Source: an uncultured Bacillales bacterium (GTDB taxonomy: Bacteria > Bacillota_I > Bacilli_A > RFN20 > CAG-449). Taken from it: 64,000 bases of DNA. Shown in pieces: positions 1 through 64,000 of this stretch. Under the pieces are notes generated by a model. The model ran no database searches and was not told the DNA's origin. It saw only the letters and a program-made list of their open reading frames with translations. Numbering within the stretch: the first letter of the stretch is position 1; every line of letters begins with the position of its first letter. Made by a program: the position numbers and the translations under genes. The DNA is taken from NCBI GenBank assembly GCA_946641515.1, contig CAMPBT010000003.1, positions 56,079 through 120,078 on the forward strand, given 5' to 3'.

Positions 1-391
1 TGAATCTTAACCAAGTAGCCATTTCAACAAAACATGCAATAAAATTTATCGCAAGATATAAAACTGAAATTACTACACCAAGAACTATTTCCATATTAAG
101 TAAGCGTCTATCTGATTCTTCTTTTTGTTTTACTAATTCGACTAAATTTAATTCTGTTTGTTTTTCATAATCTTTCATATCCAATTTTTCTCCTATTAAT
201 AATTCGTTTACATTGATACCAAGAATTTCACATAAATCTAACATAATTGCAGCGTCTGGAAGTGCTTTACCACATTCCCATTTAGATACTGCTCTATCTG
301 TTATATTTAGTTTTTCTGCTAATTGCATTTGAGTTAAATTATTATTCTTTCTACAATCCGCAATAAATTTTCCAATTTTAACTAAATCCAT
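1..391 (-). CDS. XRE-family helix-turn-helix regulator with C-terminal membrane anchor; 3'-partial (runs off window start)
   Basis: Reverse-complement translation from ATG at 391 gives MDLVKIGKFIADCRKNNNLTQMQLAEKLNITDRAVSKWECGK..., a classic HTH_3 (XRE) motif, followed by a hydrophobic segment LGVVISVLYLAINFIACFV. GGAGGAAGG RBS lies 5-13 nt upstream. Absent from the ORF track because no stop codon falls inside the window. Confidence 0.75.
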   Translation of the reverse strand, partial: MDLVKIGKFIADCRKNNNLTQMQLAEKLNITDRAVSKWECGKALPDAAIMLDLCEILGINVNELLIGEKLDMKDYEKQTELNLVELVKQKEESDRRLLNMEIVLGVVISVLYLAINFIACFVEMATWLRF

Positions 392-599
392 TTGTCCTTC
401 CTCCTTTGCATCTTCAGTGTAAAATACGAATTATAACAAGTCTACATACCAGTGGTTGAGTTGCTCATAACTAATTATATCTACCAAAAGTTGAGAATTA
501 AATTTATCTATTTACATTATAGAATCTATATTAAACGAAGTCGATAAAATATAAAAACAGCTAGACTACATAAGTCAAGCTGTTAAAAAATTTTATTAA

Positions 600-830
600 T
601 TAATTATTAATATTTAAATTATGAGGTACGTTGTTTAAATATTCTCTAGTTTCTTTATATGTTTTTTCATCTATGCTAACAGTGTAAAATTTATAATCTT
701 CATTATTTTTAATCATTACAAATGAAGTAGTTTTTTCTACTCCTATTATATATTGACCTTCATCGTTAGTATTGGTAAGATTATCATCACATAGTTCACA
801 AAAACAAAAAAATTGTGACAGATTTCTCAT
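600..830 (-). CDS. hypothetical small protein (76 aa)
   Basis: ORF-track entry only; no recognisable motifs. Lies between the HTH regulator and the tmRNA gene. Confidence 0.25.
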   Translation of the reverse strand: MRNLSQFFCFCELCDDNLTNTNDEGQYIIGVEKTTSFVMIKNNEDYKFYTVSIDEKTYKETREYLNNVPHNLNINN

Positions 831-853
831 ATCACAATTCTAACTTTTTTTAT

Positions 854-1226
854 GGTGGACCTGCGGAGAGTCGAACTCCGGTCCGAAGCACATCCTATAT
901 AAGCCACTACAGTTTGTCTAACTAATAAAGTTTCATCTTAGTTATAGCTAATTAGCGAACCGCACCAAGACTAACCTATAAGATTTTCTACCTCTCCTTA
1001 TAGATATCGAAGAAGCCTATTCCCTAGTTATTACACCTTATCCCCTTCAAGGGACCAAAAGAGGTAAGATGCCTACCATCCCAAACGCGGGACTACATTA
1101 GAGGCTTATTAGCAAGCTGCGTAGGATAATTGATTTCTGTTGCCAGATATTTTTTTGTGGTTTTTAACGGTTTCCAGCCGACTGCGCCTTATACCAAACA
1201 TACCCCGTCGAAACCTGAACAAGCCC
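854..1226 (-). ncRNA. ssrA: tmRNA (ssrA)
   Basis: The minus-strand 3' end reads ...CGGAGTTCGACTCTCCGCAGGTCCACCA: a tRNA-like T-arm (CGGAG/CTCCG stem, TTCGACT loop) plus acceptor 3' strand and CCA. The 5' end reads GGGCTTGTTCAGGTTTCGACGGGG. The 7-bp acceptor stem contains a G3:U wobble (alanine identity). An internal candidate tag frame ends in a TAA TAA double stop. Length about 373 nt. Confidence 0.85.
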
Positions 1227-1340
1227 ATGGGTGCTGGTAGCAAATAGATATTAACATCAATAATAAAATCTCGCAAGTTATAATATTAATTAAATAAAAG
1301 ATATGATAGAATTATAACAACAATTTAGGAGGCAAATAAT

Positions 1341-2213
1341 ATGCAGCAATATTTAGATTTATGCAAGAAGATTCTTGAAGAAGGTCAAGTAAGAAAAGAT
1401 AGAACAGGTACTGGTACTATTTCATTATTCGGTGCACAATACCGTGTAGATTTATCAAAAGGTTTTCCTCTCTTAACTACTAAAAAAGTATTCTTTAAGG
1501 GAGTTTTAAAAGAATTATTATGGATTATTTCTGGCTCAACAAACATTCGTCCATTAACTTTAGATAATGTAAAAATTTGGAACGATTGGCCATATAAGAA
1601 ATTTAAAGAATCATCATCTTATAATGGTGAAACAATGGAAGAATTCATCGCTAAAATCAATGCAGATGAAGAATTTGCAAAGGTTTGGGGAGAACTCGGC
1701 CCAGTTTACGGTCATCAATGGAGAAATTTCTTTGGAAAAGATCAATTACTAGAAGTTCAAAAATCTATTAGAGAAGATCCATTCTCAAGGCGTCACATCA
1801 TTTGCGCTTGGAACCCAGCACAAGTAGATGAAATGGCACTTCCTCCATGCCACGCATTTGTTCAATTCTATGTTTCTGGCGATGGTAAGAAATTATCTTG
1901 TCAATTATACCAAAGATCCGCAGATATGTTCTTAGGCGTACCATTCAATGATGCTTCATACGCATGCTTAACAATGATGATGGCAGCAGTATGTGGTCTT
2001 GAACCAGGTGAATTTATTCATACATTTGGAGATGCTCACATTTACTTAGATCACGTTGATTTAATAAAAGAACAACTCTCTAGAGAACCAAGAAAATTAC
2101 CAAAATTATTAATTAAGAGAAAAGTAGATTCAATTACTGATTATAAATATGAAGACTTTGAAGTTGTTGACTATGATCCATGGCCAGCAATCAAAGGAAA
2201 AGTTTCCGTTTAG
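1341..2213 (+). CDS. thyA: thymidylate synthase
   Basis: 290 aa. Conserved ThyA motifs: [12 protein letters not shown] (catalytic Cys region), [12 protein letters not shown] and DAHIY. RBS TTAGGAGG upstream. Confidence 0.95.
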
Positions 2214-2307
2214 TCACTAACTTGTTAGCATTTAAAAGACAAAGACTCAGTTTAATTGACTTTGGACTTCCTAAAATGCTATATTAAGCAAAGCAAAGGA
2301 GATAACT

Positions 2308-3204
2308 ATGTCAAAAGTAGCAGTCGCGACAGATAGTAATGCGGGCATTACTTTTGCTCAAGCAAAAGCAAAAGGTATTTTCATTTTACCTATGCCATTT
2401 ATTATCGACGGAAATGAATACGAAGAAGAAATCTCTCTTTCTCAAGAAGATTTTTATAAAAAACTAATTGGAGATGCAAACATCTCAACTTCTCAGCCAT
2501 CAGCATATTCTTTATCAGAATTATGGACTGAATTATTAAAAGACCACGATGAAATTATTTATGTTCCAATGTCATCTGGTTTATCAAATTCTTGTCAAAC
2601 TGCAATTGCTCTTTCTCAAGAAGAAGAATTCGATGGAAAAGTCCACGTGTTAGATTTACAAAGAATTTCTGTAACTCAGAAATCAGCAGTATATGAAGCT
2701 AAATACTTACTCGACCAAGGTAAATCATGTAAAGAAGTATGCGATTATTTAATGGCAACTAAATTACAAGCAAGTATCTATATTATGGTTGATACTCTCT
2801 ATTATCTAAAAAAAGGTGGAAGAGTTACTCCAACCGCTGCAGCATTAGCAAATTTATTAAACATCAAACCAGTTTTACAAATCCAAGGTCAAAAACTTGA
2901 TTCATACACAAAAGTTTTATCAACTAGAGTAGCGAGAATCAAGATGATTAACGCTATTAAGCAAGATATGGAAACTAGATTCAAAGATGATATTGCAAAC
3001 AATAAATGTGTCTTATCTATGGCATATACAAATAATTTAAATGATGCATTAGATTTTAAGAAACAAATAGAAGAAGCAATTCCTAATCTTCCAGTTGTCT
3101 TTGCAAATCCACTTTCATTATCAGTATCTTGTCATATTGGTCCAGGCGCTCTAGCGGTAACTATCGCTCATTGTGAAGCACCTGTTGATGCATTAAAAGA
3201 CTAA
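2308..3204 (+). CDS. DegV family fatty-acid-binding protein
   Basis: 298 aa. N-terminal VAVATDSNAGI... and overall DegV/EDD-fold pattern. AAGGAG RBS upstream. Intrinsic terminator follows at 3226-3252. Confidence 0.8.
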   Translation: MSKVAVATDSNAGITFAQAKAKGIFILPMPFIIDGNEYEEEISLSQEDFYKKLIGDANISTSQPSAYSLSELWTELLKDHDEIIYVPMSSGLSNSCQTAIALSQEEEFDGKVHVLDLQRISVTQKSAVYEAKYLLDQGKSCKEVCDYLMATKLQASIYIMVDTLYYLKKGGRVTPTAAALANLLNIKPVLQIQGQKLDSYTKVLSTRVARIKMINAIKQDMETRFKDDIANNKCVLSMAYTNNLNDALDFKKQIEEAIPNLPVVFANPLSLSVSCHIGPGALAVTIAHCEAPVDALKD

Positions 3205-3225
3205 TGTAACCGTTTACTAAACTAA

Positions 3226-3252
3226 AAGAACCGAAATCGGTTCTTTTTTTAT
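3226..3252 (+). terminator. rho-independent terminator downstream of the degV-like gene
   Basis: Hairpin AGAACCGAAATCGGTTCT followed by a T7 run. Confidence 0.75.
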
Positions 3253-3304
3253 TTTTAATAATGTTATTATAAATAAAACGATAATTTGTAAGTGAGGTAA
3301 CTAT

Positions 3305-4495
3305 ATGAATTTTATTTTCGTATCGCCTGATTTTCCAAATACTTATTATAATTTCTGTAAAGAACTAAAAAAGCAAGGCGTCACAGTACTTGGAATATCA
3401 TCCACTCCATATGATCAATTGTCACAAGATTGCCGCGATTCTTTAACAGAATATTATCGTGTAGATAATATGGAAGATTATTCTCAAATGTTTAAAGCAG
3501 TAGCATTCTTCTCTTTTAAATATGGAAAAATTGACTTTATTGAATCTAATAATGAATATTGGCTAGAACAAGACGCTAAACTAAGATCTGACTTCAATAT
3601 TAAAACTGGAAAGAAGATTGAAGAAATGGCAGTTTTCAAATCCAAAGAAGCAATGAAAGAAGCTTATAAAAAAGCTAACGTTCCTGTCGCTCGTCACCAC
3701 ATTCCTACAACCTTAGAAGAAGGTAAAAAGTTCATCAAGTTAGTAGGATATCCAGTTGTAGTAAAACCAGATAATGGAGTAGGTGCACAAGCAACTTATA
3801 AAATTTCTTCTGATAAAGAGCTAGAGGATTTCTATAAAGCTTTACCAAAAAGAAAATATATCATGGAAGAATTTATCAATGGAGATTTAATCTCTTTTGA
3901 TGGAGTAGTTGATTCACATTCTAATCCAGTTTTCTTCTCTAATGAAGTCTTCCCTGAACAAGCTATGGATATCGTCAATGAATTAAAAGATGATTTCTAT
4001 TATTCATCTAAAGAATGCCCTAAAGATTTAGAAGAAGTAGGAAGAAGAGTATTAAAAGCTTTTGAGCCAAAACAAAGATGGTTCCATATGGAATTCTTTA
4101 GACTTAGAGAAGACCATCCTTATCTTGGCCCAAAAGGCACTATATGCGGGCTTGAAGTTAACATGAGATGTCCAGGAGGATATACTCCAGATATGGTCAA
4201 CTGGGCTCATTCAATTAACTCCTACAAAATTTGGGCGGATATCATCGTTAAAGATATGACTGATGAAGCAATGAATTTACCACAATATTACTGTGCAACA
4301 TACGGTAGAAGAGATGGTAAAAACTATAAACATTCTTCTGCAGAAATCTATGATAAATATATGGGAGAAATTGTAGACCATAAGAGAATGCCTGATATTC
4401 TTTCAGATGATATGGGAAATGATTGTTGGTTTGCAAAATTCGACACCTTCGAGCAAATGGAAGAATTCAAGAATTATCTTTCTGAACTAAAATAA
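3305..4495 (+). CDS. ATP-grasp domain protein (carboxylate-amine ligase-like)
   Basis: 396 aa. Central region GYPVVVKPDNGVGAQATYKI...EEFINGDLISFDGVV resembles the ATP-grasp nucleotide-binding core. Terminator hairpin at 4531-4562. Confidence 0.6.
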   Translation: MNFIFVSPDFPNTYYNFCKELKKQGVTVLGISSTPYDQLSQDCRDSLTEYYRVDNMEDYSQMFKAVAFFSFKYGKIDFIESNNEYWLEQDAKLRSDFNIKTGKKIEEMAVFKSKEAMKEAYKKANVPVARHHIPTTLEEGKKFIKLVGYPVVVKPDNGVGAQATYKISSDKELEDFYKALPKRKYIMEEFINGDLISFDGVVDSHSNPVFFSNEVFPEQAMDIVNELKDDFYYSSKECPKDLEEVGRRVLKAFEPKQRWFHMEFFRLREDHPYLGPKGTICGLEVNMRCPGGYTPDMVNWAHSINSYKIWADIIVKDMTDEAMNLPQYYCATYGRRDGKNYKHSSAEIYDKYMGEIVDHKRMPDILSDDMGNDCWFAKFDTFEQMEEFKNYLSELK

Positions 4496-4974
4496 AAGCC
4501 ACTAATAAGCACACAACATATGAATGATAACTGTCTAGAGTAAAAATCTAGGCAGTTTTTTAAATTAAAATAAACGCGCCATTTATTCTCTTTCTAAAAA
4601 TAGATACAATCTTTTCTAATGAAGTAGTTGTATATTTTCTTCAGCAAAAGTTGATTTGCCAATTCTTCTTGCCTCCCTCAATTAAAATAGCTTTTTCCCG
4701 TTTGATTTGTTTTTCTATTCTAAAAGTTTGCCGTATATTTTTCTTTTAAAAATCATAACTCACACCTCTTAACTGCATTTACGCACTTTAATTACACATA
4801 GATTATTGCAATTACGCAGCATTGAGAAGAAAATAAGGAAAGCAAAAAAAATGAATGATGAGGCTAGATAAGGACAATATGAAAAGCGCCATAAAAAGGA
4901 TTAAAGTGTCAAATTTATGGCGTATTATTTATCTTTTTTGGAAAATATATCTATCGCGCGCTATTGTGATTTTT

Positions 4975-6069
4975 TTACTTATTATAAATAAAATCGAATG
5001 CGTCTACTAAGAAATATCTCCAAGCAATTTCGTTATGATTATATTCTTCAATAAATTGATAACGATATTTATCTTTACCAAAATGCTTCTCTAAATATGG
5101 AACATAAGCATTGTTGTAACTACTTAAATATTTTTCTAATTCGTCGCGATTACCTCCACCAATATACATTTTAGGAAGATTATCTTTATAAATCTTTTCA
5201 TAAGCTTCTTCGTTAAAGAAACCAAGAGCAGGACTTAACGCAATTGCATATCTAAAGAAATCAGAATGTACTAATGAAGTATAGAAAGCGGCGATTCCTC
5301 CCATCGAAGAACCTAAAACTCCTACATCATTAAAATCAATTTGATATTTCTTATAAACTTCTTCAAATAATTCTTCAAAAATGAATTTATTAAATGAAGT
5401 TAATCGACCATGATGATGGGCAGGATTATCAACATATCGAGGATTAATTTTACCAAATGTTGGTTCAACCATTAATTCTTTTTCTCTATAATATGTTGCA
5501 TTATCTACTGAAACTACGATGTAGTTCTTTTTTGTTTTTTCTTGGACTTTATTTAAAACTACATCAAGTTGCCAAGAACCATATGGATCACCTTTAGTAT
5601 ATTTACCTACACCATTTTTTGAAAATAGATTTTGTCCATCATACCCAAGAATCATAGAATAAGGCTTAGATTTATCATAAGTTAAAGTATAAACATATGC
5701 ACGTAGATAATATTTTCTAAAATTCAATGTTTTACTTCTAAAAGATAAAGTTTCAATCTTACCGGTCTTTCTTTTGCCATGTAAATAAAACTTAACATTA
5801 AGATACTCTTTGCTAGGAGTATACTTAAACATTAAATCAGGAGTAAATTCATTTAAATAAATAGGTAAAGAAGATAACTTACCTTGCTTAATAATTAAAC
5901 GATCATATTTATCTAAATCAACTTTAAAATAAGATTCAACTCCATGATTATATGGATGAAATTTAGTTGCAAGAAGAGTCTTTTTAGTCTTCTCACCTTC
6001 TTTATAGAAAGTGATTTTAAAAGGCTCATCTAAAGAATTATTTAGTACATATAAATCTTTATAACGCAT
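4975..6069 (-). CDS. alpha/beta-hydrolase esterase family protein (putative-esterase type, GxSxG nucleophile)
   Basis: ORF 4975..6126. I prefer the ATG at 6069 (MRYKDLY...), which has GGAG 6 nt upstream. Contains the LGSSMGG nucleophile elbow. Overlaps the uvrB stop by 11 nt. Confidence 0.6.
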   Translation of the reverse strand: MRYKDLYVLNNSLDEPFKITFYKEGEKTKKTLLATKFHPYNHGVESYFKVDLDKYDRLIIKQGKLSSLPIYLNEFTPDLMFKYTPSKEYLNVKFYLHGKRKTGKIETLSFRSKTLNFRKYYLRAYVYTLTYDKSKPYSMILGYDGQNLFSKNGVGKYTKGDPYGSWQLDVVLNKVQEKTKKNYIVVSVDNATYYREKELMVEPTFGKINPRYVDNPAHHHGRLTSFNKFIFEELFEEVYKKYQIDFNDVGVLGSSMGGIAAFYTSLVHSDFFRYAIALSPALGFFNEEAYEKIYKDNLPKMYIGGGNRDELEKYLSSYNNAYVPYLEKHFGKDKYRYQFIEEYNHNEIAWRYFLVDAFDFIYNK

Positions 6070-8044
6070 TATTATCTCCATTTCTAAGTTCAAAAAGAAT
6101 ATCTCTAAGTTCTGCTGCTCTTTCAAAATCTAATGATTTTGCCGCTTCTTTCATTTCTTTTTCAATATCCTTAATGTACATTTCTCTTTCTGAACGAGTT
6201 AATTTATTAGATTTAGGTAGTTTATCAGATGCTGAATCTTTAATACGTAATGGAGCTTTAATTTCTTTAAAGATAGTTTTAGGAATAATTCCGTGTTCTT
6301 TGTTATAAGCTTCTTGAATGGCTCTACGTCTATTAGTTTCTTTAATTGCCTCATTCATAGAATCAGTAATTCTACTTGCGTACATAATAACTCGTCCTTC
6401 CGCGTTTCTAGCCGCTCTACCGATAATTTGGATAAGAGAACGAGTATTTCTTAAGAATCCTTCTTTATCTGCGTCAAAAATTGAAATAAGTGATACTTCA
6501 GGAATATCTAAACCTTCTCTAAGTAAGTTAATACCAACAAGAACATCATATTTACCTTTTCTTAATTGATAAATGATTTCTGTTCTTTCTAAAGTCTTAG
6601 TTTCATTACTTAAATAAGTAACCTTATAACCTTTTTCTTTTAAATATGCAGTTAAATTTTCTGCATCTTTAATCGTAATAGTAACAATCATTGCTCTTTG
6701 GCCTTTACTAATGACTTCATCTAATTCTTTAGTAACATCAATAACTGGGTTAAGAACATCTCTAACTTCAACGCGAGGATCAACTAGTCCTGTCGGACGA
6801 ATAATCTGTTGAACAAATTGTCCTCCAGTTTGTCCCATTTCATAATCTCCAGGAGTAGCAGATGTACAAATAGCTTGATTAACTTTCTTTTCAAATTCTT
6901 CAAAGTTCATCGGTCTATTATCAAGCGCGGAAGGTAATCTAAAACCATATTCTACTAAAGTTAATTTTCTTGCTCTATCTCCGTTATACATACCTCTAAT
7001 TTGAGGTAAAGAAACGTGAGATTCATCTACTACTAGCAAGAAATCTTTAGGGAAATAATCAAATAATGTATAAGGAGTTGAGCCTGCTTCTCTTCCATCA
7101 ATATGTCTAGAATAGTTTTCAATACCTGAACAATAACCAAATTCTGATAATTGTTCTATATCGTATCTAGTTCTTTGAGATAATCTTTCTTCTTCAAGTA
7201 ATTTGCCTTCATCATGTAATTCTTTTAAGCGATGAGTTAATTCTTCTTGAATAGATCCAATTGCTCTTTTGATTCTCTCTTGAGAAGAAGCATATTCATG
7301 TGCAGGATAAATTGGATATTCCTTATAGGTGTGGAGAACTTCATTAGTTAAAGGATTACATTCTTTAATTGCCTCAATAGTATCCCAATCATCTAAATAA
7401 ATCTTAATAACTGATTCTTTATTCCAAGGAGTAATGACTTCTATGATATCTCCTCTAATTCTAAATTCACCTTGGCTAAGAGATAAATTATTTCTCTTAT
7501 ATTGAGTATTAATTAATTTTGCCATGAAATCTTTTCTATCGATTTCATCTCCTACTCTTAAAAAGAAAGCAAGTTCACGATATTCTTGAGGATCAGTAAG
7601 ACCATAGATTGACGCAACTGAAGCGACAATAATAGTATCTCTTCTTTCAAGAACAGAGTTAATTGCGGAACATCTCATCATTTCAATTTCATCATTCATT
7701 TGAGCGTTCTTTTCAATATAAGTATCTGATTGAGGAATATAAGCTTCAGGTTGATAAAAATCGAAGTTAGAAACGAAATATTCTACTCTATTTTCAGGAA
7801 ATAACTCTTTTAATTCTTCAAATAACTGACTTGCTAAAGTTTTATTATGAACTAAAACTAAAGTAGGTCTATTTACTTTTGCAATAACGTTTGCCACAGT
7901 AAAGGTTTTACCAGTACCAGTCGCACCTAAACAAACTTGCCACTTTTTCTTATCTTTAAGACCTTGGACAAGTTCTTCAATCGCCTGAGGTTGGTCACCA
8001 GTAGGAGAAAATTTAGATACTAATTTAAATTTTCTATCTTCCAT
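6059..8044 (-). CDS. uvrB: excinuclease ABC subunit B
   Basis: ORF 6059..8062. Start placed at MEDRKFKLVSKFSPTGDQPQAIEEL by alignment to the Bacillus UvrB N-terminus. Walker A GATGTGKT and helicase motifs present. C-terminal UvrB/UvrC-interaction-like helix (RAAELRDILFELR). Confidence 0.93.
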   Translation of the reverse strand: MEDRKFKLVSKFSPTGDQPQAIEELVQGLKDKKKWQVCLGATGTGKTFTVANVIAKVNRPTLVLVHNKTLASQLFEELKELFPENRVEYFVSNFDFYQPEAYIPQSDTYIEKNAQMNDEIEMMRCSAINSVLERRDTIIVASVASIYGLTDPQEYRELAFFLRVGDEIDRKDFMAKLINTQYKRNNLSLSQGEFRIRGDIIEVITPWNKESVIKIYLDDWDTIEAIKECNPLTNEVLHTYKEYPIYPAHEYASSQERIKRAIGSIQEELTHRLKELHDEGKLLEEERLSQRTRYDIEQLSEFGYCSGIENYSRHIDGREAGSTPYTLFDYFPKDFLLVVDESHVSLPQIRGMYNGDRARKLTLVEYGFRLPSALDNRPMNFEEFEKKVNQAICTSATPGDYEMGQTGGQFVQQIIRPTGLVDPRVEVRDVLNPVIDVTKELDEVISKGQRAMIVTITIKDAENLTAYLKEKGYKVTYLSNETKTLERTEIIYQLRKGKYDVLVGINLLREGLDIPEVSLISIFDADKEGFLRNTRSLIQIIGRAARNAEGRVIMYASRITDSMNEAIKETNRRRAIQEAYNKEHGIIPKTIFKEIKAPLRIKDSASDKLPKSNKLTRSEREMYIKDIEKEMKEAAKSLDFERAAELRDILFELRNGDNNAL

Positions 8045-9791
8045 ACTCTGCACGTACCTCATTAATAACGTTGTAGTCGTAATCTTCTAAATAAATATCT
8101 TTAACTTTTCCACCGAGTAATGCGCCTGTTTCTCTTGTAAAGATATTATCTTCACTAAGAATATTGTTTTCTCTTTGGAAAGCTTCTACAGCTTTATCAA
8201 AAGTAGTAAATGATGTACCCATTACCATATTAATTTGTTCTTTTACTAATCTTCTTTGTAAAGGTGTAAATGAATCATTATCAACATCATTACCTTCAAT
8301 ATATGCATTGTATTTACATGCAGGTAACTTAGTAACTACTTTATCGTAGAATTTATTTGTGAATTGATTTGCAAAATAATCATCATAAATTTGAGAAGTT
8401 ACTAAAGAATCTTTACTTCTTATCGCATAAGTTTCTCTACATTTAAGAATTGCTAAGCCTAAATTTGTATATGATGTACCTAGTAAAATATTAATTCTAT
8501 TTAATAAAATGTTTGTATTTTCTTCACTTAATTTATCATTAGAAGTAACTCCATCAATCCACATTGTGTATTCTTTATAAGGAATAAATTGTTGACCGAT
8601 GAATTTTTCTGGAACTATACCTCTCTTATTAATTGTTTGTTTAGAAGGAGATAAGACACGTGCAAAAGTATATCTAATAGATGAACCATCATTAAAAGGA
8701 TCAATAAAAGATTGAGCGATTCCTTTACCATAAGAAACTTGGCCATAGATATGAGTTTTATTCTTAGTATCAGGATAATCACGAAGTCCAAGCGCGAAAG
8801 TTTCTCCTGCAGAAGCTGTAGAAGAATCAACAATTAAACTAATATGATTAATTCTATTTGTATATTGAGTATCCACATTAGTATTAGTTAAAGCTTGTAA
8901 TGAATTATCTTGGAACTGGTAATATGCTGTAGCCTGGCCTTTAGGAATAAATAAACCTAAAGTATCAGTACAGTTATTAACATAACCTCCTCCATTACCT
9001 CTTAAGTCAATGATTAAGTGGTCTAAAGAAGAAACTCCATTAGTAAAAATTTCATTATCAAAAATACTTTTTAATTCACCTTGAGGAGTAGTTTCTCCAT
9101 TATTCGCGTTACCTAAGAATGAAGAAATCTTAACATAAGCTTCGCTATGACCATCGACATTAGTAAATGATTCTAAAACAGCTTTATCCACATTATATGC
9201 TCCACGAGTAACAATTAATGGGCTAGACTGTTCTTCATAAATTCCTGTAGCATTTTTTCTCTTATAATAAACTTCAACAATGCTACCTTCTTCACCAGAA
9301 AAATAATTAGTCCAATCTGAGAATGAATGGTCTTTTAAAACATACATTTCTCCTTCGACAGGATTATCTTTAGTACCAAGATTTCTAATCTTAGTAATAA
9401 TATCACCTTTTAGTAGCCCCTTATCTCCTCCGTTTTTAGGACGAGCATTTTGAGCAGGAGAATTCTTCATTACTTCTCTTACAAGTGCTTCTCCATAATA
9501 TACAGTTCTAGAAAAGCCTAGACCAACTCCAGAAGAAGAATAATCTTGATACTGATTTTTTGCAGCACTTGTGTAATAAGTAAAATCATCACCAAAAGCC
9601 TGTGTTAAACCAGAAATCATTCCGTCTAACAAAGTTCTATCATCAACATCTAAATAATAATTTGATTGTAAAAATGTTGCTAAAGCAGAAATATCTAATG
9701 ATTTATTATTTACGTTTACTCCACAACTAGTAACACTAAAAGCTATTACACTAGTTGTTAGAATCAATATTTTCTTGCTGAGATTTTTCAT
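8034..9791 (-). CDS. S41-family C-terminal processing peptidase, lipoprotein
   Basis: 585 aa. Lipoprotein signal MKNLSKKILILTTSVIAFSVTSC (lipobox). S41 catalytic Ser context SSTASAGETFA and Lys context SYGKGIAQSF. Confidence 0.65.
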   Translation of the reverse strand: MKNLSKKILILTTSVIAFSVTSCGVNVNNKSLDISALATFLQSNYYLDVDDRTLLDGMISGLTQAFGDDFTYYTSAAKNQYQDYSSSGVGLGFSRTVYYGEALVREVMKNSPAQNARPKNGGDKGLLKGDIITKIRNLGTKDNPVEGEMYVLKDHSFSDWTNYFSGEEGSIVEVYYKRKNATGIYEEQSSPLIVTRGAYNVDKAVLESFTNVDGHSEAYVKISSFLGNANNGETTPQGELKSIFDNEIFTNGVSSLDHLIIDLRGNGGGYVNNCTDTLGLFIPKGQATAYYQFQDNSLQALTNTNVDTQYTNRINHISLIVDSSTASAGETFALGLRDYPDTKNKTHIYGQVSYGKGIAQSFIDPFNDGSSIRYTFARVLSPSKQTINKRGIVPEKFIGQQFIPYKEYTMWIDGVTSNDKLSEENTNILLNRINILLGTSYTNLGLAILKCRETYAIRSKDSLVTSQIYDDYFANQFTNKFYDKVVTKLPACKYNAYIEGNDVDNDSFTPLQRRLVKEQINMVMGTSFTTFDKAVEAFQRENNILSEDNIFTRETGALLGGKVKDIYLEDYDYNVINEVRAEYGR

Positions 9792-10308
9792 TTATTTCGT
9801 CTCCTTTCTTAACGCTCATTAATTCTAATGAATAATTATCTTTATTAGTACGTTTAATCTTATAATCAATTAACATGCTATCTTTTTTAGAGAAGCTAAC
9901 TAAAACACTGATGGTCTTAATTTTATTATCAATTTGAATATAATCTAAATTATCAATTTTAATTAAAGGAGGATGAATAACGATTCTCTCGTTAATGATG
10001 TAAAGTAATCTATCTTTTAAATAAACATAATTCTTTTTTAAAGTTAGATTAGTTATAGGATCAGTATTAAATCCATCTTTACCCCATTTTGGAAGTACGC
10101 TTACCGCGTGATCAAAAAAGTATGGAAAGAATTTATCGTCCTTTAGTTGAAGATTTTGATAATATTCAACTGTCTTAGAAACAAGTTCAATATATCTTTC
10201 GTCCGCATATCTTCTTTTGTTGCTAATGATAACTAGGCTCACCACAAAGAAGGTAAGAGATAAAACAAATCCACCGATAGATAAAATCCATTGCCATACT
10301 TCATTCAT
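9751..10308 (-). CDS. hypothetical membrane-anchored protein
   Basis: 185 aa. Single N-terminal transmembrane helix (ILSIGGFVLSLTFFVVSLVII). No recognised domain. Confidence 0.45.
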   Translation of the reverse strand: MNEVWQWILSIGGFVLSLTFFVVSLVIISNKRRYADERYIELVSKTVEYYQNLQLKDDKFFPYFFDHAVSVLPKWGKDGFNTDPITNLTLKKNYVYLKDRLLYIINERIVIHPPLIKIDNLDYIQIDNKIKTISVLVSFSKKDSMLIDYKIKRTNKDNYSLELMSVKKGDEINEKSQQENIDSNN

Positions 10309-10310
10309 AT

Positions 10311-11330
10311 TTATTTTTCCTCCGTATTATTTTCTATAGGAGTTTCATTACTAGGAGAGGGTCTAGTCCAACCTTCACCATTAATTTCATGAGCACGTGA
10401 GATAGTCATAAAAGCAAATTTATCAACTGTATTAATAATTGATTGTACAGTTGAATATTCTCTAATTGAGAAAGTAAGCATTAATAATTGCTTACCTTGT
10501 TTTGAATAACCACCAGTCGCTTCAATAATAGTTGTTGTACGATCAAGTTTATGAATTACTGCATCATTAATTTCTTCATATTTATCAGAAACGATAAACG
10601 CTACGAAAGCTTGAGATCCTCCTAAGAAAATCTTATCGATAACAATTGCAGTAAGGAATGCAGTAATAATACCGAGTAAAGAAACAACCATATTCTTCAT
10701 AATAAATGCACCGCCGAAAATAATCGTAGCATCGACAATAAAGAATAATGTAGATGTCTTAGTTTTCTTAAATACATACTTAACTAAGATAAAGGAAATA
10801 ACATCTGCCCCACCAGAAGATCCTCCACCTAAGAAAGTAAAAGCACATCCTGCACCGACAAATAATCCGCCAAAAATAGAAGCAATTGGAAGAACCATTT
10901 GTCCAAATTGTTCTGCATATCTAGGGCCATTTAAAGCAAAATATCCATTTAATACATTAGGGTCAGCCATTTTAGATAATATAAGCAAGAAGAATGGATA
11001 GAAAATAGTCGCAATTAATGTTTGTAAAGCAAAATTCTTTCCTAAGAAAAATAGTCCAACAAAGAAGAATACCCAGGTAAGAATAGTTACCCAAACATCA
11101 ACTGTTAACCATTCAACTGGAATTAATTTATTTAAAATAATACCAATACCAGAGACACCTCCAGTAACTAAATCAAAAGGAATAACAAAGATTGCAGTAC
11201 CTAACGCAATTAAAAATGAGCCAAGAATTACAAGTAATGAATTCTTAAGGAAACGAATGATATTTTGTTTTGAAAAATCAAATCTAAACAAGTCTTTTAT
11301 TTTTTCACTCATTTGTTCTTTACCTCCCAT
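10311..11330 (-). CDS. YitT-family (DUF161/DUF2179) membrane protein
   Basis: 339 aa. Multi-TM N-terminal half with GGGSSGGADV, then C-terminal DUF2179-like soluble domain, as in YitT/YqfU proteins. Confidence 0.65.
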   Translation of the reverse strand: MGGKEQMSEKIKDLFRFDFSKQNIIRFLKNSLLVILGSFLIALGTAIFVIPFDLVTGGVSGIGIILNKLIPVEWLTVDVWVTILTWVFFFVGLFFLGKNFALQTLIATIFYPFFLLILSKMADPNVLNGYFALNGPRYAEQFGQMVLPIASIFGGLFVGAGCAFTFLGGGSSGGADVISFILVKYVFKKTKTSTLFFIVDATIIFGGAFIMKNMVVSLLGIITAFLTAIVIDKIFLGGSQAFVAFIVSDKYEEINDAVIHKLDRTTTIIEATGGYSKQGKQLLMLTFSIREYSTVQSIINTVDKFAFMTISRAHEINGEGWTRPSPSNETPIENNTEEK

Positions 11331-12419
11331 TTTAAGTAAGCGTTAATTAAGCCATCTAATTCTCCTTCTAAAACTCCATCTGTGTTGCTAGTTTCATAAG
11401 AAGAACGATGGTCTTTTACAAGTTTGTATGGACATAAGACATAAGAACGGATTTGAGAACCCCATTCAATATTCTTTTGTTCGCCTTTTAATTTATTCAT
11501 CTCTTCTTGTTTCTTCTTTAATTCAAGTTGATAAAGACGAGATTTTAATACGTTTAAGGCAATTTCTCTATTTTGAATTTGAGATCTTTCATTTTGGCAA
11601 GTTACCACAATTCCTGTAGGAAGGTGAGTAATTCTAACCGCGGATTCAGTTTTATTAACATTTTGTCCTCCGGCACCAGAAGATCTATATGTATCGATTC
11701 TTAAATCTTTTTCTTCAATATTAATATCGATATTACCTTCAATTTGAGGAATAACTTCAACTGAAGCAAAAGATGTATGTCTTCTACCTGATGAATCAAA
11801 AGGAGAAATTCTAACTAATCTATGTACCCCATTCTCTGATTTTAATTTACCATATGCGAATTTACCTTTCACTAAGAATGTGACTGATTTAATGCCCGCA
11901 TCAATAGCAGTTTCTAAAGCATATGTAGTAGTTTTTAATCCGTGAGAAGAAGCATATTTAATATACATTTCAAAGAGCATGTTTGCCCAATCTTGAGATT
12001 CAGTTCCACCTGCTCCAGGATGTATTTCAATAATTGCGTTATATTTATCAAATTCATTAGATAAAAGAATCGATGTGGAAAACTCATCTAACTTCTTTTC
12101 TAATGAAACTAATGATGAAGATAAACCTTCATGAATTTCTTCATCATATTCTTCTTTGATCATTTCAAGTAAACCTTCACTTTCTTCAGTTTCACTCTTT
12201 AGATCATTATAAGTTTTCAAGATTTCTTTAAGGCTATTAGATTCTTCAACAACCTTTAAAGCATTCTTTTGATCATCCCAAAATGAAGGATCATTTATTT
12301 GTTTTTCAAGTTCATTCACTCTGACTTTCTTGCTAGAAATGTCAAAGTGAATCACCTACTTCCATAAGTGATTCTTTGACAGTATTGAGACGATTTCTAA
12401 TTTCGAAAAGTTCAATCAC
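11309..12419 (-). CDS. prfB: peptide chain release factor 2, with programmed +1 ribosomal frameshift
   Basis: Frame 0 (GTG at 12419, RBS AAGGAG) encodes VIELFEIRNRLNTVKESLMEVGDSL and stops at CTT TGA C (12347..12341). An internal SD-like AGGTGAT sits just upstream. The +1 frame continues DISSKKVRVNELEK... (ORF-track 11309..12355) with the SPF and GGQ motifs. This is the classic RF2 autoregulatory frameshift site. Confidence 0.9.
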
Positions 12420-12421
12420 TA

Positions 12422-15010
12422 TTATTCTCCTTTTTCTTCGAGATTTTCTTTAGCTTTGATAGCAGCTTCAGTAGTTGATGTTTCTGGAGCTTTATCTTCT
12501 GCTACTGGAGCATTAGGAGCAGCAGTTTCTACTTTAGTTTCTTCAACTGGAGTAGCAGGAGCTTTTGCAGGTGCTTCTGATAAAGCAGCCTTTTGAGCTA
12601 ATGCTGCTTGTCTTTCTGCTTCAATTTCTTCAGGAGTCTTCATACGAACTTCAACCTTTAATAAGTTGAAAGCAATTTCGTCTGAAATCTTCATAATCAT
12701 TTCGTTAAACATATCCCAGCCTTCATCGACATATTCTTTTAATGGGTCGTGCTGAGCATATCCTCTAAGGCCAATACCTTCTTTTAACTTTGCCATTGAA
12801 TCAATGTGCATTGTCCAGTTTCTATCGACACATCTTAATGCAATTGATTTTTCTACTTGGTTAGGAATATCACCTTCCCAAGTTGCTCTCTTCTTGTTAT
12901 AGACTGCAAGTAAGATATCGCCAATTTGTTCTGCAACTTCATCTTGTGGTGCATCATCATAACCTGAAGTATCAAATGAACCTTCTGGTAGATATTTAGG
13001 TTCAAGATTTGCTTTTAATAATGAAGCAGATAAATATGGATTTCTTTGGTCTGTTGTATCCATTGATTGTTCAACAATAGCTTTACCAGCATTTTTAAAA
13101 TATGTTTCAATTTGTGAATAAATTTCTGGAGCGAATAAGATTGTATCTCTTTGAGCGTACATTGTTTCTCTTTGTTGTCTTAAGACATCATCGTAATCAA
13201 GTAATGATTTACGAGTATCAAAGTTTTGACCTTCAATCTTCTTTTGTGCAGAAGTAATTGCGTTCATAACAGTCTTTGATTCAAGAGGTTCATCACCCAT
13301 AGATGCAAATAAGCCTTTTAAGAAATCTGGAGCAAATCTAACAAGTAATTCATCTTCAATAGAAACAAAGAATCTAGAATAACCTGGGTCACCTTGACGA
13401 CCAGATCTACCACGTAATTGGTTATCAATACGTCTTGATTCTGCTCTTTCAGTACCAATAACACATAAACCTGCTGGGAATTTAACTTCACCAGTTGGGT
13501 CAACAATATCTCTAACCCCTTCACCGAGTTTAATATCAGTACCACGGCCTGCCATATTAGTTGCAATAGTAATTGCGTTCATTTGGCCTGCTTTTTCAAT
13601 GATGTGAGCTTCTCTTTCGTGGTTTTTAGCGTTTAATACTTCGTGTTGTAAACCTTCTTTATCAAGTAATTGGTGTAAAGTTTCAGAAGCTTCAACTGAT
13701 GCTGTACCAATTAAGATAGGCTGACCTAAAGCATGTCTACGTTTAACTTCCGCAATAACTGCTTTATATTTTGCACTTTCGCTACCAAATACTAAGTCTG
13801 TATCATCTTTACGGATAACTGGTCTATTTGTAGGAACTGGAGTAACGTGCATGTTATAAATTTTTTCAAATTCTTCTTCTTCAGTTTTAGCAGTACCAGT
13901 CATACCTGCAACTTTATTATAGATTCTAAAGAAGTTTTGATATGTGATTGTTGCCATTGTGATTGTTTCTGGTTTAATCTTAACATTTTCTTTAGCTTGA
14001 ATAGCCTGCTGTAAACCATCAGAATATTCTCTACCTTTCATAACACGGCCAGTGAATTGGTCGATTAAGTGGATTTCACCATCTGCAACCATATATTCAA
14101 CATTTCTCTTCATAGTGAAGTTAGCTTTTAAAGCTTGGTGAATTCTATGAACTAAATCTTGATATTCAGGAGCATATAAGTTCTTAATACCAAATGCTCT
14201 TTCAGCAGCATCAACACCAGTATCAGTTAAAGATACCGATTTTGTCTTAACATCAATTGTGAAGTCTCTTTCTTTTCTTAATGACTTAACAAAACGATCT
14301 GCGAAAATATATGTGTTTGCAGGTGCTCTTTCTCCTCCAGAAATGATTAATGGAGTTCTTGATTCATCAATTAAAATAGAGTCAGCTTCATCAACGATAG
14401 CGAAGTTAAGGCCTCTTAAAACTCTTCTCTCAATAGTTTGTGCCATATTATCTCTTAAGTAGTCAAAACCAAGTTCAGAGTTAGTTGTATATGTAATATC
14501 TGCAGCATAAGCAGCTTTTTTAGCAGCAGGATCCTTTTCACGTAAGTTAACATCACATGTTAAACCGAGCCATCTATAGACTTGGCCCATTAATTCACAG
14601 TCACGAGCTGCTAAGTATTCGTTAACAGTAACAACGTGAACACCTTTGCCTGATAAAGCATTTAAATAAACAGGCATAGTTTCAGTTAAAGTTTTGCCTT
14701 CACCTGTCTTCATTTCTGCAACATCACCTTCGTGAATGATGATACCGCCGATAACTTGAACGTAGTAAGGATATTCGCCTCTTACACGTTTATCTGCTTC
14801 TCTACATACAGCGAATGCTTCAGGTAAAATATCATCTAATGTTTTTCCTTCTGCAAGTAACTGTTTAAAATAAGGTGTCTTTGCTTTTAATTCATCATCA
14901 GATAATGCTGCCATTTCATCTGCATAAGAAAGAACCTGTTTAGCGCGTCTTTCAATTTTCTTTAATGCACGCTGGTCTACTCTCAAAATCTTATCTAGAA
15001 AGTTTGCCAT
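12422..15010 (-). CDS. secA: preprotein translocase ATPase SecA
   Basis: ORF 12422..15037. I prefer the ATG at 15010 (MANFLDKIL..., typical SecA N-terminus), which has GGAGG 8 nt upstream. DEAD-like motifs present. 862 aa. secA-prfB linkage as in Bacillus. Confidence 0.95.
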   Translation of the reverse strand: MANFLDKILRVDQRALKKIERRAKQVLSYADEMAALSDDELKAKTPYFKQLLAEGKTLDDILPEAFAVCREADKRVRGEYPYYVQVIGGIIIHEGDVAEMKTGEGKTLTETMPVYLNALSGKGVHVVTVNEYLAARDCELMGQVYRWLGLTCDVNLREKDPAAKKAAYAADITYTTNSELGFDYLRDNMAQTIERRVLRGLNFAIVDEADSILIDESRTPLIISGGERAPANTYIFADRFVKSLRKERDFTIDVKTKSVSLTDTGVDAAERAFGIKNLYAPEYQDLVHRIHQALKANFTMKRNVEYMVADGEIHLIDQFTGRVMKGREYSDGLQQAIQAKENVKIKPETITMATITYQNFFRIYNKVAGMTGTAKTEEEEFEKIYNMHVTPVPTNRPVIRKDDTDLVFGSESAKYKAVIAEVKRRHALGQPILIGTASVEASETLHQLLDKEGLQHEVLNAKNHEREAHIIEKAGQMNAITIATNMAGRGTDIKLGEGVRDIVDPTGEVKFPAGLCVIGTERAESRRIDNQLRGRSGRQGDPGYSRFFVSIEDELLVRFAPDFLKGLFASMGDEPLESKTVMNAITSAQKKIEGQNFDTRKSLLDYDDVLRQQRETMYAQRDTILFAPEIYSQIETYFKNAGKAIVEQSMDTTDQRNPYLSASLLKANLEPKYLPEGSFDTSGYDDAPQDEVAEQIGDILLAVYNKKRATWEGDIPNQVEKSIALRCVDRNWTMHIDSMAKLKEGIGLRGYAQHDPLKEYVDEGWDMFNEMIMKISDEIAFNLLKVEVRMKTPEEIEAERQAALAQKAALSEAPAKAPATPVEETKVETAAPNAPVAEDKAPETSTTEAAIKAKENLEEKGE

Positions 15011-15112
15011 TTTATATTCCTCCGTAAAATAACTCAATGTATATTATACATTGTGTAAGGCCTTACTGCAATTGAGGATTTTAATTTAAAGTGCGGAAAA
15101 TAAGACTTTTGT

Positions 15113-15721
15113 CTACTTTTCATTCTTATGACATAAAACTAAGACTTTTATAACCTTAGGATTATATTTTTTTACATATTTAATCGCCGCCTTAATAGAT
15201 GAACCAGTTGTCATAATATCATCGACAATTAAGATTTTTTTATTAGTCAATTCTTCACCATTTATAACATCTAATTTTTCATAAACTTTTTCTCTTTCAG
15301 CTTTATTCAAATCTGATTGTTTATAATGAATCTTTTTATATAAACAATTAATAAAAGGAAGATTGAGGCATTTAAAAATTTCTATTACATGATTAAAGCC
15401 TCTTTTTTCATCATCCTCTTTAGAGGAAGGTAAAGGGACTAGATAATAACCTCTATACTTTAAGCGTAATTCATATACAAATCTACATAAGAAAATATCT
15501 TTTAATTCAAAGTCAAAACAGCCTTTAAAATTAAAAATCAAATTACGCATTTTTTCATTATAATCATATAATATTTGATAATGTATTCCATCTTTATAAA
15601 ACGACCTAAAGATAGGTATTAACTCATTAAAACAAGTAGAACAAATACAGATATTTTTATTAAAAAATTGAATGCCAAAATAAGTGAAATTCTTAAAGCA
15701 AACCTTACATATTTTTGACAT
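15113..15721 (-). CDS. comFC: ComF-family protein (ComFC-like phosphoribosyltransferase domain)
   Basis: 202 aa. N-terminal Cys pairs CKVC...CSTC. C-terminal PRTase motif ILIVDDIMTTGSS. Confidence 0.7.
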   Translation of the reverse strand: MSKICKVCFKNFTYFGIQFFNKNICICSTCFNELIPIFRSFYKDGIHYQILYDYNEKMRNLIFNFKGCFDFELKDIFLCRFVYELRLKYRGYYLVPLPSSKEDDEKRGFNHVIEIFKCLNLPFINCLYKKIHYKQSDLNKAEREKVYEKLDVINGEELTNKKILIVDDIMTTGSSIKAAIKYVKKYNPKVIKVLVLCHKNEK

Positions 15722-16850
15722 AAGTATTAGCCTCTTTTATCTTTTCAAGAGCACTTCTTATTTCATCATTTTCTTTATCACAAAAGAAAATAACTTCACC
15801 GTCCCACGCATCAATTTTTCTACCTACTCTACCTGCAATTTGAATTAAAGTTTTCTCATCGTAAATCGGTGAAGAAGCATCATCGACAATTACTTGCAAA
15901 TTCTTAACCGTTACCCCTCTTTCTAAAATTGATGTAGTAATTAAATAACGATATTCACCTTTTTTAAAAGCACTTATAATTTCTTCTCGATTAGATTTTT
16001 TAGAATGAACTACCGCGCCTTGTTTATAAAATATTTTTAATTTATTAAATAATATTTCTGCTTTATCAATAGTAGGTTCAAAAATAAAGCATTGCTTATT
16101 ATCATTTAAAAATTGTTTTAATTTTTTACTAATTAAAATATCTCTAAAAAATGGAGATACTATAACTTTTGGTACAATTAAAGGATGTCCGTGGTATCTA
16201 GTTTTAAGTTCAAAGAATTTACCTCCAGTATCTCTAACTTCTTTGATCATAGAAGGCAAAGGAGTTGCGCTCATCATAATAAAATTTCCCTTGAGAGATT
16301 TATTAAAATAAGTATGTAATATTTCATTTCCTTGATAAGGAAAAGCATCTGTTTCATCAATAATTAATAAATCAAAATAATGTTCATAACGATATAATTG
16401 ATGACAAGTTAATAAAATAATATCAGCTTCTAAATTACTAGTATGTCCTCCATATACTGAAGTTACTGAATTAGAGGGAAACGCTGATTTAATTCTCTCT
16501 TCAAGTTCAATCACAACATCTTTACGAGGAATAGTAAAGCCAACTTGTAAGCCAAAACTTAAAGCATAAGCAATAGTTCGATATACCAGTTCAGTTTTTC
16601 CCGCACCACATACCGCATGAATTAAAGAATTCTTATGATTTGCAAAAGCTTCTTTAACACCTGTTGCAATATTTTCTTGTTCTTCACTTAATTCGTAAGA
16701 TAATTCTTCTTTTAAATCCGAATTAGGATTAATGTAATGAAATGATGCACTTTTACCATTAAAACTTAAGCAAAGTCTACAATATGGTTTGTTATTTATA
16801 TAACCAATATATCGAGAATTAGTATTTCCACATTTTTCACAAACGAACAT
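15705..16850 (-). CDS. comFA: ComFA-like DEAD/DEAH-box helicase (competence protein ComFA)
   Basis: 381 aa. N-terminal zinc finger CEKCGN...CRLC. Walker A CGAGKTE. DEAD-like LLIIDETD. Helicase C motifs. Overlaps comFC by 17 nt. Confidence 0.75.
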   Translation of the reverse strand: MFVCEKCGNTNSRYIGYINNKPYCRLCLSFNGKSASFHYINPNSDLKEELSYELSEEQENIATGVKEAFANHKNSLIHAVCGAGKTELVYRTIAYALSFGLQVGFTIPRKDVVIELEERIKSAFPSNSVTSVYGGHTSNLEADIILLTCHQLYRYEHYFDLLIIDETDAFPYQGNEILHTYFNKSLKGNFIMMSATPLPSMIKEVRDTGGKFFELKTRYHGHPLIVPKVIVSPFFRDILISKKLKQFLNDNKQCFIFEPTIDKAEILFNKLKIFYKQGAVVHSKKSNREEIISAFKKGEYRYLITTSILERGVTVKNLQVIVDDASSPIYDEKTLIQIAGRVGRKIDAWDGEVIFFCDKENDEIRSALEKIKEANTYVKNM

Positions 16851-16905
16851 AAAAAAAACATCCTTTCAAATAATCTATTAGGATGTTTTTAATATTTTAC
16901 AAATT

Positions 16906-17334
16906 TTATTTTTCGATTTTTTCAACACGACGTAAGTGTCTACCACCTTCGAATTCTGTGTTTAAGAAAATATGTGTTCTTCTTTTAACATCTTCAAGGT
17001 CCATAAACTTTTGTGAGAAAGCAATCATGTTAGCGTTATTATGTTGCCTCATTAAAGCAGATACTTCATCGTTATAACCCATTCCGCATCTTACTCCACG
17101 TACTTTGTTTGCAGTCATCATGACACCTTCACCTGAAGTACAAACAACAATGCCTTTATCAACTTCTCCACTTGCAACAAGTTCTGCTGCTTTTCTAGCA
17201 AAATCAGGATAATCACAAGAATCAGTAGTATAAGTTCCGCAGTCAATGACTTCGTTACCTTCTTGCTTAAGCATTTCTACTAATGCGTTCTTTGTATCAA
17301 GTCCTCCATGATCACAAGCAATTGAAATTTTCAT
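16906..17334 (-). CDS. rpiB: ribose-5-phosphate isomerase B (RpiB/LacA/LacB family)
   Basis: 142 aa. Begins MKISIACDHGG, the family signature. Confidence 0.85.
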   Translation of the reverse strand: MKISIACDHGGLDTKNALVEMLKQEGNEVIDCGTYTTDSCDYPDFARKAAELVASGEVDKGIVVCTSGEGVMMTANKVRGVRCGMGYNDEVSALMRQHNNANMIAFSQKFMDLEDVKRRTHIFLNTEFEGGRHLRRVEKIEK

Positions 17335-17337
17335 AAT

Positions 17338-17958
17338 TTAATCCTCCCAAGTTTTCTTAATTTCATCAAATTTAATTGTACCTTCTCTAACTAAAGCAAT
17401 ATCTTCATCACAGATAACAATAGTTGAAGGAACCGCAGATTTAGTTTCACCATCTACAATGTAAGGTATTTTATTATTAAAGACTTCATATGTGCCTTTA
17501 AAATCAGCATTAGAAACTTGTCCAGAGATATTCGCGCTTGTTACTAGCATTGGTTCTTTAACATTTGCAATTAAAGTACAAACTTCTTCTTTACCTGCAA
17601 CTCTAACTCCAATATAATTTGAAGATAAAGTTACCCAATGAGGTAAATGTTCTTTTGGTTTAAGAAGTAAAGTAATTTCCCCAGGCATATATTTATCAAT
17701 TAATTTTTGAGTTTTTTCATTGATATAAGCATATTTACCAATTTCACTAGGAGAAGATAGCATTAAAGTGAAAGGTTTATCAGGTCTTCTATTTTTAACT
17801 CTAACCATTTCTTCAAAAGCTTCTTCTTTACTTGCAATACATCCAAGTCCATATACAGTTTCAGTAGGGAAAGCGACTACTCCACCATCTTGAATGCATT
17901 TAATTAAATCTTTGTTTGTAAATTCTACAATTTTAGTTTCCATTTTTATCACCTTCAT
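17338..17958 (-). CDS. tsaC: L-threonylcarbamoyladenylate synthase (YrdC/YwlC/TsaC family)
   Basis: 206 aa. YrdC motifs GGVVAFPTETVYGLG and PDKPFTLMLS. Confidence 0.8.
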   Translation of the reverse strand: MKVIKMETKIVEFTNKDLIKCIQDGGVVAFPTETVYGLGCIASKEEAFEEMVRVKNRRPDKPFTLMLSSPSEIGKYAYINEKTQKLIDKYMPGEITLLLKPKEHLPHWVTLSSNYIGVRVAGKEEVCTLIANVKEPMLVTSANISGQVSNADFKGTYEVFNNKIPYIVDGETKSAVPSTIVICDEDIALVREGTIKFDEIKKTWED

Positions 17959-17974
17959 AATTATATCTCTTAGA

Positions 17975-18796
17975 CTATTTATTTAATACAAGGAAACGAA
18001 CAAAATTGTTAATATCCTTAATAAATTCATATGAGTAAGAAGGTATATATTCTTTAATTAATTTAGTTAATCCCTCTTCTAAATCAGGAGAAATTTCAAA
18101 TATTGCAAAGCCATTATCATTAAGATGTTTGTCGATATCTTTAATAATCTTATGATAAATAACAAGTCCATCTTCTTCTGCAAATAAGGCAAGTTCAGGT
18201 TCATATTTTAAAACTGATTCACCTACAAAATTACCTCTTTTAATATAGGGAGGATTAGAAACGATAATATCGTATTTCTTATCGTTAATAGGAGCAAAAC
18301 AATCTCCTAAAAAGAAATTAACTTTACCATTAAGTTCTTTATTATTTTCTTTAGCAACTTCTAAAGTTTCCAAAGAAATATCAATCGCATCTACTAAAGG
18401 ATTATTTAATTCTTTATCTAGAGTTAAAGCAATACATCCAGTCCCTGTTCCAATATCTAGAATTGATAAATTAGGGCTAGTAGATACTCTATTTATAACA
18501 TAATAAACTAACTCTTCAGTTTCATTACGAGGAATTAAAGTGACACCTTCTTTAACAATAAAATCACGTCTATAGAAAGGTGCTTTACCAATAATGTAAT
18601 AAAGAGGTTTGCCATCTAAATATTCTTGAACTCTCTTATTAAATTCACTTTCTTCAATTAAAAGGTCATCTTTAATAAATAATTCCTCACGAGATAAAGA
18701 AAAAGTCTTCTCTAAAAGATAAAAAATATCTTCTTTGAAGACTTGGTCTTCGCTTAAAGATAAAGTTTTTCTCATTAAATCTTTAAGCTTAGTCAT
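17975..18796 (-). CDS. prmC: release factor glutamine methyltransferase PrmC (HemK)
   Basis: 273 aa. SAM-binding DIGTGTGCIAL and catalytic NPPY (IIVSNPPYI). Lies immediately downstream of prfA. Confidence 0.85.
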   Translation of the reverse strand: MTKLKDLMRKTLSLSEDQVFKEDIFYLLEKTFSLSREELFIKDDLLIEESEFNKRVQEYLDGKPLYYIIGKAPFYRRDFIVKEGVTLIPRNETEELVYYVINRVSTSPNLSILDIGTGTGCIALTLDKELNNPLVDAIDISLETLEVAKENNKELNGKVNFFLGDCFAPINDKKYDIIVSNPPYIKRGNFVGESVLKYEPELALFAEEDGLVIYHKIIKDIDKHLNDNGFAIFEISPDLEEGLTKLIKEYIPSYSYEFIKDINNFVRFLVLNK

Positions 18797-19883
18797 TATA
18801 TTTTTTTGCCTCTTGTTCCATTAAATCTTGCTGGTTAGCATTGATTAATGCTTCGATAATATCTTCAAGATCGCCTTCCATAACACGGTCTAATTTTTGA
18901 ATAGTATAGCCAATTCTATGGTCAGTAACACGGTTTTGAGCGTAGTTGTATGTTCTAATCTTTTCAGATCTTTCACCTGTACCAACTTTTAATCTTCTTT
19001 CAGAACCAACTGCTGCATCTTGTTCAGCTTGTTTTGCTGCTAAAAGTTTTTGTTTTAACATGTTCATAGCAATTTCACGGTTTTGGATTTGTGATCTTTC
19101 AATTTGTGAAGCTGCGACAATACCTGTAGGAATATGGGTAATACGGACTGCGGATTCAGTTTTGTTGACGTTTTGTCCACCTGCACCCTGTGATCTATAT
19201 GTATCAATCTTTAAATCTGCTGGGTTAATTTCAATTTCAACCTTTGGTACTTCAGGCATAACTAAAACAGTAGCAGTAGAAGTTTGGATTCTACCGTTAG
19301 CTTCAGTTACTGGAATACGTTGAACTCTGTGAGCACCTGATTCGAATTTCAATTTAGAATAAACTTTATCACCCTTAACTTGGAATGAAATGTTTGAATA
19401 TCCGCCTGCAGCAGATGGAGTAGAATCAAGAACTTGAACTTTCCAACCTTGGTTTTCTGCATAACGAGTGTACATTCTAAATAAATCGCCAGCGAAAATG
19501 TTAGCTTCGTCTCCACCTGCTGCACCCTTAATTTCACAGATAATATCTTTATCATCGTTAGGGTCACGTGGAAGTAACATAATCTTTAATTTTTGATATG
19601 TTTCTTTATTCTTTTCGCTTAATTCTTTAATTGTTTCTTTAGCAAATTCGACAATTTCAGGATCTGATTCATTAACCATAATTTGTGCATCTTCTAAATC
19701 TGCTAAATCTTTTTTATAGCCTCTATAAACTTCAAGAGGTTCTTCTAAGTTTGCTTTTTCTTTACTTAAAGCAGTGAGTTTTTCAACATCAGAGCCAATT
19801 TCAGGATCAGCAAGTAATTTATCTATTTCTGCATCTCTAGCAAGCATTGCTTCGAGTCTAGAAATCATTTTATCTTCTGCCAT
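18789..19883 (-). CDS. prfA: peptide chain release factor 1
   Basis: 364 aa. GGQ motif (QGAGGQNVNKTESAVRITHIPTG) and PVT-like domain. RBS GGAGAAG upstream. Confidence 0.93.
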   Translation of the reverse strand: MAEDKMISRLEAMLARDAEIDKLLADPEIGSDVEKLTALSKEKANLEEPLEVYRGYKKDLADLEDAQIMVNESDPEIVEFAKETIKELSEKNKETYQKLKIMLLPRDPNDDKDIICEIKGAAGGDEANIFAGDLFRMYTRYAENQGWKVQVLDSTPSAAGGYSNISFQVKGDKVYSKLKFESGAHRVQRIPVTEANGRIQTSTATVLVMPEVPKVEIEINPADLKIDTYRSQGAGGQNVNKTESAVRITHIPTGIVAASQIERSQIQNREIAMNMLKQKLLAAKQAEQDAAVGSERRLKVGTGERSEKIRTYNYAQNRVTDHRIGYTIQKLDRVMEGDLEDIIEALINANQQDLMEQEAKKYND

Positions 19884-20002
19884 TTTGCTCTTCTCCTTTC
19901 GAAAGCCGCTACTATCTTATCAAAAAAGAGTAGAAAAATAAATAGAAATCTATTTATATGATTTTTTGTATACATGTGATAAGATAAGTCTCAGGTGATT
20001 TT

Positions 20003-21103
20003 ATGTATAGATTTGATATTAACAACAACTTAGTTTCACTTGCTAATTCAATTTTAAAATATTTTACAGGAGAAAGTTTCCACACTACTAACACAAACTT
20101 AGATTACTATTTATCCTCAAAAAAATACAAAAAAATTGCAGTTTTATTATTTGATGGATTTGGAAAATCTATTAGAGAAAAGACATTAAAAGAATCAGAT
20201 TTTTTACGCAAAAAGACTAAATTTACTATCTCTAGTATCTTCCCACCTACAACAGTTGCGGCAACTACTGCAATCAACACTGCAAAATATCCTGTCGAAA
20301 CAGGTTGGCTTGGTTTGGAACAGTATTTTAAAGATAGAAATCAAGTAGTAGAAATGTTTACAAATAGATGTATTAATACAGGTGAATATATCGAAGGACC
20401 ATCTTTATCAAATACCCTAGTTCCATATACTAATATCTGTGATTTAATCAATAAGAATTCAAAGGCCCATTCTGAGCTAGTTATGCCTTATCCTATCGAT
20501 AAGCAAGGTCCAAACAACCTCAACGATTGGTTACAAAAAATCTCTTCAAAATTAAATCAATATGATGAAGCATATTATTATTGTTATTGGGCAAGTCCAG
20601 ATAACATAATTCACGAATACGGCACAGACCATCCAAAAGTAAGGAATTTTTGTAAGCTAGCTAATAAATTATTAGTTAAATTTGCTAAAGAACATCCTGA
20701 CACTTTATTCATCGTTTTAGCAGATCATTCTCTAGTTGATTCAAAATTCTTCTACATCTATGAACACGATGATTTTGCCTCTACTTTAGCAAACACAATG
20801 TCTCTAGATTCAAGAAGTACAATGTTCCACGTTAAAAGCGATAAGAAAGAAGAATTCGTTTCTTTATTCAATAAATATTACGGACAGTATTTCGTTTTAA
20901 AAACTCGTCAAGAAGTCATAGATGAAAAATGGTTTGGTGAAGGTAAAGAAAATCCACATTTTAGAGACTTTTTAGGGGATTTTATGGCGACTTCAGTAAG
21001 TGAATATGGCTTTACATATGACAAAGAAAATACTATGAAAGGCGCACATTCTGGTTCACTAGAAGAAGAGTCATTAATTGATGTTTCTCTCTTAAACATA
21101 TAA
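20003..21103 (+). CDS. alkaline-phosphatase-superfamily hydrolase (type I phosphodiesterase/nucleotide pyrophosphatase-like)
   Basis: 366 aa. Metal-ligand-like motifs IAVLLFDGFG near the N-terminus and VLADHSLVD, resembling AlkP-core enzymes. Confidence 0.45.
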   Translation: MYRFDINNNLVSLANSILKYFTGESFHTTNTNLDYYLSSKKYKKIAVLLFDGFGKSIREKTLKESDFLRKKTKFTISSIFPPTTVAATTAINTAKYPVETGWLGLEQYFKDRNQVVEMFTNRCINTGEYIEGPSLSNTLVPYTNICDLINKNSKAHSELVMPYPIDKQGPNNLNDWLQKISSKLNQYDEAYYYCYWASPDNIIHEYGTDHPKVRNFCKLANKLLVKFAKEHPDTLFIVLADHSLVDSKFFYIYEHDDFASTLANTMSLDSRSTMFHVKSDKKEEFVSLFNKYYGQYFVLKTRQEVIDEKWFGEGKENPHFRDFLGDFMATSVSEYGFTYDKENTMKGAHSGSLEEESLIDVSLLNI

Positions 21104-21186
21104 TTATTTTTAATTAAGGAACATAAAATAGCTATTGTAATTGTGGCATAATTGTGCTATAATTATGTCAGAAAGAAGGTGTTTTT

Positions 21187-21444
21187 ATGCAAATATTACC
21201 TATTAAGGATTTAAGAGATACTAATAAAATATCCGATTTATGTAATGAGACTAATGAACCTATATTTATAACTAAAAATGGTTATGGTGATATGGTTGTA
21301 ATGAGTATTAAAACATATGAAGAAAAATTAGAAAGAATTGAAATGTATGAAGCTATAATTGAAGGACTTCAAAATGTCAATGATGGTAAAATTAAAAATG
21401 GACCTTCTGCCATTGAGGAGTTAAAGAAGAAATATGATTTATAG
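21187..21444 (+). CDS. type II antitoxin, Phd/YefM family
   Basis: 85 aa. MQILPIKDLRDTNKISDLCNETNEPIFITKNGYGDMVVMSIKTYEEK matches the Phd/YefM fold pattern. Overlaps the downstream toxin gene by 11 nt. Confidence 0.7.
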   Translation: MQILPIKDLRDTNKISDLCNETNEPIFITKNGYGDMVVMSIKTYEEKLERIEMYEAIIEGLQNVNDGKIKNGPSAIEELKKKYDL

Positions 21445-21733
21445 TTATGAATTAACTGACTTAGTAATAAAAGATATAGATGATACTTTAAATTATATTT
21501 CTAATAAATTATGCAATAAAAAAGCTGCGATTGACTTGATGAATAACATAGAGGCTTGCATAAATAATATATGTGCATTCCCGTTATCTTATCCAAATTG
21601 TAACTATTATTTAATTAAAGATGATTCTATTAGACATGCAGTAATTAAAAATTATATTCTTGTTTTTAAAATTTATGATAATAAGATAGTATTTTTAAGA
21701 TTTAAATACTCAAAGCAAAATACACTTTTATAA
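21434..21733 (+). CDS. type II toxin, RelE/ParE family
   Basis: 99 aa small basic protein immediately downstream of and overlapping a Phd-like antitoxin. C-terminal RelE/ParE-like pattern. Terminator hairpin at 21735-21768. Confidence 0.6.
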   Translation: MIYSYELTDLVIKDIDDTLNYISNKLCNKKAAIDLMNNIEACINNICAFPLSYPNCNYYLIKDDSIRHAVIKNYILVFKIYDNKIVFLRFKYSKQNTLL

Positions 21734-22119
21734 GAATCAGGTGTTTTACTTGATTCTTTTTTAATGGGATAACTTTTCTGGAATATCAAAGACACATGTT
21801 GAAACTATCGCACTTTCGACACGTAAAAATTAATAAAAAACTGCAAAAATATGCAATTTTAGCCACGTTTTGCAGTTTTTCTTTGTTTTTTAAGAGATCA
21901 CTCCATATACATACAATGTCTTATGTACCTGAATATGTGTTTTATCATAAGAAATAGGGGATGTTGACACTATAGGGCTTATAAAATGCTAAAAATGTAA
22001 CTTGTTTAGTTGAACATTCATAATGAGGCAGAGACTATAGAACTTAATTATTTAATTAAGCTTAATTTTTCAATTAAGGATTATGTTTAATTAGTCCAAG
22101 ACCTTATAGAAAAGTAAGT

Positions 22120-22155
22120 CACTTAAGTGTATAATTACACTTAGGTGATTTTTTT
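22120..22155 (+). promoter_or_regulatory. dnaX promoter: extended -10 (TGTATAAT) embedded in an 11-bp inverted repeat that also covers the SD
   Basis: CACTTAAGTGT-ataatt-ACACTTAGGTG inverted repeat with one mismatch. TGTATAAT sits at 22128-22135. The SD AGGTGAT lies in the 3' arm, 8 nt before the ATG at 22156, and is followed by a T7 run. Confidence 0.45.
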
Positions 22156-23820
22156 ATGGCATACAAAGCATTATATAGAACTTATAGACCAACTACATTT
22201 GAAGAAGTATATGGTCAACAACACATTGTTAGAACATTAAAGAACGCATTAAGCGAAAATAAAATTGCTCATGCATATCTTTTCTGTGGTCCTAGAGGTA
22301 CTGGTAAAACTACAATGGCAAGACTCTTTGCAAAGGCATTAAATTGTGAAGAAGGTTTTGGCCATCAATGCAACAAATGTGAAAACTGCGTTGCAATCAG
22401 TGAAGGTACTCATCCAGACGTAATTGAAATCGATGCTGCATCAAATAGAGGTATAGATGATATTAGAGATATCATCGATAAAGTAAAATATGCACCTATT
22501 AAAGGTAAATATAAAGTTTACATTATCGACGAAGTTCATATGATGACTCCAGAAGCTTTCAACGCTCTACTTAAAACATTGGAAGAGCCACCTGCAAATG
22601 TCGTCTTCATTTTAGCGACAACTGAGCCATATAAATTAATGCAAACTATTTTATCTCGTGTACAAAGATATGATTTTACTAAAGTCTCTAACAAAGATTT
22701 AATTAACAATCTTAAAAGAGTCTGTGATGCTGAAAACATCAAATATGATGAAAAGGCACTCGAACTCATCGTCTCTTTATCAGATGGAGGTGTTCGTGAC
22801 TCTTTATCAATGACCGACCAAGCTATCGCTTTCTCAGGAAACAACTTAACACTTGAAAATGTCACTGAACTATTTGGTTTATCCACATTAGAAGAAAAAG
22901 TTGATTTACTTACAAAAGTTTATAAAGGTCAAGTTCTTGAAGCAACTAAGAAATTAGATCAATTAGTAGACCATGGAGTAGATTTAAAAAGATTAACTCA
23001 AGATTTAATCGACATTGTTAAAGATTTATTAATTTTCAAAACTACTCACGATTATTCAATTTTAAGAGTAGTAGATAAAGCAACTGTCGATTCTCTTGAT
23101 ATTCCAAGAAAAACCTTATCAGACATGATTGATATTTTAATGAATGCATACGGTCAATATCGTACAGTTTCAAATATCAAATCATTACTTGAAATTAGTT
23201 TATTAAAGATTTCTTCTCTCTCTTTAGAAGAAGAATCTCCAAAAGTTAAATATGTCGAAAAAGTTGTCGAAGTAGTTAAGCAAGAAGAGTCTCCAAAGGT
23301 ACAAGTAAAACCTACTAATGTAGTAATCAATGCACCTTTACCAAATCCTGCACCTACTCCAAAAGTTGAAGAAAAGAAATTTGTTTCTTTATTCCCTGAT
23401 ATCAAACCTTTAGAAAATGAAGGTGAAGAATATATCTTATCAGAAGAAGATACAATCAACTTAATGCAACAAGGCAATAAAAAAGAAAAAGATTCAGTCA
23501 CTAATAAATGGAATGAACTTGACCAATATTTAGATGATGAAAATATTGGTAAATATGCAAATATCTTACTCAAATGTACTCCAACAATCATTTCAGAAAA
23601 CGTCATAGTTCTTGGAGTAAATTTTGAAAGTTTTGCAAATAAAATTAGAATTAAAGCAAACCAAAAAGGTTTTACAGCATTATTAAAAAAGATTACTGGA
23701 AAAGATTACATCGTCCTTGTTTTATCTAACCAAGAAAGAGTAAATCGAGTCCAAAAATTCATCAATTTAAGACAAGCAGGAAAATTACCTGCTACTTACC
23801 CAATTGAAATTAAGTTCTAG
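22156..23820 (+). CDS. dnaX: DNA polymerase III subunits gamma/tau
   Basis: 554 aa. AAA+ Walker A GPRGTGKTT, zinc module CxxC...CxxC, and SRC motif (ILSRVQRYDF). Confidence 0.95.
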   Translation: MAYKALYRTYRPTTFEEVYGQQHIVRTLKNALSENKIAHAYLFCGPRGTGKTTMARLFAKALNCEEGFGHQCNKCENCVAISEGTHPDVIEIDAASNRGIDDIRDIIDKVKYAPIKGKYKVYIIDEVHMMTPEAFNALLKTLEEPPANVVFILATTEPYKLMQTILSRVQRYDFTKVSNKDLINNLKRVCDAENIKYDEKALELIVSLSDGGVRDSLSMTDQAIAFSGNNLTLENVTELFGLSTLEEKVDLLTKVYKGQVLEATKKLDQLVDHGVDLKRLTQDLIDIVKDLLIFKTTHDYSILRVVDKATVDSLDIPRKTLSDMIDILMNAYGQYRTVSNIKSLLEISLLKISSLSLEEESPKVKYVEKVVEVVKQEESPKVQVKPTNVVINAPLPNPAPTPKVEEKKFVSLFPDIKPLENEGEEYILSEEDTINLMQQGNKKEKDSVTNKWNELDQYLDDENIGKYANILLKCTPTIISENVIVLGVNFESFANKIRIKANQKGFTALLKKITGKDYIVLVLSNQERVNRVQKFINLRQAGKLPATYPIEIKF

Positions 23821-23834
23821 GAGGAAATATAAAT

Positions 23835-24131
23835 ATGAACATGCAAGCAATGTTAATGCAAGCTCAAAAAATGCAAAGAGATATGCAAAAAGCTCAAAAA
23901 CAATTAGAAGAAACATTATTCGAGCTTGAATCTGCAGGAGGAGCAATCAAAATCTCTTACTACGGAAATAGAAAGATTGAAAAAATCGACATCGATGAAG
24001 ATGCTTTAGACGATAAAGAAATGTTAGAAGATATGCTTAAAATCGCTATCAACGAAGTAAATGACAGAGTTTATGAAGCAGAACAAGCTATCCAAAATAA
24101 ATTCACAAAAGGTATGAAGATGCCTTTCTAA
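23835..24131 (+). CDS. ybaB: nucleoid-associated protein YbaB/EbfC
   Basis: 98 aa. MNMQAMLMQAQKMQRDMQKAQKQLEE... typical of YbaB. Conserved dnaX-ybaB-recR order. Confidence 0.9.
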   Translation: MNMQAMLMQAQKMQRDMQKAQKQLEETLFELESAGGAIKISYYGNRKIEKIDIDEDALDDKEMLEDMLKIAINEVNDRVYEAEQAIQNKFTKGMKMPF

Positions 24132-24140
24132 TATTTAGTT

Positions 24141-24746
24141 ATGGAACAGTTTGATACTATTGAACAATTAATTAATGCTTTTAGAAAATTACCAGGTGTA
24201 GGAGTCAAATCTGCAGAACGTATGGCGTATCAAATGCTAGATTCTAAAAAAGAAACTAGAGATGAAATGATTGAAGCGTTACGTTCAATTGAAACAATTA
24301 CTAAATGCCCTACATGTGGTTCATATCAAGAAAATGGAATTTGTCCATTCTGTAATGATGAGTCTAGAAGTGATGAAACTATTGTCGTTACATCTTTCTT
24401 TAAAGATGCTTTAGCATTTGAAAAATTAAAAACATATCATGGTTTATACCACATTTTAAACGGTTCTATTTCTCCTTCAAAAGGAGTAGGCGTTAACGAT
24501 ATTAACATTCCTTCTCTATTTGAAAGATTAAAAGGTAGTAACACTAAAGAAGTAATTCTTGCTACTAACCCAACTCTTGAAGGTGAAACAACTGCTTTAT
24601 ATATTTCAAAATTACTTGAGAAATATCCACAAATTAAAGTCACTAGATTAGCATATGGTCTACCTATGGGTGCCCAGCTTGACTATGCTGACGAATTAAC
24701 TCTAACTAAAGCCCTAGAAGGTAGAAGTGAAATCAGAAAGGACTAA
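24141..24746 (+). CDS. recR: recombination protein RecR
   Basis: 201 aa. HhH region (LPGVGVKSAERMAY), C4 zinc finger CPTCGS...CPFC, and Toprim. Confidence 0.93.
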   Translation: MEQFDTIEQLINAFRKLPGVGVKSAERMAYQMLDSKKETRDEMIEALRSIETITKCPTCGSYQENGICPFCNDESRSDETIVVTSFFKDALAFEKLKTYHGLYHILNGSISPSKGVGVNDINIPSLFERLKGSNTKEVILATNPTLEGETTALYISKLLEKYPQIKVTRLAYGLPMGAQLDYADELTLTKALEGRSEIRKD

Positions 24747-24750
24747 TATA

Positions 24751-25383
24751 ATGTCAAAAGGATTATTTATTACTTTAGAAGGACCTGAAGGATCAGGTAA
24801 ATCATCTGCAATCAAAATTGTTGTAGAAAAATTAAAAGCTCTTGGATACGAAATCGTCATGACTCGTGAACCAGGAGGAACACCAATTTCCGAGCAGATT
24901 AGAAACGTCATCTTAGACAACAATAATACAGAAGAAGATCCTCGTACTGAAGCATTATTATATGCAGCATCAAGAAGACAACACTTAGTAGAAAAGATTT
25001 GGCCTGCAATTAATGAAGGCAAAATCGTCATTTGCGATAGATATTTAGATTCTTCTTTAGCGTATCAAGGACACGCTAGAGGACTTGGCATCGATAACAT
25101 TTTAAAAGTTAACGAATACGCTACAGAAGGTACATTCCCTGATTTAACTTTATTATTTGATATTGAACCAGAAATCGGCTTTGAAAGAATTAATAAAAAC
25201 AAAGATCGTGAAGTTAATAGATTAGATAAAGAAGCTCTCTCTTTCCATCACAAAGTAAGAGAAGGATATCTATTATTATCTAAACGTTTCTCTGATAGAT
25301 ATGAAGTAATTGATGCTTCAAAAGACTTAGACACAGTCGTAAATAATGTCTATAACGTAATTTTAAAAAGATTAGGAAAATAA
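24751..25383 (+). CDS. tmk: thymidylate kinase
   Basis: ORF 24727..25383. I prefer the ATG at 24751 (MSKGLFITLEGPEGSGKSS, P-loop), which has AAAGGA 9 nt upstream. DRY motif present. Confidence 0.92.
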   Translation: MSKGLFITLEGPEGSGKSSAIKIVVEKLKALGYEIVMTREPGGTPISEQIRNVILDNNNTEEDPRTEALLYAASRRQHLVEKIWPAINEGKIVICDRYLDSSLAYQGHARGLGIDNILKVNEYATEGTFPDLTLLFDIEPEIGFERINKNKDREVNRLDKEALSFHHKVREGYLLLSKRFSDRYEVIDASKDLDTVVNNVYNVILKRLGK

Positions 25384-26370
25384 ATGGAATTTAAAGAATA
25401 TCTCAAAACTAAACAAAAATTTGTCTACAACACTTTTAAAAATGCTTTATCTTTAAATAGATTATCTCAAGCATATTTAATTAAAGGTGGAGATGGTGCA
25501 CCAGTCCTTGAGACTGCTCTTTTCCTTGCAAAATCTTTAGTTTGTGAAGAAGGAAGTGACCTTGCGGACAACACTTGTTTAAACTGTATTAGATTTGATG
25601 AAGGTAATTACAGTGATTTTATGTTAATTGATGGTAAAAAACAAACTATCAAAGTAGGAGACATTGAAGCACTTGAAGAATTCTTATCTTCTTCATCTAT
25701 GGAAAAAGCTGGTAAAAAAATATATATTATCAACTGTTTTGAGAATTCAAATAAAGAAGCAGTAAATGCTCTACTTAAAACTCTAGAAGAACCTGCTCCT
25801 AACGTCCACGCTTTTATTACTACTGAAAATGAAGCTAAGCTTCTTCCTACTATCATCTCTCGTTGCCAAGTATTAAATTTATTACCAGGCTCAAAAGATT
25901 TAGTAGTAGAAGATGTAATAAATAAAGGTGTAGAAAAAGAAGATGCAGAAATACTTTCTTCTTTATATTCAAATGAAGAAGCAATTTTAAATAACATCAA
26001 CGATGATACATATAAAACTTGTAAAAAATGTTTATTAAAAACTATCGATGAATTACAAGTTAGTTCATCTAGAGCATTATACAGTCTTCAAGCAGAAATA
26101 GAAAAAGATATCAACACTAAAGAAACATTAAGAATGTACTTAGATTTATTAAGTGTTCTATTTAAAGATTTAGTTTCTTTAGAAGCTTCTTCCTCTTTAT
26201 TACTAGAAAGTAAAAAAGAAGAATTAAAATTAATCTCAAAAAATATTAAAAATTCAGAAAAGATATATCTAGAAATCGTCTTAACAAGAGGTAAGATTGA
26301 AGAAAATATCTCTACTGCATTAATCTTAGAACATATATTCATCTACATTATTAAAGAAGGAGGTAAATAA
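25384..26370 (+). CDS. holB: DNA polymerase III delta' subunit
   Basis: 328 aa. AAA+-like N-terminal region with SRC-like ISRCQVLNL and the zinc-module remnant CEEGSDLADNTCLNC. Positioned after tmk as in Bacillus. Confidence 0.75.
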   Translation: MEFKEYLKTKQKFVYNTFKNALSLNRLSQAYLIKGGDGAPVLETALFLAKSLVCEEGSDLADNTCLNCIRFDEGNYSDFMLIDGKKQTIKVGDIEALEEFLSSSSMEKAGKKIYIINCFENSNKEAVNALLKTLEEPAPNVHAFITTENEAKLLPTIISRCQVLNLLPGSKDLVVEDVINKGVEKEDAEILSSLYSNEEAILNNINDDTYKTCKKCLLKTIDELQVSSSRALYSLQAEIEKDINTKETLRMYLDLLSVLFKDLVSLEASSSLLLESKKEELKLISKNIKNSEKIYLEIVLTRGKIEENISTALILEHIFIYIIKEGGK

Positions 26371-26371
26371 C

Positions 26372-27274
26372 ATGGCAGAAAAAATATTATTTCCAGTAAG
26401 AATTCTATCTTTAAATAGAACATTCTTTTTCATCGCTGAAAAAGACGAATTTAAAGTTGGAGATCTAGCAATTTGTGAAACTACTAGAGGAAGAGAACTC
26501 GGAGAAATTACTGGTCCTTCTATTAAAAAAGAAGTAGAAAACGAACAAGAATTTCCTACTATCGTTACTAAAGGTGATAAAAACGATTTAATTATCTATA
26601 ACAAGAATATTGAACTTGGAGAACAGGCAAAAAAAGCATGTCAAGAATGTGCAGATAAATTAAATCTTGATATGAAAGTAGTCTCTGCAGATTACACCTT
26701 AGATCAAACAAAAGTCACTATTTATTATTTATCAGATTCTCGTGTTGATTTTAGGGAATTATTAAAAGACCTTGCAAACGTCTTACACTGCCGTCTTGAT
26801 TTAAGACAAATTGGTACAAGAGACAAAGCAAAAATGGTCGGAGGCATTGGTATCTGTGGTCTTAAACTTTGCTGTGCTTCATTCTTAAATGAATTCGATG
26901 GTATTTCAATTACTATGGCAAAGAACCAGATGCTTGCATTAAATATTCCTAAATTATCCGGTCACTGTGGAAAACTTATTTGCTGTTTAAAATTTGAAAA
27001 TGATGCATACACAGAACTTCAAAAAGACCTCCCACGTATTGGAGCCCACGTCCGTTACGAAGGTGGTATTTATAAAATCACTTCAATGAACGTCATCACT
27101 AAAATGATTAGAATTGAAAATAAAGAAAACATTCAAGTTTTACCATATAAAGATATTCAAGATTCAATCTTAACAAAAGAAGAATTTGCAAAAATCAATC
27201 AGCTTAGACAACAGTCTTTCCAGCAAAAAGCTAACGATTCAAAAAAGGATGTAAATAAAGATGCAAAGGATTAA
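26372..27274 (+). CDS. PSP1-domain protein (YaaT/RicT-like)
   Basis: 300 aa. PSP1 C-terminal-type region with Cys cluster (GICGLKLCCASFL...CGKLICCLKFE). Synteny holB-yaaT-rsmI. Confidence 0.75.
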   Translation: MAEKILFPVRILSLNRTFFFIAEKDEFKVGDLAICETTRGRELGEITGPSIKKEVENEQEFPTIVTKGDKNDLIIYNKNIELGEQAKKACQECADKLNLDMKVVSADYTLDQTKVTIYYLSDSRVDFRELLKDLANVLHCRLDLRQIGTRDKAKMVGGIGICGLKLCCASFLNEFDGISITMAKNQMLALNIPKLSGHCGKLICCLKFENDAYTELQKDLPRIGAHVRYEGGIYKITSMNVITKMIRIENKENIQVLPYKDIQDSILTKEEFAKINQLRQQSFQQKANDSKKDVNKDAKD

Positions 27275-28109
27275 AAGTTTTGAACGTGACGCAATATTAT
27301 ATGTAATTGCAACACCTATTGGTAACTTAAAAGAATTCTCTCCACGTGCAAAAGAAGCAATTTCTGAAGCAGATTATGTTGCAAGTGAAGACACAAGAAC
27401 CACTGCTCAGCTCTTAAGTAATTTTGGTTTATCTAAACCTTCTATTTCTTATCACGAGCATAATGAACAAGAAGCTTCAGTTAAAATCATTTCTTTACTT
27501 GAACAAGGCAAAAAAATTGCCTTAACTTCTGATGCAGGATATCCTGGTATTTCTGATCCTGGTTCAATTCTAATTAAACACTGTATTGAACACGATATTC
27601 CAGTTTCTATTATCAACGGATCTAATGCATTTATCCCTGCACTTGTCGGTTCTGGACTTGATACTACTCATTTCTATTTCCACGGTTTCTTAGATTCTAG
27701 AAATTCATTAAAAAGAAAAGAATTAGAACTCCAAAAGAATAGAAAAGAAACAATGATTTTCTATGAATCACCTCATAGAATTATTGAAACATTAACTGAT
27801 ATGTATGAAATTCTCGGAGATAGACAAGTATCACTTGCTAGAGAAATTACAAAATTACATGAAGAATATATTCGTGGTAAATTAAGTGAATTAAAAGATA
27901 TCGACCCAACCACATTAAAAGGTGAAATGGTTGTCGTAGTTGAAGGAAATAAAGAAATCAAAGTTCTTTCTGAAGATGATGTAATTAATATTATTAAAGA
28001 AGAACTTGCCTCTGGTAAATCAAAAAAAGACGTTATCAAAGAAGTAACAGAACAATATTCTTTAAAGAAGAATTATGTCTACGCTTTAGTAAATTCAATT
28101 AAAGGCTAA
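27261..28109 (+). CDS. rsmI: 16S rRNA (cytidine1402-2'-O)-methyltransferase RsmI
   Basis: 282 aa. Tetrapyrrole-methylase fold motifs LYVIATPIGNLKE and SDAGYPGISDPG. Confidence 0.88.
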   Translation: MQRIKSFERDAILYVIATPIGNLKEFSPRAKEAISEADYVASEDTRTTAQLLSNFGLSKPSISYHEHNEQEASVKIISLLEQGKKIALTSDAGYPGISDPGSILIKHCIEHDIPVSIINGSNAFIPALVGSGLDTTHFYFHGFLDSRNSLKRKELELQKNRKETMIFYESPHRIIETLTDMYEILGDRQVSLAREITKLHEEYIRGKLSELKDIDPTTLKGEMVVVVEGNKEIKVLSEDDVINIIKEELASGKSKKDVIKEVTEQYSLKKNYVYALVNSIKG

Positions 28110-28110
28110 A

Positions 28111-28148
28111 AACTACTACACATCAAAGTGTAGTAGCTTTTTTTATAA
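28111..28148. terminator. bidirectional intrinsic terminator between rsmI (+) and the yfhO-like gene (-)
   Basis: AAAAACTACTACACATCAAAGTGTAGTAGCTTTTTTT: an 11-bp stem flanked by A-run and T-run. Confidence 0.8.
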
Positions 28149-31100
28149 ATTCTTTATCTTCTCTAACAACTGTTAAAGAATAATAAAGTAACGCTAAGAA
28201 CATGCTACCAATAGCAAATCCTAGAGCACCGGTACTTAATTTAGGAGTACAGTAAGATAATGAATAAGATACATTTCCTTCAGGAACTAAGAAAGAAATA
28301 AATCCACCGTTACCTTTATATAAATCAATATTAGTATATTCTCCGTTAATTAAGGCTTTTAAAGACCATCCTTCATCATAAGGAACACTTAATACGGCAA
28401 GGCGTTCAAAAGGGTTAGAAGTTCTAAAAGTAATGTTATTTGATGTATTTACTTTAACATCTAAAAAAGGATATTTCTTTTGTTCATCCATTCTAGCTTT
28501 ATAAGTATCATAATATTCATAAGTAACATCAGGTTTAACTAAATAATTAGCTTTACCTAAAGTATCATAGACAACTATTTCAATCTTATAAACCTGATCA
28601 TTAACATAGAAGCCACGATCATATTTATAATCATATGTTTTATTATAACCATGTTTTAGATGTCTATCTTTAGCAAGAACAATTTCTTTATCGTCCGCAT
28701 CTTTTCCATATAAAGTAATTTCAAGGTTTTCACCCATTCTTTGTTTAACAGTAATGAAGGCTCCTCCTCTTTCTTTAGCATCTGGAGCAATTCTTGTACC
28801 TTCGTCACCATTTCTAGATTCAGGAGAACAATCTACAACAAGCTTAGAATTCCATTTTAAGCCGGTAGCTTTTTCTTGAGTGTACGCTCCTATGTCGTTA
28901 TTTTGTACAAATTTATGAGTATTTTCATTCCATTCTGCAGAATAAACTTCTACTCTCTTAGAAGGAATAAATACTTGATTTACTTCACCTTCAAAATATG
29001 AACCATAATAAAGTGAATTCTTATAATTAAGACTATCTTTATTAGTCAATTTATCTTTTATAGATAAATAATCTTCTTCTTTTAAAACTGCATTCTTAGT
29101 AAATAAATATTCATTTTTAACTGTATATGCTTTATATGAATAAGAATAAGTTCCATTGTATGAATCAGAATATCTAATTGCCTCTTTATTAACGACAGTA
29201 TCATAAGTAAAACCTAAATCAACATAATTAGGATTTTCATATAAGACTCTATTATTCTCTCTACCAATTTCTTTTAATCCAAAAGGAATATTCTTATCAG
29301 TATCATGTAATAAATAATATTTAGTACCTAAGAAAGATTCAAAATTAATAATCTTTTCATGGTCTCCCATAGACCAGCCTTTATAACCATAAGAATAATG
29401 AGTCCAATCAATAAAGTCTTGTAAATCATATCCATATATTGAATGGAAAGTGCCTAGCCCATTATATCCTTCTACCATTTCAATATTGTTATACGTTCTA
29501 GTCATTGAGGTGTTAAAAACGCGGTAATAACCTTGATCTTCTTTAATTTTCTCAATTAATTTAGATTCATTCTTTAATGACTCAAAGCCTCCATAAGTAG
29601 AAGCATATGATGATGTACCTTGGAACTGTAATAAGATATTTCCCATAACTATTACTTCAAGTGCCGTCGCCCATTTTAAGGTCTTTAACATATTAGGACT
29701 ATATAATTTAAATCTCATATATAAATATAAGATAAGTGTATAGCCCATTTGAACATAAACTAAGATTCTAGAGTCTGCGACAAACTCTTTAGTACCCGAT
29801 GAATTTTGTAGTTTTAAAGCATAGACAAAAAGCAAGATTTGCATTGCTAGAACAAAGACAACTGAGATATCTAAATAAAATCTAGGCATCTTCTTAACTT
29901 GTTCAAAACTAATTGCCATATAGATAGCAACACAGTTAACTACAAATAATTGCCATCTACCATAACTTACATTAGTAAATCCTGAGAAGCAATAATACGC
30001 AAAAGGAGTAAAGAGTAATGCACATAATCCAATAAAACCTAGAATATGAGATATCTTCTTATTTCTAATAGAATTAATTAAAGAAGGAAGAAGCATAAGC
30101 ATTGTTGGAGTATATAAGAATAATGAACATAAAGTATTATCATAACCTGTATTATTAAACAACAAATGATCATAGCAAGATACTGTTGGATAGAAGAATG
30201 ATACTGCAGGATACATATAAGTCTTCGCATTATTACTTGTATCAAATACCATCACTATCTTAAAGAATGCTTTTAAGTTCTTTCCAAATGTAGAAAAATC
30301 TTTAGATGTAAAATTTTCTTTCAAAGCTTCTAAAGTATCTTTTAAAGAAGATAAATAAGAAGTAGAAGAAGACGCTCGCGAAGAATTTAATGCAACTCTA
30401 AAACAAGGTAAAACAATGCAAGAACACATTGTGAGTCCCACTGCAAAGCCTAAAATTCCTAGACCTACAACACTCCAACCTTCTTTAGGAGTATAATTTT
30501 TCACATTCTGGAAGAATCTAAATAATGAATATAGTACTCCACAGAAACAAAAAGAAATTAAGAAGAAATAATTAGTAATGCCAATTAGGAAAACACTAAA
30601 AACTAATAAAGCAGGTTTTCTTTCTTGAATAACTTTTTCTATTCCATAAATCATTAACGGGAATAATACTGCAATCTCTAAGAAATGGTTAAACCATAAA
30701 TAATACATAGCCCAACCAGAGAAACCATAGCAAAGTGCCACTACTCTAGAAACATCTTCACTAATCTTAAACATATTATTTAAGAGTTTCTTCATAACTA
30801 AACCTGCTAAAACAAATTTAGTAAGAATCATAAAGGCTTGAGCTTGAGGTACTAAAAATCTAGGAACAAGTAATACTGGTAAAAAGAAAACATTAAATAA
30901 ATAATAAAATGAGTTAGAGCCAATATTATTAGCGCCTAAATTAGTATTAGAATCCCAGAAAGGAAATTCACCTGTCCTAAAGAATGTCCACCAATCATCA
31001 TATCCATTGTAATAAAAAGGTATTTCTTGGATGACAAAATCTCCACTTACTGGAATAACAAAATAGTTTTGAATTAAGACATATCCAAAAGCAAGTAAGC

Positions 31101-31266
31101 CTACTAAATATAAAAGTAAAGCAAACCTTACATCTGAATAACAAAAAATGTGACGATATAAAAAGTTTCCCACTTTTTTCATCACATCATGAAATGACGT
31201 GGATAAATACCACGTTAAAAATTTACTATTAGCAATTTTCCCTTTCACTTTATTTATTATAATCAT
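28123..31266 (-). CDS. YfhO-family large polytopic membrane protein (putative glycosyltransferase-like)
   Basis: 1047 aa. More than 12 predicted TM helices, then a large extracytoplasmic C-terminal domain, and a final TM (ALGFAIGSMFLALLYYSL). Architecture typical of YfhO proteins. The start may instead be Met at 31182. Confidence 0.65.
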   Translation of the reverse strand: MIIINKVKGKIANSKFLTWYLSTSFHDVMKKVGNFLYRHIFCYSDVRFALLLYLVGLLAFGYVLIQNYFVIPVSGDFVIQEIPFYYNGYDDWWTFFRTGEFPFWDSNTNLGANNIGSNSFYYLFNVFFLPVLLVPRFLVPQAQAFMILTKFVLAGLVMKKLLNNMFKISEDVSRVVALCYGFSGWAMYYLWFNHFLEIAVLFPLMIYGIEKVIQERKPALLVFSVFLIGITNYFFLISFCFCGVLYSLFRFFQNVKNYTPKEGWSVVGLGILGFAVGLTMCSCIVLPCFRVALNSSRASSSTSYLSSLKDTLEALKENFTSKDFSTFGKNLKAFFKIVMVFDTSNNAKTYMYPAVSFFYPTVSCYDHLLFNNTGYDNTLCSLFLYTPTMLMLLPSLINSIRNKKISHILGFIGLCALLFTPFAYYCFSGFTNVSYGRWQLFVVNCVAIYMAISFEQVKKMPRFYLDISVVFVLAMQILLFVYALKLQNSSGTKEFVADSRILVYVQMGYTLILYLYMRFKLYSPNMLKTLKWATALEVIVMGNILLQFQGTSSYASTYGGFESLKNESKLIEKIKEDQGYYRVFNTSMTRTYNNIEMVEGYNGLGTFHSIYGYDLQDFIDWTHYSYGYKGWSMGDHEKIINFESFLGTKYYLLHDTDKNIPFGLKEIGRENNRVLYENPNYVDLGFTYDTVVNKEAIRYSDSYNGTYSYSYKAYTVKNEYLFTKNAVLKEEDYLSIKDKLTNKDSLNYKNSLYYGSYFEGEVNQVFIPSKRVEVYSAEWNENTHKFVQNNDIGAYTQEKATGLKWNSKLVVDCSPESRNGDEGTRIAPDAKERGGAFITVKQRMGENLEITLYGKDADDKEIVLAKDRHLKHGYNKTYDYKYDRGFYVNDQVYKIEIVVYDTLGKANYLVKPDVTYEYYDTYKARMDEQKKYPFLDVKVNTSNNITFRTSNPFERLAVLSVPYDEGWSLKALINGEYTNIDLYKGNGGFISFLVPEGNVSYSLSYCTPKLSTGALGFAIGSMFLALLYYSLTVVREDKEFIKKATTL

Positions 31267-31268
31267 AA

Positions 31269-31748
31269 CTATTTGTGATAAACTTCGTTATTTAAAATTT
31301 TAAACGCACGATAGACTTGTTCTAAAATAATTACTCTAGTCATCTGATGAGTAAAGGTTAAAGGAGATAATTTCAATTTAAAATTAGATCTTTTTCTAAC
31401 TTCATCTGAAAGTCCATTGCTTCCCCCAATAACAAAATCAATAGTAGAAAAGCCTTGTGTTTGAATCTTTTCTACAATCTTTGAGAACTTTATAGAATCT
31501 ATCTCTTCACCATGTAAATCAAGTAAGACTACATAGTCATTTGGTTTAATTTGTTTAAGAAGGTTTTCACCTTCTTTTTTTAATATTCTTTCAATATCTG
31601 AAGGTGAATTATCAAAAGCTTTTTCTTCTTCAACTTCAACTATTGAAGGCTTACAGTATTTAGAAAGTCGCTTAAGATATTCACTAATCTCATCTTTAGT
31701 GAATTTCTCTTTAATTTTACCAACTGCGACAATTCTAACTGTAACCAT
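31269..31748 (-). CDS. rlmH: 23S rRNA (pseudouridine1915-N3)-methyltransferase RlmH
   Basis: ORF 31269..31787. Start preferred at MVTVRIVAVGKIKEKF (31748). SPOUT fold. C-terminal PLTFTHQMTRVIILEQVYRAFKI. Confidence 0.82.
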   Translation of the reverse strand: MVTVRIVAVGKIKEKFTKDEISEYLKRLSKYCKPSIVEVEEEKAFDNSPSDIERILKKEGENLLKQIKPNDYVVLLDLHGEEIDSIKFSKIVEKIQTQGFSTIDFVIGGSNGLSDEVRKRSNFKLKLSPLTFTHQMTRVIILEQVYRAFKILNNEVYHK

Positions 31749-32494
31749 TATTTCCCTCCACTTACTGTGTCTTTTTGAGAAGCACATCTAATGTTATAAG
31801 CATTAAAATCTACCCCTCTCATCTCAAATACTTTCTTCCAATCATCAAAAGCTTGTTCAGGTGAATTAGCTTCTTCAGAAAGGTGAGCAAGTACAATTTC
31901 TTTAGTCTTTTTGCCAATTACATCGCAAATATAATTAGCACTATCTTCATTAGACATATGACCATAGTCACCCATAATTCTCTGCTTAAGCATTTGAGTT
32001 CTATTAGTATTAATTAACATTCTGACATTGTGATTTGATTCAAAGATATAATAATCAGCATTCTTAATCATCTCGACTACTTTTTCATAAATGTAACCAG
32101 TATCAGTAATATATACTAATTTTTCATCACCGTCTTCAATGATAAATCCAATAGATCCTTTTGCGTCATGAGAAGTAGGAACTACCTTAACCTTAAAGCA
32201 ATTAATTTTATATTCGTTATATGGTATTAATTCATTTTGTAAAAGAACACCTTCATAAGTTAATTTAGTAGTATAAATTTGTTCAGCATTAAAAGTATCT
32301 AACCCACTGATGTGGTCAGAATGGTTATGGGTAACTAATACATAATTAATAGAATCAAGAGTTAAACCAAGATCTAATAATTTATTAACTAATTTTCTTT
32401 TAGAAATACCCATATCAATTAATAAATAACGTCCATTAGATTCAATTAATGTTGAATTACCTTTGGAACCAGATTCAAAAATGTAATATTTCAT
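31748..32494 (-). CDS. MBL-fold metallo-hydrolase (YycJ/WalJ-like)
   Basis: ORF 31748..32539. Start preferred at MKYYIFESGSKGN. HxHxDH motif (VTHNHSDHISG). Confidence 0.75.
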   Translation of the reverse strand: MKYYIFESGSKGNSTLIESNGRYLLIDMGISKRKLVNKLLDLGLTLDSINYVLVTHNHSDHISGLDTFNAEQIYTTKLTYEGVLLQNELIPYNEYKINCFKVKVVPTSHDAKGSIGFIIEDGDEKLVYITDTGYIYEKVVEMIKNADYYIFESNHNVRMLINTNRTQMLKQRIMGDYGHMSNEDSANYICDVIGKKTKEIVLAHLSEEANSPEQAFDDWKKVFEMRGVDFNAYNIRCASQKDTVSGGK

Positions 32495-32498
32495 AATT

Positions 32499-33947
32499 TT
32501 ATTCTTTATTTTCGTGTTCAAGTTCAACGAACTTACCAATATTTTTCATAAAGATAAGTTGAATATTTCTAGTTTGACCATTACGGTTTTTTGCAACAAC
32601 AATAGTTGTAGGAACTGCGTTACCCTGTGGAGAATCATCATCAGGATTACCATCAAAAGGTCTAGATGCTTCTTGAGCAGATTTTTCTGAAGATTGTTTT
32701 CCTTGTTTTTGATAGTCTTCACGGTGGATAAATAATACTTGGTCAGCATCTTGTTCAATAGAACCAGAGTCTCTCAAGTCAGAAAGAACTGGCATACGTG
32801 ATTCTTTTTCATTAGCACGAGATAACTGTGCAAGACAAATAACTGGAACTTCTAATTCTCTAGCAAGTTGCTTTAATTGTTTGGTAATTTCTCCAATTTC
32901 CTGAGTTTTAGAAATTTCACCAAGTTTTGCATTAGTAGTAATTAAGCCTAAGTAGTCAATATAAACAGCGCCTAAATCTGGGTTAGTAGCTTTTAATTTC
33001 TTACACTTAGTTTTAATATCATTTAATTTTTGTGAAGGAGTATCATCAACAAAAATCTTTAATCTTCTTAAGTTGTTATATCCAGCATCTAAAGCTGACC
33101 AATCATCTGGAGATAATTCACCAGTTTGAATGTTTCTAGAGTTAATTTGAGAACACATAGAAAGCATACGGATACCAATATCCGCTGCATCCATTTCAAG
33201 TGAGAAGAATGCAATAGGTCTATCCATTAAAGACGCTGCATTATACATTAAGTTAATTGTTAAAGCAGTTTTACCAACAGAAGGACGTGCACCAATAATA
33301 ATTAATGAACCTGGCTGCCAACCTGTAGTAACTTTATCTAAAGATAAGAAGCCAGTAGTAATACCAGTACAATACTGGTTAACTTTAGTTTTTGCTTTAG
33401 CTTTAGATAATCTTTGAGTAATTTGATTAACAATTGCGTTAGTATCAACAAATTCTGCTACTCTTCTTCTTTGAGTAACTTTTAAAACAGAGTTTTCACA
33501 ATCTGCAACGTATTGAGAAATATCATTAACTGTACCATTAAATCCTTCAATACAATCATCAAGAGTATAAATTAATGATCTAGCAAGTGAATCATCCTGC
33601 AAAATTTTAAGATATGCTCTAGTGTTAACTTCACCTAAATATTCTTCAGATAATTCTCTTAAAAATTCAACTCCTCCAATATTTGGTAAAGCCTTCATTT
33701 GAACATCAAGATAGTTAGTTAAAGAAGTAATATCAACTTTAGTACCTTCGTTAACTAAATTATAAATAGCATGATAAACAATCTTATTTTTAGCATCATA
33801 AAAATCATCATCAGTAAGTGCTGAGATAATATCATCAGTTTCTGTAGCACTTCTAATTAACGCACCCAAAACTGATCTTTCTGCTTCAATATTAAATGGT
33901 AAAGGTAAGTTCTTATTTACCTTTCTATCTTTAGTATTTGCTGGCAT
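32499..33947 (-). CDS. dnaB: replicative DNA helicase (DnaB/DnaC)
   Basis: 482 aa. N-terminal domain (ERSVLGALI), Walker A GARPSVGKTA, and RecA-like motifs. Small Gln/Ser-rich insertion near the C-terminus. Confidence 0.93.
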   Translation of the reverse strand: MPANTKDRKVNKNLPLPFNIEAERSVLGALIRSATETDDIISALTDDDFYDAKNKIVYHAIYNLVNEGTKVDITSLTNYLDVQMKALPNIGGVEFLRELSEEYLGEVNTRAYLKILQDDSLARSLIYTLDDCIEGFNGTVNDISQYVADCENSVLKVTQRRRVAEFVDTNAIVNQITQRLSKAKAKTKVNQYCTGITTGFLSLDKVTTGWQPGSLIIIGARPSVGKTALTINLMYNAASLMDRPIAFFSLEMDAADIGIRMLSMCSQINSRNIQTGELSPDDWSALDAGYNNLRRLKIFVDDTPSQKLNDIKTKCKKLKATNPDLGAVYIDYLGLITTNAKLGEISKTQEIGEITKQLKQLARELEVPVICLAQLSRANEKESRMPVLSDLRDSGSIEQDADQVLFIHREDYQKQGKQSSEKSAQEASRPFDGNPDDDSPQGNAVPTTIVVAKNRNGQTRNIQLIFMKNIGKFVELEHENKE

Positions 33948-33955
33948 AAGTTCAC

Positions 33956-34405
33956 CTATTTCTTTTCACTGACGTGAACGTTAATAACACCTTCTACACC
34001 TTTAAAGATTTGAATCTTCATTCTTGTATAGCCGAAAGCATTAGCAGTTGTCTTATCAACAAATTTTCTCTTATCAAGTTCAATACCATATTGATTTTTT
34101 AAAGCATCAATGGCTTGTTTAGGAGAAATTGAACCTGCCATACGGCCGTCTTTTGAAGCTGGTGCAGTGAATTCAAGAGTGATGCCTTTTAATTTATCAG
34201 CGATAACTCTAGCTTCAGCTTGTTTCTGTTCAAATAAAGCTTTTTCTTCCGCCATTTGTTTATCTCTAACTTCAATTCCTCTTTCAGTTGATTTAACTGC
34301 TAATCTTTTAGGAATTAAAAAGTTTTGAGCGTATCCATCAGATACTTCGACAATTTGATTTTTCTTGCCAAGTGTCTTTACGTCTTGTAATAAAATAACT
34401 TTCAT
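33956..34405 (-). CDS. rplI: 50S ribosomal protein L9
   Basis: 149 aa. MKVILLQDVKTLGKKNQIVEVSDGYAQNFLIPK is diagnostic. Confidence 0.95.
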   Translation of the reverse strand: MKVILLQDVKTLGKKNQIVEVSDGYAQNFLIPKRLAVKSTERGIEVRDKQMAEEKALFEQKQAEARVIADKLKGITLEFTAPASKDGRMAGSISPKQAIDALKNQYGIELDKRKFVDKTTANAFGYTRMKIQIFKGVEGVINVHVSEKK

Positions 34406-34416
34406 TTTCTCTCCTC

Positions 34417-36450
34417 CTAAGATGCTCTAGCATCGTTTAAATAATATTCTAATGTTTCAATAAGTTTTTTCTTAACTTCTTCAATCTTTAAGTTGTTAAA
34501 TTGTGCTGCTGCCGCTGAGAAGTGACCTCCGCCACCTAATTTTTCAACCAAGTATTGAACGTTAATAGAACCATCAGATCTAGCGGAAATACCAACTTGA
34601 TCTTTACCAATTCTACCAATGACAAAGCAAGCGTTAACCCCGTTTACACTTAAAGATTCTTGTCCAACAATTGAAAGCATTGTTCTATCAATAATATCTT
34701 CTTCACTACTTGTACATACAACTACACCAGTAAAAGGAGTAGTAGCAGTAGCCATAATCTTAACTTTTAATGAATATTCTTCAAATTCTTCTTTTAAGAA
34801 CGAATCAGCAACAGAATTATCTGCACCGAAATCCTTAAGAACAAGTGAAGCATCATAAGTTCTAGAACCAGTTCTAACACGATAATAGTTAGTATCAAGC
34901 AAGATACCTGATAACATCATCGTCGCGTAGTTAGCAGGTAAAATAATTCTCTTTTCGTTGTTAGAAATAATTTCTGCAACAAGTTCAGAAGCTGATGAAG
35001 CAGAAGGTTCAACATAGTTAAATGCTGGGTGTTCAACGAATTCTTCGCCACGTCTATGGTGGTCAACAATTGCAATCTTTCTTGCAGTTTCAACAAGTTT
35101 AGGCCACATTGTTTGAGAAGGTCTATGAACATCAGTAAGAATTAATAATGTTTGAACGTGACATCCTTCAACAGCTTGTGAAGGTGAAATAGTCATTTCC
35201 GCTAACTCTTCTTTAGTAAACATCTGTTTGAATGCTTTTCTAGTTTTAGCTTCAGTTAATTTATCATCGTATACAATTTGAACTTTTGCGCCAAATTGCT
35301 TAGCAAAATAATATAAACCTACAGCAGAACCAATAGCGTCTAAGTCTGCCATAACATGTCCCATAATATAGACGTTAGCAACTTTAGAAGCATCCTTAAT
35401 TAAAGTTTCTAATGATTTAGAAACAATTCTAACTTTAACACGAGATCTCTTACCTTTAGCTTCACTCTTACCACCAATGAAGATTAAATTAGATCCATAT
35501 GGTTGAATAACTGCTTGGTCACCACCACGAGATAAAGCAACATCAAGAGCGCTAGTAGCTAGTTCATTTAATTTAGTGTAATCATCAAGTCCCACAGCAA
35601 AGCCAATTGATAAAGTTAATTCATAATCTTCATCATGAGTATCATTTCTAACTTGGTCAATAATTGAGAAGTTATCATTCATCAATTGTTCATATTTTTC
35701 ATAGTTAGTAATAATTAAATAAGAATCTGCTCTAAATTTTCTAACTAACAATTCATATTTCTTTGCATAGTTAACAATATCTGCTTGAACCTTACCAAGC
35801 ATATCATTAGTCTTAACTTCATCAACAAGAGACATAATATCTTGGTAGTTATCAATTGAGATAATTCCAATTGCAGGAGCATTAGCTTTAGAATATTCAC
35901 TCATAGCATTAAATTCAGTAATGTCTTTAAAAACATATAAGTTAGCTTCTCTTAAGAATTTAACATCATAAACACGGTTGTTGTTTTCAATCTTTACATC
36001 CTGAATTTTATTTTCACGAGCGGATTCTTTTAATTTTCTAAGTTCACTCTTCCATTCAAAAATATTTTTATCAATTAATTTAGTTTGTTCATCTTCAAAC
36101 CATTCATTAACCCAAATAACTTCATCCATTTCATTAACTAAGACTAAGCCAACTTGAGCAAAATCATAAACATCTTGAATGTCATCACCGACAATATCTG
36201 CAGCAGTAACATCACTCTTCAATCTACTTGAAGCAATTCTATGCATAGTTAACCAAATAAAGAATACATCGATAACCATTGATAAAGCTAAAGTGCCAAA
36301 AGATAGATATAAATAAATAGGTTTCTTATCCATCAAATAATATAAAACTGCAAAAACAGTAGTAATCGATGCTTCAACAAAGAAGATCCAGAAATTTAAA
36401 ATCACATACTTTTTAATTAGTTTCTGCATATAATTCTCCTTATTATCCAA
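34417..36450 (-). CDS. gdpP: DHH/DHHA1 phosphoesterase with N-terminal TM and PAS/GGDEF-like region (GdpP-type c-di-AMP phosphodiesterase)
   Basis: 677 aa. Two N-terminal TM helices. DHH motifs (IMGHVMADLDAIGSA...DHH) and DHHA1 GGGH (LGGGGHFSAAAAQ). Synteny gdpP-rplI-dnaB as in B. subtilis. Confidence 0.85.
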   Translation of the reverse strand: MDNKENYMQKLIKKYVILNFWIFFVEASITTVFAVLYYLMDKKPIYLYLSFGTLALSMVIDVFFIWLTMHRIASSRLKSDVTAADIVGDDIQDVYDFAQVGLVLVNEMDEVIWVNEWFEDEQTKLIDKNIFEWKSELRKLKESARENKIQDVKIENNNRVYDVKFLREANLYVFKDITEFNAMSEYSKANAPAIGIISIDNYQDIMSLVDEVKTNDMLGKVQADIVNYAKKYELLVRKFRADSYLIITNYEKYEQLMNDNFSIIDQVRNDTHDEDYELTLSIGFAVGLDDYTKLNELATSALDVALSRGGDQAVIQPYGSNLIFIGGKSEAKGKRSRVKVRIVSKSLETLIKDASKVANVYIMGHVMADLDAIGSAVGLYYFAKQFGAKVQIVYDDKLTEAKTRKAFKQMFTKEELAEMTISPSQAVEGCHVQTLLILTDVHRPSQTMWPKLVETARKIAIVDHHRRGEEFVEHPAFNYVEPSASSASELVAEIISNNEKRIILPANYATMMLSGILLDTNYYRVRTGSRTYDASLVLKDFGADNSVADSFLKEEFEEYSLKVKIMATATTPFTGVVVCTSSEEDIIDRTMLSIVGQESLSVNGVNACFVIGRIGKDQVGISARSDGSINVQYLVEKLGGGGHFSAAAAQFNNLKIEEVKKKLIETLEYYLNDARAS

Positions 36451-36659
36451 TTCGTACTATATATTGAATATATAGTATCCCCGGATTATATTATAACAAG
36501 TATACCACTTATCACTTACAAAGAAAATTCTTTTTGTCTTATGACAAAAGGCTCTTTTCATATTTTTACTATAAAAATGTATAAAAAATCCCATAAAAAC
36601 GTTCAAAAACCTATAGATATGAAATCTTTATATATTTTTTACACATTTGTATACCAGAA

Positions 36660-36840
36660 TTAGCCTTGACTAACTCACTTTTTAAATGTTACATTTAAAG
36701 GGCTTAGCGGAGTAGTTTCTTATTTATTAAGTTACTAAGTCAACAATCCCGGTGCAAACCTGGCTTAGAGTAATAACGAGAGTTAAGTATAGTTTACTAT
36801 ACTTGGCTTTTTTTATTTCCAAGTTAGTAGTCACAGGAAA
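36660..36840 (+). promoter_or_regulatory. 5' leader with intrinsic terminator upstream of the CaCA transporter gene (candidate riboswitch/attenuator, class unassigned)
   Basis: TTGACT (36667) is followed after 17 nt by TTACAT. The roughly 140-nt leader contains two GGCTTAG(N)GAGTA elements and CCCGGTGCAAACCTGG. It ends in hairpin AAGTATAGTTTACTATACTT plus GGCTTTTTTT (about 36795-36826), just before the RBS and ATG at 36852. Confidence 0.4.
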
Positions 36841-36851
36841 GGAGTATAATT

Positions 36852-37868
36852 ATGTGGTGGATCTACCCATTGTATATCGTTGCACTTGTCGCAATGGTCT
36901 ACTTATCAATTAAACTAGGTGACCTAGTTGATTTATTAGACAAGAAAACAAAAGTTTCAGGCGCATTCATTGGTTCTGTTCTTCTTGGAGCAGTAACATC
37001 ATTACCTGAATTATTTACATCTATATCTTCAGTATTATTTGTAAATAACCCAGAACTTGTTATCGGAGACATTCTTGGTTCAGATATCTTTGATATCGTC
37101 GCATTAGTTGTCTTAACATTTATCTTTGCAAGACACTTTTTCGAATCAAAATTAAAATCAAAATTACACTTATTAAATGTCGGTGTATTACTAGTTATGT
37201 ACGCCCTTGCTTTATATGCAGTATTTGCACCAGCAGAATGGCAACTTATGCTAGGTGATATCAACGTTATTTCACCAATTATCTTTATTGGTTACGTTGC
37301 TCTTCTTATCTTATCTCCAAAAGAAGCAGAGGAAGAAAAAGAAGAAACAGACTCAAAACTTACAGTTAAACAAATTTTAGTATTATTTTCCATCAGTGCA
37401 GTATTATTAATCGGCGTATCAATTGGTATTACATTCATAACAGATCTTATTGTAAAAGAAATCCCTTGGCTTGGTGCTTCTGTAGGTGGAGCAATCTTAC
37501 TTGGTGTTGCTACTTCAATTCCAGAAATTATCTCAACTGCTCATTTATTCAAGCTTAGAAATTACGATGCAGGATTTGGTAACATCATCGGTTCTTGCAC
37601 ATTCAACTTCGCAATTATTTCACTTGCCGACTTCTTATCATGGCAAGCAGTCAACGGATCAGTTGTTGCTTCTAGAGGTATTTGGATTTCAACACAGAAT
37701 TCACAATTATTAACATTATTCGGTTTATTCAGTGTTTTACTCTTAGGTGGATTTATCTTAATCAAGAGTTACACAAAACAGATTAAAGGTGTCAAAAGTT
37801 CATTTATCTATTCAGGTATTGTCGCAGCTTTAATTACTACACTTTATATTTTATCTTTAGTATTATAA
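36852..37868 (+). CDS. Ca2+/cation antiporter (CaCA, Na+/Ca2+ exchanger family) membrane protein
   Basis: 338 aa, about 10 TM helices. Two alpha-repeat signatures: GAVTSLPELFTSIS and GVATSIPEIISTAH. Confidence 0.75.
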   Translation: MWWIYPLYIVALVAMVYLSIKLGDLVDLLDKKTKVSGAFIGSVLLGAVTSLPELFTSISSVLFVNNPELVIGDILGSDIFDIVALVVLTFIFARHFFESKLKSKLHLLNVGVLLVMYALALYAVFAPAEWQLMLGDINVISPIIFIGYVALLILSPKEAEEEKEETDSKLTVKQILVLFSISAVLLIGVSIGITFITDLIVKEIPWLGASVGGAILLGVATSIPEIISTAHLFKLRNYDAGFGNIIGSCTFNFAIISLADFLSWQAVNGSVVASRGIWISTQNSQLLTLFGLFSVLLLGGFILIKSYTKQIKGVKSSFIYSGIVAALITTLYILSLVL

Positions 37869-38127
37869 TCATTATTAATTATAATTATTATATACGCATG
37901 AGCTACCCTCTATTAAGAGAGTAGCTTTTTTATACTCAATTCTATGTATATGTAGTGATTTACAAAAAAATAGAATGATTTTCACAAAAAACTTTCGAAA
38001 ATTTTCTTATTTTGAGAGGTATTTAAAAAGTTATCTCTATTTTTAAACATTTGTGTGACATTATGCACGAAAACGTTGCGAAATGCCTAAAAAAGGCCAC
38101 TTTATGCCAAAAAAATGTAATAAAATT

Positions 38128-38152
38128 TTTTTTAAAGACGTTTCGTGCCAAA
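38128..38152 (+). promoter_or_regulatory. conserved TTTTTTAAAGnnTTTCGTGCCAAA box (copy 1) upstream of cassette 1
   Basis: TTTTTTAAAGACGTTTCGTGCCAAA. Related ATGCCAAAAAAATG at 38102-38117. The same box recurs at 49165-49190, 49391-49410, 50763-50841 and, inverted, at 52641-52680. Confidence 0.5.
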
Positions 38153-38270
38153 TTTTTGGATACTTATGTAACGCCTCTACTTTTATATCCTTTTATTAAG
38201 TATGATAATCGAGGCTTTTGAAAAAAGGCACGCGAATAAAATCATTAGTATAAATAAAGGAGAAAGAAAT

Positions 38271-38765
38271 ATGAAGTTATTAAATAGAGTTACATTATTA
38301 TCAGTCTTAGGTATCTCAGCATTAGTAGGTACAGGTTACGCTGCATGGACATTCTCTGCATCAGCAGAAAACAAAACAGCAAACGCAGCACTCTTAATCA
38401 CAGATGCAAACACTGTTGGTGAAATCTCATTCAAAACAAATACAGCAAAATTCACTTTAGATCAATCAGGTATCACATGGGAAGGTGAAATCGTTGCAGA
38501 TTATTCTTCAGTTGGTTCAGAAGTTGAAGATCCATCAATTGAAAAATCATGGACAGCAGCAATTCCTGCAGAATTAGCAACATACGTTACATTCGTAGAT
38601 GCTTCAACAACAATCTCAGGCACATGGGAAGATGATGTTGCAATCGTTTTACCAGAACTCGTTTACACAGCAAACAAGCCAACAACAAAATCAGCTTACG
38701 ATACAATGGTTAGCTTAATCTCAGAATCAAATATCACATTCACATTCTCAGCAACAATTGCATAA
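38271..38765 (+). CDS. small exported TasA/camelysin-like protein with SipW-cognate-type signal peptide (paralog A1)
   Basis: ORF 38202..38765. Start preferred at ATG 38271, with AAAGGAGAAAG RBS. N-terminus MKLLNRVTLLSVLGISALVGTGYAAWTFSAS. C-terminus ...NITFTFSATIA. Paralogous to 50973..51503 and 53022..53507. Confidence 0.7.
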   Translation: MKLLNRVTLLSVLGISALVGTGYAAWTFSASAENKTANAALLITDANTVGEISFKTNTAKFTLDQSGITWEGEIVADYSSVGSEVEDPSIEKSWTAAIPAELATYVTFVDASTTISGTWEDDVAIVLPELVYTANKPTTKSAYDTMVSLISESNITFTFSATIA

Positions 38766-38865
38766 TATATTTAATTAACTTACATATATAATAAATCGGC
38801 CGTAGTTCAGAAATGCACTTCGGCCATTATCATAAATAATGGTTCAAAGAAAGGAGGTACCAGTT

Positions 38866-39801
38866 ATGAAAAAAATCAAAATGATCTTAACAGCATTAAT
38901 TGGTGCTCTATTTCTTGGAACAGCCGCTGCTACAGTAGCTACAACAGGATTTGCAGCATGGACATTCTCTTCAAATTCTTACAACACTCAATCAATCAGA
39001 GGTGCAATAAACGAATGGGAATTTGCTTCTTATGAAAGCATCTTTGAATTTGATGAAGAAACAGGAACTATCTTATACATCAAACAAATCATTGATGAAA
39101 ATGGAACAGTCACTGTACCAAATGAAATTAACGGTGTCCCAGTTACACATATTGACAAGTATGCATTTAGCAATCAGCCTAGTTTAACATCAATTGTTAT
39201 CGAAGCAGAAAACTTAACAATTGAAAGCTATGCTTTCTATGGTGACTACAACTTAAAAGAAATCACTTTACCTTCTTCAACAAAATTACTCAAATATTCA
39301 TTTGCTAATTCAGGATCATATAACTCAGATACAAAGACATATTCAATTGACAGCGTTACATTCACAGGAAGCGCTACTGAATTAACAGGTAACCAAGTAT
39401 TCAAAGGATTAGAAATTAACACAATTACAATCCCTGCAATCGTTACTAACGTTGAAAAATCATTCTTCGATGGTGTTGAAGATTACGAAATGATCAATTA
39501 CGGTGGATCTGTTGAAGACTTCGTTGGTACAGATCATAACAACGATACATATTCAATCTTTGAAGGTTTAGTTTATAACTTACGTAATAGAAATGCTGGT
39601 ACATATGCTTACCAAGCTCCAACAGCATTAACAATCTCTGGCAGAGTATTCTACTTAAATCAAAGCAACTTTACACAGAACTTATTACATTACTACGCAG
39701 AAGATGGTTCATATATTGTATATAACTTTAACAATCGTGTTAAGGTTAGCGGCAGCACATACGATAACTCAAATTGCTACTATTATTACATTGCAGAATA
39801 A
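38866..39801 (+). CDS. exported BspA-type leucine-rich-repeat (LRR_5-like) protein with SipW-cognate-type signal peptide (paralog B1)
   Basis: ORF 38839..39801. Start preferred at ATG 38866, with AAAGGAGG RBS. N-terminus MKKIKMILTALIGALFLGTAAATVATTGFAAWTFSS. LRR_5-like repeats (VTVPNEINGVPVTHIDKYAFSNQPSLTSIVI...). Terminator at 39802-39840. Confidence 0.65.
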   Translation: MKKIKMILTALIGALFLGTAAATVATTGFAAWTFSSNSYNTQSIRGAINEWEFASYESIFEFDEETGTILYIKQIIDENGTVTVPNEINGVPVTHIDKYAFSNQPSLTSIVIEAENLTIESYAFYGDYNLKEITLPSSTKLLKYSFANSGSYNSDTKTYSIDSVTFTGSATELTGNQVFKGLEINTITIPAIVTNVEKSFFDGVEDYEMINYGGSVEDFVGTDHNNDTYSIFEGLVYNLRNRNAGTYAYQAPTALTISGRVFYLNQSNFTQNLLHYYAEDGSYIVYNFNNRVKVSGSTYDNSNCYYYYIAE

Positions 39802-40019
39802 AATGCAAAACGGCTCAATGAGCCGTTTTCTTTTGCATTAAGCACAAATTACAATTACATTTATATAAATCTCTTAAATAGGCTTAAACTAATAAATAAC
39901 AAGCATTCACAGTTTAATAATAATATTAAAAATTACAAAGAACATATTTCTCTTTGGCATATTTTTTACATCTAAATAAAGTAAATCGAGTAGGGAGTAA
40001 AATTAGATAATTTCCTCTC

Positions 40020-40560
40020 CCTCTCACACCACGTAACGTGCCGTTCGGCATTACGCGGTTCAACTTACTTTTAAAGTATGCCTTGACATACTTTCCGCTT
40101 CTTCTCCTTTCCGCTTCTAAGATTTATTTCCTACGTATTGGATATTCTTTGAGATACGCTCATACCTTTTCCTGTCGGATATACCTTAGAAACATACATT
40201 TGTTAAAGCGATGTAAATTGTTTGGTCCTTCCTCTACTGAGTACTATGACCTCTGCTGACTTCCTATAGTTCGCTTTTCTAGGATTTCTCCTCTATAGGA
40301 CCTCACGGGATAAGTTATATATCTTTCCTCGTTTACCTACCTAATTTACGGATTAAGATTACGTTTGCCTTTTGGACTTTATTGCTTTTGGTCAACTTGT
40401 CCACTTAATTCGCCTTGATATTAGGTTTCTATTCGTTAGGCCACGATTTCGCTATCCCTTCTTTTCATGCGTAGTTACCTAGAGGCACTTTGGGAGTCGC
40501 TATCGGGTTGGTCGGCAAATACCTCTCTTCGGACTTTCATCGTAGATATATGACATGCCC
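40020..40560 (-). ncRNA. ORF-free, strand-asymmetric (purine-rich on minus strand) structured region; candidate large ncRNA of unassigned class
   Basis: About 540 nt with no credible ORF; the 73-aa frame at 40038..40259 is low-complexity. Multiple local hairpins, e.g. CGTAATGCCGAACGGCACGTTACG and GAAAGTATGTCAAGGCATACTTT. Bounded by the LRR-gene terminator at 39802-39840 and the rpsR terminator at 40566-40600. Strand assignment is tentative. Confidence 0.3.
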
Positions 40561-40565
40561 GTCAT

Positions 40566-40600
40566 ACCAAAAAAACCGTCCAATTAATGGACGGCTTAAT
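40566..40600 (-). terminator. intrinsic terminator of the rpsF-ssb-rpsR operon
   Basis: On the minus strand: GCCGTCCATTAATTGGACGG followed by TTTTTTT. Confidence 0.8.
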
Positions 40601-40620
40601 TTGCTTTTTGTTTTCCTTAA

Positions 40621-40848
40621 TTAGTCTTCTACGTAAGGAAGAAGTGCAACGAATCTTGCGTTTTTGATTGCTTGTTCGACTGCTCTCTGGTGCTTTGCAC
40701 AAGTACCAGTGACTCTTCTTGGAGAAATCTTTCCGTTTGGAGAGATGAATTTCTTTAATAATTCAACATCCTTATAGTCGATTTCCTGGTTTTTATTCTT
40801 ACAGAAGATACAAACCTTTTTTCTAGGTCTCATTTTCTTAAAAGCCAT
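40621..40848 (-). CDS. rpsR: 30S ribosomal protein S18
   Basis: ORF 40621..40872. Start probably at [13 protein letters not shown].... Conserved CxFC and RRVTG...KHQR motifs. Confidence 0.9.
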
Positions 40849-40901
40849 GCTATATCCTACCTTTCTTCTCACATTTGTGAGAGCATCAACATTTACCGTT
40901 A

Positions 40902-41351
40902 CTAGAATGGTAAATCGTCATCTGCGACATCGATAGAAGTTACGTTCTTTTTGCTTTCGTCTTCAGAAGGGATTGGATCTGGTTGGTAACCAAAATCTTG
41001 GTCTGGTTCAACAACAGAGTTTGCTGCACCATTTCTTCTTTCAAGACTATTAACGTTGTCACAAACAACTTCGATTACTTGGACCTTGCGGCCATCCTTA
41101 GAATCATAAGATCTCTGGTTTAATCTACCGTCGACTGCAACTAAAGAACCCTTGAAAGCATATTTTGTAATATAATCTGCTCTCTGTCCCCAAGCAGTAC
41201 ATGGAATGAAAGATGTTGTTCTTTCTTGATTGTCCTTGCTTGTTGGATTGTCAATAGCGACTGTGAAGGATGCGACTGACATGCCACTAGTTGTCTTTCT
41301 AAGTTCTGGATCTCTGGTCAAGCGACCTACTAAAACTACTCTGTTAATCAT
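40902..41351 (-). CDS. ssb: single-stranded DNA-binding protein
   Basis: 149 aa. [18 protein letters not shown]... OB-fold. Acidic C-terminal tail ending DDDLPF. Confidence 0.95.
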
Positions 41352-41380
41352 AACTGAATCTCCTTTATGCTATAGGAAAC

Positions 41381-41665
41381 TTATTTAGCTCTGACAAACT
41401 GACGTAATACTTGTGGATTTAATTTAGCAAGTCTGCTAAATTCATCAACTACTGCTGGTGATGCAACTGTAGCATCAACAACTACGTAATATCCTTTGAT
41501 TTCCTTGTTGATTTCGTATGCTAAATCTCTTAAACCCCATTCATTAACATTGTCAACAGTGCTGTTGTCTGCTGTTAATGCTTCGTTTAATTTTCCGATT
41601 AATGCGTTACGTGATGCATCATCAAGGTCAGCTTTTAAGATATACATAATTTCGTATTTTCTCAT
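41381..41665 (-). CDS. rpsF: 30S ribosomal protein S6
   Basis: 94 aa. MRKYEIMYIL... typical S6. Operon rpsF-ssb-rpsR. Confidence 0.93.
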   Translation of the reverse strand: MRKYEIMYILKADLDDASRNALIGKLNEALTADNSTVDNVNEWGLRDLAYEINKEIKGYYVVVDATVASPAVVDEFSRLAKLNPQVLRQFVRAK

Positions 41666-41860
41666 ATCTTTTACCTCCCTATGGTCTTATCTGGCTACTC
41701 CTAAATTAAAGTAGCAGAGAAGCTTTTGTCATGGGCCTTCACTCCCATTCTCTAATACTATAACTTAGTTATAGGAGGTTGTAAAGTAAAAATTGTCGAA
41801 CTTCTAATTCTCCTACACTAAATCTATACACAATTTTAAATAAAATCCCAAAAAATATTT

Positions 41861-43111
41861 TTATAACTTTTCTTTTCCTACTGCAATCATAAGTTTAATT
41901 CTATTTTCTTGATTGACTTTAGTTTGAGAAGGATCGTAATCAATTGCAACAATATTTGCTAAAGGATATTTATCCTTTAATTCTTTCATAACGCCTTTAC
42001 CACAAATATGGTTAGGTAAGCAACCGAATGGTTGAGCGCAGACAATGTTTTCATATCCAGTTTGAATTAATTCAACCATTTCTGCAGTTAATAAGAAACC
42101 TTCTCCCATCTTAACCGCGTGAGACAAAATTCCATTAGATAAATTGACTGTATGTTTAAAAGGCATCATCGGTGTAAAACTTGTATACTTTTCAATGGCT
42201 TTTATCATCAATTTTTCACGTTTTTCTAGGTATTTTATAAGTCCTTTGTAAATTAAATTTTTGATGGTAGAACCACCATAAATTTCTTTATCATACTGAG
42301 GAACATATAACGAATAATAAACAAAACCTAGAAGTCCTGGAACATTAACTTCGCATCCTTGTTCTACTAAAAATGTCTCTAAATTATTATTAGCAAGAGA
42401 AGCATATTTAACATAGATTTCTCCGACCACACCAACTTTAACTTTCTTTTCATTTGTAATTGGTAATTTATTAAATTCTTCACAAATATATCTATAATTT
42501 TTAGACATTTCACGTGCACCAATACCAGAACCATTTTTAAGTTTTTCTGCAAGAACTTTAGTTATTTTATTAACTAACTCTTCTGCAGAACCTTTTGTAA
42601 TTTCATAGCTTCTAGTCTTGTTGTAAAGATACATAATTAAGTCGCCATAAAAAACCGCTACACCTAATTTTGTTGCCATTTTTAAGTCAAGTTTAAAACC
42701 AGAATGTTCAAGTCCTTGCATAGAAACTGAAATAACAGGAACATGGCCAAATCCCGCTTTTTTTAACGCTTTTCTAAGTAAATAGATATAGTTAGATGCT
42801 CTACATCCTCCACCAGTTTGAGTAAGAATCAAAGCAACTTTTGAAGTATCTTCCATATGCTCTAAAGCATCAATAAATTGACCAATAACTAAAGTAGCAG
42901 GATAACAAGTATCATTATGAACATACTTAAGACCTACTTGAGCAACACCTTCAAAATTATCACAAACTTTGCATTTATATCCTGCTTGAACAAGGACTTC
43001 CTTCATAAGTTTCATATGAACATCAAGCATAGAAGGAATTAAGATTGTATAGTCTTTAACCATCTCTTTAGTAAAGACAGGATAATCAATTACTTTATTA
43101 TTTCTTTTCAT
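41861..43111 (-). CDS. 2-hydroxyacyl-CoA dehydratase family protein (HgdB/D-component-like)
   Basis: 416 aa. Overall resemblance to dehydratase beta/D-component proteins (Cys residues C...C...GGGC, conserved GxxG pockets). Overlaps the upstream fusion gene by 14 nt, as expected for an operon partner. Confidence 0.5.
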   Translation of the reverse strand: MKRNNKVIDYPVFTKEMVKDYTILIPSMLDVHMKLMKEVLVQAGYKCKVCDNFEGVAQVGLKYVHNDTCYPATLVIGQFIDALEHMEDTSKVALILTQTGGGCRASNYIYLLRKALKKAGFGHVPVISVSMQGLEHSGFKLDLKMATKLGVAVFYGDLIMYLYNKTRSYEITKGSAEELVNKITKVLAEKLKNGSGIGAREMSKNYRYICEEFNKLPITNEKKVKVGVVGEIYVKYASLANNNLETFLVEQGCEVNVPGLLGFVYYSLYVPQYDKEIYGGSTIKNLIYKGLIKYLEKREKLMIKAIEKYTSFTPMMPFKHTVNLSNGILSHAVKMGEGFLLTAEMVELIQTGYENIVCAQPFGCLPNHICGKGVMKELKDKYPLANIVAIDYDPSQTKVNQENRIKLMIAVGKEKL

Positions 43112-46013
43112 TTTTATCCTCCTTTTCTAAAGCAGCGAATAAAGATCTTAATCTAATCTTAACTGCACCTAAGTTAGTAATTTCATCAATCTTGATTTGA
43201 GTATAAATCTTGTTTTTAGCTTCTAAGATTTCTTTAACTTCATCAGTAGTAATAGCGTCAAGTCCACATCCGAAAGAAACAAGTTGAACAAGTTCCATAT
43301 TCTTTTTAGTACTTACATAGTTTGCAGCATTATATAGTCTTGCGTGATATGTCCACTGATTAAGAACATGACGAGGAAGCTTTTCAACTCTATTTGATAA
43401 AGAAGATTCAGTAATAACTGCTTTATCAAATCCTGCGATCAATTTATCAATACCATGATTAATTAATGGATCAACGTGATAAGGTCTACCACATAAAACA
43501 ACAATACGTTTTCCGCTTTTTTCCGCTTCTTCAATAATCTCTTCACCTTTACGACGAATATCGCTTAAATATGAAGAATATTCTGCGTAAGCTTTATCAA
43601 CTGCATTAAGAATATCTTTTTTCTTTAACGTACTATCAAACTTACGAAGAATAGGGACTATTCTCTTCTTAAAATATGGTTCATTATGTATACCAACATA
43701 ATCAAAGACATAATTAACATCTTGAAGTCTCATCACATTGTTATGCAATTGTTCTGGATAATACGCAACAACTGGACAGTTATAATGATTATCAGAAATC
43801 TTTTCATCAATATTATATGACATACCAGGATAGAAAATATTTGTATAACCTTCATTTAACAATTTTTCAATGTGACCATGAGCAAGTTTTGCGGGGAAAC
43901 ATTCAGTATCTGAAGGAATTGTATGTTGACCTGATGAATATAATTTTTCATTAGAAAAACCAGAATTATGAACTTCAAAACCAAGTTCAGTAAGTAATGT
44001 AAACCAGAAAGGATATAACTCATACATATTTAAACAAAGAGGAATACCAATCTTTGCTCTTTTGCCGTGTACTGGTTCATAAGAAGCAATTTTTTGTCTT
44101 ATATATTCATATAAGTTTAATGAATTATCTTGAGCTTTCTTAGTAAGAGGTCTTTCACATCTATTACCTGAAATATATCTATTTTTGTTATTAAAGACAT
44201 TAATAGATAAATCGCAGTGGTTATTGCATAATCCACATTTAGTATTAATAATCTTATGCTCAAAATTTTTAATTTCTTCTGCACTTAAAATATTAGATTT
44301 TTCTAATTCTAAATCTTTAGCATATAATGCAGCACCATACGCTCCCATTAAGCCAGCAATATTTGGTCTAATTACTTCTTTACCAAGCATCTGTTCAAAA
44401 GATCTTAAAACCGCTTCGTTATAGAAAGTACCGCCTTGAACAACGATATGATCACCTAACTTAGCAGTAGAAGTAACTCTAATAACTTTGTATAAAGCAT
44501 TTTTAACAACAGACATTGCTAAACCTGCAGAAATATTATCAATAGTCGCGCCATCTTTTTGAGCCTGTTTAACAGAGGAATTCATAAAAACGGTACATCT
44601 AGAGCCTAAATCTACCGGTTTTTTAGCAAGTAATCCAATACGAGCAAATTCACTGACATCATAACCAAGTGCATTTGCAAATGTCTGTAAGAAAGAACCG
44701 CATCCAGACGAGCATGCTTCATTTAAGAAGATGTTAGTAGTAATTCCGTGTTCAACTTTAAAACACTTAATATCTTGTCCACCGATATCAATAATAAAAT
44801 CTACATCTTTTTGGAAATGTTTCGCAGCTTCTAAATGTGCCATAGTTTCAACTAGCCCACCATCAAGTTGGAAAGCATTTTTAATTAAATCTTCACCATA
44901 TCCTGTTGAAGCGGCACCTTTAATTAATAAATCAGGTTTTAAATCATACATCTCAGTTAAGATGTCTTTTAACATCACAACTGGATTACCTTTATTAGGT
45001 AAATATTTAGTAAAACGAATATTTAAATCTTCATCAATTAAGCAAACTTTAATAGTAGTAGAGCCAGAATCAATACCTAAATAGAATGGTCCGTTATAAG
45101 AATCATCTAAAGGTAAAGTATTTACATACGCTTTAGCGTGTCTTTCTCTAAATTCTTTTAATTCTTCTTCATTATTAAATAATGGAGATAATGATTTGTA
45201 ATGACCTTTAGATTCATGATGTTCAATCTTATAAATTAAATCATCAATAGTCATCTCGCCATTTGCACTTAATGCTGCACCCATTGCAACATAATAAAGT
45301 GAATTAGGAGGACAAATACCTTTACATTTTAAAGTTTCATCAAAGCTCTTTTGAAGTTCACTCATAAATGTTAAAGGTCCACCTAAATAAACAATCTTAC
45401 CTTGAATATCTCTTCCTTGAGCAAGTCCACCAATAGTTTGATTAACTACAGCTTTAAAAATAGATGCTGCAATATCTTTTTTATCTGCACCTTGGTTAAG
45501 TAAAGGTTGAATATCAGTTTTAGCAAAAACACCACATCTAGAAGCAATGTTATAGATTTTGCCGTGTTCTTTAGCAATGTCATTTAAATCTTCAATTGAA
45601 ATATTAAGTAAGGTAGACATTTGGTCAATAAAAGCACCAGTACCACCTGCACAAGATCCATTCATTCTAACTTCAAGTCCATTAGATAAGAATAAAATTT
45701 TCGCGTCTTCCCCGCCAAGTTCAATGACACAGTCTGTACCTGGAATAAACTTATTCACTGCAACTCTAGTTGCATATACTTCTTGAACAAAATCAATGCC
45801 TAAATCTTCACAAAGTCCCATACCTGCAGAGCCAGAAATAGCAACATGTAATTCTGAATCACCTAACTTATTTTTAATATCTTTTAATATCTCTAAAAGA
45901 TTCTCTTTGATATGAGAATAATGTCTTTTATAAATATCATATTTAATATTCGTATTATCATCAAAAACAATTGCTTTAATTGTAGTTGAACCAATATCAA
46001 GTCCTAGTCTCAT
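43098..46013 (-). CDS. acyl-CoA dehydratase activase-related fusion protein: two BadF/BadG/BcrA/BcrD (HgdC-like) ATPase domains plus a C-terminal dehydratase-component-like domain
   Basis: ORF 43098..46031. Start preferred at MRLGLDIGSTTIKA (46013). A second actin-fold start motif YLGIDSGSTTIKVCL lies about 320 aa later. Cys cluster KCGLCNNHCDLS...GNRCERP. C-terminal half HgdB-like. Confidence 0.6.
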   Translation of the reverse strand: MRLGLDIGSTTIKAIVFDDNTNIKYDIYKRHYSHIKENLLEILKDIKNKLGDSELHVAISGSAGMGLCEDLGIDFVQEVYATRVAVNKFIPGTDCVIELGGEDAKILFLSNGLEVRMNGSCAGGTGAFIDQMSTLLNISIEDLNDIAKEHGKIYNIASRCGVFAKTDIQPLLNQGADKKDIAASIFKAVVNQTIGGLAQGRDIQGKIVYLGGPLTFMSELQKSFDETLKCKGICPPNSLYYVAMGAALSANGEMTIDDLIYKIEHHESKGHYKSLSPLFNNEEELKEFRERHAKAYVNTLPLDDSYNGPFYLGIDSGSTTIKVCLIDEDLNIRFTKYLPNKGNPVVMLKDILTEMYDLKPDLLIKGAASTGYGEDLIKNAFQLDGGLVETMAHLEAAKHFQKDVDFIIDIGGQDIKCFKVEHGITTNIFLNEACSSGCGSFLQTFANALGYDVSEFARIGLLAKKPVDLGSRCTVFMNSSVKQAQKDGATIDNISAGLAMSVVKNALYKVIRVTSTAKLGDHIVVQGGTFYNEAVLRSFEQMLGKEVIRPNIAGLMGAYGAALYAKDLELEKSNILSAEEIKNFEHKIINTKCGLCNNHCDLSINVFNNKNRYISGNRCERPLTKKAQDNSLNLYEYIRQKIASYEPVHGKRAKIGIPLCLNMYELYPFWFTLLTELGFEVHNSGFSNEKLYSSGQHTIPSDTECFPAKLAHGHIEKLLNEGYTNIFYPGMSYNIDEKISDNHYNCPVVAYYPEQLHNNVMRLQDVNYVFDYVGIHNEPYFKKRIVPILRKFDSTLKKKDILNAVDKAYAEYSSYLSDIRRKGEEIIEEAEKSGKRIVVLCGRPYHVDPLINHGIDKLIAGFDKAVITESSLSNRVEKLPRHVLNQWTYHARLYNAANYVSTKKNMELVQLVSFGCGLDAITTDEVKEILEAKNKIYTQIKIDEITNLGAVKIRLRSLFAALEKEDKNEKK

Positions 46014-46230
46014 TATAATACCCCGCTTCATTAAAAATTATAGGAGGGTATTTATTAAAAATAAATAAAATCCAAAATTTAAAAATTTTTTGTTATTATT
46101 TTCAAGTTGTTAATAGGCACTTTTAGAAAAAGTGTCTATTTACTTTGTTATATAAATAGATTAAAACTACTATTTACAAAAATTATTAAAATTTTAAATT
46201 GGTTTCATTATAATAAAGGCAGGTTAACAT

Positions 46231-47016
46231 ATGAGAAAACAAAAAACTGTTTATTACAAAGATGAAATTAATGATGATTTTGCAGGCACAAATATCATCA
46301 CTCAACCTCTACGAGAAGATTATCATTATGTCCATAAAGGTTTTGTATGGAACTTTTTTGCATTTATCTTCTATTGGATAATTGCTTTCCCATTAGTATT
46401 CCTAATCCAAAAGCTTTGGACACATCAAAAAATTGTTAATAAAAAAGTTTTAAAAGAAGCAAGAAAGAAAAAGACGGGATATTTTATTTATTGTAACCAT
46501 ACTCAGTTATTCTCAGATGCAGTTACTCCTGCTTTAATTGCTGCTCCTCATAAAGCATATGTCACTGCTCATCCAGACTGTGTCTCCATTCCACTAGTAA
46601 AAGTACTCGTAGAATGGGCAGGAGGGCTTCCATTAAGTTCTACATTCAAAGGAATGAAAAATATGTATCGAGCGATGGATTACCGCCTAAAACATAAAAA
46701 CGTTATTACTATTTTTCCAGAAGCTCATATCTGGCCTTATTATAATAAAATTAGACCATTTATCGATTCTTCATTTGCCTACCCTGTCAAATTCAACGTA
46801 CCAGTATACGCAGTAACTACTACTTATTACAAAAAGAAATATTTTATTAAGCCAAGAATTAAAACATTCGTAGACGGACCTTTCTATCCAGACCCTTCTT
46901 TATCTCCAGTAGAAGCTAGAGAAAAGTTAAGAGATCAAGTATATAACGTTATGTGTGAACGTGCGGAAAAATATTCCACATATGAATATGTTAAATACGT
47001 AAAAAAAGAAGATTAG
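46231..47016 (+). CDS. lysophospholipid acyltransferase-like (PlsC-family) protein
   Basis: 261 aa. N-terminal TM. NHTQLFSD (HX4-5D-like) and FPEAHIW (FPEGTR-like) motifs. Confidence 0.45.
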   Translation: MRKQKTVYYKDEINDDFAGTNIITQPLREDYHYVHKGFVWNFFAFIFYWIIAFPLVFLIQKLWTHQKIVNKKVLKEARKKKTGYFIYCNHTQLFSDAVTPALIAAPHKAYVTAHPDCVSIPLVKVLVEWAGGLPLSSTFKGMKNMYRAMDYRLKHKNVITIFPEAHIWPYYNKIRPFIDSSFAYPVKFNVPVYAVTTTYYKKKYFIKPRIKTFVDGPFYPDPSLSPVEAREKLRDQVYNVMCERAEKYSTYEYVKYVKKED

Positions 47017-47044
47017 AAAATCACTAATCTTCTTATTTTTTTGC

Positions 47045-48208
47045 CTATTTTTGATATAAATCAATAGCCTTTTTTAGTCTAGATAAAGCATCAATAACAT
47101 TACTTCTTTGAGTAGCAAGATTCATTCTCAAGAAAGATAATCCACCTTCTCCATATTCTTCTCCATCAGATAAATATAAACCTGTAGTATCTAAAATATA
47201 ATCTCTTAATTTAGTACCATTTGGTTCAACATTAGAAACATCTATCCAAAGTAAATACAAAGCATCTGATTCAATAACTTTTAAAGAAGGAATTTCTTTG
47301 TTAATGTAATCTCTAACATAATCTTTATTTGCAAAGACATATTCTCTTAATTCATCAATCCATTCTTCACCTTTATAGAACGCTAGTTGAGGAGCTATTG
47401 TTGCAAGAGTATTAGCTTCTGCACATTCATCAGTATTTAATCCTCTTTCAAATTTATGTTTTAAATATGGATTTGGAATAACCGCCATAGAGGTTTGAAT
47501 TCCCGCGATATTAAAGCATTTTGTAGGTGCAATTAATGTTAATGAATTATTTAAATTAGTTTCAGAAACTGATGCAAAAGGAATATAAGATTTTCCAGGT
47601 CTAGTTAAATCACCATGAACTTCATCAGAAATAACTACAACATTATATTTTTTACATAATTCACCAATTCTAATTAATTCTTCTTTAGTCCAAATCTTAC
47701 CAATTGGATTATGAGGATTACAGAAAATTAAAGCAGAAGTTTCTTCTAACGCTAATTTATTTTCTAAATCGGCCCAATCAACTTCATAAATTCCATCTTT
47801 ATATAAAAGTTTATTTTGTAATGGTTTTCTTCCATTATTAACAATTGAATTAAAGAATATATTATAGACCGGAGTCATAACCACAACATTATTTGCCACT
47901 TCAGTCAATCTTCTAACAGCAGAAGAAATAGAAGGAATAACACCTGTAGAAAAAACCATCCATTCTTTTTTTATTTCAAAATGATAACGTTTATTCCACC
48001 AATAGATATAAGATTCAAACATTGAAGGAGGAAGAATATTATATCCGTAAATACCTTGATTAATTCTTTCTTTAAATCCTTCAATAATTTCAGGAGCAGT
48101 CTCAAAATCCATATCTGCAATCCACATAGGAAGGACATTGTCCTTAACATCCCATTTAACCGAGTATGTATTACGTCTATTAGTAGGTTTATCAAAGTTA
48201 TATTTCAT
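47045..48208 (-). CDS. PLP-dependent C-S lyase (MalY/PatB-family cystathionine beta-lyase-like aminotransferase)
   Basis: 387 aa. Aminotransferase class I/II fold with the PatB/MalY N-terminus (KYNFDKPTNRRNTYSVKWD). Confidence 0.75.
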   Translation of the reverse strand: MKYNFDKPTNRRNTYSVKWDVKDNVLPMWIADMDFETAPEIIEGFKERINQGIYGYNILPPSMFESYIYWWNKRYHFEIKKEWMVFSTGVIPSISSAVRRLTEVANNVVVMTPVYNIFFNSIVNNGRKPLQNKLLYKDGIYEVDWADLENKLALEETSALIFCNPHNPIGKIWTKEELIRIGELCKKYNVVVISDEVHGDLTRPGKSYIPFASVSETNLNNSLTLIAPTKCFNIAGIQTSMAVIPNPYLKHKFERGLNTDECAEANTLATIAPQLAFYKGEEWIDELREYVFANKDYVRDYINKEIPSLKVIESDALYLLWIDVSNVEPNGTKLRDYILDTTGLYLSDGEEYGEGGLSFLRMNLATQRSNVIDALSRLKKAIDLYQK

Positions 48209-48213
48209 ATTAT

Positions 48214-49053
48214 TTACCCCTTAATAATAATTTCAGTTTTAGATGGATCAATTTCATTCTTATCCATAATTAATTCATCAATACCTTCACATACTAGTCT
48301 ACCAGAAATAATGTTCTTAACAGAATCAATACGAGAATTAATTTCACAATTAATTGTAGAATATTCAAATGCCAAGTTTGTATTTTCTAATTTACAATTC
48401 TCCATAACTAAGTTTTCCATATAACAGAAACCTTGTTCACTTTCGATTGTACAGTTAACTAATTTAACATTTTTAGAGTTCCAACCAAAATATTCACCTC
48501 TAATAACAGAATCGTAAACTTCAACATTTTCACAATTCCAAAATGAATCTTTTGAATTTAAGATAGAGTTTTTAACAACAATGTTCTTACCTCCATCAAG
48601 AATATAATTGCCATCTAAAATTAAGTTTTCAATTACTACGTCAGAAGAATCTTTTAATAAGTAATCCCCTTTAGCTTTAACATTCTTCATATTAATATGA
48701 TCACATGACCATAAAGTTTCTTTAGCATCCAAGAATTCAGTATCTTCAATAGTTATAAATGATGCTCTTCTAAATTCTTTAGGAGCTTCTACTAAGCAAT
48801 TCTTTAATTTAATGTTCTTTGTATACCAAATACCAGATCTAGACATAACTTTAAAAGTAGAATTATTAACTTCAAAGTTTTCTCCATACCATAAAGGATA
48901 TTTCCATTCAAACGATGAATTGTTTATAACAACATTCTTACTTTCTTTTAATGGAGATTCTCCATCTTTGAAAGTAGAATTATTAATAACTAAATCACGA
49001 GATTTAAAAAGTGCTCTTTCACCTGTAAAAGTACCATTTTCTAAAATTTTCAT
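48214..49053 (-). CDS. right-handed parallel beta-helix repeat protein (DUF3737-like)
   Basis: 279 aa of repeated about 22-aa units (VxNNSTF / NxxLxN...). 5 nt separate it from the patB-like gene, so likely co-transcribed. Confidence 0.5.
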   Translation of the reverse strand: MKILENGTFTGERALFKSRDLVINNSTFKDGESPLKESKNVVINNSSFEWKYPLWYGENFEVNNSTFKVMSRSGIWYTKNIKLKNCLVEAPKEFRRASFITIEDTEFLDAKETLWSCDHINMKNVKAKGDYLLKDSSDVVIENLILDGNYILDGGKNIVVKNSILNSKDSFWNCENVEVYDSVIRGEYFGWNSKNVKLVNCTIESEQGFCYMENLVMENCKLENTNLAFEYSTINCEINSRIDSVKNIISGRLVCEGIDELIMDKNEIDPSKTEIIIKG

Positions 49054-49164
49054 AATTAAACCTCCATGTAAGACTAATATAATTATAAATAATTATTAAT
49101 TTTTATTCGTGACATTATCACATTATATATTGTGTTTAATATCAATTTAAATTTTAAAAATTAT

Positions 49165-49190
49165 TATTTTTTTAAAGTTTTCGTGCCTAT
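49165..49190 (+). promoter_or_regulatory. conserved TTTTTTTAAAGTTTTCGTGCC box (copy 2) upstream of the SipW-like gene
   Basis: Near-identical to 38128-38150. A second related site ATCGTGCAATTTGTGCCACAATG lies at 49391-49413. Confidence 0.45.
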
Positions 49191-49464
49191 TTTGATAATA
49201 TTTCACATTTATAATCAATAGTTTTGCTATTTTTATTGCAGACAAAAGTATTTTTCGGCTATTTACATTAATTTTATCGGTATTTATTATTGTTTTAATA
49301 TATTGTATCTATATTATATCATTTATATATATACGTACGCGCACGCGCATTGATAGATGTTATCTCAAAAAAAGTGCTTTTGTGTATCAAATCGTGCAAT
49401 TTGTGCCACAATGTTTAAAATTATATAATATTAATGTAAAAATATAGATGTAAGGAGGGATATT

Positions 49465-50499
49465 ATGACCACTTTTGCAACAGTAATTGTATTAATTATA
49501 TTGTCATTAATTATTTTCGCCTTTATTGGCGTTGCGTTATATTCTATTTTTAAATCAGAAAAAATTATTGTAAGTAGAAAAGAACGTGACCAGTTGATAA
49601 TTAAAGAACAGCAAAAAGAAAAGAAACCATCTAAAGCATCTAAAACTACTTCAATAGTATTTACAATCATTGGATATGTCATTGTATTTGGAATCTTAAT
49701 CTTTGAAGGATTTGCAGTTATTACTAATTCATCAAATAACTTATTGTTCATCGGAAACAATGCAAATTTAGTAGTAGCATCAGATTCTATGTCTACTATT
49801 GATAGTTCCGCTCAATTAGAAGCAAATGGTGGTTATTTGACAGACGATATGTTAAATGACCAATTCCAGATTGGAGATATTCTCTCTTTCTCAAAATTAC
49901 CATCTACAGAAAAAGAATTATTATCTTATACAGAAACCGGAGAACTAGAATATGTTGATGAATTAAATAAAAAAGTCAATTCTCCATATTTATATAAAGT
50001 ATTCGCATTCAAATACACTTTACCTGAAAAAGGTGAATCAATCGTATTACATAGACTTGTAGAAATTAGAGAAGTCTCTACTGCAAGTGGATCAACATAT
50101 CAATATGTTTTCATAGGAGATAAATATCCAAAATCAAGCCAAGTAGTAACTTATAAGAGTTTACTAGGTATTTATACTAGAGGAAGAATATCAGGGCTCG
50201 GATATCCAATTTTATTCTTAGGATCTGCTTATGGAGCCTACTCAGTTCTTGGAGCGTTATTCATTATTATCGCGACATCATACTTTACTAAAAAATTATC
50301 TAAGCTCTATTCAGATAGATATGACCAAATCAAAAAAGAAAAATTCGATACAGAATTCTCTTCAGACACATTTAAGAATCGTAGGCATGAAGTAGAAGAA
50401 AAAGTAATCGAAGCTGAAGAAGTTAAAGTCATCCCAAAAGATCATCAATCTCAAGAAGATGATAATTCAGATATTGGAAGTCTAAAGAAGAGAGATTAA
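49465..50499 (+). CDS. candidate ER/archaeal-type (SipW-like, Ser/His) signal peptidase I with extended architecture
   Basis: 344 aa. N-terminal TM (FATVIVLIILSLIIFAFIGVALY). Box-B-like VVASDSMSTI (Ser). Box-D-like IVLHRLVEI (His, not Lys). GDK segment. C-terminal TM (ILFLGSAYGAYSVLGALFIIIATSYF), as in SipW. Sits between cassettes of SipW-cognate-signal proteins. RBS AAGGAGGG. Confidence 0.5.
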   Translation: MTTFATVIVLIILSLIIFAFIGVALYSIFKSEKIIVSRKERDQLIIKEQQKEKKPSKASKTTSIVFTIIGYVIVFGILIFEGFAVITNSSNNLLFIGNNANLVVASDSMSTIDSSAQLEANGGYLTDDMLNDQFQIGDILSFSKLPSTEKELLSYTETGELEYVDELNKKVNSPYLYKVFAFKYTLPEKGESIVLHRLVEIREVSTASGSTYQYVFIGDKYPKSSQVVTYKSLLGIYTRGRISGLGYPILFLGSAYGAYSVLGALFIIIATSYFTKKLSKLYSDRYDQIKKEKFDTEFSSDTFKNRRHEVEEKVIEAEEVKVIPKDHQSQEDDNSDIGSLKKRD

Positions 50500-50762
50500 G
50501 ACTCACTACCGTTCAAAATGGACGGTAGTTTTTTTATTATAAAATCACTTTGCAAATTACTTATAATCTGTAAAGTTACAAACGTTTATCCCAAAAAATG
50601 TTAAACTTTTAACCCTACATTTGTAACATTTTTGGTATAAAACTGAAAGTGTATCTCTCAATGGAGCATCAAGAAAAGAACATTTGTTCCTTTCTTTGAT
50701 TTTCGAGTCAAATTTTTACTATTTTAAAAAGGAACATTTTAACATATTTCGTTTAAAATCTT

Positions 50763-50841
50763 GTCGTTTTGTGCCAAATATTAGTTACATTGTGCCAGTG
50801 TTTGAATAATTTTATGTTAAATTGGTCGTTTTGTGCCAAAT
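50763..50841 (+). promoter_or_regulatory. three CGTGCCA-family boxes (GTCGTTTTGTGCCAAAT x2 plus TTGTGCCAGTG) upstream of cassette 2
   Basis: GTCGTTTTGTGCCAAAT at 50763-50779 and 50825-50841. ACATTGTGCCAGTG at 50787-50800. Confidence 0.5.
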
Positions 50842-50972
50842 TTAGAAATTCCTATGAAAATTGCCTTTTTATAGCCTAAATCTATTATATGATGAAGGTG
50901 TCTTCAGGAGAGGAAGATAAAAACTAACCCATCTATTAAATGGATTAATTAAATAAAAGGAGAGTAATTATT

Positions 50973-51503
50973 ATGAAATTATTAAATAGAGTCACATTAG
51001 TATCAGTCTTAGGCGTAGCAGCTGTCATCGGTACAGGTTACGCTGCATGGACATTCTCAGCAGACACAACTGCAAACGCTAACGCAAATGTATTAATCAC
51101 ATCAGCATCAGAACAGGCAGGTACAATCACATTTGATAAAACTGTTAAATTAGTACTTGATCAAGGTTGGATTGGTTGGATTGATGCAGGAGTAGCTCCA
51201 AAAGATGCATACACTAACGAAGATGCACTTGCTTCAATCGTACCAACATTAACTCCATATGCAGGTTCTGAAACATTAGTAAGCGAATACGCATTAACTT
51301 GTTCAGTTAATTACGGCAATTTTACAAATTACTTAAACTTCGGTGCTTTCGCAACAACATGGGAATCAGGTTCAGCAGTTGCTTTACCAACAGTTTCTTG
51401 GAAAGATGGAATGAAGCCAACAACATTAACTGAATACAATACAATGAAAACTGCACTTCAAAATTTACAAATTGTCTTTACATTTAATGCAGACGTTGCT
51501 TAA
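50973..51503 (+). CDS. small exported TasA/camelysin-like protein with SipW-cognate-type signal peptide (paralog A2)
   Basis: 176 aa. MKLLNRVTLVSVLGVAAVIGTGYAAWTFSAD. C-terminus ...QIVFTFNADVA. The first about 100 nt are roughly 85% identical to 38271... at the DNA level. Confidence 0.7.
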   Translation: MKLLNRVTLVSVLGVAAVIGTGYAAWTFSADTTANANANVLITSASEQAGTITFDKTVKLVLDQGWIGWIDAGVAPKDAYTNEDALASIVPTLTPYAGSETLVSEYALTCSVNYGNFTNYLNFGAFATTWESGSAVALPTVSWKDGMKPTTLTEYNTMKTALQNLQIVFTFNADVA

Positions 51504-51640
51504 TTAGATTAAAAAAAATGGCCGTAGTTCCTAGTGAGCTTCGGCCATTATATAGATATAACCATAATAAATATATATAAGTTAAATATTTATAATTATA
51601 TTAAATAATAAAAACCTACCACTATGAAAGGAGGGCAAAT

Positions 51641-52489
51641 ATGAGAAAGCATAAATTTTTAACTTTCCTATTAGCGTACAGTATCCTTTTTAGTGGTGTA
51701 ATGCTTAGTAGTTACGCTACTAAAGGCTATGCAGCCTTTACTTTCAGCGCTGAATCAACTAGTATAAATCCTGTTCCAACAGTAGTAACAAATTGGACAT
51801 TCAACAATCAAGAGCCAGGAACAACTATTGTAATCGATGGAAATGGTAATGCTACAATTTCTGGTGGAGAGCATGATGGTGAATCAGTAGAAATTACATA
51901 CGTTACTGATGATGAAGGAAATAGTTTAATCAATAATGGTTCTGTAACAACACAAATTGAAATTAATGAAGACGGAACAGTTTCAATCACTCAATTTGAT
52001 GTCACACCTGGATCAGGTTCAATTGGAGACATCAATTATATCTTCTATGGTGAAACTTTATATTTACCAAGCCAATACGTTATTGATGGGCAAGTATATC
52101 CTGTTTCTTCATTAGATCAACCGCTTAAAGTTGAAAAAGCTAAACTTTTAATTGGCATTGCAGCAGTTAACAATGTAATTGTACCTGAAGGATATGTATC
52201 CTTATGTGCTGAAGCATTCTACGGTAACAATTGTTCTTTCAAAACTCCAGTAGCCTTTAATTTACCTTCAACATTAACAAGTATTGGATATCACGCAATT
52301 GATTTAGCAGATAGCCCTAAAATTAATTACGCAGGTACAAAAGCTCAATTTAGAGCATTATCAAATAACTCCGGTAACTGGGTAGGAAGATCAAGCGGAT
52401 CTAACAATACTATTACAGTAACTTGTTCAGACGGAAATTTAACTGTAAGATACAATAATAATAATAATGGTACAATAACTATTTCTTAA
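51641..52489 (+). CDS. exported BspA-type LRR (LRR_5-like) protein with SipW-cognate-type signal peptide (paralog B2)
   Basis: 282 aa. MRKHKFLTFLLAYSILFSGVMLSSYATKGYAAFTFSAE. LRR_5-like segment IVPEGYVSLCAEAFYGNNCSFKTPVAFNLPSTLTSIGYHAI. C-terminal INYAGT motif shared with B1 (INYGGS). Confidence 0.65.
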   Translation: MRKHKFLTFLLAYSILFSGVMLSSYATKGYAAFTFSAESTSINPVPTVVTNWTFNNQEPGTTIVIDGNGNATISGGEHDGESVEITYVTDDEGNSLINNGSVTTQIEINEDGTVSITQFDVTPGSGSIGDINYIFYGETLYLPSQYVIDGQVYPVSSLDQPLKVEKAKLLIGIAAVNNVIVPEGYVSLCAEAFYGNNCSFKTPVAFNLPSTLTSIGYHAIDLADSPKINYAGTKAQFRALSNNSGNWVGRSSGSNNTITVTCSDGNLTVRYNNNNNGTITIS

Positions 52490-52640
52490 TTCCCCTATTA
52501 ACAAATTGTAAACTCATCTATATAATAAAAGTGTAGATGAGTTTTTTTATTAAATAATTAAAAAGAGATAAATTGATAATTTTGTTAAAGAAAATAATAT
52601 TGAATATGATACATTCAATTCTTAATGATAAATATAAAGT

Positions 52641-52680
52641 TTGGCACGGATAGACATTTTTCTGGCACGGATGGGATTTC
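52641..52680 (-). promoter_or_regulatory. two inverted-orientation copies of the CGTGCCA box (TTTGGCACGG, TCTGGCACGG) upstream of cassette 3
   Basis: AAAGTTTGGCACGGATAGACATTTTTCTGGCACGGATGGG. Confidence 0.45.
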
Positions 52681-53021
52681 CATTTGTTACAATAAAGGAA
52701 AAATCGATTATAAATGTTACTCTAAATTTTCAAGTGATACATATGATAAATTTATCGATTGTGTTTCTTTGATACAAAGAGCTTTGTAAAGTAATGCATA
52801 TACAAATGTTACATTTTTAAAGAGATATTAAACAAATGTGTTTGTTAGTGTGCAAAATCAACATAGTTAATCGATAGCAAGTCTATCAGTTTAAAAAATA
52901 TCGATTTAAGTACTTGCCAAGTTTCGAATATTTGCTATATTGAGGGTGACCTGAGGGAAACCTAACACATCTAACCAAAAAATATGCTTATCGAAAATAA
53001 TAGAATAGGAAAGGAGATAGT

Positions 53022-53507
53022 ATGAAACTCACAGCAAAATTAAATTTAGTTAGCATTCTTGGTTTAACAGCTATTGTTGGTGTTGGCTACGCAGCGTTTA
53101 CTTTCAGTGACGACGCTACTATATCTTCTCTCTCACAAGCTCATATCACTCAAGTACAAGAATTCGGTGAAGTCGAAGTTACAAATACAAATCTTAACAT
53201 TGTATTAGATCAAAAAGAAATCACATGGACTGGTTCAGTCAAAGCAGTTAGAAAAGGTCAATGTGCTAACTTAGATACTACTAATACATGGACTGCTACA
53301 TTATCAGATAATTTAGCATACTACGTTAGATTTGCAGGTGATGCATCTACTTATACAAACGTTGTTTGGGAAGATAACGTTGAAATTTCTCTTCCTAAAC
53401 TTGAATATGTTGAAGAACATAAACCAACAACATTATCACAATATAATGTAATGACAAGTGTTCTTGCAGGCGAAATGGTTAATTTCTCATTCACTGCAGC
53501 AAAATAA
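53022..53507 (+). CDS. small exported TasA/camelysin-like protein with SipW-cognate-type signal peptide (paralog A3, singleton)
   Basis: 161 aa. MKLTAKLNLVSILGLTAIVGVGYAAFTFSDD. C-terminus ...VNFSFTAAK. Shares the internal HKPTTLSQYNVM motif with A1 (KPTTKSAYDTM) and A2 (KPTTLTEYNTM). Confidence 0.7.
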   Translation: MKLTAKLNLVSILGLTAIVGVGYAAFTFSDDATISSLSQAHITQVQEFGEVEVTNTNLNIVLDQKEITWTGSVKAVRKGQCANLDTTNTWTATLSDNLAYYVRFAGDASTYTNVVWEDNVEISLPKLEYVEEHKPTTLSQYNVMTSVLAGEMVNFSFTAAK

Positions 53508-53599
53508 ATTTAGTTATTAGTAATTTGATAAAAATTACTCTCCAATAACAGCTCCTCTCTCTCCAATTCGAGGGGCTTTATTTTTGTCTAAAAAGCATC

Positions 53600-53637
53600 A
53601 AAAAAGTTTCCCAAAGGAAACTCTTTTTTTATTTTTA
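53600..53637. terminator. bidirectional intrinsic terminator
   Basis: AAAAAGTTTCCCAAAGGAAACTCTTTTTTTATTTTT. Serves cassette 3 on the plus strand and the BI-1-like gene on the minus strand. Confidence 0.8.
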
Positions 53638-53640
53638 CAA

Positions 53641-54426
53641 TTATGATTCTTTACTTCTAGCAATGATGATTGCAAGTCTAATGAATAAGTAAATAAAGTC
53701 TGTATATAACTGTAAAGCATAATAAACTGCCCAGTTATCTGTTAATGTTCCTGATTCAGCATGTCTTTTTAATAGCCAAGTATCATAACCTACATATAAT
53801 AAGACTAAAGCAATGTAAGCATATCCGATGAAATAATATAATGTTTCACTTCTTAAGAAGATATTCATTAATGTAATAAATAAGATACCAAATAATAAAC
53901 CAATTATTCCATACCATAATGCGCTAGCTTTTTCTTTAGCAAGGTATCCGTATAAAGTCATGACGCCAAACATACCTGCAGTACCAACAAACGCCCAACC
54001 AATAGTAGAAACAAATGAAGCAAAGTCTAAGGATTCTACCATGATTGTTAGCATTGTTCCGGAAATTAATATTCCCATTAGTACTGAATAAATTAATAAG
54101 CAAATAAGTCCGCCTCTTTTAGCCTTAATAGTAACTAACTGAGTAACAAACATCATGATAATTGAGCCTACTCCTGAAATAATTAATAATGCTAAATAGG
54201 TATTTCCTGCTTTTAGCATTTGTTCTTCAGTAGGATTAGATCCTAAAGCAGCATTAAATATAAAATATAAACCTACACAAGTTAAAGCACTGACTAAAAC
54301 TGCAACAAACATATATAAATAAGTTTTAGCAATGGCTCTCCATGTTGAAGACGTAGTTACATTATTATTTGTCTTATGAGAAAAGCCACTTCCATCATCT
54401 TCATAAATGATATTTTTATCTTCCAT
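53641..54426 (-). CDS. Bax-inhibitor-1/YccA-like seven-TM membrane protein (tentative)
   Basis: ORF 53641..54468. Start preferred at MEDKNIIY (54426), with AAGGAGG 7 nt upstream. Seven hydrophobic helices, small size, charged C-terminus. Confidence 0.4.
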   Translation of the reverse strand: MEDKNIIYEDDGSGFSHKTNNNVTTSSTWRAIAKTYLYMFVAVLVSALTCVGLYFIFNAALGSNPTEEQMLKAGNTYLALLIISGVGSIIMMFVTQLVTIKAKRGGLICLLIYSVLMGILISGTMLTIMVESLDFASFVSTIGWAFVGTAGMFGVMTLYGYLAKEKASALWYGIIGLLFGILFITLMNIFLRSETLYYFIGYAYIALVLLYVGYDTWLLKRHAESGTLTDNWAVYYALQLYTDFIYLFIRLAIIIARSKES

Positions 54427-54519
54427 AATTAACCTCCTTAAAAGAGTAGTTATCTTTAGATAACTCATTATTATTAGTATATATTATAAAAAAATACATT
54501 AAAATCTTTTTTAGTATCT

Positions 54520-56013
54520 TTATTTTAGAATGTTTTCAATAATAAATTTGATATTTTCTACAGTATCACTAGGCGTCATAGTCACTTCACTTCTTTGTTT
54601 AGCAGCCTTTTCACCGGCAAGGCCATTAATATACGCGCCTTTAGCAACATTTGTTACTATTTCATCATTAAGACAACAAATCCCTGTTAGAAGGCCGGAA
54701 AGTACGTCTCCTGAGCCTCCTTTTGCCATCCCTGGAGTACCTCTATTAATTAAATATACTTTATTACCATCACTTACAATTGTTGTAGGGCCTTTTAATA
54801 AGACTATAACATTATTTTCTAAGCAATAATTTTTAATAGCATTAATCGGAGAAGATAATATCTCACTAACTTCTTTATGAGATAATCTACTAAATTCATA
54901 TAAGTGAGGAGTTAAGATAATTTTAGCCTTACTATTTTTTAAGCATACTGAATCTATTTTTGATAAAGCATTTAAAGCATCTGCATCTAAAATTAAGATT
55001 CCTTCATAATGATCTAAAACATATTTTACTAATTTTAATGTTTCATCATTATTCATAAGTCCCATACCAATAGTTAAGACTTTTAAATTTCTAATAAATT
55101 CTTCTATTTCTTTTTCATCAAACAAAAGATGATTATCTATTTCACTTAATGGATAATAAGTAGCCTCTAGAATATTAGGTAAAATATTATTAGCTAAAGA
55201 CTTAATTGTCGCAAGTTTGACAACTCCTGCCCCTGACACAACACTAGCAAGAGCCATAGAAGATAAACGTAACGCTCCACTATAATTAATAGATCCACCA
55301 ATTAAACCAACATAACCATAATCTCTTTTAGTACTAAAATTCTTACACTTAGGAAACATATTAATCAAATCTTTATCTTCAATTAGATAATATGGTTCAT
55401 CTATTAAATCAATTCCTATATCCACTACTTCTAGTTCATCGATATAATCTTTTGCCATATTTAAGAAATGCCCTGGCTTATAATTATTAATTGCAATTGT
55501 TAAAGATGAACGAATTATATTATTTCCCATTCCGTTTTCCGCGTTTAGCCCAGAATTAATATCAATAGAAACTACCTCTTTGTTAGATGAATTAATTAAA
55601 TCTATAACTCTAGCAACTAAATTACTTACTTCACCTTTAAAGCCGATACCAAAGATACAGTCAATAATTAAATCTTCATTAAATTCTTTTAGATTATGTA
55701 TTAAAGTACAATTGCATCCTTCAATAAGCGCTTCATCAAAATAATATTTTCCGCTTTCAGAAAATGTCTCTTCGATTAAATAAATATTAACATCGATATT
55801 ATGTTTTTTTAATAATGAAGCAATAACAAATCCATCTCCTCCGTTATTACCTTTTCCACATACTATTCCTACAAATTTAAGATAAGGATATCTTTTTAAA
55901 ATAACTTCAGTACATTTGCTTCCAGCATTAAACATTAATTCTTTACTTGAAGATAAAGAACATGCTTTTAAATCTGATTTTTTCATATTTTCTAAAGAAG
56001 CTACATTAATCAT
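54520..56013 (-). CDS. nnr: bifunctional NAD(P)H-hydrate repair enzyme Nnr (epimerase + ADP-dependent dehydratase)
   Basis: N-terminal YjeF_N motif CGKGNNGGDGFV. C-terminal carbohydrate-kinase motif GGSGDVLSG. Start preferred at ATG 56013, with AGGTGAT SD. Confidence 0.85.
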   Translation of the reverse strand: MINVASLENMKKSDLKACSLSSSKELMFNAGSKCTEVILKRYPYLKFVGIVCGKGNNGGDGFVIASLLKKHNIDVNIYLIEETFSESGKYYFDEALIEGCNCTLIHNLKEFNEDLIIDCIFGIGFKGEVSNLVARVIDLINSSNKEVVSIDINSGLNAENGMGNNIIRSSLTIAINNYKPGHFLNMAKDYIDELEVVDIGIDLIDEPYYLIEDKDLINMFPKCKNFSTKRDYGYVGLIGGSINYSGALRLSSMALASVVSGAGVVKLATIKSLANNILPNILEATYYPLSEIDNHLLFDEKEIEEFIRNLKVLTIGMGLMNNDETLKLVKYVLDHYEGILILDADALNALSKIDSVCLKNSKAKIILTPHLYEFSRLSHKEVSEILSSPINAIKNYCLENNVIVLLKGPTTIVSDGNKVYLINRGTPGMAKGGSGDVLSGLLTGICCLNDEIVTNVAKGAYINGLAGEKAAKQRSEVTMTPSDTVENIKFIIENILK

Positions 56014-56067
56014 AAATATCACCTAATAAACATTATATAACAAAAAAAAGAAGTTCAACGAACTTCT

Positions 56068-56628
56068 TTAAGCATTTAATAATTGATCATCTTGTTCTTC
56101 AGATAATCTTAAGAATTCTTTGTAATATTCTTCCATCTTCTTATCGTCAAATGGGAAAGTACCATTTTCCATAAGCTTCCTAGTTTCTTTAAAAGCATGT
56201 TTAATGACTTTATCTAAATCAGAAGAATACCCCATCTTTTTACGATGATATTCATATTCTTTACCATCTAGTTCAACGATTGATTTATCACCCAATAATT
56301 TAAGATCTAAATCATAATCGATATATTTAATACAGTTCTTATCAAGTAAAGAAGGTGAAGCGATATTGCAGTAATACATTAATGCATCCTTTTTAAACAT
56401 CGCGATTAAGTTATACCATTCATTAAACATATAGACAGATACTGCAGGTTCACGAGTAAACCATCTTCTGCCATCTGATTCAATTACTTTAGTAGAATTA
56501 TTAACAGTAACAATGTAGTCATCAGTAACATCTACTACCATTGCCGCGTCCCAAGTTCTATGTAAGGATTCATCATGTTTATAGCTTTGGACATGAATCC
56601 ATTGTCCAATCAATTCTTTGTTATTCAT
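56068..56628 (-). CDS. DUF402-family protein (YgaC/FomD-like nucleoside phosphatase fold)
   Basis: 186 aa. YIDYDLDLK motif typical of DUF402. Confidence 0.5.
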   Translation of the reverse strand: MNNKELIGQWIHVQSYKHDESLHRTWDAAMVVDVTDDYIVTVNNSTKVIESDGRRWFTREPAVSVYMFNEWYNLIAMFKKDALMYYCNIASPSLLDKNCIKYIDYDLDLKLLGDKSIVELDGKEYEYHRKKMGYSSDLDKVIKHAFKETRKLMENGTFPFDDKKMEEYYKEFLRLSEEQDDQLLNA

Positions 56629-56715
56629 TTTATACTACTTCCTAAGTCATTATCGATTATAACAAAGTAAGTTTTATAATTAAACCTTACAAAGAAAAAA
56701 GCATCGAATTCGATG

Positions 56716-57684
56716 CTATAATGAATAATTTTTATTAGATAAGATGTTTCTAGTTAAGTTAAAGACCTTAATAACATCATTATTATATTGATCTAAATAT
56801 TTTTCGTTAAAACTATTTTCATAAGGAATAGTCATCATTTCATCTACGTAAGATATGCCAACAATAATTTCTTCTTTATTAATTTTAATTATTATATCAT
56901 CAATTAATTCTTCTCTAGTAAAAGCATTTAATGCATTAACAGTATTTAAAGTAATTAATGACGAAGAAGTTGGAGTTAGATAAACTCTAAAATCGCTTCT
57001 TAAGTTTTTAATTATTGTAGGTTCAAGACCTTCTAAAGAAGTAACTTCACCTTTTCCTTTATTTCTTAAATAGATGACACCTTCGCCTTTATTATTTTTA
57101 ACATTAAAAATAAATAATCTACCGCTGAAAGGAGAAAATGAATTATTAACTCTTATTAAACTTTCAACACATTTAAAATTAGTTTTATTGTATGTACCTT
57201 TAACGTAATCTCTAAAGACTACATTACTAACTTCATCAAACACATTAAATTTATTAACTAATTCTTTTTCTAAATTAGTATTATAAGATAATTCCAAATT
57301 AGTTACTCCATCTTTATTAAAGACGTAAGAATCTAATTCTAATAAATATTTCTTCTTATAAGACGAAAAGACTACTTCTCTTTCTTTTTTATAAAAACTT
57401 AAGAAAATTAAAACAAATAAAGCATAGACAAAAAAGACAATTAAAGAAGGAACAAAGATTTTATTAACAGAATCCTTATTGATAATTAAAATAGTCATTA
57501 AAACGCCCATTAAGACTAAAAAGGAAAGTAAAACAATTCTTTTAATCCATGCCGCCTTATTCATAAAACTTAAAAATTCTTTTCTAGCGTCTTCAATATT
57601 ATTTATTGTAGTTTCTTTATCTTTAACATTACATGGAGAATAAAATTCACCAGGCATAGTTCTTTTAAAATCTTCTTTTTTCAT
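56716..57684 (-). CDS. hypothetical membrane protein (two TM helices plus extracytoplasmic domain)
   Basis: 322 aa. TM helices around residues 48-66 and 73-95. No recognised catalytic motif. Confidence 0.4.
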   Translation of the reverse strand: MKKEDFKRTMPGEFYSPCNVKDKETTINNIEDARKEFLSFMNKAAWIKRIVLLSFLVLMGVLMTILIINKDSVNKIFVPSLIVFFVYALFVLIFLSFYKKEREVVFSSYKKKYLLELDSYVFNKDGVTNLELSYNTNLEKELVNKFNVFDEVSNVVFRDYVKGTYNKTNFKCVESLIRVNNSFSPFSGRLFIFNVKNNKGEGVIYLRNKGKGEVTSLEGLEPTIIKNLRSDFRVYLTPTSSSLITLNTVNALNAFTREELIDDIIIKINKEEIIVGISYVDEMMTIPYENSFNEKYLDQYNNDVIKVFNLTRNILSNKNYSL

Positions 57685-57788
57685 CTTTCTAAATTCCTTT
57701 AGGATTATATTATAATAAATAATATAAAATTACTAGATTTAAAGTAGTTATCTACTCTTTATGTTAAGATATATTTAAGAGGTAATTT

Positions 57789-58391
57789 ATGAATACTTGT
57801 TATATTTTCGGTGCATTACAACCAAGTAAAAACTTAATGATTGATGAATCAGATTTAATCATTGCCGTAGACAAAGGTTATTCTTATTTAAAATGTCGTA
57901 ATGAACGTATCGATTTAGTAGTAGGAGATTTCGATTCTCTAGGATATGTACCAAAAGATGAAGAAATCGTCATCTTACCAAAAGAAAAAGATATAACAGA
58001 TTTACATAAAGCCATCGAAGAAGGAATTAAAAAAGGTTACAAACAATTTGTAATACTAGGTTGTTTAGGAGGAGAAAAAGAAGAACACACCATTGCAACT
58101 CTTCAAGATGTCTATCATTTCTCTAGAATTGGTTATAAATTCACTTTATATAGTCTAAATAGAACATATATTTTATTAAATAATGATTCAATCTCATTAG
58201 AAGGAAATTCTTTGATTTCAATTTTATCTTTATCTCCTATCTCAAAAGGAGTAACTTTAAAAAATCTAAAATATGAATTAAATAATAAAGAATTATCATT
58301 TGATTTTCCTCTTGGAGTATCAAACGAATTTATTCAAAATAAAAAAGCAACCATCGAAGTTAAGGATGGTTGCCTACTTATCATCTATTAG
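57789..58391 (+). CDS. thiN: thiamine pyrophosphokinase
   Basis: 200 aa. TPK motifs LIIAVDKG and VVGDFDSL. Confidence 0.8.
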   Translation: MNTCYIFGALQPSKNLMIDESDLIIAVDKGYSYLKCRNERIDLVVGDFDSLGYVPKDEEIVILPKEKDITDLHKAIEEGIKKGYKQFVILGCLGGEKEEHTIATLQDVYHFSRIGYKFTLYSLNRTYILLNNDSISLEGNSLISILSLSPISKGVTLKNLKYELNNKELSFDFPLGVSNEFIQNKKATIEVKDGCLLIIY

Positions 58392-58864
58392 TTTTCTTTT
58401 TTATCTTTTAAAACAAAGTAATTTGCACATGAGGCAACAAGTAAGAATAACGCAATTATTCCAATAAATAAATATGAAGAATAATCTACAAAAACAAATT
58501 CTTTTCCTTTTGCCATAGCTTTAAATAAAGCTTTAAAGAAAACACCTAATGTATAAAAACTACATAATGAAGTAGATGTAATACTTGCAAGAACTGAAGC
58601 ATATCTATATGCTTCTTTTTTAGTTAATAAGATGTAAAGCTCATAGCCAAAATATGAAACAACAATTAATCCCACTAATAACATAATTAAGTAATTGTTA
58701 TCTGCAACGAACTCTTTTCCGTCCGCACCATAATCTTCAACTGATGCACTTTTAATATACTTAACTAAGCCAAGGACAAAGACAAATATTCCTGATGCTA
58801 AGAATGATAAGTTTTTAATAAGTTTACTTAATTTCACTGACAGCTTCCCCCTCTCTATATTCAT
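58388..58864 (-). CDS. hypothetical small membrane protein
   Basis: ORF 58388..58879. Four hydrophobic helices. Overlaps the thiT 3' end, so the call and start are uncertain. Confidence 0.35.
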   Translation of the reverse strand: MNIERGKLSVKLSKLIKNLSFLASGIFVFVLGLVKYIKSASVEDYGADGKEFVADNNYLIMLLVGLIVVSYFGYELYILLTKKEAYRYASVLASITSTSLCSFYTLGVFFKALFKAMAKGKEFVFVDYSSYLFIGIIALFLLVASCANYFVLKDKKEN

Positions 58865-59474
58865 AGTCTTCTTCAACAATAAAGAATTGTGGATACTTAA
58901 TTACAACAGGAATCATAACAATTAAGCATAAGACAATAGATGGACCAGTATAAGAAATGTTATAGACAAATGAATATAAGTATTTGCCTCCAACAAAGCC
59001 TTCAGGGCAAGATGAACCCCAGAAGATAACACCTGCTAAATAGTGGCAGACAAACTTGAGTAATCCACCAAGTACTGTACCAATACTTACCCAAGCAATC
59101 TTTTCTTTATCAGTTTTTGCGTTCTTAAATGGCTTAAAGAATAAACCTGCAGCAGCAACAACTGGATAAGCTAAAATATAATCTAATAAAATTTGGAACA
59201 TGACTTTATACCATGTGTCAGCAATGGCATAAACTCCTCCAAGCATTTGTAAGAAACTGAGAATAAATCCAGATATAAAACCCGCTACAAAGCCCCTTCT
59301 ATAACATAGAATTAAGATTGGTAGCATAGCAAGTCCGATAGATCCTCCGTTTAAAAATACCCCTCTCCATAGACCACCTTGTAAGAAGTCTAAAGCAAAG
59401 GCAATCGCGGTAAAGATAGCAATTTCAACAATACCTTTAACGCTTAAAACATTGTTTTTTCTTTTCTCTCCCAT
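58824..59474 (-). CDS. thiT: ECF-transporter thiamine-specific S component ThiT
   Basis: 216 aa. Similar to L. lactis ThiT (VEIAIFTAIAFALD..., ILCYRRGFVAGFISG, HYLAGVIFWGS). Preceded by a TPP riboswitch. Confidence 0.75.
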   Translation of the reverse strand: MGEKRKNNVLSVKGIVEIAIFTAIAFALDFLQGGLWRGVFLNGGSIGLAMLPILILCYRRGFVAGFISGFILSFLQMLGGVYAIADTWYKVMFQILLDYILAYPVVAAAGLFFKPFKNAKTDKEKIAWVSIGTVLGGLLKFVCHYLAGVIFWGSSCPEGFVGGKYLYSFVYNISYTGPSIVLCLIVMIPVVIKYPQFFIVEEDYEYREGEAVSEIK

Positions 59475-59482
59475 AAAAAAAT

Positions 59483-59630
59483 CCTTTCAGACCTAGTACG
59501 CCCAAAAGGATAGAATAAAATACATTGTGTTAGAATCCTTCCGCTAGCATTACCTAGATCAAGTTATTGGTCCCATAAGTCACACTTATGATCTCAGCCT
59601 AGTTTACTAAGCACCCATACTAAATTGTTT
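59483..59630 (-). promoter_or_regulatory. TPP (THI-box) riboswitch with SD-sequestering terminator hairpin
   Basis: Minus-strand RNA: UGGGUGCUUAG...GGCUGAGAUCAUAAGUGUGACUUAUGGGACCAAUAACUUGAUCUAGGUAAUGCUAGCGGAAGGA matches the THI element consensus (CUGAGA, ACCUGAUCUGGAUAAUGCCAGCG-AGGGA). Expression platform CCUUUUGGGCGUACUAGGUCUGAAAGG plus U7 lies immediately before the ATG at 59474; its 3' arm holds AAAGGA (SD). Confidence 0.85.
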
Positions 59631-59639
59631 TGCAAATAA

Positions 59640-62045
59640 TTACTCACTTGCAGTTTTTAATTTTGAATCCATTTCTAACAAACTTTCCTGCTGTTTTTTA
59701 GAAGGGATTCGTGACTCAACTTTACCAGTTCTGACATCTACTGGTCTAAATTTTCTGAATGCATATTCCTTTTTAGGAGGTAATAATTTTTTTACCTTCT
59801 TTTTCTCAAAAAGTACTGGAGTTTTAAACATTGAAACTTTATTAGTACTCTTCTTTTTAGTAGGTTGAGTCTTTTCAGGAATATCTTTCTTTTCTACTTC
59901 ATTAAGTGAAGTATCATCTAAAGATTTATCTAAACTATGCTGGCACAAAGCATAGGCATTCATCGCTTTTTGTTTTTCTAATCGATGTTTATATTTTCCG
60001 TAAACAAGTAAAGCTTTTTCTTTCGCACGTTTTTGTTTGATTAACTTAACGTAAACTTGAGTAGCTTTTTCTTTAGTCATTCCTTTATTAGGGTCTAAAG
60101 AAATATAGTTATTTTGTCTTCTAAATTCATTTAAGAAATCTTCATAAGCTTTACGTCTTAATTCTTCTTTTTCATTTTCATCTAAAGTAGCTTTTTCATA
60201 AACAACTTTAACGACTTCTTTAACATTGCTTACTTCTTTATAATGCTCTTTATAAGAAGATAATTCAAGAAGAATATTAATAGCAGCATTTTCATCATGA
60301 ACTCTGTTAATAATTTCTTGTTCTTTTACTTCATTAACTTCTCTTGCTCCGTAAACTGTATTTCCTTTAGAAGGAATATGTTTAGTTCTACCTGCAAGAA
60401 GAATATTAATAGCAGCATCTTCAACATGGTTCTTATTAACAAAATCAAATGGTTTGACAGGTTTATATGTAGATACTAAAGAAGATAAATCTCCACCTTC
60501 TAAACCTAAATCAGTGAAAGATTCTCTTATAACAAATTCTTCACCGAGAACTGTATTTCCTAAAGCAGGAATATGTTTTTCTCTATTTTGTAAAAGAATA
60601 TTAACTGCAGCATCAGGATCATGTTTAGTATTAATATAATCCATCTTAGGTCTACTTAAGATAGGAGTTACTACTGGAGTAACTTTCTTAAGTGGAGAAG
60701 TAGGAAGAACTTCTTCATTATCTTCAACATAAACTTCTTCATTTGAAGAAGTAGATACTTCATTTATTAATTGAGAAGGAGTTTCTACTTCATAAGGAAC
60801 GATTACTTCATCATCATAAGAAACAACATTGTTATTGTTTTCATATTCATCTAATGGCTTAAGAGCAATATCATCCGCAACATATTTTTCGTAGAATAAT
60901 TCATCTTCTTTATTTTGAGAAATTAATGCATCTAATCCATCATCTTCAACTGCTTCAATAACAGGTTCAGCTTCAAGAACGATATCATAATCTTCATCAG
61001 CAATATAACGAACTTCTCTTTCAACAATTGGTTTTGAAGTAGAAGTAGCAGTTTCTCCAACACCTAAATCTTTAACACCTTCACCTAAAGCTTCATAATA
61101 AGCAATTTCATCAGGTGAAGATTCTTTTTTGTTTTCATCCTTGTTATCAATTGTAGCAATAGGAGAAGATTTATCTTCCTCTTCATACATAGAAATGAAT
61201 TCTTCAGATTTATTTGAATACTCTTTTCCGTGTTGGATTCTAAACTTATATTCATCTTTATCTCTATTTCTAATTAATTTATTTCTTGCTTTTTTAGCGT
61301 GTCTAATTGCACTAGGCTTTTTAAAAATTAAACCAATTAAAGAAATTATTCCAACCCATAAAAAACAAACGACAAGTACTACAACTGGTATAATAATATA
61401 TTCAAGCCAAGCAAAATCACCAATAAGTTCATTTGCTTTATCAATATAACCAGTCTTATTAACGTTATAGAAAAGATTCAAATAATTATTAGCAGCATCA
61501 GGATCTGCATAATAAATTTTTCTAATAAAGTTTTCCACAAAGGAAGTGTATAAATTAGTAAAGCCATTTAATTTAGAAGATGAAGCTTCACAAACTGTAT
61601 AATCAAATCTAGTAACAATGATTAAGAAAAAAATAAACAATGGGATTATTAAAGATAAACAAGTTTTTAGAGGAAATTTATCTAAATAATTATGATAATC
61701 ATATTTCTTTTCTTCAGCATCAGTAGGTACATAATGTTCTTTAATAACGCGAAGCATCTTCTTTTCGTTATTATTTTTAACAATTTTTGCAATGATAGAA
61801 GAAATAATAACGTAAACTAAAATAAAGATTACATTAACTAAAACTAATGATAAATAAGCAGGATATTTAAAGCCAAAATATCCATTCATTAAATTAGAAA
61901 CAAATTTAAGAATTCTACTTACAAAGAATTCACCAATAGAATAAACAAAACTAAAAAATGCTGGAAGTTGAATATCAAATCCATACACAAATAAAACAAT
62001 TGCTTCAAAGAATAATATTATCCACATCAGGAAGTATTTCTTCAT
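59640..62045 (-). CDS. large membrane-anchored protein with internal tandem repeats (hypothetical)
   Basis: 801 aa. N-terminal TM helices. Acidic low-complexity middle region. Three tandem about 45-aa repeats H(D/V)xDAA(V/I)NILLxxRxKHIPxxGNTVxG, also visible as DNA repeats at about 60250-60650. Lys-rich C-terminus. Confidence 0.45.
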   Translation of the reverse strand: MKKYFLMWIILFFEAIVLFVYGFDIQLPAFFSFVYSIGEFFVSRILKFVSNLMNGYFGFKYPAYLSLVLVNVIFILVYVIISSIIAKIVKNNNEKKMLRVIKEHYVPTDAEEKKYDYHNYLDKFPLKTCLSLIIPLFIFFLIIVTRFDYTVCEASSSKLNGFTNLYTSFVENFIRKIYYADPDAANNYLNLFYNVNKTGYIDKANELIGDFAWLEYIIIPVVVLVVCFLWVGIISLIGLIFKKPSAIRHAKKARNKLIRNRDKDEYKFRIQHGKEYSNKSEEFISMYEEEDKSSPIATIDNKDENKKESSPDEIAYYEALGEGVKDLGVGETATSTSKPIVEREVRYIADEDYDIVLEAEPVIEAVEDDGLDALISQNKEDELFYEKYVADDIALKPLDEYENNNNVVSYDDEVIVPYEVETPSQLINEVSTSSNEEVYVEDNEEVLPTSPLKKVTPVVTPILSRPKMDYINTKHDPDAAVNILLQNREKHIPALGNTVLGEEFVIRESFTDLGLEGGDLSSLVSTYKPVKPFDFVNKNHVEDAAINILLAGRTKHIPSKGNTVYGAREVNEVKEQEIINRVHDENAAINILLELSSYKEHYKEVSNVKEVVKVVYEKATLDENEKEELRRKAYEDFLNEFRRQNNYISLDPNKGMTKEKATQVYVKLIKQKRAKEKALLVYGKYKHRLEKQKAMNAYALCQHSLDKSLDDTSLNEVEKKDIPEKTQPTKKKSTNKVSMFKTPVLFEKKKVKKLLPPKKEYAFRKFRPVDVRTGKVESRIPSKKQQESLLEMDSKLKTASE

Positions 62046-62113
62046 TTTGTTCCACCTTTAAACTAATTATATCAAAATATCTTTATAAATAAAAATGATA
62101 ATACAAATAATAT

Positions 62114-62152
62114 ATCAAAAAAGGCTGTTTTGCTAAGAAAACGGCCTATTTT
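62114..62152. terminator. bidirectional intrinsic terminator
   Basis: AAAAAAGGCTGTTTTGCTAAGAAAACGGCCTATTTTTTT. Confidence 0.7.
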
Positions 62153-62153
62153 T

Positions 62154-63923
62154 TTATAACAAAGATACAATGATTTCATTTCCACTTTCAATAACTAAAG
62201 AGGATTTATCTCCTTCATAAAATACTGAAGTTAAAGAGGAACATCCTTTAAATGCATCCTGTTTAATAATTCTAACTGTTGAAGGAATAGTAATTGTTTT
62301 TAGATTTTCACATTCTTCAAAACATCTAGTTCCAATTTCAGTAATTCCATTAGGAATAACCATTTCTTCAATACTTGATTCTGCAAAAACTTGATTTCCA
62401 AAACTAGAATTCATTTCGTTTAAAACAATTTTTTTAACATTAGCCTGATAGAAAGTTACATTTTGAATAAGTGCTTGATTAGTAATTATTACTTCATCTA
62501 AGGCAATTGTAGGTCCCCCAGCACTTGAAGTAGATTTTAAACCCGCTTGAGAATATCTATAGCCTGCACCAAAGAATCTAGTAAATAAATTTTGGTTAGA
62601 AGAATCATTGTTAGTATATCTTTTCATTCCTACAAAAGGAGCTTTAATTCTCTTCATATTATCACAATATTCAAAAGGACTAATACCTAAATAAGTTAGA
62701 CTATCAGGGATTTCTACAGAAGTTAATGAAAGATTATATCTAAAAGCATAATCGCCAATTGATTTTAAATTTGTTGCGTCACTAAAATCAATTTCCTTTA
62801 GGCTATAATTGTATTCAAAAGCATATTGATTAATGCTCTTAACACTATCTGTAATAACTACTTTTTCTAAGTTAGTACATCCTCTAAATGAATAATCATA
62901 TACTTCTTCCCAATCAACTTTAATTTCTTTTAACTTAGCAGGTACTAAAGCTATTTTATTTTTAGTTGAAGTATAGAATAAGACTTCATTATGAACATAT
63001 AAATTCTTATTTCCATCTTCCAAATTAATCTTAGTTAAATTAGGGATTAATGTAGGGGTCGGAATACTTACTGTATGAACAGTACTAGGAATATTTAAAG
63101 TTTTAATTTTTGAATAATCATAGCCGTTTTTAAAAGTAATTTGTCCAACTGGAATTCCACCAATATATTTTGGAACATGGTAATTTTCTTCATTAACATT
63201 AATTACTAAATTAACTCCACTAGTATTAATACTCATTTCATATTGGGAATAATATGAAATCATTGCAATATTACTAATAGGTGTACCAATAAGAAGTAAT
63301 AGCATAGCCCAAGCAGGAATGTTCTTAACTTTAACTTTTAGTAATAATGCATAATAAACTGCAAAAATAATATCATATGCAAAGACAATGACAAAGTTAT
63401 AAGATGTTCTAACAAATAATGATAAAGAGATAACATTTAAAGTAACTAGAGAAGCAACCTTAATACCTTTCCCAATATATTCAATTAACTTGCTATATTT
63501 ATTTCTACCAATAATAGAAACAATAATTCCTACAACTGGTAAAAGTGGTAAAACGAAACGATCCATTACCCCTAAGAAATCATTGTAAGCAGTATTTGAA
63601 TAAAGTACGTCGCCTTTATATAAAACATTAACAATGAAGAAATTAAGAATTAATGTTAAAACAATAAAAGGTAAAACCGCCATATTTAAATTGATAAAAT
63701 AATTAGATTCACCTTGTTCTTTATCAACAAAGACTTCATTATTAAAAATCTTTCTTTTTTCTTCATGACAATTCATACATTTGTCTTGGCAATTAAAATT
63801 AATATGTCCACATGTACAATGCCAATAAGAATCAAACCGAACAGCTTCACAAGTAATATTTTCTTTTTTTAAGCCATTCTGTTTTACCATCTTTTGAACA
63901 TATAAAAATCTTTCTCTACGCAT
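62154..63923 (-). CDS. zinc-ribbon / multi-TM / BspA-type LRR (LRR_5) protein; the reading frame stays open to the window end, so the true start may lie beyond 64000
   Basis: N-terminal CxxC...CxxC (CTCGHINFNCQDKCMNCH). At least 5 TM helices. C-terminal LRR_5-like repeats (FRGCTNLEKVVITDSVKSINQYAFEYNYSLKEIDFSDATNLKSIGDYAFRYNLSLTSVEIP). Upstream frame ...VIDGKKIDFTYIDCEYIIQPKSIFS continues without a stop to position 64000. Confidence 0.5.
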   Translation of the reverse strand: MRRERFLYVQKMVKQNGLKKENITCEAVRFDSYWHCTCGHINFNCQDKCMNCHEEKRKIFNNEVFVDKEQGESNYFINLNMAVLPFIVLTLILNFFIVNVLYKGDVLYSNTAYNDFLGVMDRFVLPLLPVVGIIVSIIGRNKYSKLIEYIGKGIKVASLVTLNVISLSLFVRTSYNFVIVFAYDIIFAVYYALLLKVKVKNIPAWAMLLLLIGTPISNIAMISYYSQYEMSINTSGVNLVINVNEENYHVPKYIGGIPVGQITFKNGYDYSKIKTLNIPSTVHTVSIPTPTLIPNLTKINLEDGNKNLYVHNEVLFYTSTKNKIALVPAKLKEIKVDWEEVYDYSFRGCTNLEKVVITDSVKSINQYAFEYNYSLKEIDFSDATNLKSIGDYAFRYNLSLTSVEIPDSLTYLGISPFEYCDNMKRIKAPFVGMKRYTNNDSSNQNLFTRFFGAGYRYSQAGLKSTSSAGGPTIALDEVIITNQALIQNVTFYQANVKKIVLNEMNSSFGNQVFAESSIEEMVIPNGITEIGTRCFEECENLKTITIPSTVRIIKQDAFKGCSSLTSVFYEGDKSSLVIESGNEIIVSLL

Positions 63924-64000
63924 TGAGAAAATTGATTTAGGTTGAATAATATATTCACAATCTATATATGTAAAATCAATCTTTTTACCATCAATGACAG

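Follow-up and report, generated by a model that had tools for sequence, protein, structure and literature searches.

A group IIC intron without an open reading frame behind the rpsR terminator of an uncultured Bacillales bacterium

The spacer between an LRR_5 gene and the rpsF-ssb-rpsR operon almost certainly contains a bacterial group IIC intron that lacks an open reading frame (ORF). The window, a 64,000-nt stretch of DNA from an uncultured Bacillales bacterium, carries this spacer as 819 nt between the stop of the LRR_5 gene at 39801 and the stop of rpsR at 40621. The intron lies within it on the minus strand. Judging from how well the ribozyme sequence has been kept, we lean toward an intron that is still competent but would depend on a helper maturase acting in trans. 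It is a known though uncommon kind of mobile-element remnant and not a new class of RNA. Its value is mainly for annotation: in an uncultured low-GC bacterium of gut or rumen type, it accounts for a 0.8-kb 'empty' spacer beside a core ribosomal-protein operon.

A sequence-only reading of the window had marked 40020..40560 as lacking a plausible ORF, with locally raised GC content and a purine bias on the minus strand. All three observations hold. The ORF list gives a single frame of at least 60 aa within 40020-40560, on the plus strand at 40038..40259 (73 aa), and an exact look-up of its product among the called genes of a public collection returned no record. GC content is 0.38-0.44 in the element region, compared with 0.25-0.29 in the neighbouring intergenic DNA and 0.304 in the whole window. 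The plus-strand skews are negative within the region (AT skew, -0.22 to -0.34; GC skew, -0.10 to -0.34), and the element's minus strand is therefore 61% purine. When compared to shuffled controls, the folding z-score is -4.45. The element does lie at 40020..40560, but its true limits are slightly wider, at 39985..40567. It had also been read as bounded on both sides by terminators. The terminator scan agrees for the rpsR terminator (40597..40573, minus strand), which adjoins the element, but the other one, the bidirectional terminator of the LRR_5 gene (39807..39829), is about 155 nt past the 3' end. The LRR_5 gene is convergent to the rpsF-ssb-rpsR operon.

Searching with Infernal against Rfam, including the group II models, had been proposed as a check, and it identified the element. 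Three group II families match the minus strand above their gathering scores, with E-values of 3e-20, 3.5e-07 and 4e-07. RF02001 (group-II-D1D4-3) scores 96.6 bits at 40484..40317 (gathering score 32) and RF01998 (group-II-D1D4-1) scores 46.9 bits at 40299..40225 (gathering score 35), both as full-length model matches. RF00029, the family for domains V and VI (DV-DVI) and likewise a full-length match, scores 40.6 bits (gathering score 40; E = 4e-07) at 40060..39985, ending on ...CUACUCGAU. The RF00029 match comes from a search of 161 nt and went unreported, because of search filters, when the whole window was scanned at gathering scores and 900 nt at E<=10. RT-based searches miss ORF-less elements such as this one, and the fast filters of Rfam can miss DV-DVI. 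The same three families match a full-length relative. An ORF-less group-II-like element, one of three options that had been named for the region, is thus the correct one. The parts of the element and its surroundings are as follows.

39985..40567, minus strand: complete ORF-less IIC intron, 583 nt, 5' GUAUG...CUCGAU 3' (Rfam RF02001, RF01998, RF00029)
40573..40597, minus strand: hairpin of the rpsR intrinsic terminator, AAGCCGTCCATTAATTGGACGGTTT (terminator scan, 10-bp stem and T-run)
40568..40573, minus strand: IBS1, TTTTTG, the last 6 nt of the 5' exon at the end of the T-run (pairing and covariation with EBS1)
40304..40567, minus strand: domain I, 3' limit approximate (RNAalifold closing helix, columns 6-10 and 260-264; RF02001)
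40385..40390, minus strand: EBS1 loop, CAAAAG, intron positions 178-183 (covariation; position in E.r.I1)
40263..40299, minus strand: domain II hairpin (RF01998 alignment, RNAalifold)
40224..40251, minus strand: domain III, with the conserved J2/3 GAAGUCAGCAGAGGUCAUAGUAC before it (RF01998 alignment)
40061..40223, minus strand: domain IV without ORF, about 163 nt, with the D4a arm kept and a 9-bp hairpin (alignment to full-length relatives; MFE fold)
40103..40118, minus strand: AGAAGCGGAAAGGAGA, the first of two 16-nt tandem units ahead of the former start codon (polymorphic)
40060..40089, minus strand: nine-codon remnant of the IEP ORF, MSRHTLKVS and stop (translation)
40028..40060, minus strand: domain V, AACCGCGUAAUGCCGAACGGCACGUUACGUGGU, with CGC at the triad position and a 2-nt bulge (RF00029, MFE fold, RNAalifold)
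39988..40025, minus strand: domain VI, with the bulged branch-point A at 39991, seven nt from the 3' end (RF00029, folds)
39984, minus strand: IBS3, T at position +1 of the 3' exon (shared by all distinct 3' flanks of the family)
39893..39984, minus strand: 92 nt found only in intron-bearing alleles (comparison of filled and empty alleles)
Predicted ligated-exon junction, minus strand: 5' exon ...UUUUUUUG, 3' exon UUAC... (intron limits)

The limits of the intron are placed at 40567 (the G of GUAUG) and 39985 (the U of GAU), giving 583 nt, because more than 20 independent copies diverge at these points; empty-site alleles also fix the 5' limit. The six domains of a IIC intron account for every part of the region. 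The hairpin CGTAATGCCGAACGGCACGTTACG, picked out before from the letters, is real and corresponds to domain V. Likewise real, the duplicated GAAGCGGAAAG is the 16-nt tandem duplication in domain IV, which is present in full-length relatives too and is reduced to a single unit in a related strain (L004). In the MFE fold, DV is canonical, with 13 pairs and the 2-nt bulge, its catalytic triad position reads CGC, and DVI has a bulged A seven nt from its end. RNAalifold gives the same DV and DVI, with one compensatory pair in each.

We observe that the 3' end, AU, agrees with the consensus AY, whereas the 5' end is GUAUG compared with the consensus GUGYG, an A replacing G3. Every copy of the family has GUAUG, including those that encode an RT, indicating that it is a family trait and not damage. 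Covariation in homologous regions of relatives had been suggested as a further check. Compensatory pairs are found in DI, DII, DIII, DV and DVI, among them changes in the DIII hairpin (L040/L047) and a U-A to C-G change in DV (L030/L031). They are few, and helix covariation is weak because the family is 88-96% identical. The informative signal is the covariation between EBS1 and IBS1, unlike that of the helices.

The insertion sites identify the class. More than 20 different 5' flanks have no common sequence, yet in each of them GTATG is preceded by a GC-rich hairpin, then by 4-7 T in a row and 1-3 nt. Distinct 3' flanks all diverge at the junction CTCGAT/T, and every 3' exon starts with T. 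In the window, a 10-bp hairpin, T7 and G directly precede the intron. Placement behind a hairpin and T-run at more than 20 sites is the insertion signature of IIC introns (PMC1702495), which insert after terminators and are without an En domain (PMC4424553). The DNA stem-loop of the rpsR terminator is the type of target that IIC introns use; an attC stem-loop can take its place, and class C introns recognise their exons by a short EBS1-IBS1 and a single EBS3-IBS3 pair, with no EBS2-IBS2.

The exon-binding sequence has changed together with the sites. Six bases after GUUGAC (intron positions 178-183) vary among copies that are otherwise near-identical, and six EBS1/IBS1 variants occur: CAAAA/TTTTG, TTAAA/TTTAA, AGAAA/TTTCT, AAGAA/TTCTT, AACAA/TTGTT and TGAAA/TTTCA. 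EBS1 pairs perfectly with the last 5-6 bases of its own 5' exon in 17 of 23 copies, with one mismatch in four and poorly in two. In the window, EBS1 (CAAAAG, 40390..40385) pairs with TTTTTG (40573..40568) through five Watson-Crick pairs and one G-U pair. In E.r.I1, EBS1 is at A184-A188 and IBS3 is a dT paired with A231 (PMC10190682); the position of EBS1 and the invariant T at +1 agree with these. The intermolecular covariation of EBS1 and IBS1 is the strongest evidence that the copies, including the window copy or its parent, were probably placed by reverse splicing.

Querying with a 26-mer taken from DV retrieved nine loci in MAGs of Erysipelotrichaceae/Bacilli. Full-length homologues of about 1.84 kb exist (L008, L013, L014 and L015, and L016 from a metagenome). 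When the window intron is compared to these five, identity is 95-96% up to intron position 483 and 91-95% from position 484 to the end at 583. Between positions 483 and 484 the full-length relatives carry about 1256 nt more, which encode an RT/maturase of 427-428 aa in domain IV. RVT_1 and GIIM are the only domains of this protein, which matches TIGR04416. Among solved structures, its best match is 7uim_D, the maturase of the Eubacterium rectale IIC intron, end to end (E = 6.7e-156). The next matches in the PDB are 5hhj/5hhl (R. intestinalis and E. rectale RT fragments) and the GsI-IIC RT 6ar1, and those to the IIA protein LtrA and the IIB T.el maturase are much weaker. A class C IEP has RT, X/thumb and DNA-binding domains and no endonuclease domain; the full-length relatives encode such a protein and the window copy does not.

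What is left of the ORF in the window reads ATG TCA and, past the deletion junction, AGG CAT ACT TTA AAA GTA AGT TGA. The junction is between 40085 and 40084, and the loss is in frame and covers all codons between codon 2 and the last seven. In the parents, the ORF start AAAGUAUGUCU pairs with the ORF end AGACAUGCUUU in the stem that carries the ORF loop, and deletion of the loop left the 9-bp hairpin in the window copy. The D4a arm upstream of the former ORF is kept at about 95% identity; D4a is the maturase anchor in E.r.I1 (PMC10190682). Private changes of the ORF-less lineage are mostly at unpaired positions. There are some signs of relaxed constraint on the ORF-less copies: a C to A change breaks a distal G-C pair of DVI in all of them, G28A turns a G-C pair into A.C in the window copy, and the conserved G5 is lost in two others (G5 to U in L004, which also carries G112A, and G5 to A in L057). 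Among the 120 closest clusters, no direct parent IEP with the C-terminus RHTLKVS was found. The T of RHTLKVS may be a change made after the deletion, converting G-U to A-U in the domain IV stem.

Many metagenome contigs hold the locus at 97-100% identity. A look-up with RpsR brought up conspecific contigs whose site is empty (L020, L021 and L026); they are 98.3% identical upstream and 94.3% identical downstream. The empty alleles read ...GGACGGTTTTTTTG/TTAGTTTAAGCC..., with TTAG... after the junction, and place the 5' junction to the base. Of the contigs that we read, about 10 are empty and about 10 are filled. Presence or absence of the intron is therefore polymorphic, which speaks against a function for the host. 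Among filled strains, most polymorphism is in domain IV.

In filled alleles, 92 nt (39984..39893) separate the intron from the sequence found immediately after the terminator in empty alleles. A simple precise insertion is not expected to bring these. The 92 nt are probably flanking DNA and not part of the ribozyme, because they are absent from all other family copies and from two contigs with other 3' flanks (L004 and L005); no second copy of the segment was found in the window or in any fetched locus. It is possible that the 92 nt arrived together with the intron. Since the segment begins TTACTTTA and TTAGTTTA comes after it, the empty lineage may instead have lost the 92 nt in an independent slippage deletion. 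A hypothetical allele with the 92 nt and without the intron would have the junction sequence GGACGGTTTTTTTGTTACTTTATTTAGATG.

Some contigs join the intron to other surroundings. In two types, the rpsR flank and an ORF-less-type intron are followed, from 1-3 nt past the intron, by an unrelated 3' flank, which holds an MNT/HepT pair in one (L004/L025) and an AAA_14/DUF4143 ATPase in the other (L005). In L057, a different terminator ending in the cognate TTTTTG precedes a 5' intron end with the variants G42 and A55, and the remainder is of the window type (the rest of the intron, the 92 nt and the LRR gene). Several contigs end within the intron, 52-53 nt from its 3' end or 110-262 nt from its 5' end, and in several samples there are contigs whose breaks fall precisely at the intron ends and that have the private 3' variants of the lineage. 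Similar shuffling of flanks is seen among full-length copies. These data indicate that some samples hold more than one copy of the lineage, and that either copies have recombined or the assemblies are chimeric at the repeat.

We consider it unlikely, though worth stating, that the intron is a live MITE-like non-autonomous retroelement mobilised in trans whose copies would serve as portable recombination points beside the rpsF-ssb-rpsR operon. The DNA swapped may then be LRR genes, a toxin-antitoxin pair and an AAA ATPase, and the 92 nt of 3' flank may have been carried in via a downstream splice site or by co-conversion. The flanks of L004 and L005, the terminator of L057 and the breaks at intron ends are compatible with such a history, and all of them may also be metagenome assembly chimeras at a repeat. 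If the alternative flanks are real, intron copies would contribute to strain-level rearrangement beside the operon.

Lacking a protein of its own, the intron is a non-autonomous retroelement, and it is most likely a neutral passenger. We propose that the intron or its full-length parent would have reverse-spliced, as an RNP with the maturase, into the single-stranded DNA hairpin of the rpsR terminator. Entry by reverse splicing after the T-run of this terminator is shown indirectly. The target would have been recognised through the stem-loop, 5-6 bp of EBS1-IBS1 pairing (CAAAAG/TTTTTG) and a one-base EBS3-IBS3 pair. An in-frame deletion has taken the whole RT/maturase ORF out of the domain IV loop; the ribozyme is essentially intact, and the D4a arm, the start codon and the final seven codons are still there. 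Either the ORF loop was deleted after insertion or a copy that had already lost it was mobilised.

From the general behaviour of IIC introns (PMC1702495; PMC4424553; PMC4748821), we infer that the intron would be transcribed solely when RNA polymerase reads through the rpsR terminator, and that efficient splicing or movement would occur only with a maturase supplied in trans by a related full-length intron. Neutrality is likewise inferred, with no host role proposed. The upstream hairpin and T-run are intact, and rpsR termination should therefore be unaffected.

Bacterial ORF-less introns are rare and usually co-resident with related IEPs able to act in trans (PMC4424553). Neither a second intron copy nor a full-length helper was found in the 64-kb window, and no close IEP (P0020, P0008) was seen in samples shown to hold the locus. 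Close IEPs with 86-92% identity exist in similar metagenomes. A metagenome scan for the 5' end preceded by a -1 base other than G found four loci, all full-length or cut by a contig end and none from samples that hold this locus. Another metagenome scan, for ORF-less copies at sites with a -1 base other than G, gave 0 hits; it says nothing about cognate sites, because the EBS1 of the lineage, CAAAAG, requires ...TTTTG. The deletion-junction pattern had 0 matches in viral contigs, and the phage records searched for the intron gave no match. The plasmids gave only IIC introns of about 70% identity, covering 36-56% of the query.

It is somewhat unlikely, in our judgement, that the same element is a dead relic that lost its maturase, neither splices nor moves, and is decaying harmlessly. 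The missing RT ORF, the absence of a helper from the 64-kb window and the pair-breaking or core changes in ORF-less copies (C to A in DVI, G28A, G5 to U/A and G112A) favor this reading, as does the observation that IIC introns self-splice poorly in vitro, mostly by hydrolysis (PMC1702495; PMC4748821). However, the ribozyme is still about 95% identical to that of RT-encoding relatives; D4a, DV, EBS1 and the branch site are intact; and the lineage-specific changes fall mostly in loops. In addition, the contig breaks with private 3' variants suggest more than one copy of the lineage. The degenerate relic that had been suggested from the sequence is in this respect not borne out, since the core is not badly degenerate. 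We regard it as very improbable that the intron has been domesticated as a 3'-UTR element that, for example, would process or stabilise read-through transcripts of rpsF-ssb-rpsR or shield the operon from the convergent LRR gene. The case for such a role is circumstantial: the intron is directly behind a highly expressed core operon and is 97-100% identical in many metagenome contigs. Against it, about half of the conspecific contigs read are without the intron (10 empty, 10 filled), placement behind a terminator is the default for all IIC introns (PMC4424553), and the high identity of the filled contigs fits a recent insertion.

We give next to no weight to a novel large structured RNA (OLE/ROOL/GOLLD/HEARO/raiA-like) or to a diverged RNase P, 6S or SRP RNA. 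The features behind that idea, namely the lack of an ORF, the purine-rich strand and the strong folding, are real, and the region does hold a structured RNA element on the minus strand. However, none of OLE, ROOL, GOLLD, HEARO, raiA, RNase P, 6S and SRP matched in 39800-40700 at E<=10 or in the whole window at gathering scores, whereas three group II families exceed their gathering scores and full-length RT-encoding homologues exist. A novel RNA class is excluded on these grounds, and the part of the earlier proposal that named an OLE, ROOL or GOLLD class falls. The sequence-only reading had itself set aside RNase P despite a similar segment, GAUGAAAGUCCG, as well as SRP and 6S, and it had located tmRNA elsewhere; this agrees with our results, as the segment belongs to domain I of the intron and tmRNA lies at 853-1226. 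A pseudogene, the remnant of a disrupted protein-coding gene, is just as improbable. The first two and last seven codons of the former RT/maturase ORF are indeed present, but this coding remnant is only 30 nt, and the other 550 nt consist of ribozyme domains, which do not code for protein in intact relatives either. With no protein-level homology across the ribozyme part, a pseudogene is ruled out.

As an ORF-less IIC intron, the element resembles several known systems. With E.r.I1 (Eubacterium rectale IIC intron, MarathonRT, PDB 7UIM) it shares, through its relatives, an RT/maturase that aligns end to end. The target is also alike, consisting of a DNA stem-loop, a short spacer, IBS1 and a T as IBS3 (PMC10190682). 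EBS1 is at nearly the same intron position (178-183, compared with 184-188 in E.r.I1), and the D4a arm is present. This comparison covers these features and the maturase. In contrast to E.r.I1, the window copy is without a maturase gene and has the 5' end GUAUG; its host is an uncultured low-GC bacterium, and its relatives are in Erysipelotrichaceae/Bacilli MAGs.

Like B.h.I1 (Bacillus halodurans) and O.i.I1 (Oceanobacillus iheyensis), the window intron is a small ribozyme directly after a Rho-independent terminator. As a lead only, its DV and 5' end look very similar to those of O.i.I1. In both of these introns, the 5' exon is recognised by a short IBS1 and a stem-loop (PMC1702495; PMC4748821). 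EBS1-IBS1 pairing involves 5-6 bp here, whereas 3-4 bp is the figure quoted for B.h.I1. In nature, both B.h.I1 and O.i.I1 encode an IEP, and they are ORF-less only as laboratory constructs; the deletion described here is natural.

The window intron is also similar to natural ORF-less bacterial group II introns, which are complete ribozymes without an IEP and derived from retroelements (Simon et al. 2008, RNA 14:1704, cited in PMC4424553). Such introns of class IIC are reported to be rare in bacteria; for the present one, closely related full-length parents, empty alleles of the same species and EBS1/IBS1 covariation across six variants are available for comparison. This material offers a small natural data set on the retargeting of terminators by IIC introns and on ORF loss by removal of the whole domain IV loop between its stem strands. 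In contrast to C.te.I1 (Clostridium tetani), which interrupts coding sequence and undergoes alternative splicing, the window copy is in non-coding DNA behind a terminator. Like B.c.I4 (Bacillus cereus), whose 3' splice site is 53-56 nt downstream, it is followed by extra sequence past DVI, here 92 nt (B.c.I4 in PMC1702495 and PMC4424553). B.c.I4 belongs to class B and its extension is conserved among copies, whereas the 92 nt here are particular to this locus within the family.

In the assembled contigs, the intron behind the rpsR terminator is joined to more than one 3' flank. In two related contigs, L004 (4352-5863; L004 and L025 are one contig) and L005 (4368-5423), the rpsF-ssb-rpsR flank and the ORF-less group IIC intron are as in the window, and unrelated DNA begins 1-3 nt past the intron. 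This DNA encodes an MNT/HepT toxin-antitoxin pair and a small HTH gene in L004 and an AAA_14/DUF4143 ATPase in L005. Neither 3' flank had a match anywhere in the 64-kb window.

A change of context is also seen on the 5' side. At positions 2431-3508 of the related contig L057, the same intron is followed by the same 92 nt and the flank carrying the convergent LRR_5 gene, but its 5' context differs: a gene for a 301-aa membrane protein precedes a terminator that ends in TTTTTG, the cognate IBS1. Within its first ~55 nt, this intron copy carries other variants (A5, G42 and A55). L057 reflects recombination or chimeric assembly involving a second intron copy.

Full-length copies of the family, which encode a maturase in domain IV, show identical 5' flanks with differing 3' flanks and also related 3' flanks after differing 5' flanks (L030 versus L032; L033, L036 and L039). 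Many contigs from MAGs or metagenomes stop within the intron sequence (L009, L011, L012, L018, L019, L027-L029 and L053-L055). Such mixing of flanks, together with contig ends within the intron, is the pattern typical of a multi-copy repeat.

The 92 nt immediately 3' of the intron (39893-39984) are present in all filled alleles with the LRR-type flank and absent from empty-site alleles. This segment is bordered by the near-repeat TTACTTTA / TTAGTTTA; within it, a T-run comes after a weakly predicted stem-loop (CAAAGA...TCTTTG). Farther downstream, the LRR_5 gene and the adjacent 164-aa gene (38202-39801) are 94.3% identical between filled and empty strains (L020/L021). The ribosomal operon side, at 98.3% identity, is far less diverged. 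The zone downstream of rpsR is variable between strains.

Domain IV of the intron contains a short repeat:

40087-40118, minus strand: tandemly duplicated 16-nt unit (AGAAGCGGAAAGGAGA followed by AGAAGCGGAAAG), immediately 5' of where the maturase ORF once started

The duplication is also found in full-length relatives, and L004 lacks one unit.

The Rfam group II DV-DVI family, RF00029, matches at 39985-40060 with 40.6 bits, right at the gathering score of 40. This match was lost to filters in the 64-kb and 0.9-kb searches and was recovered only with a 161-nt search. Pipelines anchored on DV-DVI could overlook this group IIC intron family. Two other RNAs were detected in the window:

853-1226, minus strand: tmRNA, full-length Rfam match, 127.3 bits
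59518-59628, minus strand: TPP riboswitch, 60.9 bits against a gathering score of 54.3

Follow-up and report, generated by a model that had tools for sequence, protein, structure and literature searches.

The window analysed here, a 64-kb stretch of DNA, carries two open reading frames of 977 and 416 aa on the minus strand, which we call plsA and plsR. The pair had been noticed in the original prediction, and both frames were recovered where it had put them, sharing 14 nt (Table 1). The plsA gene probably begins at the ATG at 46013 (Met7), giving a product of 971 aa: a GCGGGG stretch lies ~8 nt 5′ of this codon, and a public protein 99% identical to the window PlsA is annotated as 971 aa long. 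Because the two frames overlap and the Shine–Dalgarno sequence of plsR is embedded in the 3′ end of plsA, the arrangement implies that translation of the two genes would be coupled; in relatives with separate genes the spacing from plsA to plsR is typically −17 to +58 nt. Upstream of plsA, a divergent intergenic region contains a palindrome with 13-bp arms (AATAGGCACTTTT-AGA-AAAAGTGTCTATT), and promoter-like hexamers occur in the region at a frequency not above the chance rate. The plsA promoter, and any operator role, would presumably be located here. The neighbours on the plsA side—an acyltransferase, a PatB-like C-S lyase and a DUF3737 protein—are those originally described, and neither a CoA-transferase nor a hydroxy-acid dehydrogenase is present in the 64-kb window, the part of the genome covered here; paralogues of the pair may lie outside it.

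Table 1. Positions of genes, domains and other elements at the plsA–plsR locus (window coordinates; residue numbers refer to the 977- and 416-aa frames)
Feature	Position	Strand	Details
plsR (Red2)	41861..43111	-	416-aa ORF; second catalytic subunit; invariant C69, C103, C364
plsA	43098..46031	-	977-aa ORF; activase 1, activase 2, 4-Cys linker, Red1 (DUF2229)
Red1 (DUF2229 domain)	43101..44054	-	residues about 660-977; HAD/BCR/DCCP catalytic-subunit fold; invariant C711, C752, C922
plsR Shine–Dalgarno, AAGGAGG	43118..43124	-	within plsA 3′ end, 6 nt before ATG at 43111
Cys linker, CxxCxxxC...C	44157..44237	-	C599, C602, C606, C625; invariant in 80/80 sequences
Activase ATPase domain 2	44313..45086	-	residues about 316-573; PF01869 over 318-571; C440, C444, C479
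Activase (BcrAD_BadFG) ATPase domain 1	45261..46013	-	residues about 7-257; TIGR00241 over 7-254; cluster cysteines C127, C166
Divergent intergenic region	46032..46230		upstream of plsA; presumed promoter region
Palindrome	46112..46140		13-bp arms; upstream of plsA
PF01553 acyltransferase	46231..47016	+	Pfam; plsA neighbour, divergently transcribed
PatB-family C-S lyase	47045..48208	-	TIGR04350, E 6e-120
DUF3737 protein	48214..49053	-	plsA-side neighbour

Domain architecture of PlsA and PlsR

The N-terminal part of PlsA consists of two consecutive activase domains. Both Pfam PF01869 (BcrAD_BadFG, E 1.2e-62) and NCBIfam TIGR00241 (acyl-CoA dehydratase activase, E 1.1e-75) match two stretches of the protein, and the two ATPase motifs quoted in the original prediction are found at residues 9-22 (LGLDIGSTTIKAIV) and 317-331 (YLGIDSGSTTIKVCL). 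Each of the two domains has conserved ATPase motifs. Domain 1 retains the DxGSTxxK, GGxDxK and GG motifs, with C127 in an NxxCAGGTG motif and C166 in an SRCxVF motif that match those of domain 2; both cysteines are invariant in 80/80 sequences. Domain 2 aligns to the activase HgdC (PDB 1HUX, E 4.5e-30), such that C440 and C479 correspond to HgdC C127 and C166, and C440, C444 and C479 are all invariant among the 80 sequences. The proposed internal activase dimer is thereby borne out, each ATPase domain keeping both of its cluster-ligating cysteines; the [4Fe-4S] cluster itself is predicted by analogy with HgdC. The cysteine cluster that had been noted after the activases is equally well preserved, and its four cysteines are also aligned in the PlsA of Clostridium perfringens. 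This linker, lying between the activase modules and the reductase, is a candidate site for an extra Fe–S cluster (or metal).

The remainder of PlsA, Red1, contains a PF09989 (DUF2229) domain at residues 660-877 (E 4.2e-69) and yields no Pfam match to HGD-D. PlsR gives a weak DUF2229 match and a sub-threshold match to PF06050 HGD-D, confined to residues 62-135 (E 2e-5, 24.8 bits vs a cutoff of 28.4). The domain searches suggested at the outset thus turned out strong for PF01869 and PF09989, while HGD-D gave a sub-threshold match, in PlsR only. In AlphaFold models, both the DUF2229 half and PlsR find structural matches exclusively among catalytic subunits of 2-hydroxyacyl-CoA dehydratase (HAD), benzoyl-CoA reductase (BCR) and double-cubane-cluster protein (DCCP), in agreement with the dehydratase-like C-terminal half and HgdB-like partner originally proposed. 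For the PlsR model (AF2; pLDDT 84.7, pTM 0.87), the best 13 Foldseek matches are all HAD/BCR/DCCP subunits, led by 8s02_B (3.4e-6), 3o3m_B (3.9e-6) and 7yyl_A (2.2e-5). Sequence identity in these structural matches is only about 6-13%, and a sequence-level search of the solved structures in the PDB with Red1 and PlsR returned no match. Red1 and PlsR are mutually alignable only around a DTxCYPA motif, and each contains three invariant cysteines. From the fold and cysteine pattern only, we infer the Fe–S content and catalytic mechanism of these reductase halves.

Relatives and the C. perfringens counterpart

PlsA has at least 8000 homologues, the best of them at 65-99% identity. We scored cysteine invariance and conservation over 80 related sequences, and adjacency over the 74 loci from 80 related genomes in which both genes were readable. 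The plsR gene lies directly 3′ of plsA in all 74 of these loci: the genes are split in 68 and fused in 6, the fused ORFs measuring 1393-1433 aa and so comparable in length to Enterococcus faecalis PlsA, a single-gene protein of 1415 aa. The genome-context comparison recommended with the original prediction therefore upholds the pair, and the pair alone, as a conserved unit: any one neighbour family turns up in at most 8 of 82 loci. The closest relatives come from MAGs of rumen and gut anaerobes labelled Bacilli, Acholeplasmatales, Anaeroplasma, Erysipelotrichaceae and Clostridia, which would suit an anaerobic or facultatively anaerobic host; plasmalogens have reportedly been found in Anaeroplasma membranes. 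Surveys place these genes in Erysipelotrichales and many Firmicutes (PMC9702350).

The closest known system is PlsA–PlsR of C. perfringens (CPE1194/CPE1195, UniProt Q8XL48/Q8XL47; Jackson et al. 2021, ACS Chem Biol 16:6). In 2021 this architecture was characterised as an anaerobic plasmalogen synthase that acts on a diacyl glycerophospholipid rather than an acyl-CoA (PMC9702350, PMC10191378, PMC12838417). We located the reference locus through the published cloning primers for the plsA–plsR operon (PMC12838417 Table S6); both match it exactly, 4,199 bp apart, and 4,199 bp is the fragment size reported for CPE1194/1195. The window PlsA shares 55% identity with its C. perfringens counterpart across 973 aa, the alignment having just 10 gap positions, and PlsR is 50% identical over 414 aa. 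The pairs are colinear end to end, with each invariant cysteine motif aligned. Both systems comprise two genes of nearly equal total length (4,171 bp in the window, 4,199 bp in C. perfringens) and encode two activase domains, a 4-Cys linker, Red1 and Red2. They differ in gene spacing, an 8-nt intergenic gap in C. perfringens replacing the 14-nt overlap of the window, and in their wholly different flanks: C. perfringens has a radical-SAM gene and a two-component system at this place, the window rpsF-ssb-rpsR and the acyltransferase. The hosts also differ, that of the window probably being an uncultured, Bacilli/Acholeplasmatales-like organism of gut or rumen, and the C. perfringens pair is a validated plasmalogen former, whereas the window pair is a predicted one.

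The same modules (Act1, Act2, Red1, Red2) occur in the single-gene PlsA of E. faecalis (EF1327, Q835P9), Lactococcus cremoris and Bifidobacterium longum, which has been validated by heterologous plasmalogen production (PMC12838417). The window genes are split, unlike these, although six window relatives are fused likewise; EF1327 further has a TetR/AcrR regulator upstream, whereas no such gene adjoins the window pair. The literature gives both PlsA/PlsR and the E. faecalis PlsA a B-B-D order followed by a second reduction domain (PMC12838417 Fig. 8 legend), and the window pair displays this very order, with the second reduction domain in the adjacent gene. The description of the locus as an orphan system of an uncharacterised family with an unidentified substrate is thus outdated. 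We consider it likely that the window pair is an anaerobic plasmalogen synthase PlsA–PlsR, which would turn the sn-1 ester into a vinyl ether without oxygen. The finding is real but ordinary, as it adds a member to an already characterised system—one that allows anaerobic bacteria to convert ordinary membrane phospholipids into vinyl-ether lipids (plasmalogens).

Proposed reaction

The proposed substrate of the window PlsA–PlsR is a membrane glycerophospholipid that is already assembled; its sn-1 acyl ester would become a 1-O-alk-1′-enyl (vinyl) ether in an O2-free reaction. The fused ATPase domains would act as an intramolecular activase dimer, coordinating one [4Fe-4S] cluster among C127, C166, C440 and C479. 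Following the HAD/BCR/DCCP paradigm, a low-potential donor (ferredoxin or flavodoxin) may reduce this cluster, and ATP hydrolysis may then push an electron into the catalytic module, possibly by way of the 4-Cys linker. In the catalytic module, the DUF2229 half of PlsA (Red1) and PlsR (Red2) are predicted to pair as a pseudo-symmetric heterodimer, an assembly for which the natural gene fusions argue. The three cysteines in each subunit are a pattern suggestive of a [4Fe-4S] cluster that leaves one coordination site open. Two successive one-electron reductions with protonation would turn the ester carbonyl into a hemiacetal, which would lose water to give the vinyl ether; published work on C. 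perfringens PlsAR has proposed this reduction and dehydration route.

A lipid substrate would also account for the surroundings of the genes. The lack of fermentation genes, which had been regarded as a puzzle, is to be expected if the substrate is a membrane lipid: plsA–plsR would then need no CoA-transferase or dehydrogenase and would constitute a self-contained two-gene unit, and no flanking gene is a conserved partner. There is a slim chance that in this Acholeplasmatales-like lineage the system makes something other than classical phospholipid plasmalogens. It might act on another lipid class (e.g. the glycolipids characteristic of wall-less/Mollicutes-like Bacilli) or make saturated ethers, as Ger does; it might also pair with the atypical PlsC-family acyltransferase encoded next to plsA as a local ether-lipid remodelling unit.

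Comparison with other reductase systems

The window pair could instead be a glycerol ester reductase of the Ger type, in which the same machinery would reduce the ester to a saturated 1-O-alkyl ether, possibly also at sn-2. Ger (Thermotoga maritima Tmari_0479/AGL49404; Desulfatibacillum alkenivorans SHJ90043) is homologous to PlsA and shares its B-B-D and H/D domains; by description, it resembles PlsA–PlsR in being active only under anoxia and in acting on the sn-1 ester of a glycerolipid, and differs in its saturated alkyl ether product. According to a 2026 study (PMC13274423), no diagnostic motif separating it from PlsA is known, and primary sequence does not at present permit an assignment. 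The speculation in the same study that two activation domains go with alkyl-ether production would suit the window PlsA, which carries two. The validated plasmalogen-forming pair of C. perfringens, however, also has two activase domains, and it is this pair that the window proteins match over their full length. Furthermore, the literature portrays both validated Ger enzymes as single polypeptides spanning plsA and plsR, whereas the window genes are split as in C. perfringens, having starts and stops of their own and, for plsR, a separate Shine–Dalgarno sequence. The window pair also has its relatives among Firmicutes of gut and rumen, which are classic producers of plasmalogens. We therefore regard a Ger-type activity as unlikely.

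Less probable still is a genuine orphan of the HAD/BCR/DCCP superfamily acting on a soluble substrate, either an acyl-CoA or a small molecule. The fold agrees with such a role, and homologues are named 'acyl-CoA dehydratase activase' and '2-hydroxyglutaryl-CoA dehydratase' in databases, but such labels are assigned automatically by family and either predate the 2021 characterisation or take no account of it. The low identity to HAD/BCR/DCCP enzymes, set against the 50-55% to PlsA/PlsR, speaks against it, as does the absence of a CoA-transferase, a dehydrogenase or any other conserved partner across the 82 loci. The known members of the superfamily differ from the window pair in several respects. 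HgdAB with HgdC, and HadBC with HadI, have the superfamily fold and an ATP-dependent activase in common with it, a likeness of superfamily membership only. Their activase is a separate homodimer, unlike the internal tandem fusion of the window, and their catalytic subunits are ~10% identical to the window counterparts. They use CoA-thioester substrates and are encoded in fermentation operons with the CoA-transferase and dehydrogenase that the window lacks; HAD catalysis involves no net redox change, in contrast to the net two-electron reduction that PlsAR requires. The sub-threshold HGD-D match, the missing fermentation operon and the missing sequence-level PDB match speak against the window pair being an HgdAB/HadBC system.

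DCCP/DCCP-R and the class I benzoyl-CoA reductases (BzdNOPQ, MbdONPQ) are similar in performing ATP-coupled stoichiometric low-potential reduction, with an activase-like reductase docked on a HAD-fold catalytic subunit, and structures of this group rank with the best structural matches (7yyl, 7yzm, 6eno, 8s02, 9g87). DCCP is a homodimer, and its [Fe8S9] double cubane is held by six cysteines in one subunit. Red1 and Red2, on the other hand, are different proteins with three invariant cysteines each, which sets the window pair apart from a DCCP. DCCP and the benzoyl-CoA reductases act on small molecules or aromatic CoA esters rather than on lipids. We found no point in favour of the two genes being pseudogenes that persist by chance as an inactive remnant, and the idea is hardly credible for two intact ORFs with all ATPase and cysteine motifs preserved, 304/977 PlsA and 78/416 PlsR positions at least 95% conserved across relatives, and a strong plsR Shine–Dalgarno sequence.

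Identity of the gene pair

Jackson et al. (2021), as summarized in later papers (PMC9702350, PMC10191378, PMC12838417), showed that the two-gene operon plsA-plsR (CPE1194/1195) of C. perfringens is responsible for plasmalogen formation; these papers also describe a single gene encoding the same modules in E. faecalis, L. cremoris and B. longum. As a route to a reference locus we used the cloning primers published for C. perfringens (PMC12838417 Table S6), reduced to their gene-specific portions. A scan of metagenome contigs with the forward primer returned eleven contigs. One of these, L084, carries the forward primer at a TTG start (L-Y-Y-K-I-G-I-D...) and an exact match of the reverse primer where the second gene ends (...E-Y-I-L-N-N*), with 4,199 bp between the two sites—the fragment size reported for the C. 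perfringens operon. None of 240 database proteins, from a search that included the Clostridium subterminale PlsR orthologue as a query, displays the primer-encoded termini of C. perfringens, E. faecalis or L. cremoris. The window PlsA and C. perfringens PlsA from L084 share 55% identity across 973 aa (10 gap positions), PlsR is 50% identical to its counterpart over 414 aa, and all invariant cysteine motifs align between the two pairs. Since the two genes correspond closely and colinearly to the validated ones of C. perfringens, have the split two-gene form and probably come from a gut or rumen Firmicutes-like host, we consider the window pair quite probably to be plsA-plsR, encoding a plasmalogen synthase. 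The same three points weigh against a Ger-type enzyme (glycerol ester reductase), which would make saturated alkyl ethers: the Ger proteins of T. maritima and D. alkenivorans are PlsA homologues with the same Pfam domains, and a 2026 study (PMC13274423) holds that assignment to Ger or PlsA from primary structure is not currently possible, but for the window pair we regard a Ger function as rather unlikely. How plasmalogen synthases differ in sequence from the alkyl-ether-forming Ger enzymes is the one wider scientific question on which this locus bears.

The original prediction described an orphan, uncharacterized system resembling 2-hydroxyacyl-CoA dehydratases. Its structural part, an internal activase dimer with dehydratase-like catalytic components, is supported, the folds being of the 2-hydroxyacyl-CoA dehydratase/benzoyl-CoA reductase/double-cubane cluster protein (HAD/BCR/DCCP) type, whereas the 'orphan, uncharacterized' part is superseded by the published work on PlsA-PlsR. 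Public homologues are labeled 'acyl-CoA dehydratase activase' or '2-hydroxyglutaryl-CoA dehydratase', and such generic labels invite the reading of an orphan fermentation enzyme. The main value of the identification is their correction: the pair adds a member to an enzyme family already described, its occurrence in this lineage is no surprise, and it raises no new question. Identity as plsA-plsR predicts vinyl-ether membrane lipids under anoxia in an uncultured gut or rumen lineage of Bacilli, which bears on membrane physiology, oxidative-stress tolerance and host-microbe lipid signaling.

Domains, folds and proposed mechanism

PlsA consists of two BcrAD_BadFG stretches (PF01869, E 1.2e-62), a cysteine-bearing linker and a full-length DUF2229 domain, Red1 (PF09989, residues 660-877, E 4.2e-69); NCBIfam TIGR00241 (acyl-CoA dehydratase activase) matches it twice. 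In PlsR, Pfam yields no more than a weak DUF2229 match and a sub-threshold one, over residues 62-135, to the third family named in the original prediction, HGD-D (PF06050; 24.8 bits, cutoff 28.4). In an alignment of the window proteins with orthologues from 80 related genome loci, 304 of the 977 PlsA positions reach at least 95% conservation. Invariant cysteines are C127/C166 in the first ATPase domain, C440/C444/C479 in the second, C599/C602/C606/C625 in the linker (CxxCxxxC...C), C711/C752/C922 in the DUF2229 half and C69/C103/C364 in PlsR. In the activase HgdC (1HUX), each protomer supplies two ligands, C127 and C166, to the bridging [4Fe-4S] cluster; C440 and C479 of PlsA align with these, and the first ATPase domain has motifs matching the HgdC cysteine motifs. 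Because both domains keep ligand-type cysteines as well as the nucleotide-binding motifs DxGSTxxK, GGxDxK and GG, the tandem is a covalently linked activase 'dimer', as had been proposed.

Sequence searches against all PDB chains produced no meaningful match, either for the DUF2229 half or for a 40-sequence PlsR profile. AlphaFold2 models of the DUF2229 half and PlsR, built from homologue alignments, are rated confident (pLDDT 83.5 and 84.7). The top 13 Foldseek matches of the PlsR model are all catalytic subunits of BCR (8s02, 9g87, 9gai), 2-hydroxyisocaproyl-CoA dehydratase (3o3m, 3o3n) or DCCP (7yyl, 7yzm, 6eno), with a lowest E of 3.4e-6 and query-normalized TM-scores of 0.40-0.47, and the model of the DUF2229 half retrieves the same families. 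Mutual alignment of Red1 and PlsR (Red2) is limited to the first cysteine motif (DTxCYPAKL / NDTCYPA); the two are distant paralogues, as expected of an alpha/beta pseudo-symmetric pair. By analogy, the three invariant cysteines of each half would correspond to the HAD-type pattern, a [4Fe-4S] cluster with one open coordination site.

Onto the directly established domain order, ATPase motifs, cysteine ligands, folds and obligatory pairing or fusion of plsA and plsR, a mechanism can be projected from HgdC, HAD, BCR and DCCP biochemistry and from the PlsAR proposal as quoted in PMC8788747. A low-potential donor would reduce the bridging cluster of the fused activase, and ATP hydrolysis would drive electrons into the Red1/Red2 clusters, possibly via the four-cysteine linker site. 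Two sequential one-electron reductions with protonation would convert the sn-1 ester carbonyl to a hemiacetal, whose dehydration would yield the 1-alk-1'-enyl ether. The reaction differs from that of HAD in being a net two-electron reduction, and by analogy its energetics should resemble those of BCR or DCCP, with stoichiometric use of ATP.

Conservation of the plsAR module

The 80 comparison loci encode proteins 48-71% identical to the window PlsA, and 77 of them contain a PlsR homologue. Wherever both genes are readable (74 loci), the PlsR homologue lies 3' of plsA on the same strand. In 68 of these the two genes are separate, and the distance between them mostly lies between -17 nt (an overlap) and +58 nt; in the remaining six they form one continuous ORF of 1393-1433 aa. 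The fusions link PlsA and PlsR functionally and resemble the single-gene form of E. faecalis. Two Clostridia-type loci have spacings of 1,773 nt (L065) and 686 nt (L074) rather than an overlap or short gap, and may contain an insertion between the genes.

The surroundings of the module are not conserved. Of the window's own neighbors, acyltransferase, PatB and rpsF-ssb-rpsR genes each lie near plsAR in one locus out of 80, and no locus has DUF3737 there; in unsupervised clustering of 559 flanking ORFs the most widespread family reaches at most 8 of 82 loci. On these counts the acyltransferase, PatB and DUF3737 proteins are rejected as functional partners, and the plsAR module is self-contained. 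The lack of a nearby CoA-transferase or dehydrogenase, originally seen as a puzzle, ceases to be one: no recurrent partner emerges from the genome-context comparison, and such genes are not expected if, as is probable, the enzyme acts on a membrane glycerophospholipid and not on an acyl-CoA.

The nearest PlsA homologues bear labels that include Bacilli or Bacillales MAGs (71% identity; from rumen and yak omasum), Acholeplasmatales (64-68%) and Anaeroplasma or Anaeroplasmataceae (66%). The window has a G+C content of ~30%, and genetic code 11 gives uninterrupted ORFs. The host is thus probably an uncultured, anaerobic, Bacilli/Acholeplasmatales-like inhabitant of the gut. Langworthy and colleagues are said to have described plasmalogens in Anaeroplasma membranes in 1975, and the literature retrieved on plasmalogens in Anaeroplasma contains incidental co-mentions only. 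Two loci labeled Elusimicrobiaceae (L005) and Treponema (L006) carry plsA-plsR with 66% identity to the window PlsA, on par with Anaeroplasma and some Acholeplasmatales loci, which suggests mis-binned MAG contigs or horizontal transfer of plsAR between phyla.

Chromosomal setting and other features of the window

Both minus-strand ORFs lie exactly where the original prediction had placed them, and the neighbors it named are present: a divergent PF01553 acyltransferase, a PatB-family C-S lyase and a DUF3737 protein. The true plsA start is likely the ATG at 46013 (971 aa), since GCGGGG stands upstream and a 99% identical public protein, encoded on a metagenome contig syntenic with the locus, is called at 971 aa. 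A strong AAGGAGG lies 6 nt 5' of the plsR ATG; because it sits within the 3' end of plsA, the two genes are likely to be translationally coupled. Downstream of plsAR follow rpsF-ssb-rpsR and, further on, gdpP-rplI-dnaB, a conserved near-origin housekeeping block of Bacilli, and the locus therefore belongs to the chromosomal core.

Features of the window, at the plsAR locus and elsewhere
Feature	Position	Strand	Details
plsA	43098..46031	-	977-aa ORF
plsR	41861..43111	-	416-aa ORF; 14-nt overlap with plsA
Acyltransferase, PlsC/LPLAT family, membrane	46231-47016	+	weak: PF01553 28.2 bits; TIGR00530 28.9 bits (cutoff 103)
DUF3737 and PatB-family C-S lyase genes	47045-49053	-	5 nt apart, same strand
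Near-perfect palindrome	46112-46140		13-bp arms, AATAGGCACTTTT-AGA-AAAAGTGTCTATT
plsR-rpsF spacer	41666-41860		195 nt, plsR stop to rpsF start
Promoter-like site	41785..41757	-	TTTACA-17-TATAGT
Group II intron matches (Rfam)	40225-40484	-	group-II-D1D4-3 96.6 bits; D1D4-1 46.9 bits
Small secreted-protein sets and 344-aa protein ('SipW cassettes')	38202-39801, 49465-50499, 50973-52489
tmRNA gene	853-1226	-	full-length, 127 bits
TPP riboswitch	59518-59628	-	60.9 bits

Consensus scans for promoters and terminators around the operon gave matches no more frequent than in shuffled sequence. The palindrome located where plsA and the acyltransferase gene diverge was flagged as 'terminator-like'; because it lies between two gene starts, it is more likely a putative operator for some regulator. 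The plsA gene of E. faecalis has an adjacent TetR-type regulator, whereas that of the window does not. Among the promoter-like sites of the region scanned, the best lies in the spacer downstream of plsR, which also has a G+C-richer stretch directly 5' of rpsF, matches no Rfam family at gathering score, and may comprise a putative promoter and leader of the rpsF operon.

The adjoining acyltransferase has the catalytic motif NHTQLFSD (H-x5-D) in place of the usual H-x4-D. Although a lipid enzyme adjoining plsAR is a suggestive arrangement, it recurs in only one of the 80 related loci, L005. The DUF3737 (beta-helix) and PatB (cystathionine-beta-lyase-like) genes look like an operon, and their order recurs on a contig of the same species (L092). 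The group II intron matches lie directly downstream of rpsR, in a gap of ~800 nt without an ORF of at least 80 aa; Rfam reported no D5/D6 match with them, and they could represent an ORF-less or truncated intron beside the rpsF-ssb-rpsR operon. The two sets of small secreted proteins share the N-terminus MKLLNRVTL.S.LG..A..GTGYAAWTFSA, and the 344-aa protein has an SDSM/HRLVE signal-peptidase-like signature and no significant Pfam match. Some 9.7 kb of unrelated genes (rpsR-ssb-rpsF, plsR-plsA, acyltransferase, patB and DUF3737) separate the first set, which ends at 39801, from the signal-peptidase-like gene.

Follow-up and report, generated by a model that had tools for sequence, protein, structure and literature searches.

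A 344-residue protein encoded in a 64,000-nucleotide stretch of DNA from an uncultured Bacillales bacterium (the window, meaning the whole stretch that was analyzed) is probably a membrane-embedded ER/archaeal-type (S26B, SipW/Sec11-like) type I signal peptidase dedicated to secreted proteins encoded at the same locus. Its family aligns with human SEC11A at the catalytic serine, the histidine and the first aspartate of box E, and co-occurs with secreted proteins that share an unusual motif at the end of their signal peptides. The protein belongs to a clade in which the last residue of the SEC11A triad has been replaced. To our knowledge, bacterial ER/archaeal-type signal peptidases are known mainly from SipW with its substrates TasA, TapA and camelysin. 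The sister family described here is far larger: clustered at 50% identity, it counts no fewer than 188 clusters and perhaps as many as 1,229. Coordinates of all features are given in Table 1.

The gene and its transcription unit

The reading frame called in the original prediction was borne out and gained a ribosome-binding site and an intrinsic terminator. A chance reading frame was rejected on the grounds that the plus-strand frame has both of these signals as well as conserved homologues, and an antisense frame lying opposite (49431-49760) was set aside as the spurious one. Since the 11-bp-stem terminator (50505-50529) follows straight after the stop codon, the gene is a monocistronic, independent transcription unit.

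The genes upstream (window 41861-49053) are syntenic with positions 1-7187 of L001, the locus of a 59%-identical homologue; they encode a DUF3737 protein, an aminotransferase, a 261-aa ORF product and dehydratase-like proteins of the BcrAD_BadFG/DUF2229 and HGD-D types. A CoA_binding_2 gene of L001 is missing from the window, and its place would therefore be the AT-rich gap of 411 bp that precedes the peptidase gene.

Table 1. Features of the predicted peptidase gene and the candidate substrate genes in window coordinates; residue numbers are those of the peptidase and the arrow marks the predicted cleavage site
Feature	Position	Strand	Basis
Ribosome-binding site AAGGAGG, ATG 6 nt downstream	49452..49458	+	read from sequence
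SipW/Sec11-like (S26B-related) membrane signal peptidase candidate gene, 344 aa	49465..50499	+	ORF, family and homology, fold
TM helix 1, ~residues 3-29	49471..49551	+	hydropathy; model helix 3-37
Basic cytoplasmic loop (predicted), residues 30-61, 11 K/R vs 5 D/E	49552..49647	+	hydropathy, family conservation
TM helix 2, ~residues 62-88, anchor before catalytic domain	49648..49728	+	hydropathy; model
Box B VVASDSMS, residues 103-110, Ser108 predicted nucleophile	49771..49794	+	conservation, SEC11A alignment
Insertion common to the whole family behind box B (residues 111-133), conserved Tyr124-Leu125	49795..49863	+	alignment
Subclade-specific insertion of ~30-35 aa, residues 147-176, Ser/Thr/Glu-rich	49903..49992	+	spacing, alignment, model
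Box D IVLHRLVEI, residues 193-201, His196 predicted general base	50041..50067	+	conservation, SEC11A IVHRV alignment
Box E GDKYPKSSQVV, residues 218-228	50116..50148	+	SEC11A alignment, clade comparison
C-terminal TM helix, ~residues 246-275, as in SipW	50200..50289	+	hydropathy; model
Charged cytoplasmic tail (predicted), residues 276-344, with family-invariant Arg285	50290..50496	+	conservation, hydropathy
Intrinsic terminator with a T-run and a stem of 11 bp, 5 of them GC	50505..50539	+	directly 3' of peptidase stop
Candidate substrate 1, small secreted, 176 aa, ...VIGTGYA↓AWTFSA	50973..51503	+	ORF, motif
Candidate substrate 2, secreted, 282 aa, ...ATKGYA↓AFTFSA	51641..52489	+	ORF, motif
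Candidate substrate 3, small secreted, 161 aa, paralogue of substrate 1, ...IVGVGYA↓AFTFSD	53022..53507	+	ORF, motif
Candidate substrate 4, small secreted, 164 aa, ...LVGTGYA↓AWTFSA	38271..38765	+	ORF, motif
Candidate substrate 5, secreted, 320 aa, ...ATTGFA↓AWTFSS	38839..39801	+	ORF, motif

A large and divergent family

Searches with the single sequence against Pfam and NCBIfam gave no peptidase model at E<=10, only noise driven by the transmembrane segments, and neither phmmer with the query nor hmmsearch with a 6-sequence profile returned anything relevant from PDB. A word-indexed search yielded five homologues. At E<=1e-3 an exhaustive profile search then gave 1,229 cluster representatives, a number that falls to 542 at a limit of 1e-10 and to 188 at 1e-30. 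The model-library search suggested with the original prediction gave matches to SipW and archaeal signal peptidase models for the relatives, but not for the query. P0005, a relative without the long insertion, matches NF046067 (SipW) at 2.1e-10 and TIGR02228 (archaeal signal peptidase I) at 2.7e-9, both under the curated cut-offs. Among 108 sampled members, 97 match the SipW and TIGR02228 models (best values 7e-18 and 1.7e-16, respectively) and none matches a Pfam peptidase family. Model scores are graded, from 1e-9 to 1e-17 in the main family through 4e-6 to 6e-5 in insertion-bearing members that keep the second aspartate to no match in the query's clade.

Ten members scored singly reached 23-64 bits against the NF046067 cut-off of 190 and 19-41 bits against the TIGR02228 cut-off of 51.85. 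Curated model thresholds (TIGR02228, NF046067, Pfam S24/S26) thus leave these proteins outside S26B, while homology to genuine S26B enzymes is statistically significant for family members and profiles alike. In public records the proteins go by 'hypothetical' and only one is named an 'S24/S26 family peptidase', which fits the scores below cut-off. The MAGs in which members were found carry the labels Clostridia, Clostridiales, Erysipelotrichaceae, Christensenellaceae and Bacillales. About 100 residues before box B, a C-terminal TM helix and a tail recur throughout the 153 sequences used for conservation (the 150 top-ranking representatives together with P0002, P0003 and P0005 of the first search). 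The original prediction had considered a new architectural variant; the protein is indeed divergent, but it belongs to a large family and does not stand alone. As far as sequence can tell, this family is a large, divergent and essentially unannotated S26B-like subfamily in uncultured Bacillota.

Predicted catalytic residues

Two motifs had been singled out beforehand, VVASDSMSTI with a candidate catalytic serine and, about 90 residues later, IVLHRLVEI with histidine in place of lysine. Both held up: the former spans residues 103-112 and its Ser108 is aligned with SEC11A Ser56, and 88 residues separate Ser108 from His196. Conservation among the 153 family sequences is near complete at Ser108 (99%), Met109 (100%), His196 (99%), Arg197 (100%) and Gly218-Asp219 (100%), and a second aspartate, six residues past Asp219, is kept in 93%. 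The family consensus reads VxSxSMS ... HRIVxI ... LQGDAxxxxDxxPV.

Searched against PDB, the family profile found human SEC11A and SEC11C at ~2e-6, with HR on HR and GD..D on GDNNAVDD. For residue-level comparison we used what we take to be the human SEC11A reference sequence, whose residues 59-125 agree with the PDB alignment and whose Ser56/His96/Asp122 numbering agrees with that of the SPC structure paper. Aligned by hhalign, the family profile and SEC11A matched with 96% probability (E 3.5e-9), pairing Ser108 with Ser56, His196 with His96, Asp219 with Asp116 and Ser225 with Asp122; SDSMS of the query falls on SEC11A SGSME, and Arg197 is the counterpart of Arg97. A profile built from the insertion-bearing subclade only gave the same register for the histidine and box E (83%, E 9e-6). 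The triad of SEC11A is Ser56-His96-Asp122; mutation of Asp122 abolishes activity, and Asp116 is salt-bridged to Arg97 (SPC structure paper). Comparison with S26B enzymes therefore places Ser108 and His196 on catalytic positions as had been anticipated, but puts Ser225 in the place of Asp122, and of the S26B box E pattern G-D-x(5)-D the query has Gly218-Asp219 and lacks the second aspartate. Together with profile homology and fold, this alignment supports the proposed SipW-like Ser/His signal peptidase.

In the predicted model, the peptidase core has the mostly-beta LexA/signal-peptidase fold of clan SF (S24, S26). An S24 LexA-like autoprotease was rejected, as box D carries histidine and not lysine; a P-type SPase (S26A, Ser/Lys dyad) was rejected for the same residue, His196. 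The P-type model TIGR02227 matches 20 of the 108 relatives, weakly (best 2.7e-5) and always below the S26B models.

Loss of the triad aspartate is a property of a clade rather than of the query: nine cluster representatives (the query, P0002, P0003, P0006, P0007, P0008, P0011, P0013 and P0015) share GD[KLA]Y[PA]xx[STNY]Q at box E and cluster together. They also differ at positions near-invariant elsewhere in the family, with Y182F, D178K and Y177N lost and Tyr221, Pro222 and Gln226 gained, the last three being specific to this clade. Comparison of the clade with the rest of the family revealed no new clade-invariant acid. Ser108, His196, Arg197 and Asp219 are invariant within it, and since substrate synteny is kept as well, we consider its peptidase likely to be active. 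Possibly, Ser225 in place of Asp122 is coped with through a Ser/His dyad aided by Gln226 or Tyr221. The clade is a natural experiment in which to ask whether ER-type signal peptidases can do without their third triad residue.

Membrane topology, insertions and tail

Two terminal TM helices had been predicted. One N-terminal and one C-terminal helix are there, but hydropathy (~1-31, ~59-90 and ~249-270) and the AlphaFold model (3-37, 57-89 and 255-299) both give three helices in all; the model was computed from the 108-sequence alignment, a 6-sequence alignment having reached a pLDDT of only 47. TM helix 1 has no counterpart in SipW and Sec11, whose single N-terminal anchor corresponds to TM helix 2, where alignments of relatives to the NCBIfam SipW and TIGR02228 models also begin. 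The alignment to the SipW model extends to the C-terminal helix (P0186 residues 126-265 on model positions 49-183 of 189). Both an anchor before the catalytic domain (TM2) and a SipW-type C-terminal TM helix (TM3) are predicted. We infer an outside N-terminus, TM1, a cytoplasmic loop, TM2, an extracytoplasmic catalytic beta-domain, TM3 and a cytoplasmic tail; the 11 K/R in loop 30-62 fit the positive-inside rule for this topology.

The extra length between the catalytic boxes is real, but the single long Ser/Thr- and acidic-rich insertion described at first resolves, by spacing and alignments, into two. Between Ser and His, main-family members have a spacing of 54 where SEC11A has 40, because of a ~15-aa family-wide insertion after box B, and the spacing reaches 77-110 in the query's subclade (88 in the query) because of a further ~35-aa insertion at about residues 147-176, in which the model has short beta-hairpins at high confidence. 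The alignments place the two at different evolutionary depths, one belonging to the whole family and the other to the subclade only.

Family-wide conservation was also seen at positions predicted to lie on the membrane side opposite the active site: glycine at 39 (95%; Lys in the query), Asp42 (97%), Ile45 (83%) and Glu48 (80%) in the loop (positions 39-48, window 49579-49608), and Arg285 (100%; window 50317-50319) in the tail. SipW and Sec11 have nothing matching these cytoplasmic positions.

The charged C-terminal tail noted earlier, SQEDDNSDIGSLKKRD, is present in the 344-aa protein and shows no recognizable domain in Pfam or NCBIfam. Tail length varies from 0 to >750 aa among the 153 sequences. 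Long Pro/Glu/Lys-rich tails end in G-[VL]-[FYV]-V-x-I-[VMA]-K-S-[DG]-[DG]-[DG] in P0004, P0010, P0012, P0014, P0018 and the 441-aa protein of locus L006; compared with these motif-ended subclade members, the ending of the query is merely short and charged. A segment resembling ribosomal protein L15/L27A occurs in the tails of some relatives, though not in the window protein: TIGR01071 matches P0019 (residues 297-375) at 2.3e-8, and 2 of the 108 sampled members match Pfam Ribosomal_L27A at 8.6e-17. Such a fusion of a ribosomal-protein-like domain with a signal peptidase is unusual.

Candidate substrates

Five reading frames in the window begin with a Sec-type signal peptide ending in ...G[YF]A↓A[WF]TF. 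Three of these lie just downstream of the peptidase gene (starting at 50973, 51641 and 53022) and two ~11 kb upstream (38271 and 38839); candidate substrate 4 is counted from Met24 of an ORF starting at 38202. Elsewhere in the window, six-frame translation showed the motif only once, in a spurious 17-aa ORF. As these five neighboring proteins share such an unusual cleavage motif, the peptidase most likely trims their signal peptides. A prepilin-type (class III) signal was rejected because the hydrophobic segment precedes the motif instead of following it.

The association extends beyond the window. Peptidase and motif-bearing proteins were found together in 11 of 11 distinct loci with GC contents from 28% to 53%: the window, the syntenic L001, L003 (which carries P0004), L006 (from a MAG labelled 'Bacillales bacterium UBA4951'; it encodes four motif-bearing proteins), L007 (a Christensenellaceae MAG), four main-family loci (L008-L011) and two loci of the clade without the second aspartate (L012, L013). 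The 27 candidate substrates give the consensus G-x-[GV]-[YF]-A↓[AT]-W-T-[FY], with Ala at P1 in 26, Tyr/Phe at P2 in 24 and Gly/Val at P3 in 26 of them, and with Trp/Phe at P2' and Phe/Tyr at P4' in all 27. Genes clustered in this manner, with a common aromatic-flanked cleavage region, are arranged as in SipW-type peptidase/substrate cassettes. Dedication to the neighboring cassette proteins, at first a conjecture, is now supported by these 27 flanking proteins from 11 loci and their conserved TasA-like cleavage motif.

TasA is cut at GGGTWA↓AF by the dedicated ER-type peptidase SipW, and aromatic residues at P2 and P2' hinder cleavage of this site by LepB (PMC10269814). With the W26A exchange in TasA, LepB has been shown to take over. 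The residues just past the TasA cleavage site form the fibre donor strand, a feature common to TapA (PMC9674648). The predicted mature N-termini AWTF... are likewise common to the small and the larger proteins, a parallel to TasA/TapA that is meant as an analogy. In an hhalign comparison with what we take to be the TasA sequence, the small-substrate family aligned over the signal peptide only (11% probability), and no TasA homology is therefore claimed for the mature domains. The small candidate substrates form one family across loci, without a match in Pfam, NCBIfam or PDB sequences; all 12 homologues found are unnamed or 'hypothetical'. A literature search for the cleavage-motif strings found nothing relevant. 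As a partner for modelling of the peptidase, the peptide VIGTGYAAWTFSA was considered.

A second short aromatic element, ~20-25 residues past the predicted cleavage site and followed by variable domains, was observed in the larger motif-bearing proteins: in the window at 38839-39801 and 51641-52489, in L006 (2580-7965), L008 (7813-8433), L009 (8211-8837) and L007 (8774-9760). Its variants (INEWEF, VTNWTF, VGTWTL, LSDFEW, MQDYVW and APFQW) suggest a common N-terminal module in these proteins. Family members come with candidate substrates of their own and a recognizable cleavage motif, so that the N-terminal consensus given above would provide a simple rule for predicting dedicated secretomes in largely uncultured organisms; the family with its candidate substrates is also a lead to new cell-surface structures.

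Comparison with known systems

The closest parallel is SipW of Bacillus subtilis (MEROPS S26B, tapA-sipW-tasA). Alike in both are the serine of box B, the His-Arg of box D, the GD of box E, the N-terminal anchor and the C-terminal TM helix, and both genes adjoin few putatively dedicated substrates with aromatic P2/P2' residues (TasA GGTWA↓AF and GTGYA↓AWTF). Relatives match NF046067 up to 7e-18, whereas the query itself does not. Unlike SipW, the peptidase has an extra N-terminal TM helix, a conserved cytoplasmic loop, a long charged tail, a 15-aa family insertion past box B, a 35-aa clade insertion before box D and Ser225 for the second box E aspartate, and its substrates lack detectable TasA similarity in their mature parts.

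SEC11A and SEC11C (PDB 7p2p, 7p2q, 9rjb) are members of a four-subunit complex, whereas partner subunits are not evident for the peptidase, which also differs in its three TM helices, its two insertions and Ser225 at the place of the triad aspartate. Archaeal signal peptidase I (TIGR02228; Methanococcus voltae, Haloferax volcanii Sec11b) is likewise of the Ser/His type, and its model matches most of the sampled members as described above, though all ten that were scored singly stay below the cut-off. The second box E aspartate that the peptidase is missing is said, in work of 2005 by Bardy and co-workers, to be essential in the archaeal enzymes.

Proposed mechanism and alternative explanations

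In the mechanism that we favor, Ser108 of box B would be the nucleophile that attacks the scissile bond and His196 of box D the general base, and Asp219 would pair structurally with Arg197, as Asp116 does with Arg97 in SEC11A. The dedicated set in the window would consist of three small paralogues (~160-176 aa) and a pair of larger proteins; of this pair, candidate substrate 2 has a syntenic counterpart in L001 with a weak LRR_5 match. Their Sec-type signal peptides would be cut between Ala and Ala/Thr within the consensus given above, and the aromatic P2/P2' residues would be the features that make TasA a poor LepB-type substrate and a SipW substrate instead.

The main rival to an active peptidase is a non-catalytic signal-peptidase homologue that works in the membrane as chaperone of its secreted neighbors, or as a factor in their assembly, and leaves cleavage to a housekeeping peptidase. 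The precedent is SipA/LepA of Streptococcus pyogenes (PDB 4n31, 4k8w), a non-catalytic protein required for pilus polymerization, which reportedly derives from P-type (Ser/Lys) enzymes and is without their catalytic residues. The protein described here is related in sequence to S26B and not to S26A, and the loss of both catalytic serine and general base seen in SipA/LepA does not extend to it, as Ser108 and His196 are kept. Invariance of Ser108, His196, Arg197 and Asp219 in the clade without the triad aspartate would be unexpected after a loss of catalysis, the main family keeps the full Ser/His/Asp set in the same gene neighborhood, and the aromatic P2 and P2' residues of the substrates are those that hinder LepB-type cleavage of TasA. 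We accordingly regard a SipA-like role as unlikely.

Conservation far from the active site, at loop positions 39, Asp42, Ile45 and Glu48 and at Arg285, and tails of 0 to >750 aa, some with the L15-like segment, would suit a bifunctional protein whose cytoplasmic loop or tail adds a second, non-proteolytic role to signal peptidase activity, such as ribosome/translocon coupling or regulation. The C-terminal part of SipW reportedly has a second role in surface biofilm formation, according to Terra and co-workers in 2012. The query's own tail is without a recognizable domain, and we give this reading little credence; it would in any case extend the signal-peptidase explanation, not exclude it. That an unrelated membrane protein matches the SxSM and HR motifs by chance would agree with the failure of the query alone and of the 6-sequence profile to find a peptidase in Pfam, NCBIfam or PDB, but transitive and profile homology to S26B, the clan SF fold, the invariant motifs and the substrate linkage effectively refute it.

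Taking the dedicated signal peptidase as the preferred reading, one could tentatively go further and picture a mechanistically distinct enzyme that does without the triad aspartate, with a Ser/His dyad or with Gln226/Tyr221 orienting His196, whose 35-aa insertion forms a cap reading YA↓AW. With its substrates it might make up a system of surface fibres or adhesins, not described before, in uncultured Bacillota of the gut. In it, the mature N-terminus AWTF... common to the small and the larger proteins would act like the TasA/TapA donor strand, and the conserved loop and the tail, L15-like in some members, would couple cleavage to translation or translocation. We regard this fuller picture as rather doubtful.

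Other elements in the window

Between the gene at 38839-39801 and rpsR (40621-40872), the minus strand carries group II intron domain fragments (40225-40484; Rfam group-II-D1D4-3 at 96.6 bits and group-II-D1D4-1 at 46.9 bits). There is no reverse-transcriptase ORF nearby, and the intron thus looks ORF-less or degraded. A tmRNA gene with the tag peptide GNRNQLSYAAC was found at 853-1226 on the minus strand. Finally, a TPP riboswitch (59518-59628, minus strand, 60.9 bits) lies directly upstream of a 216-aa ORF (58824-59474, minus strand); a putative counterpart of this ORF is the gene of Thia_YuaJ type (thiamine transporter) that L001 has further downstream in a comparable place.
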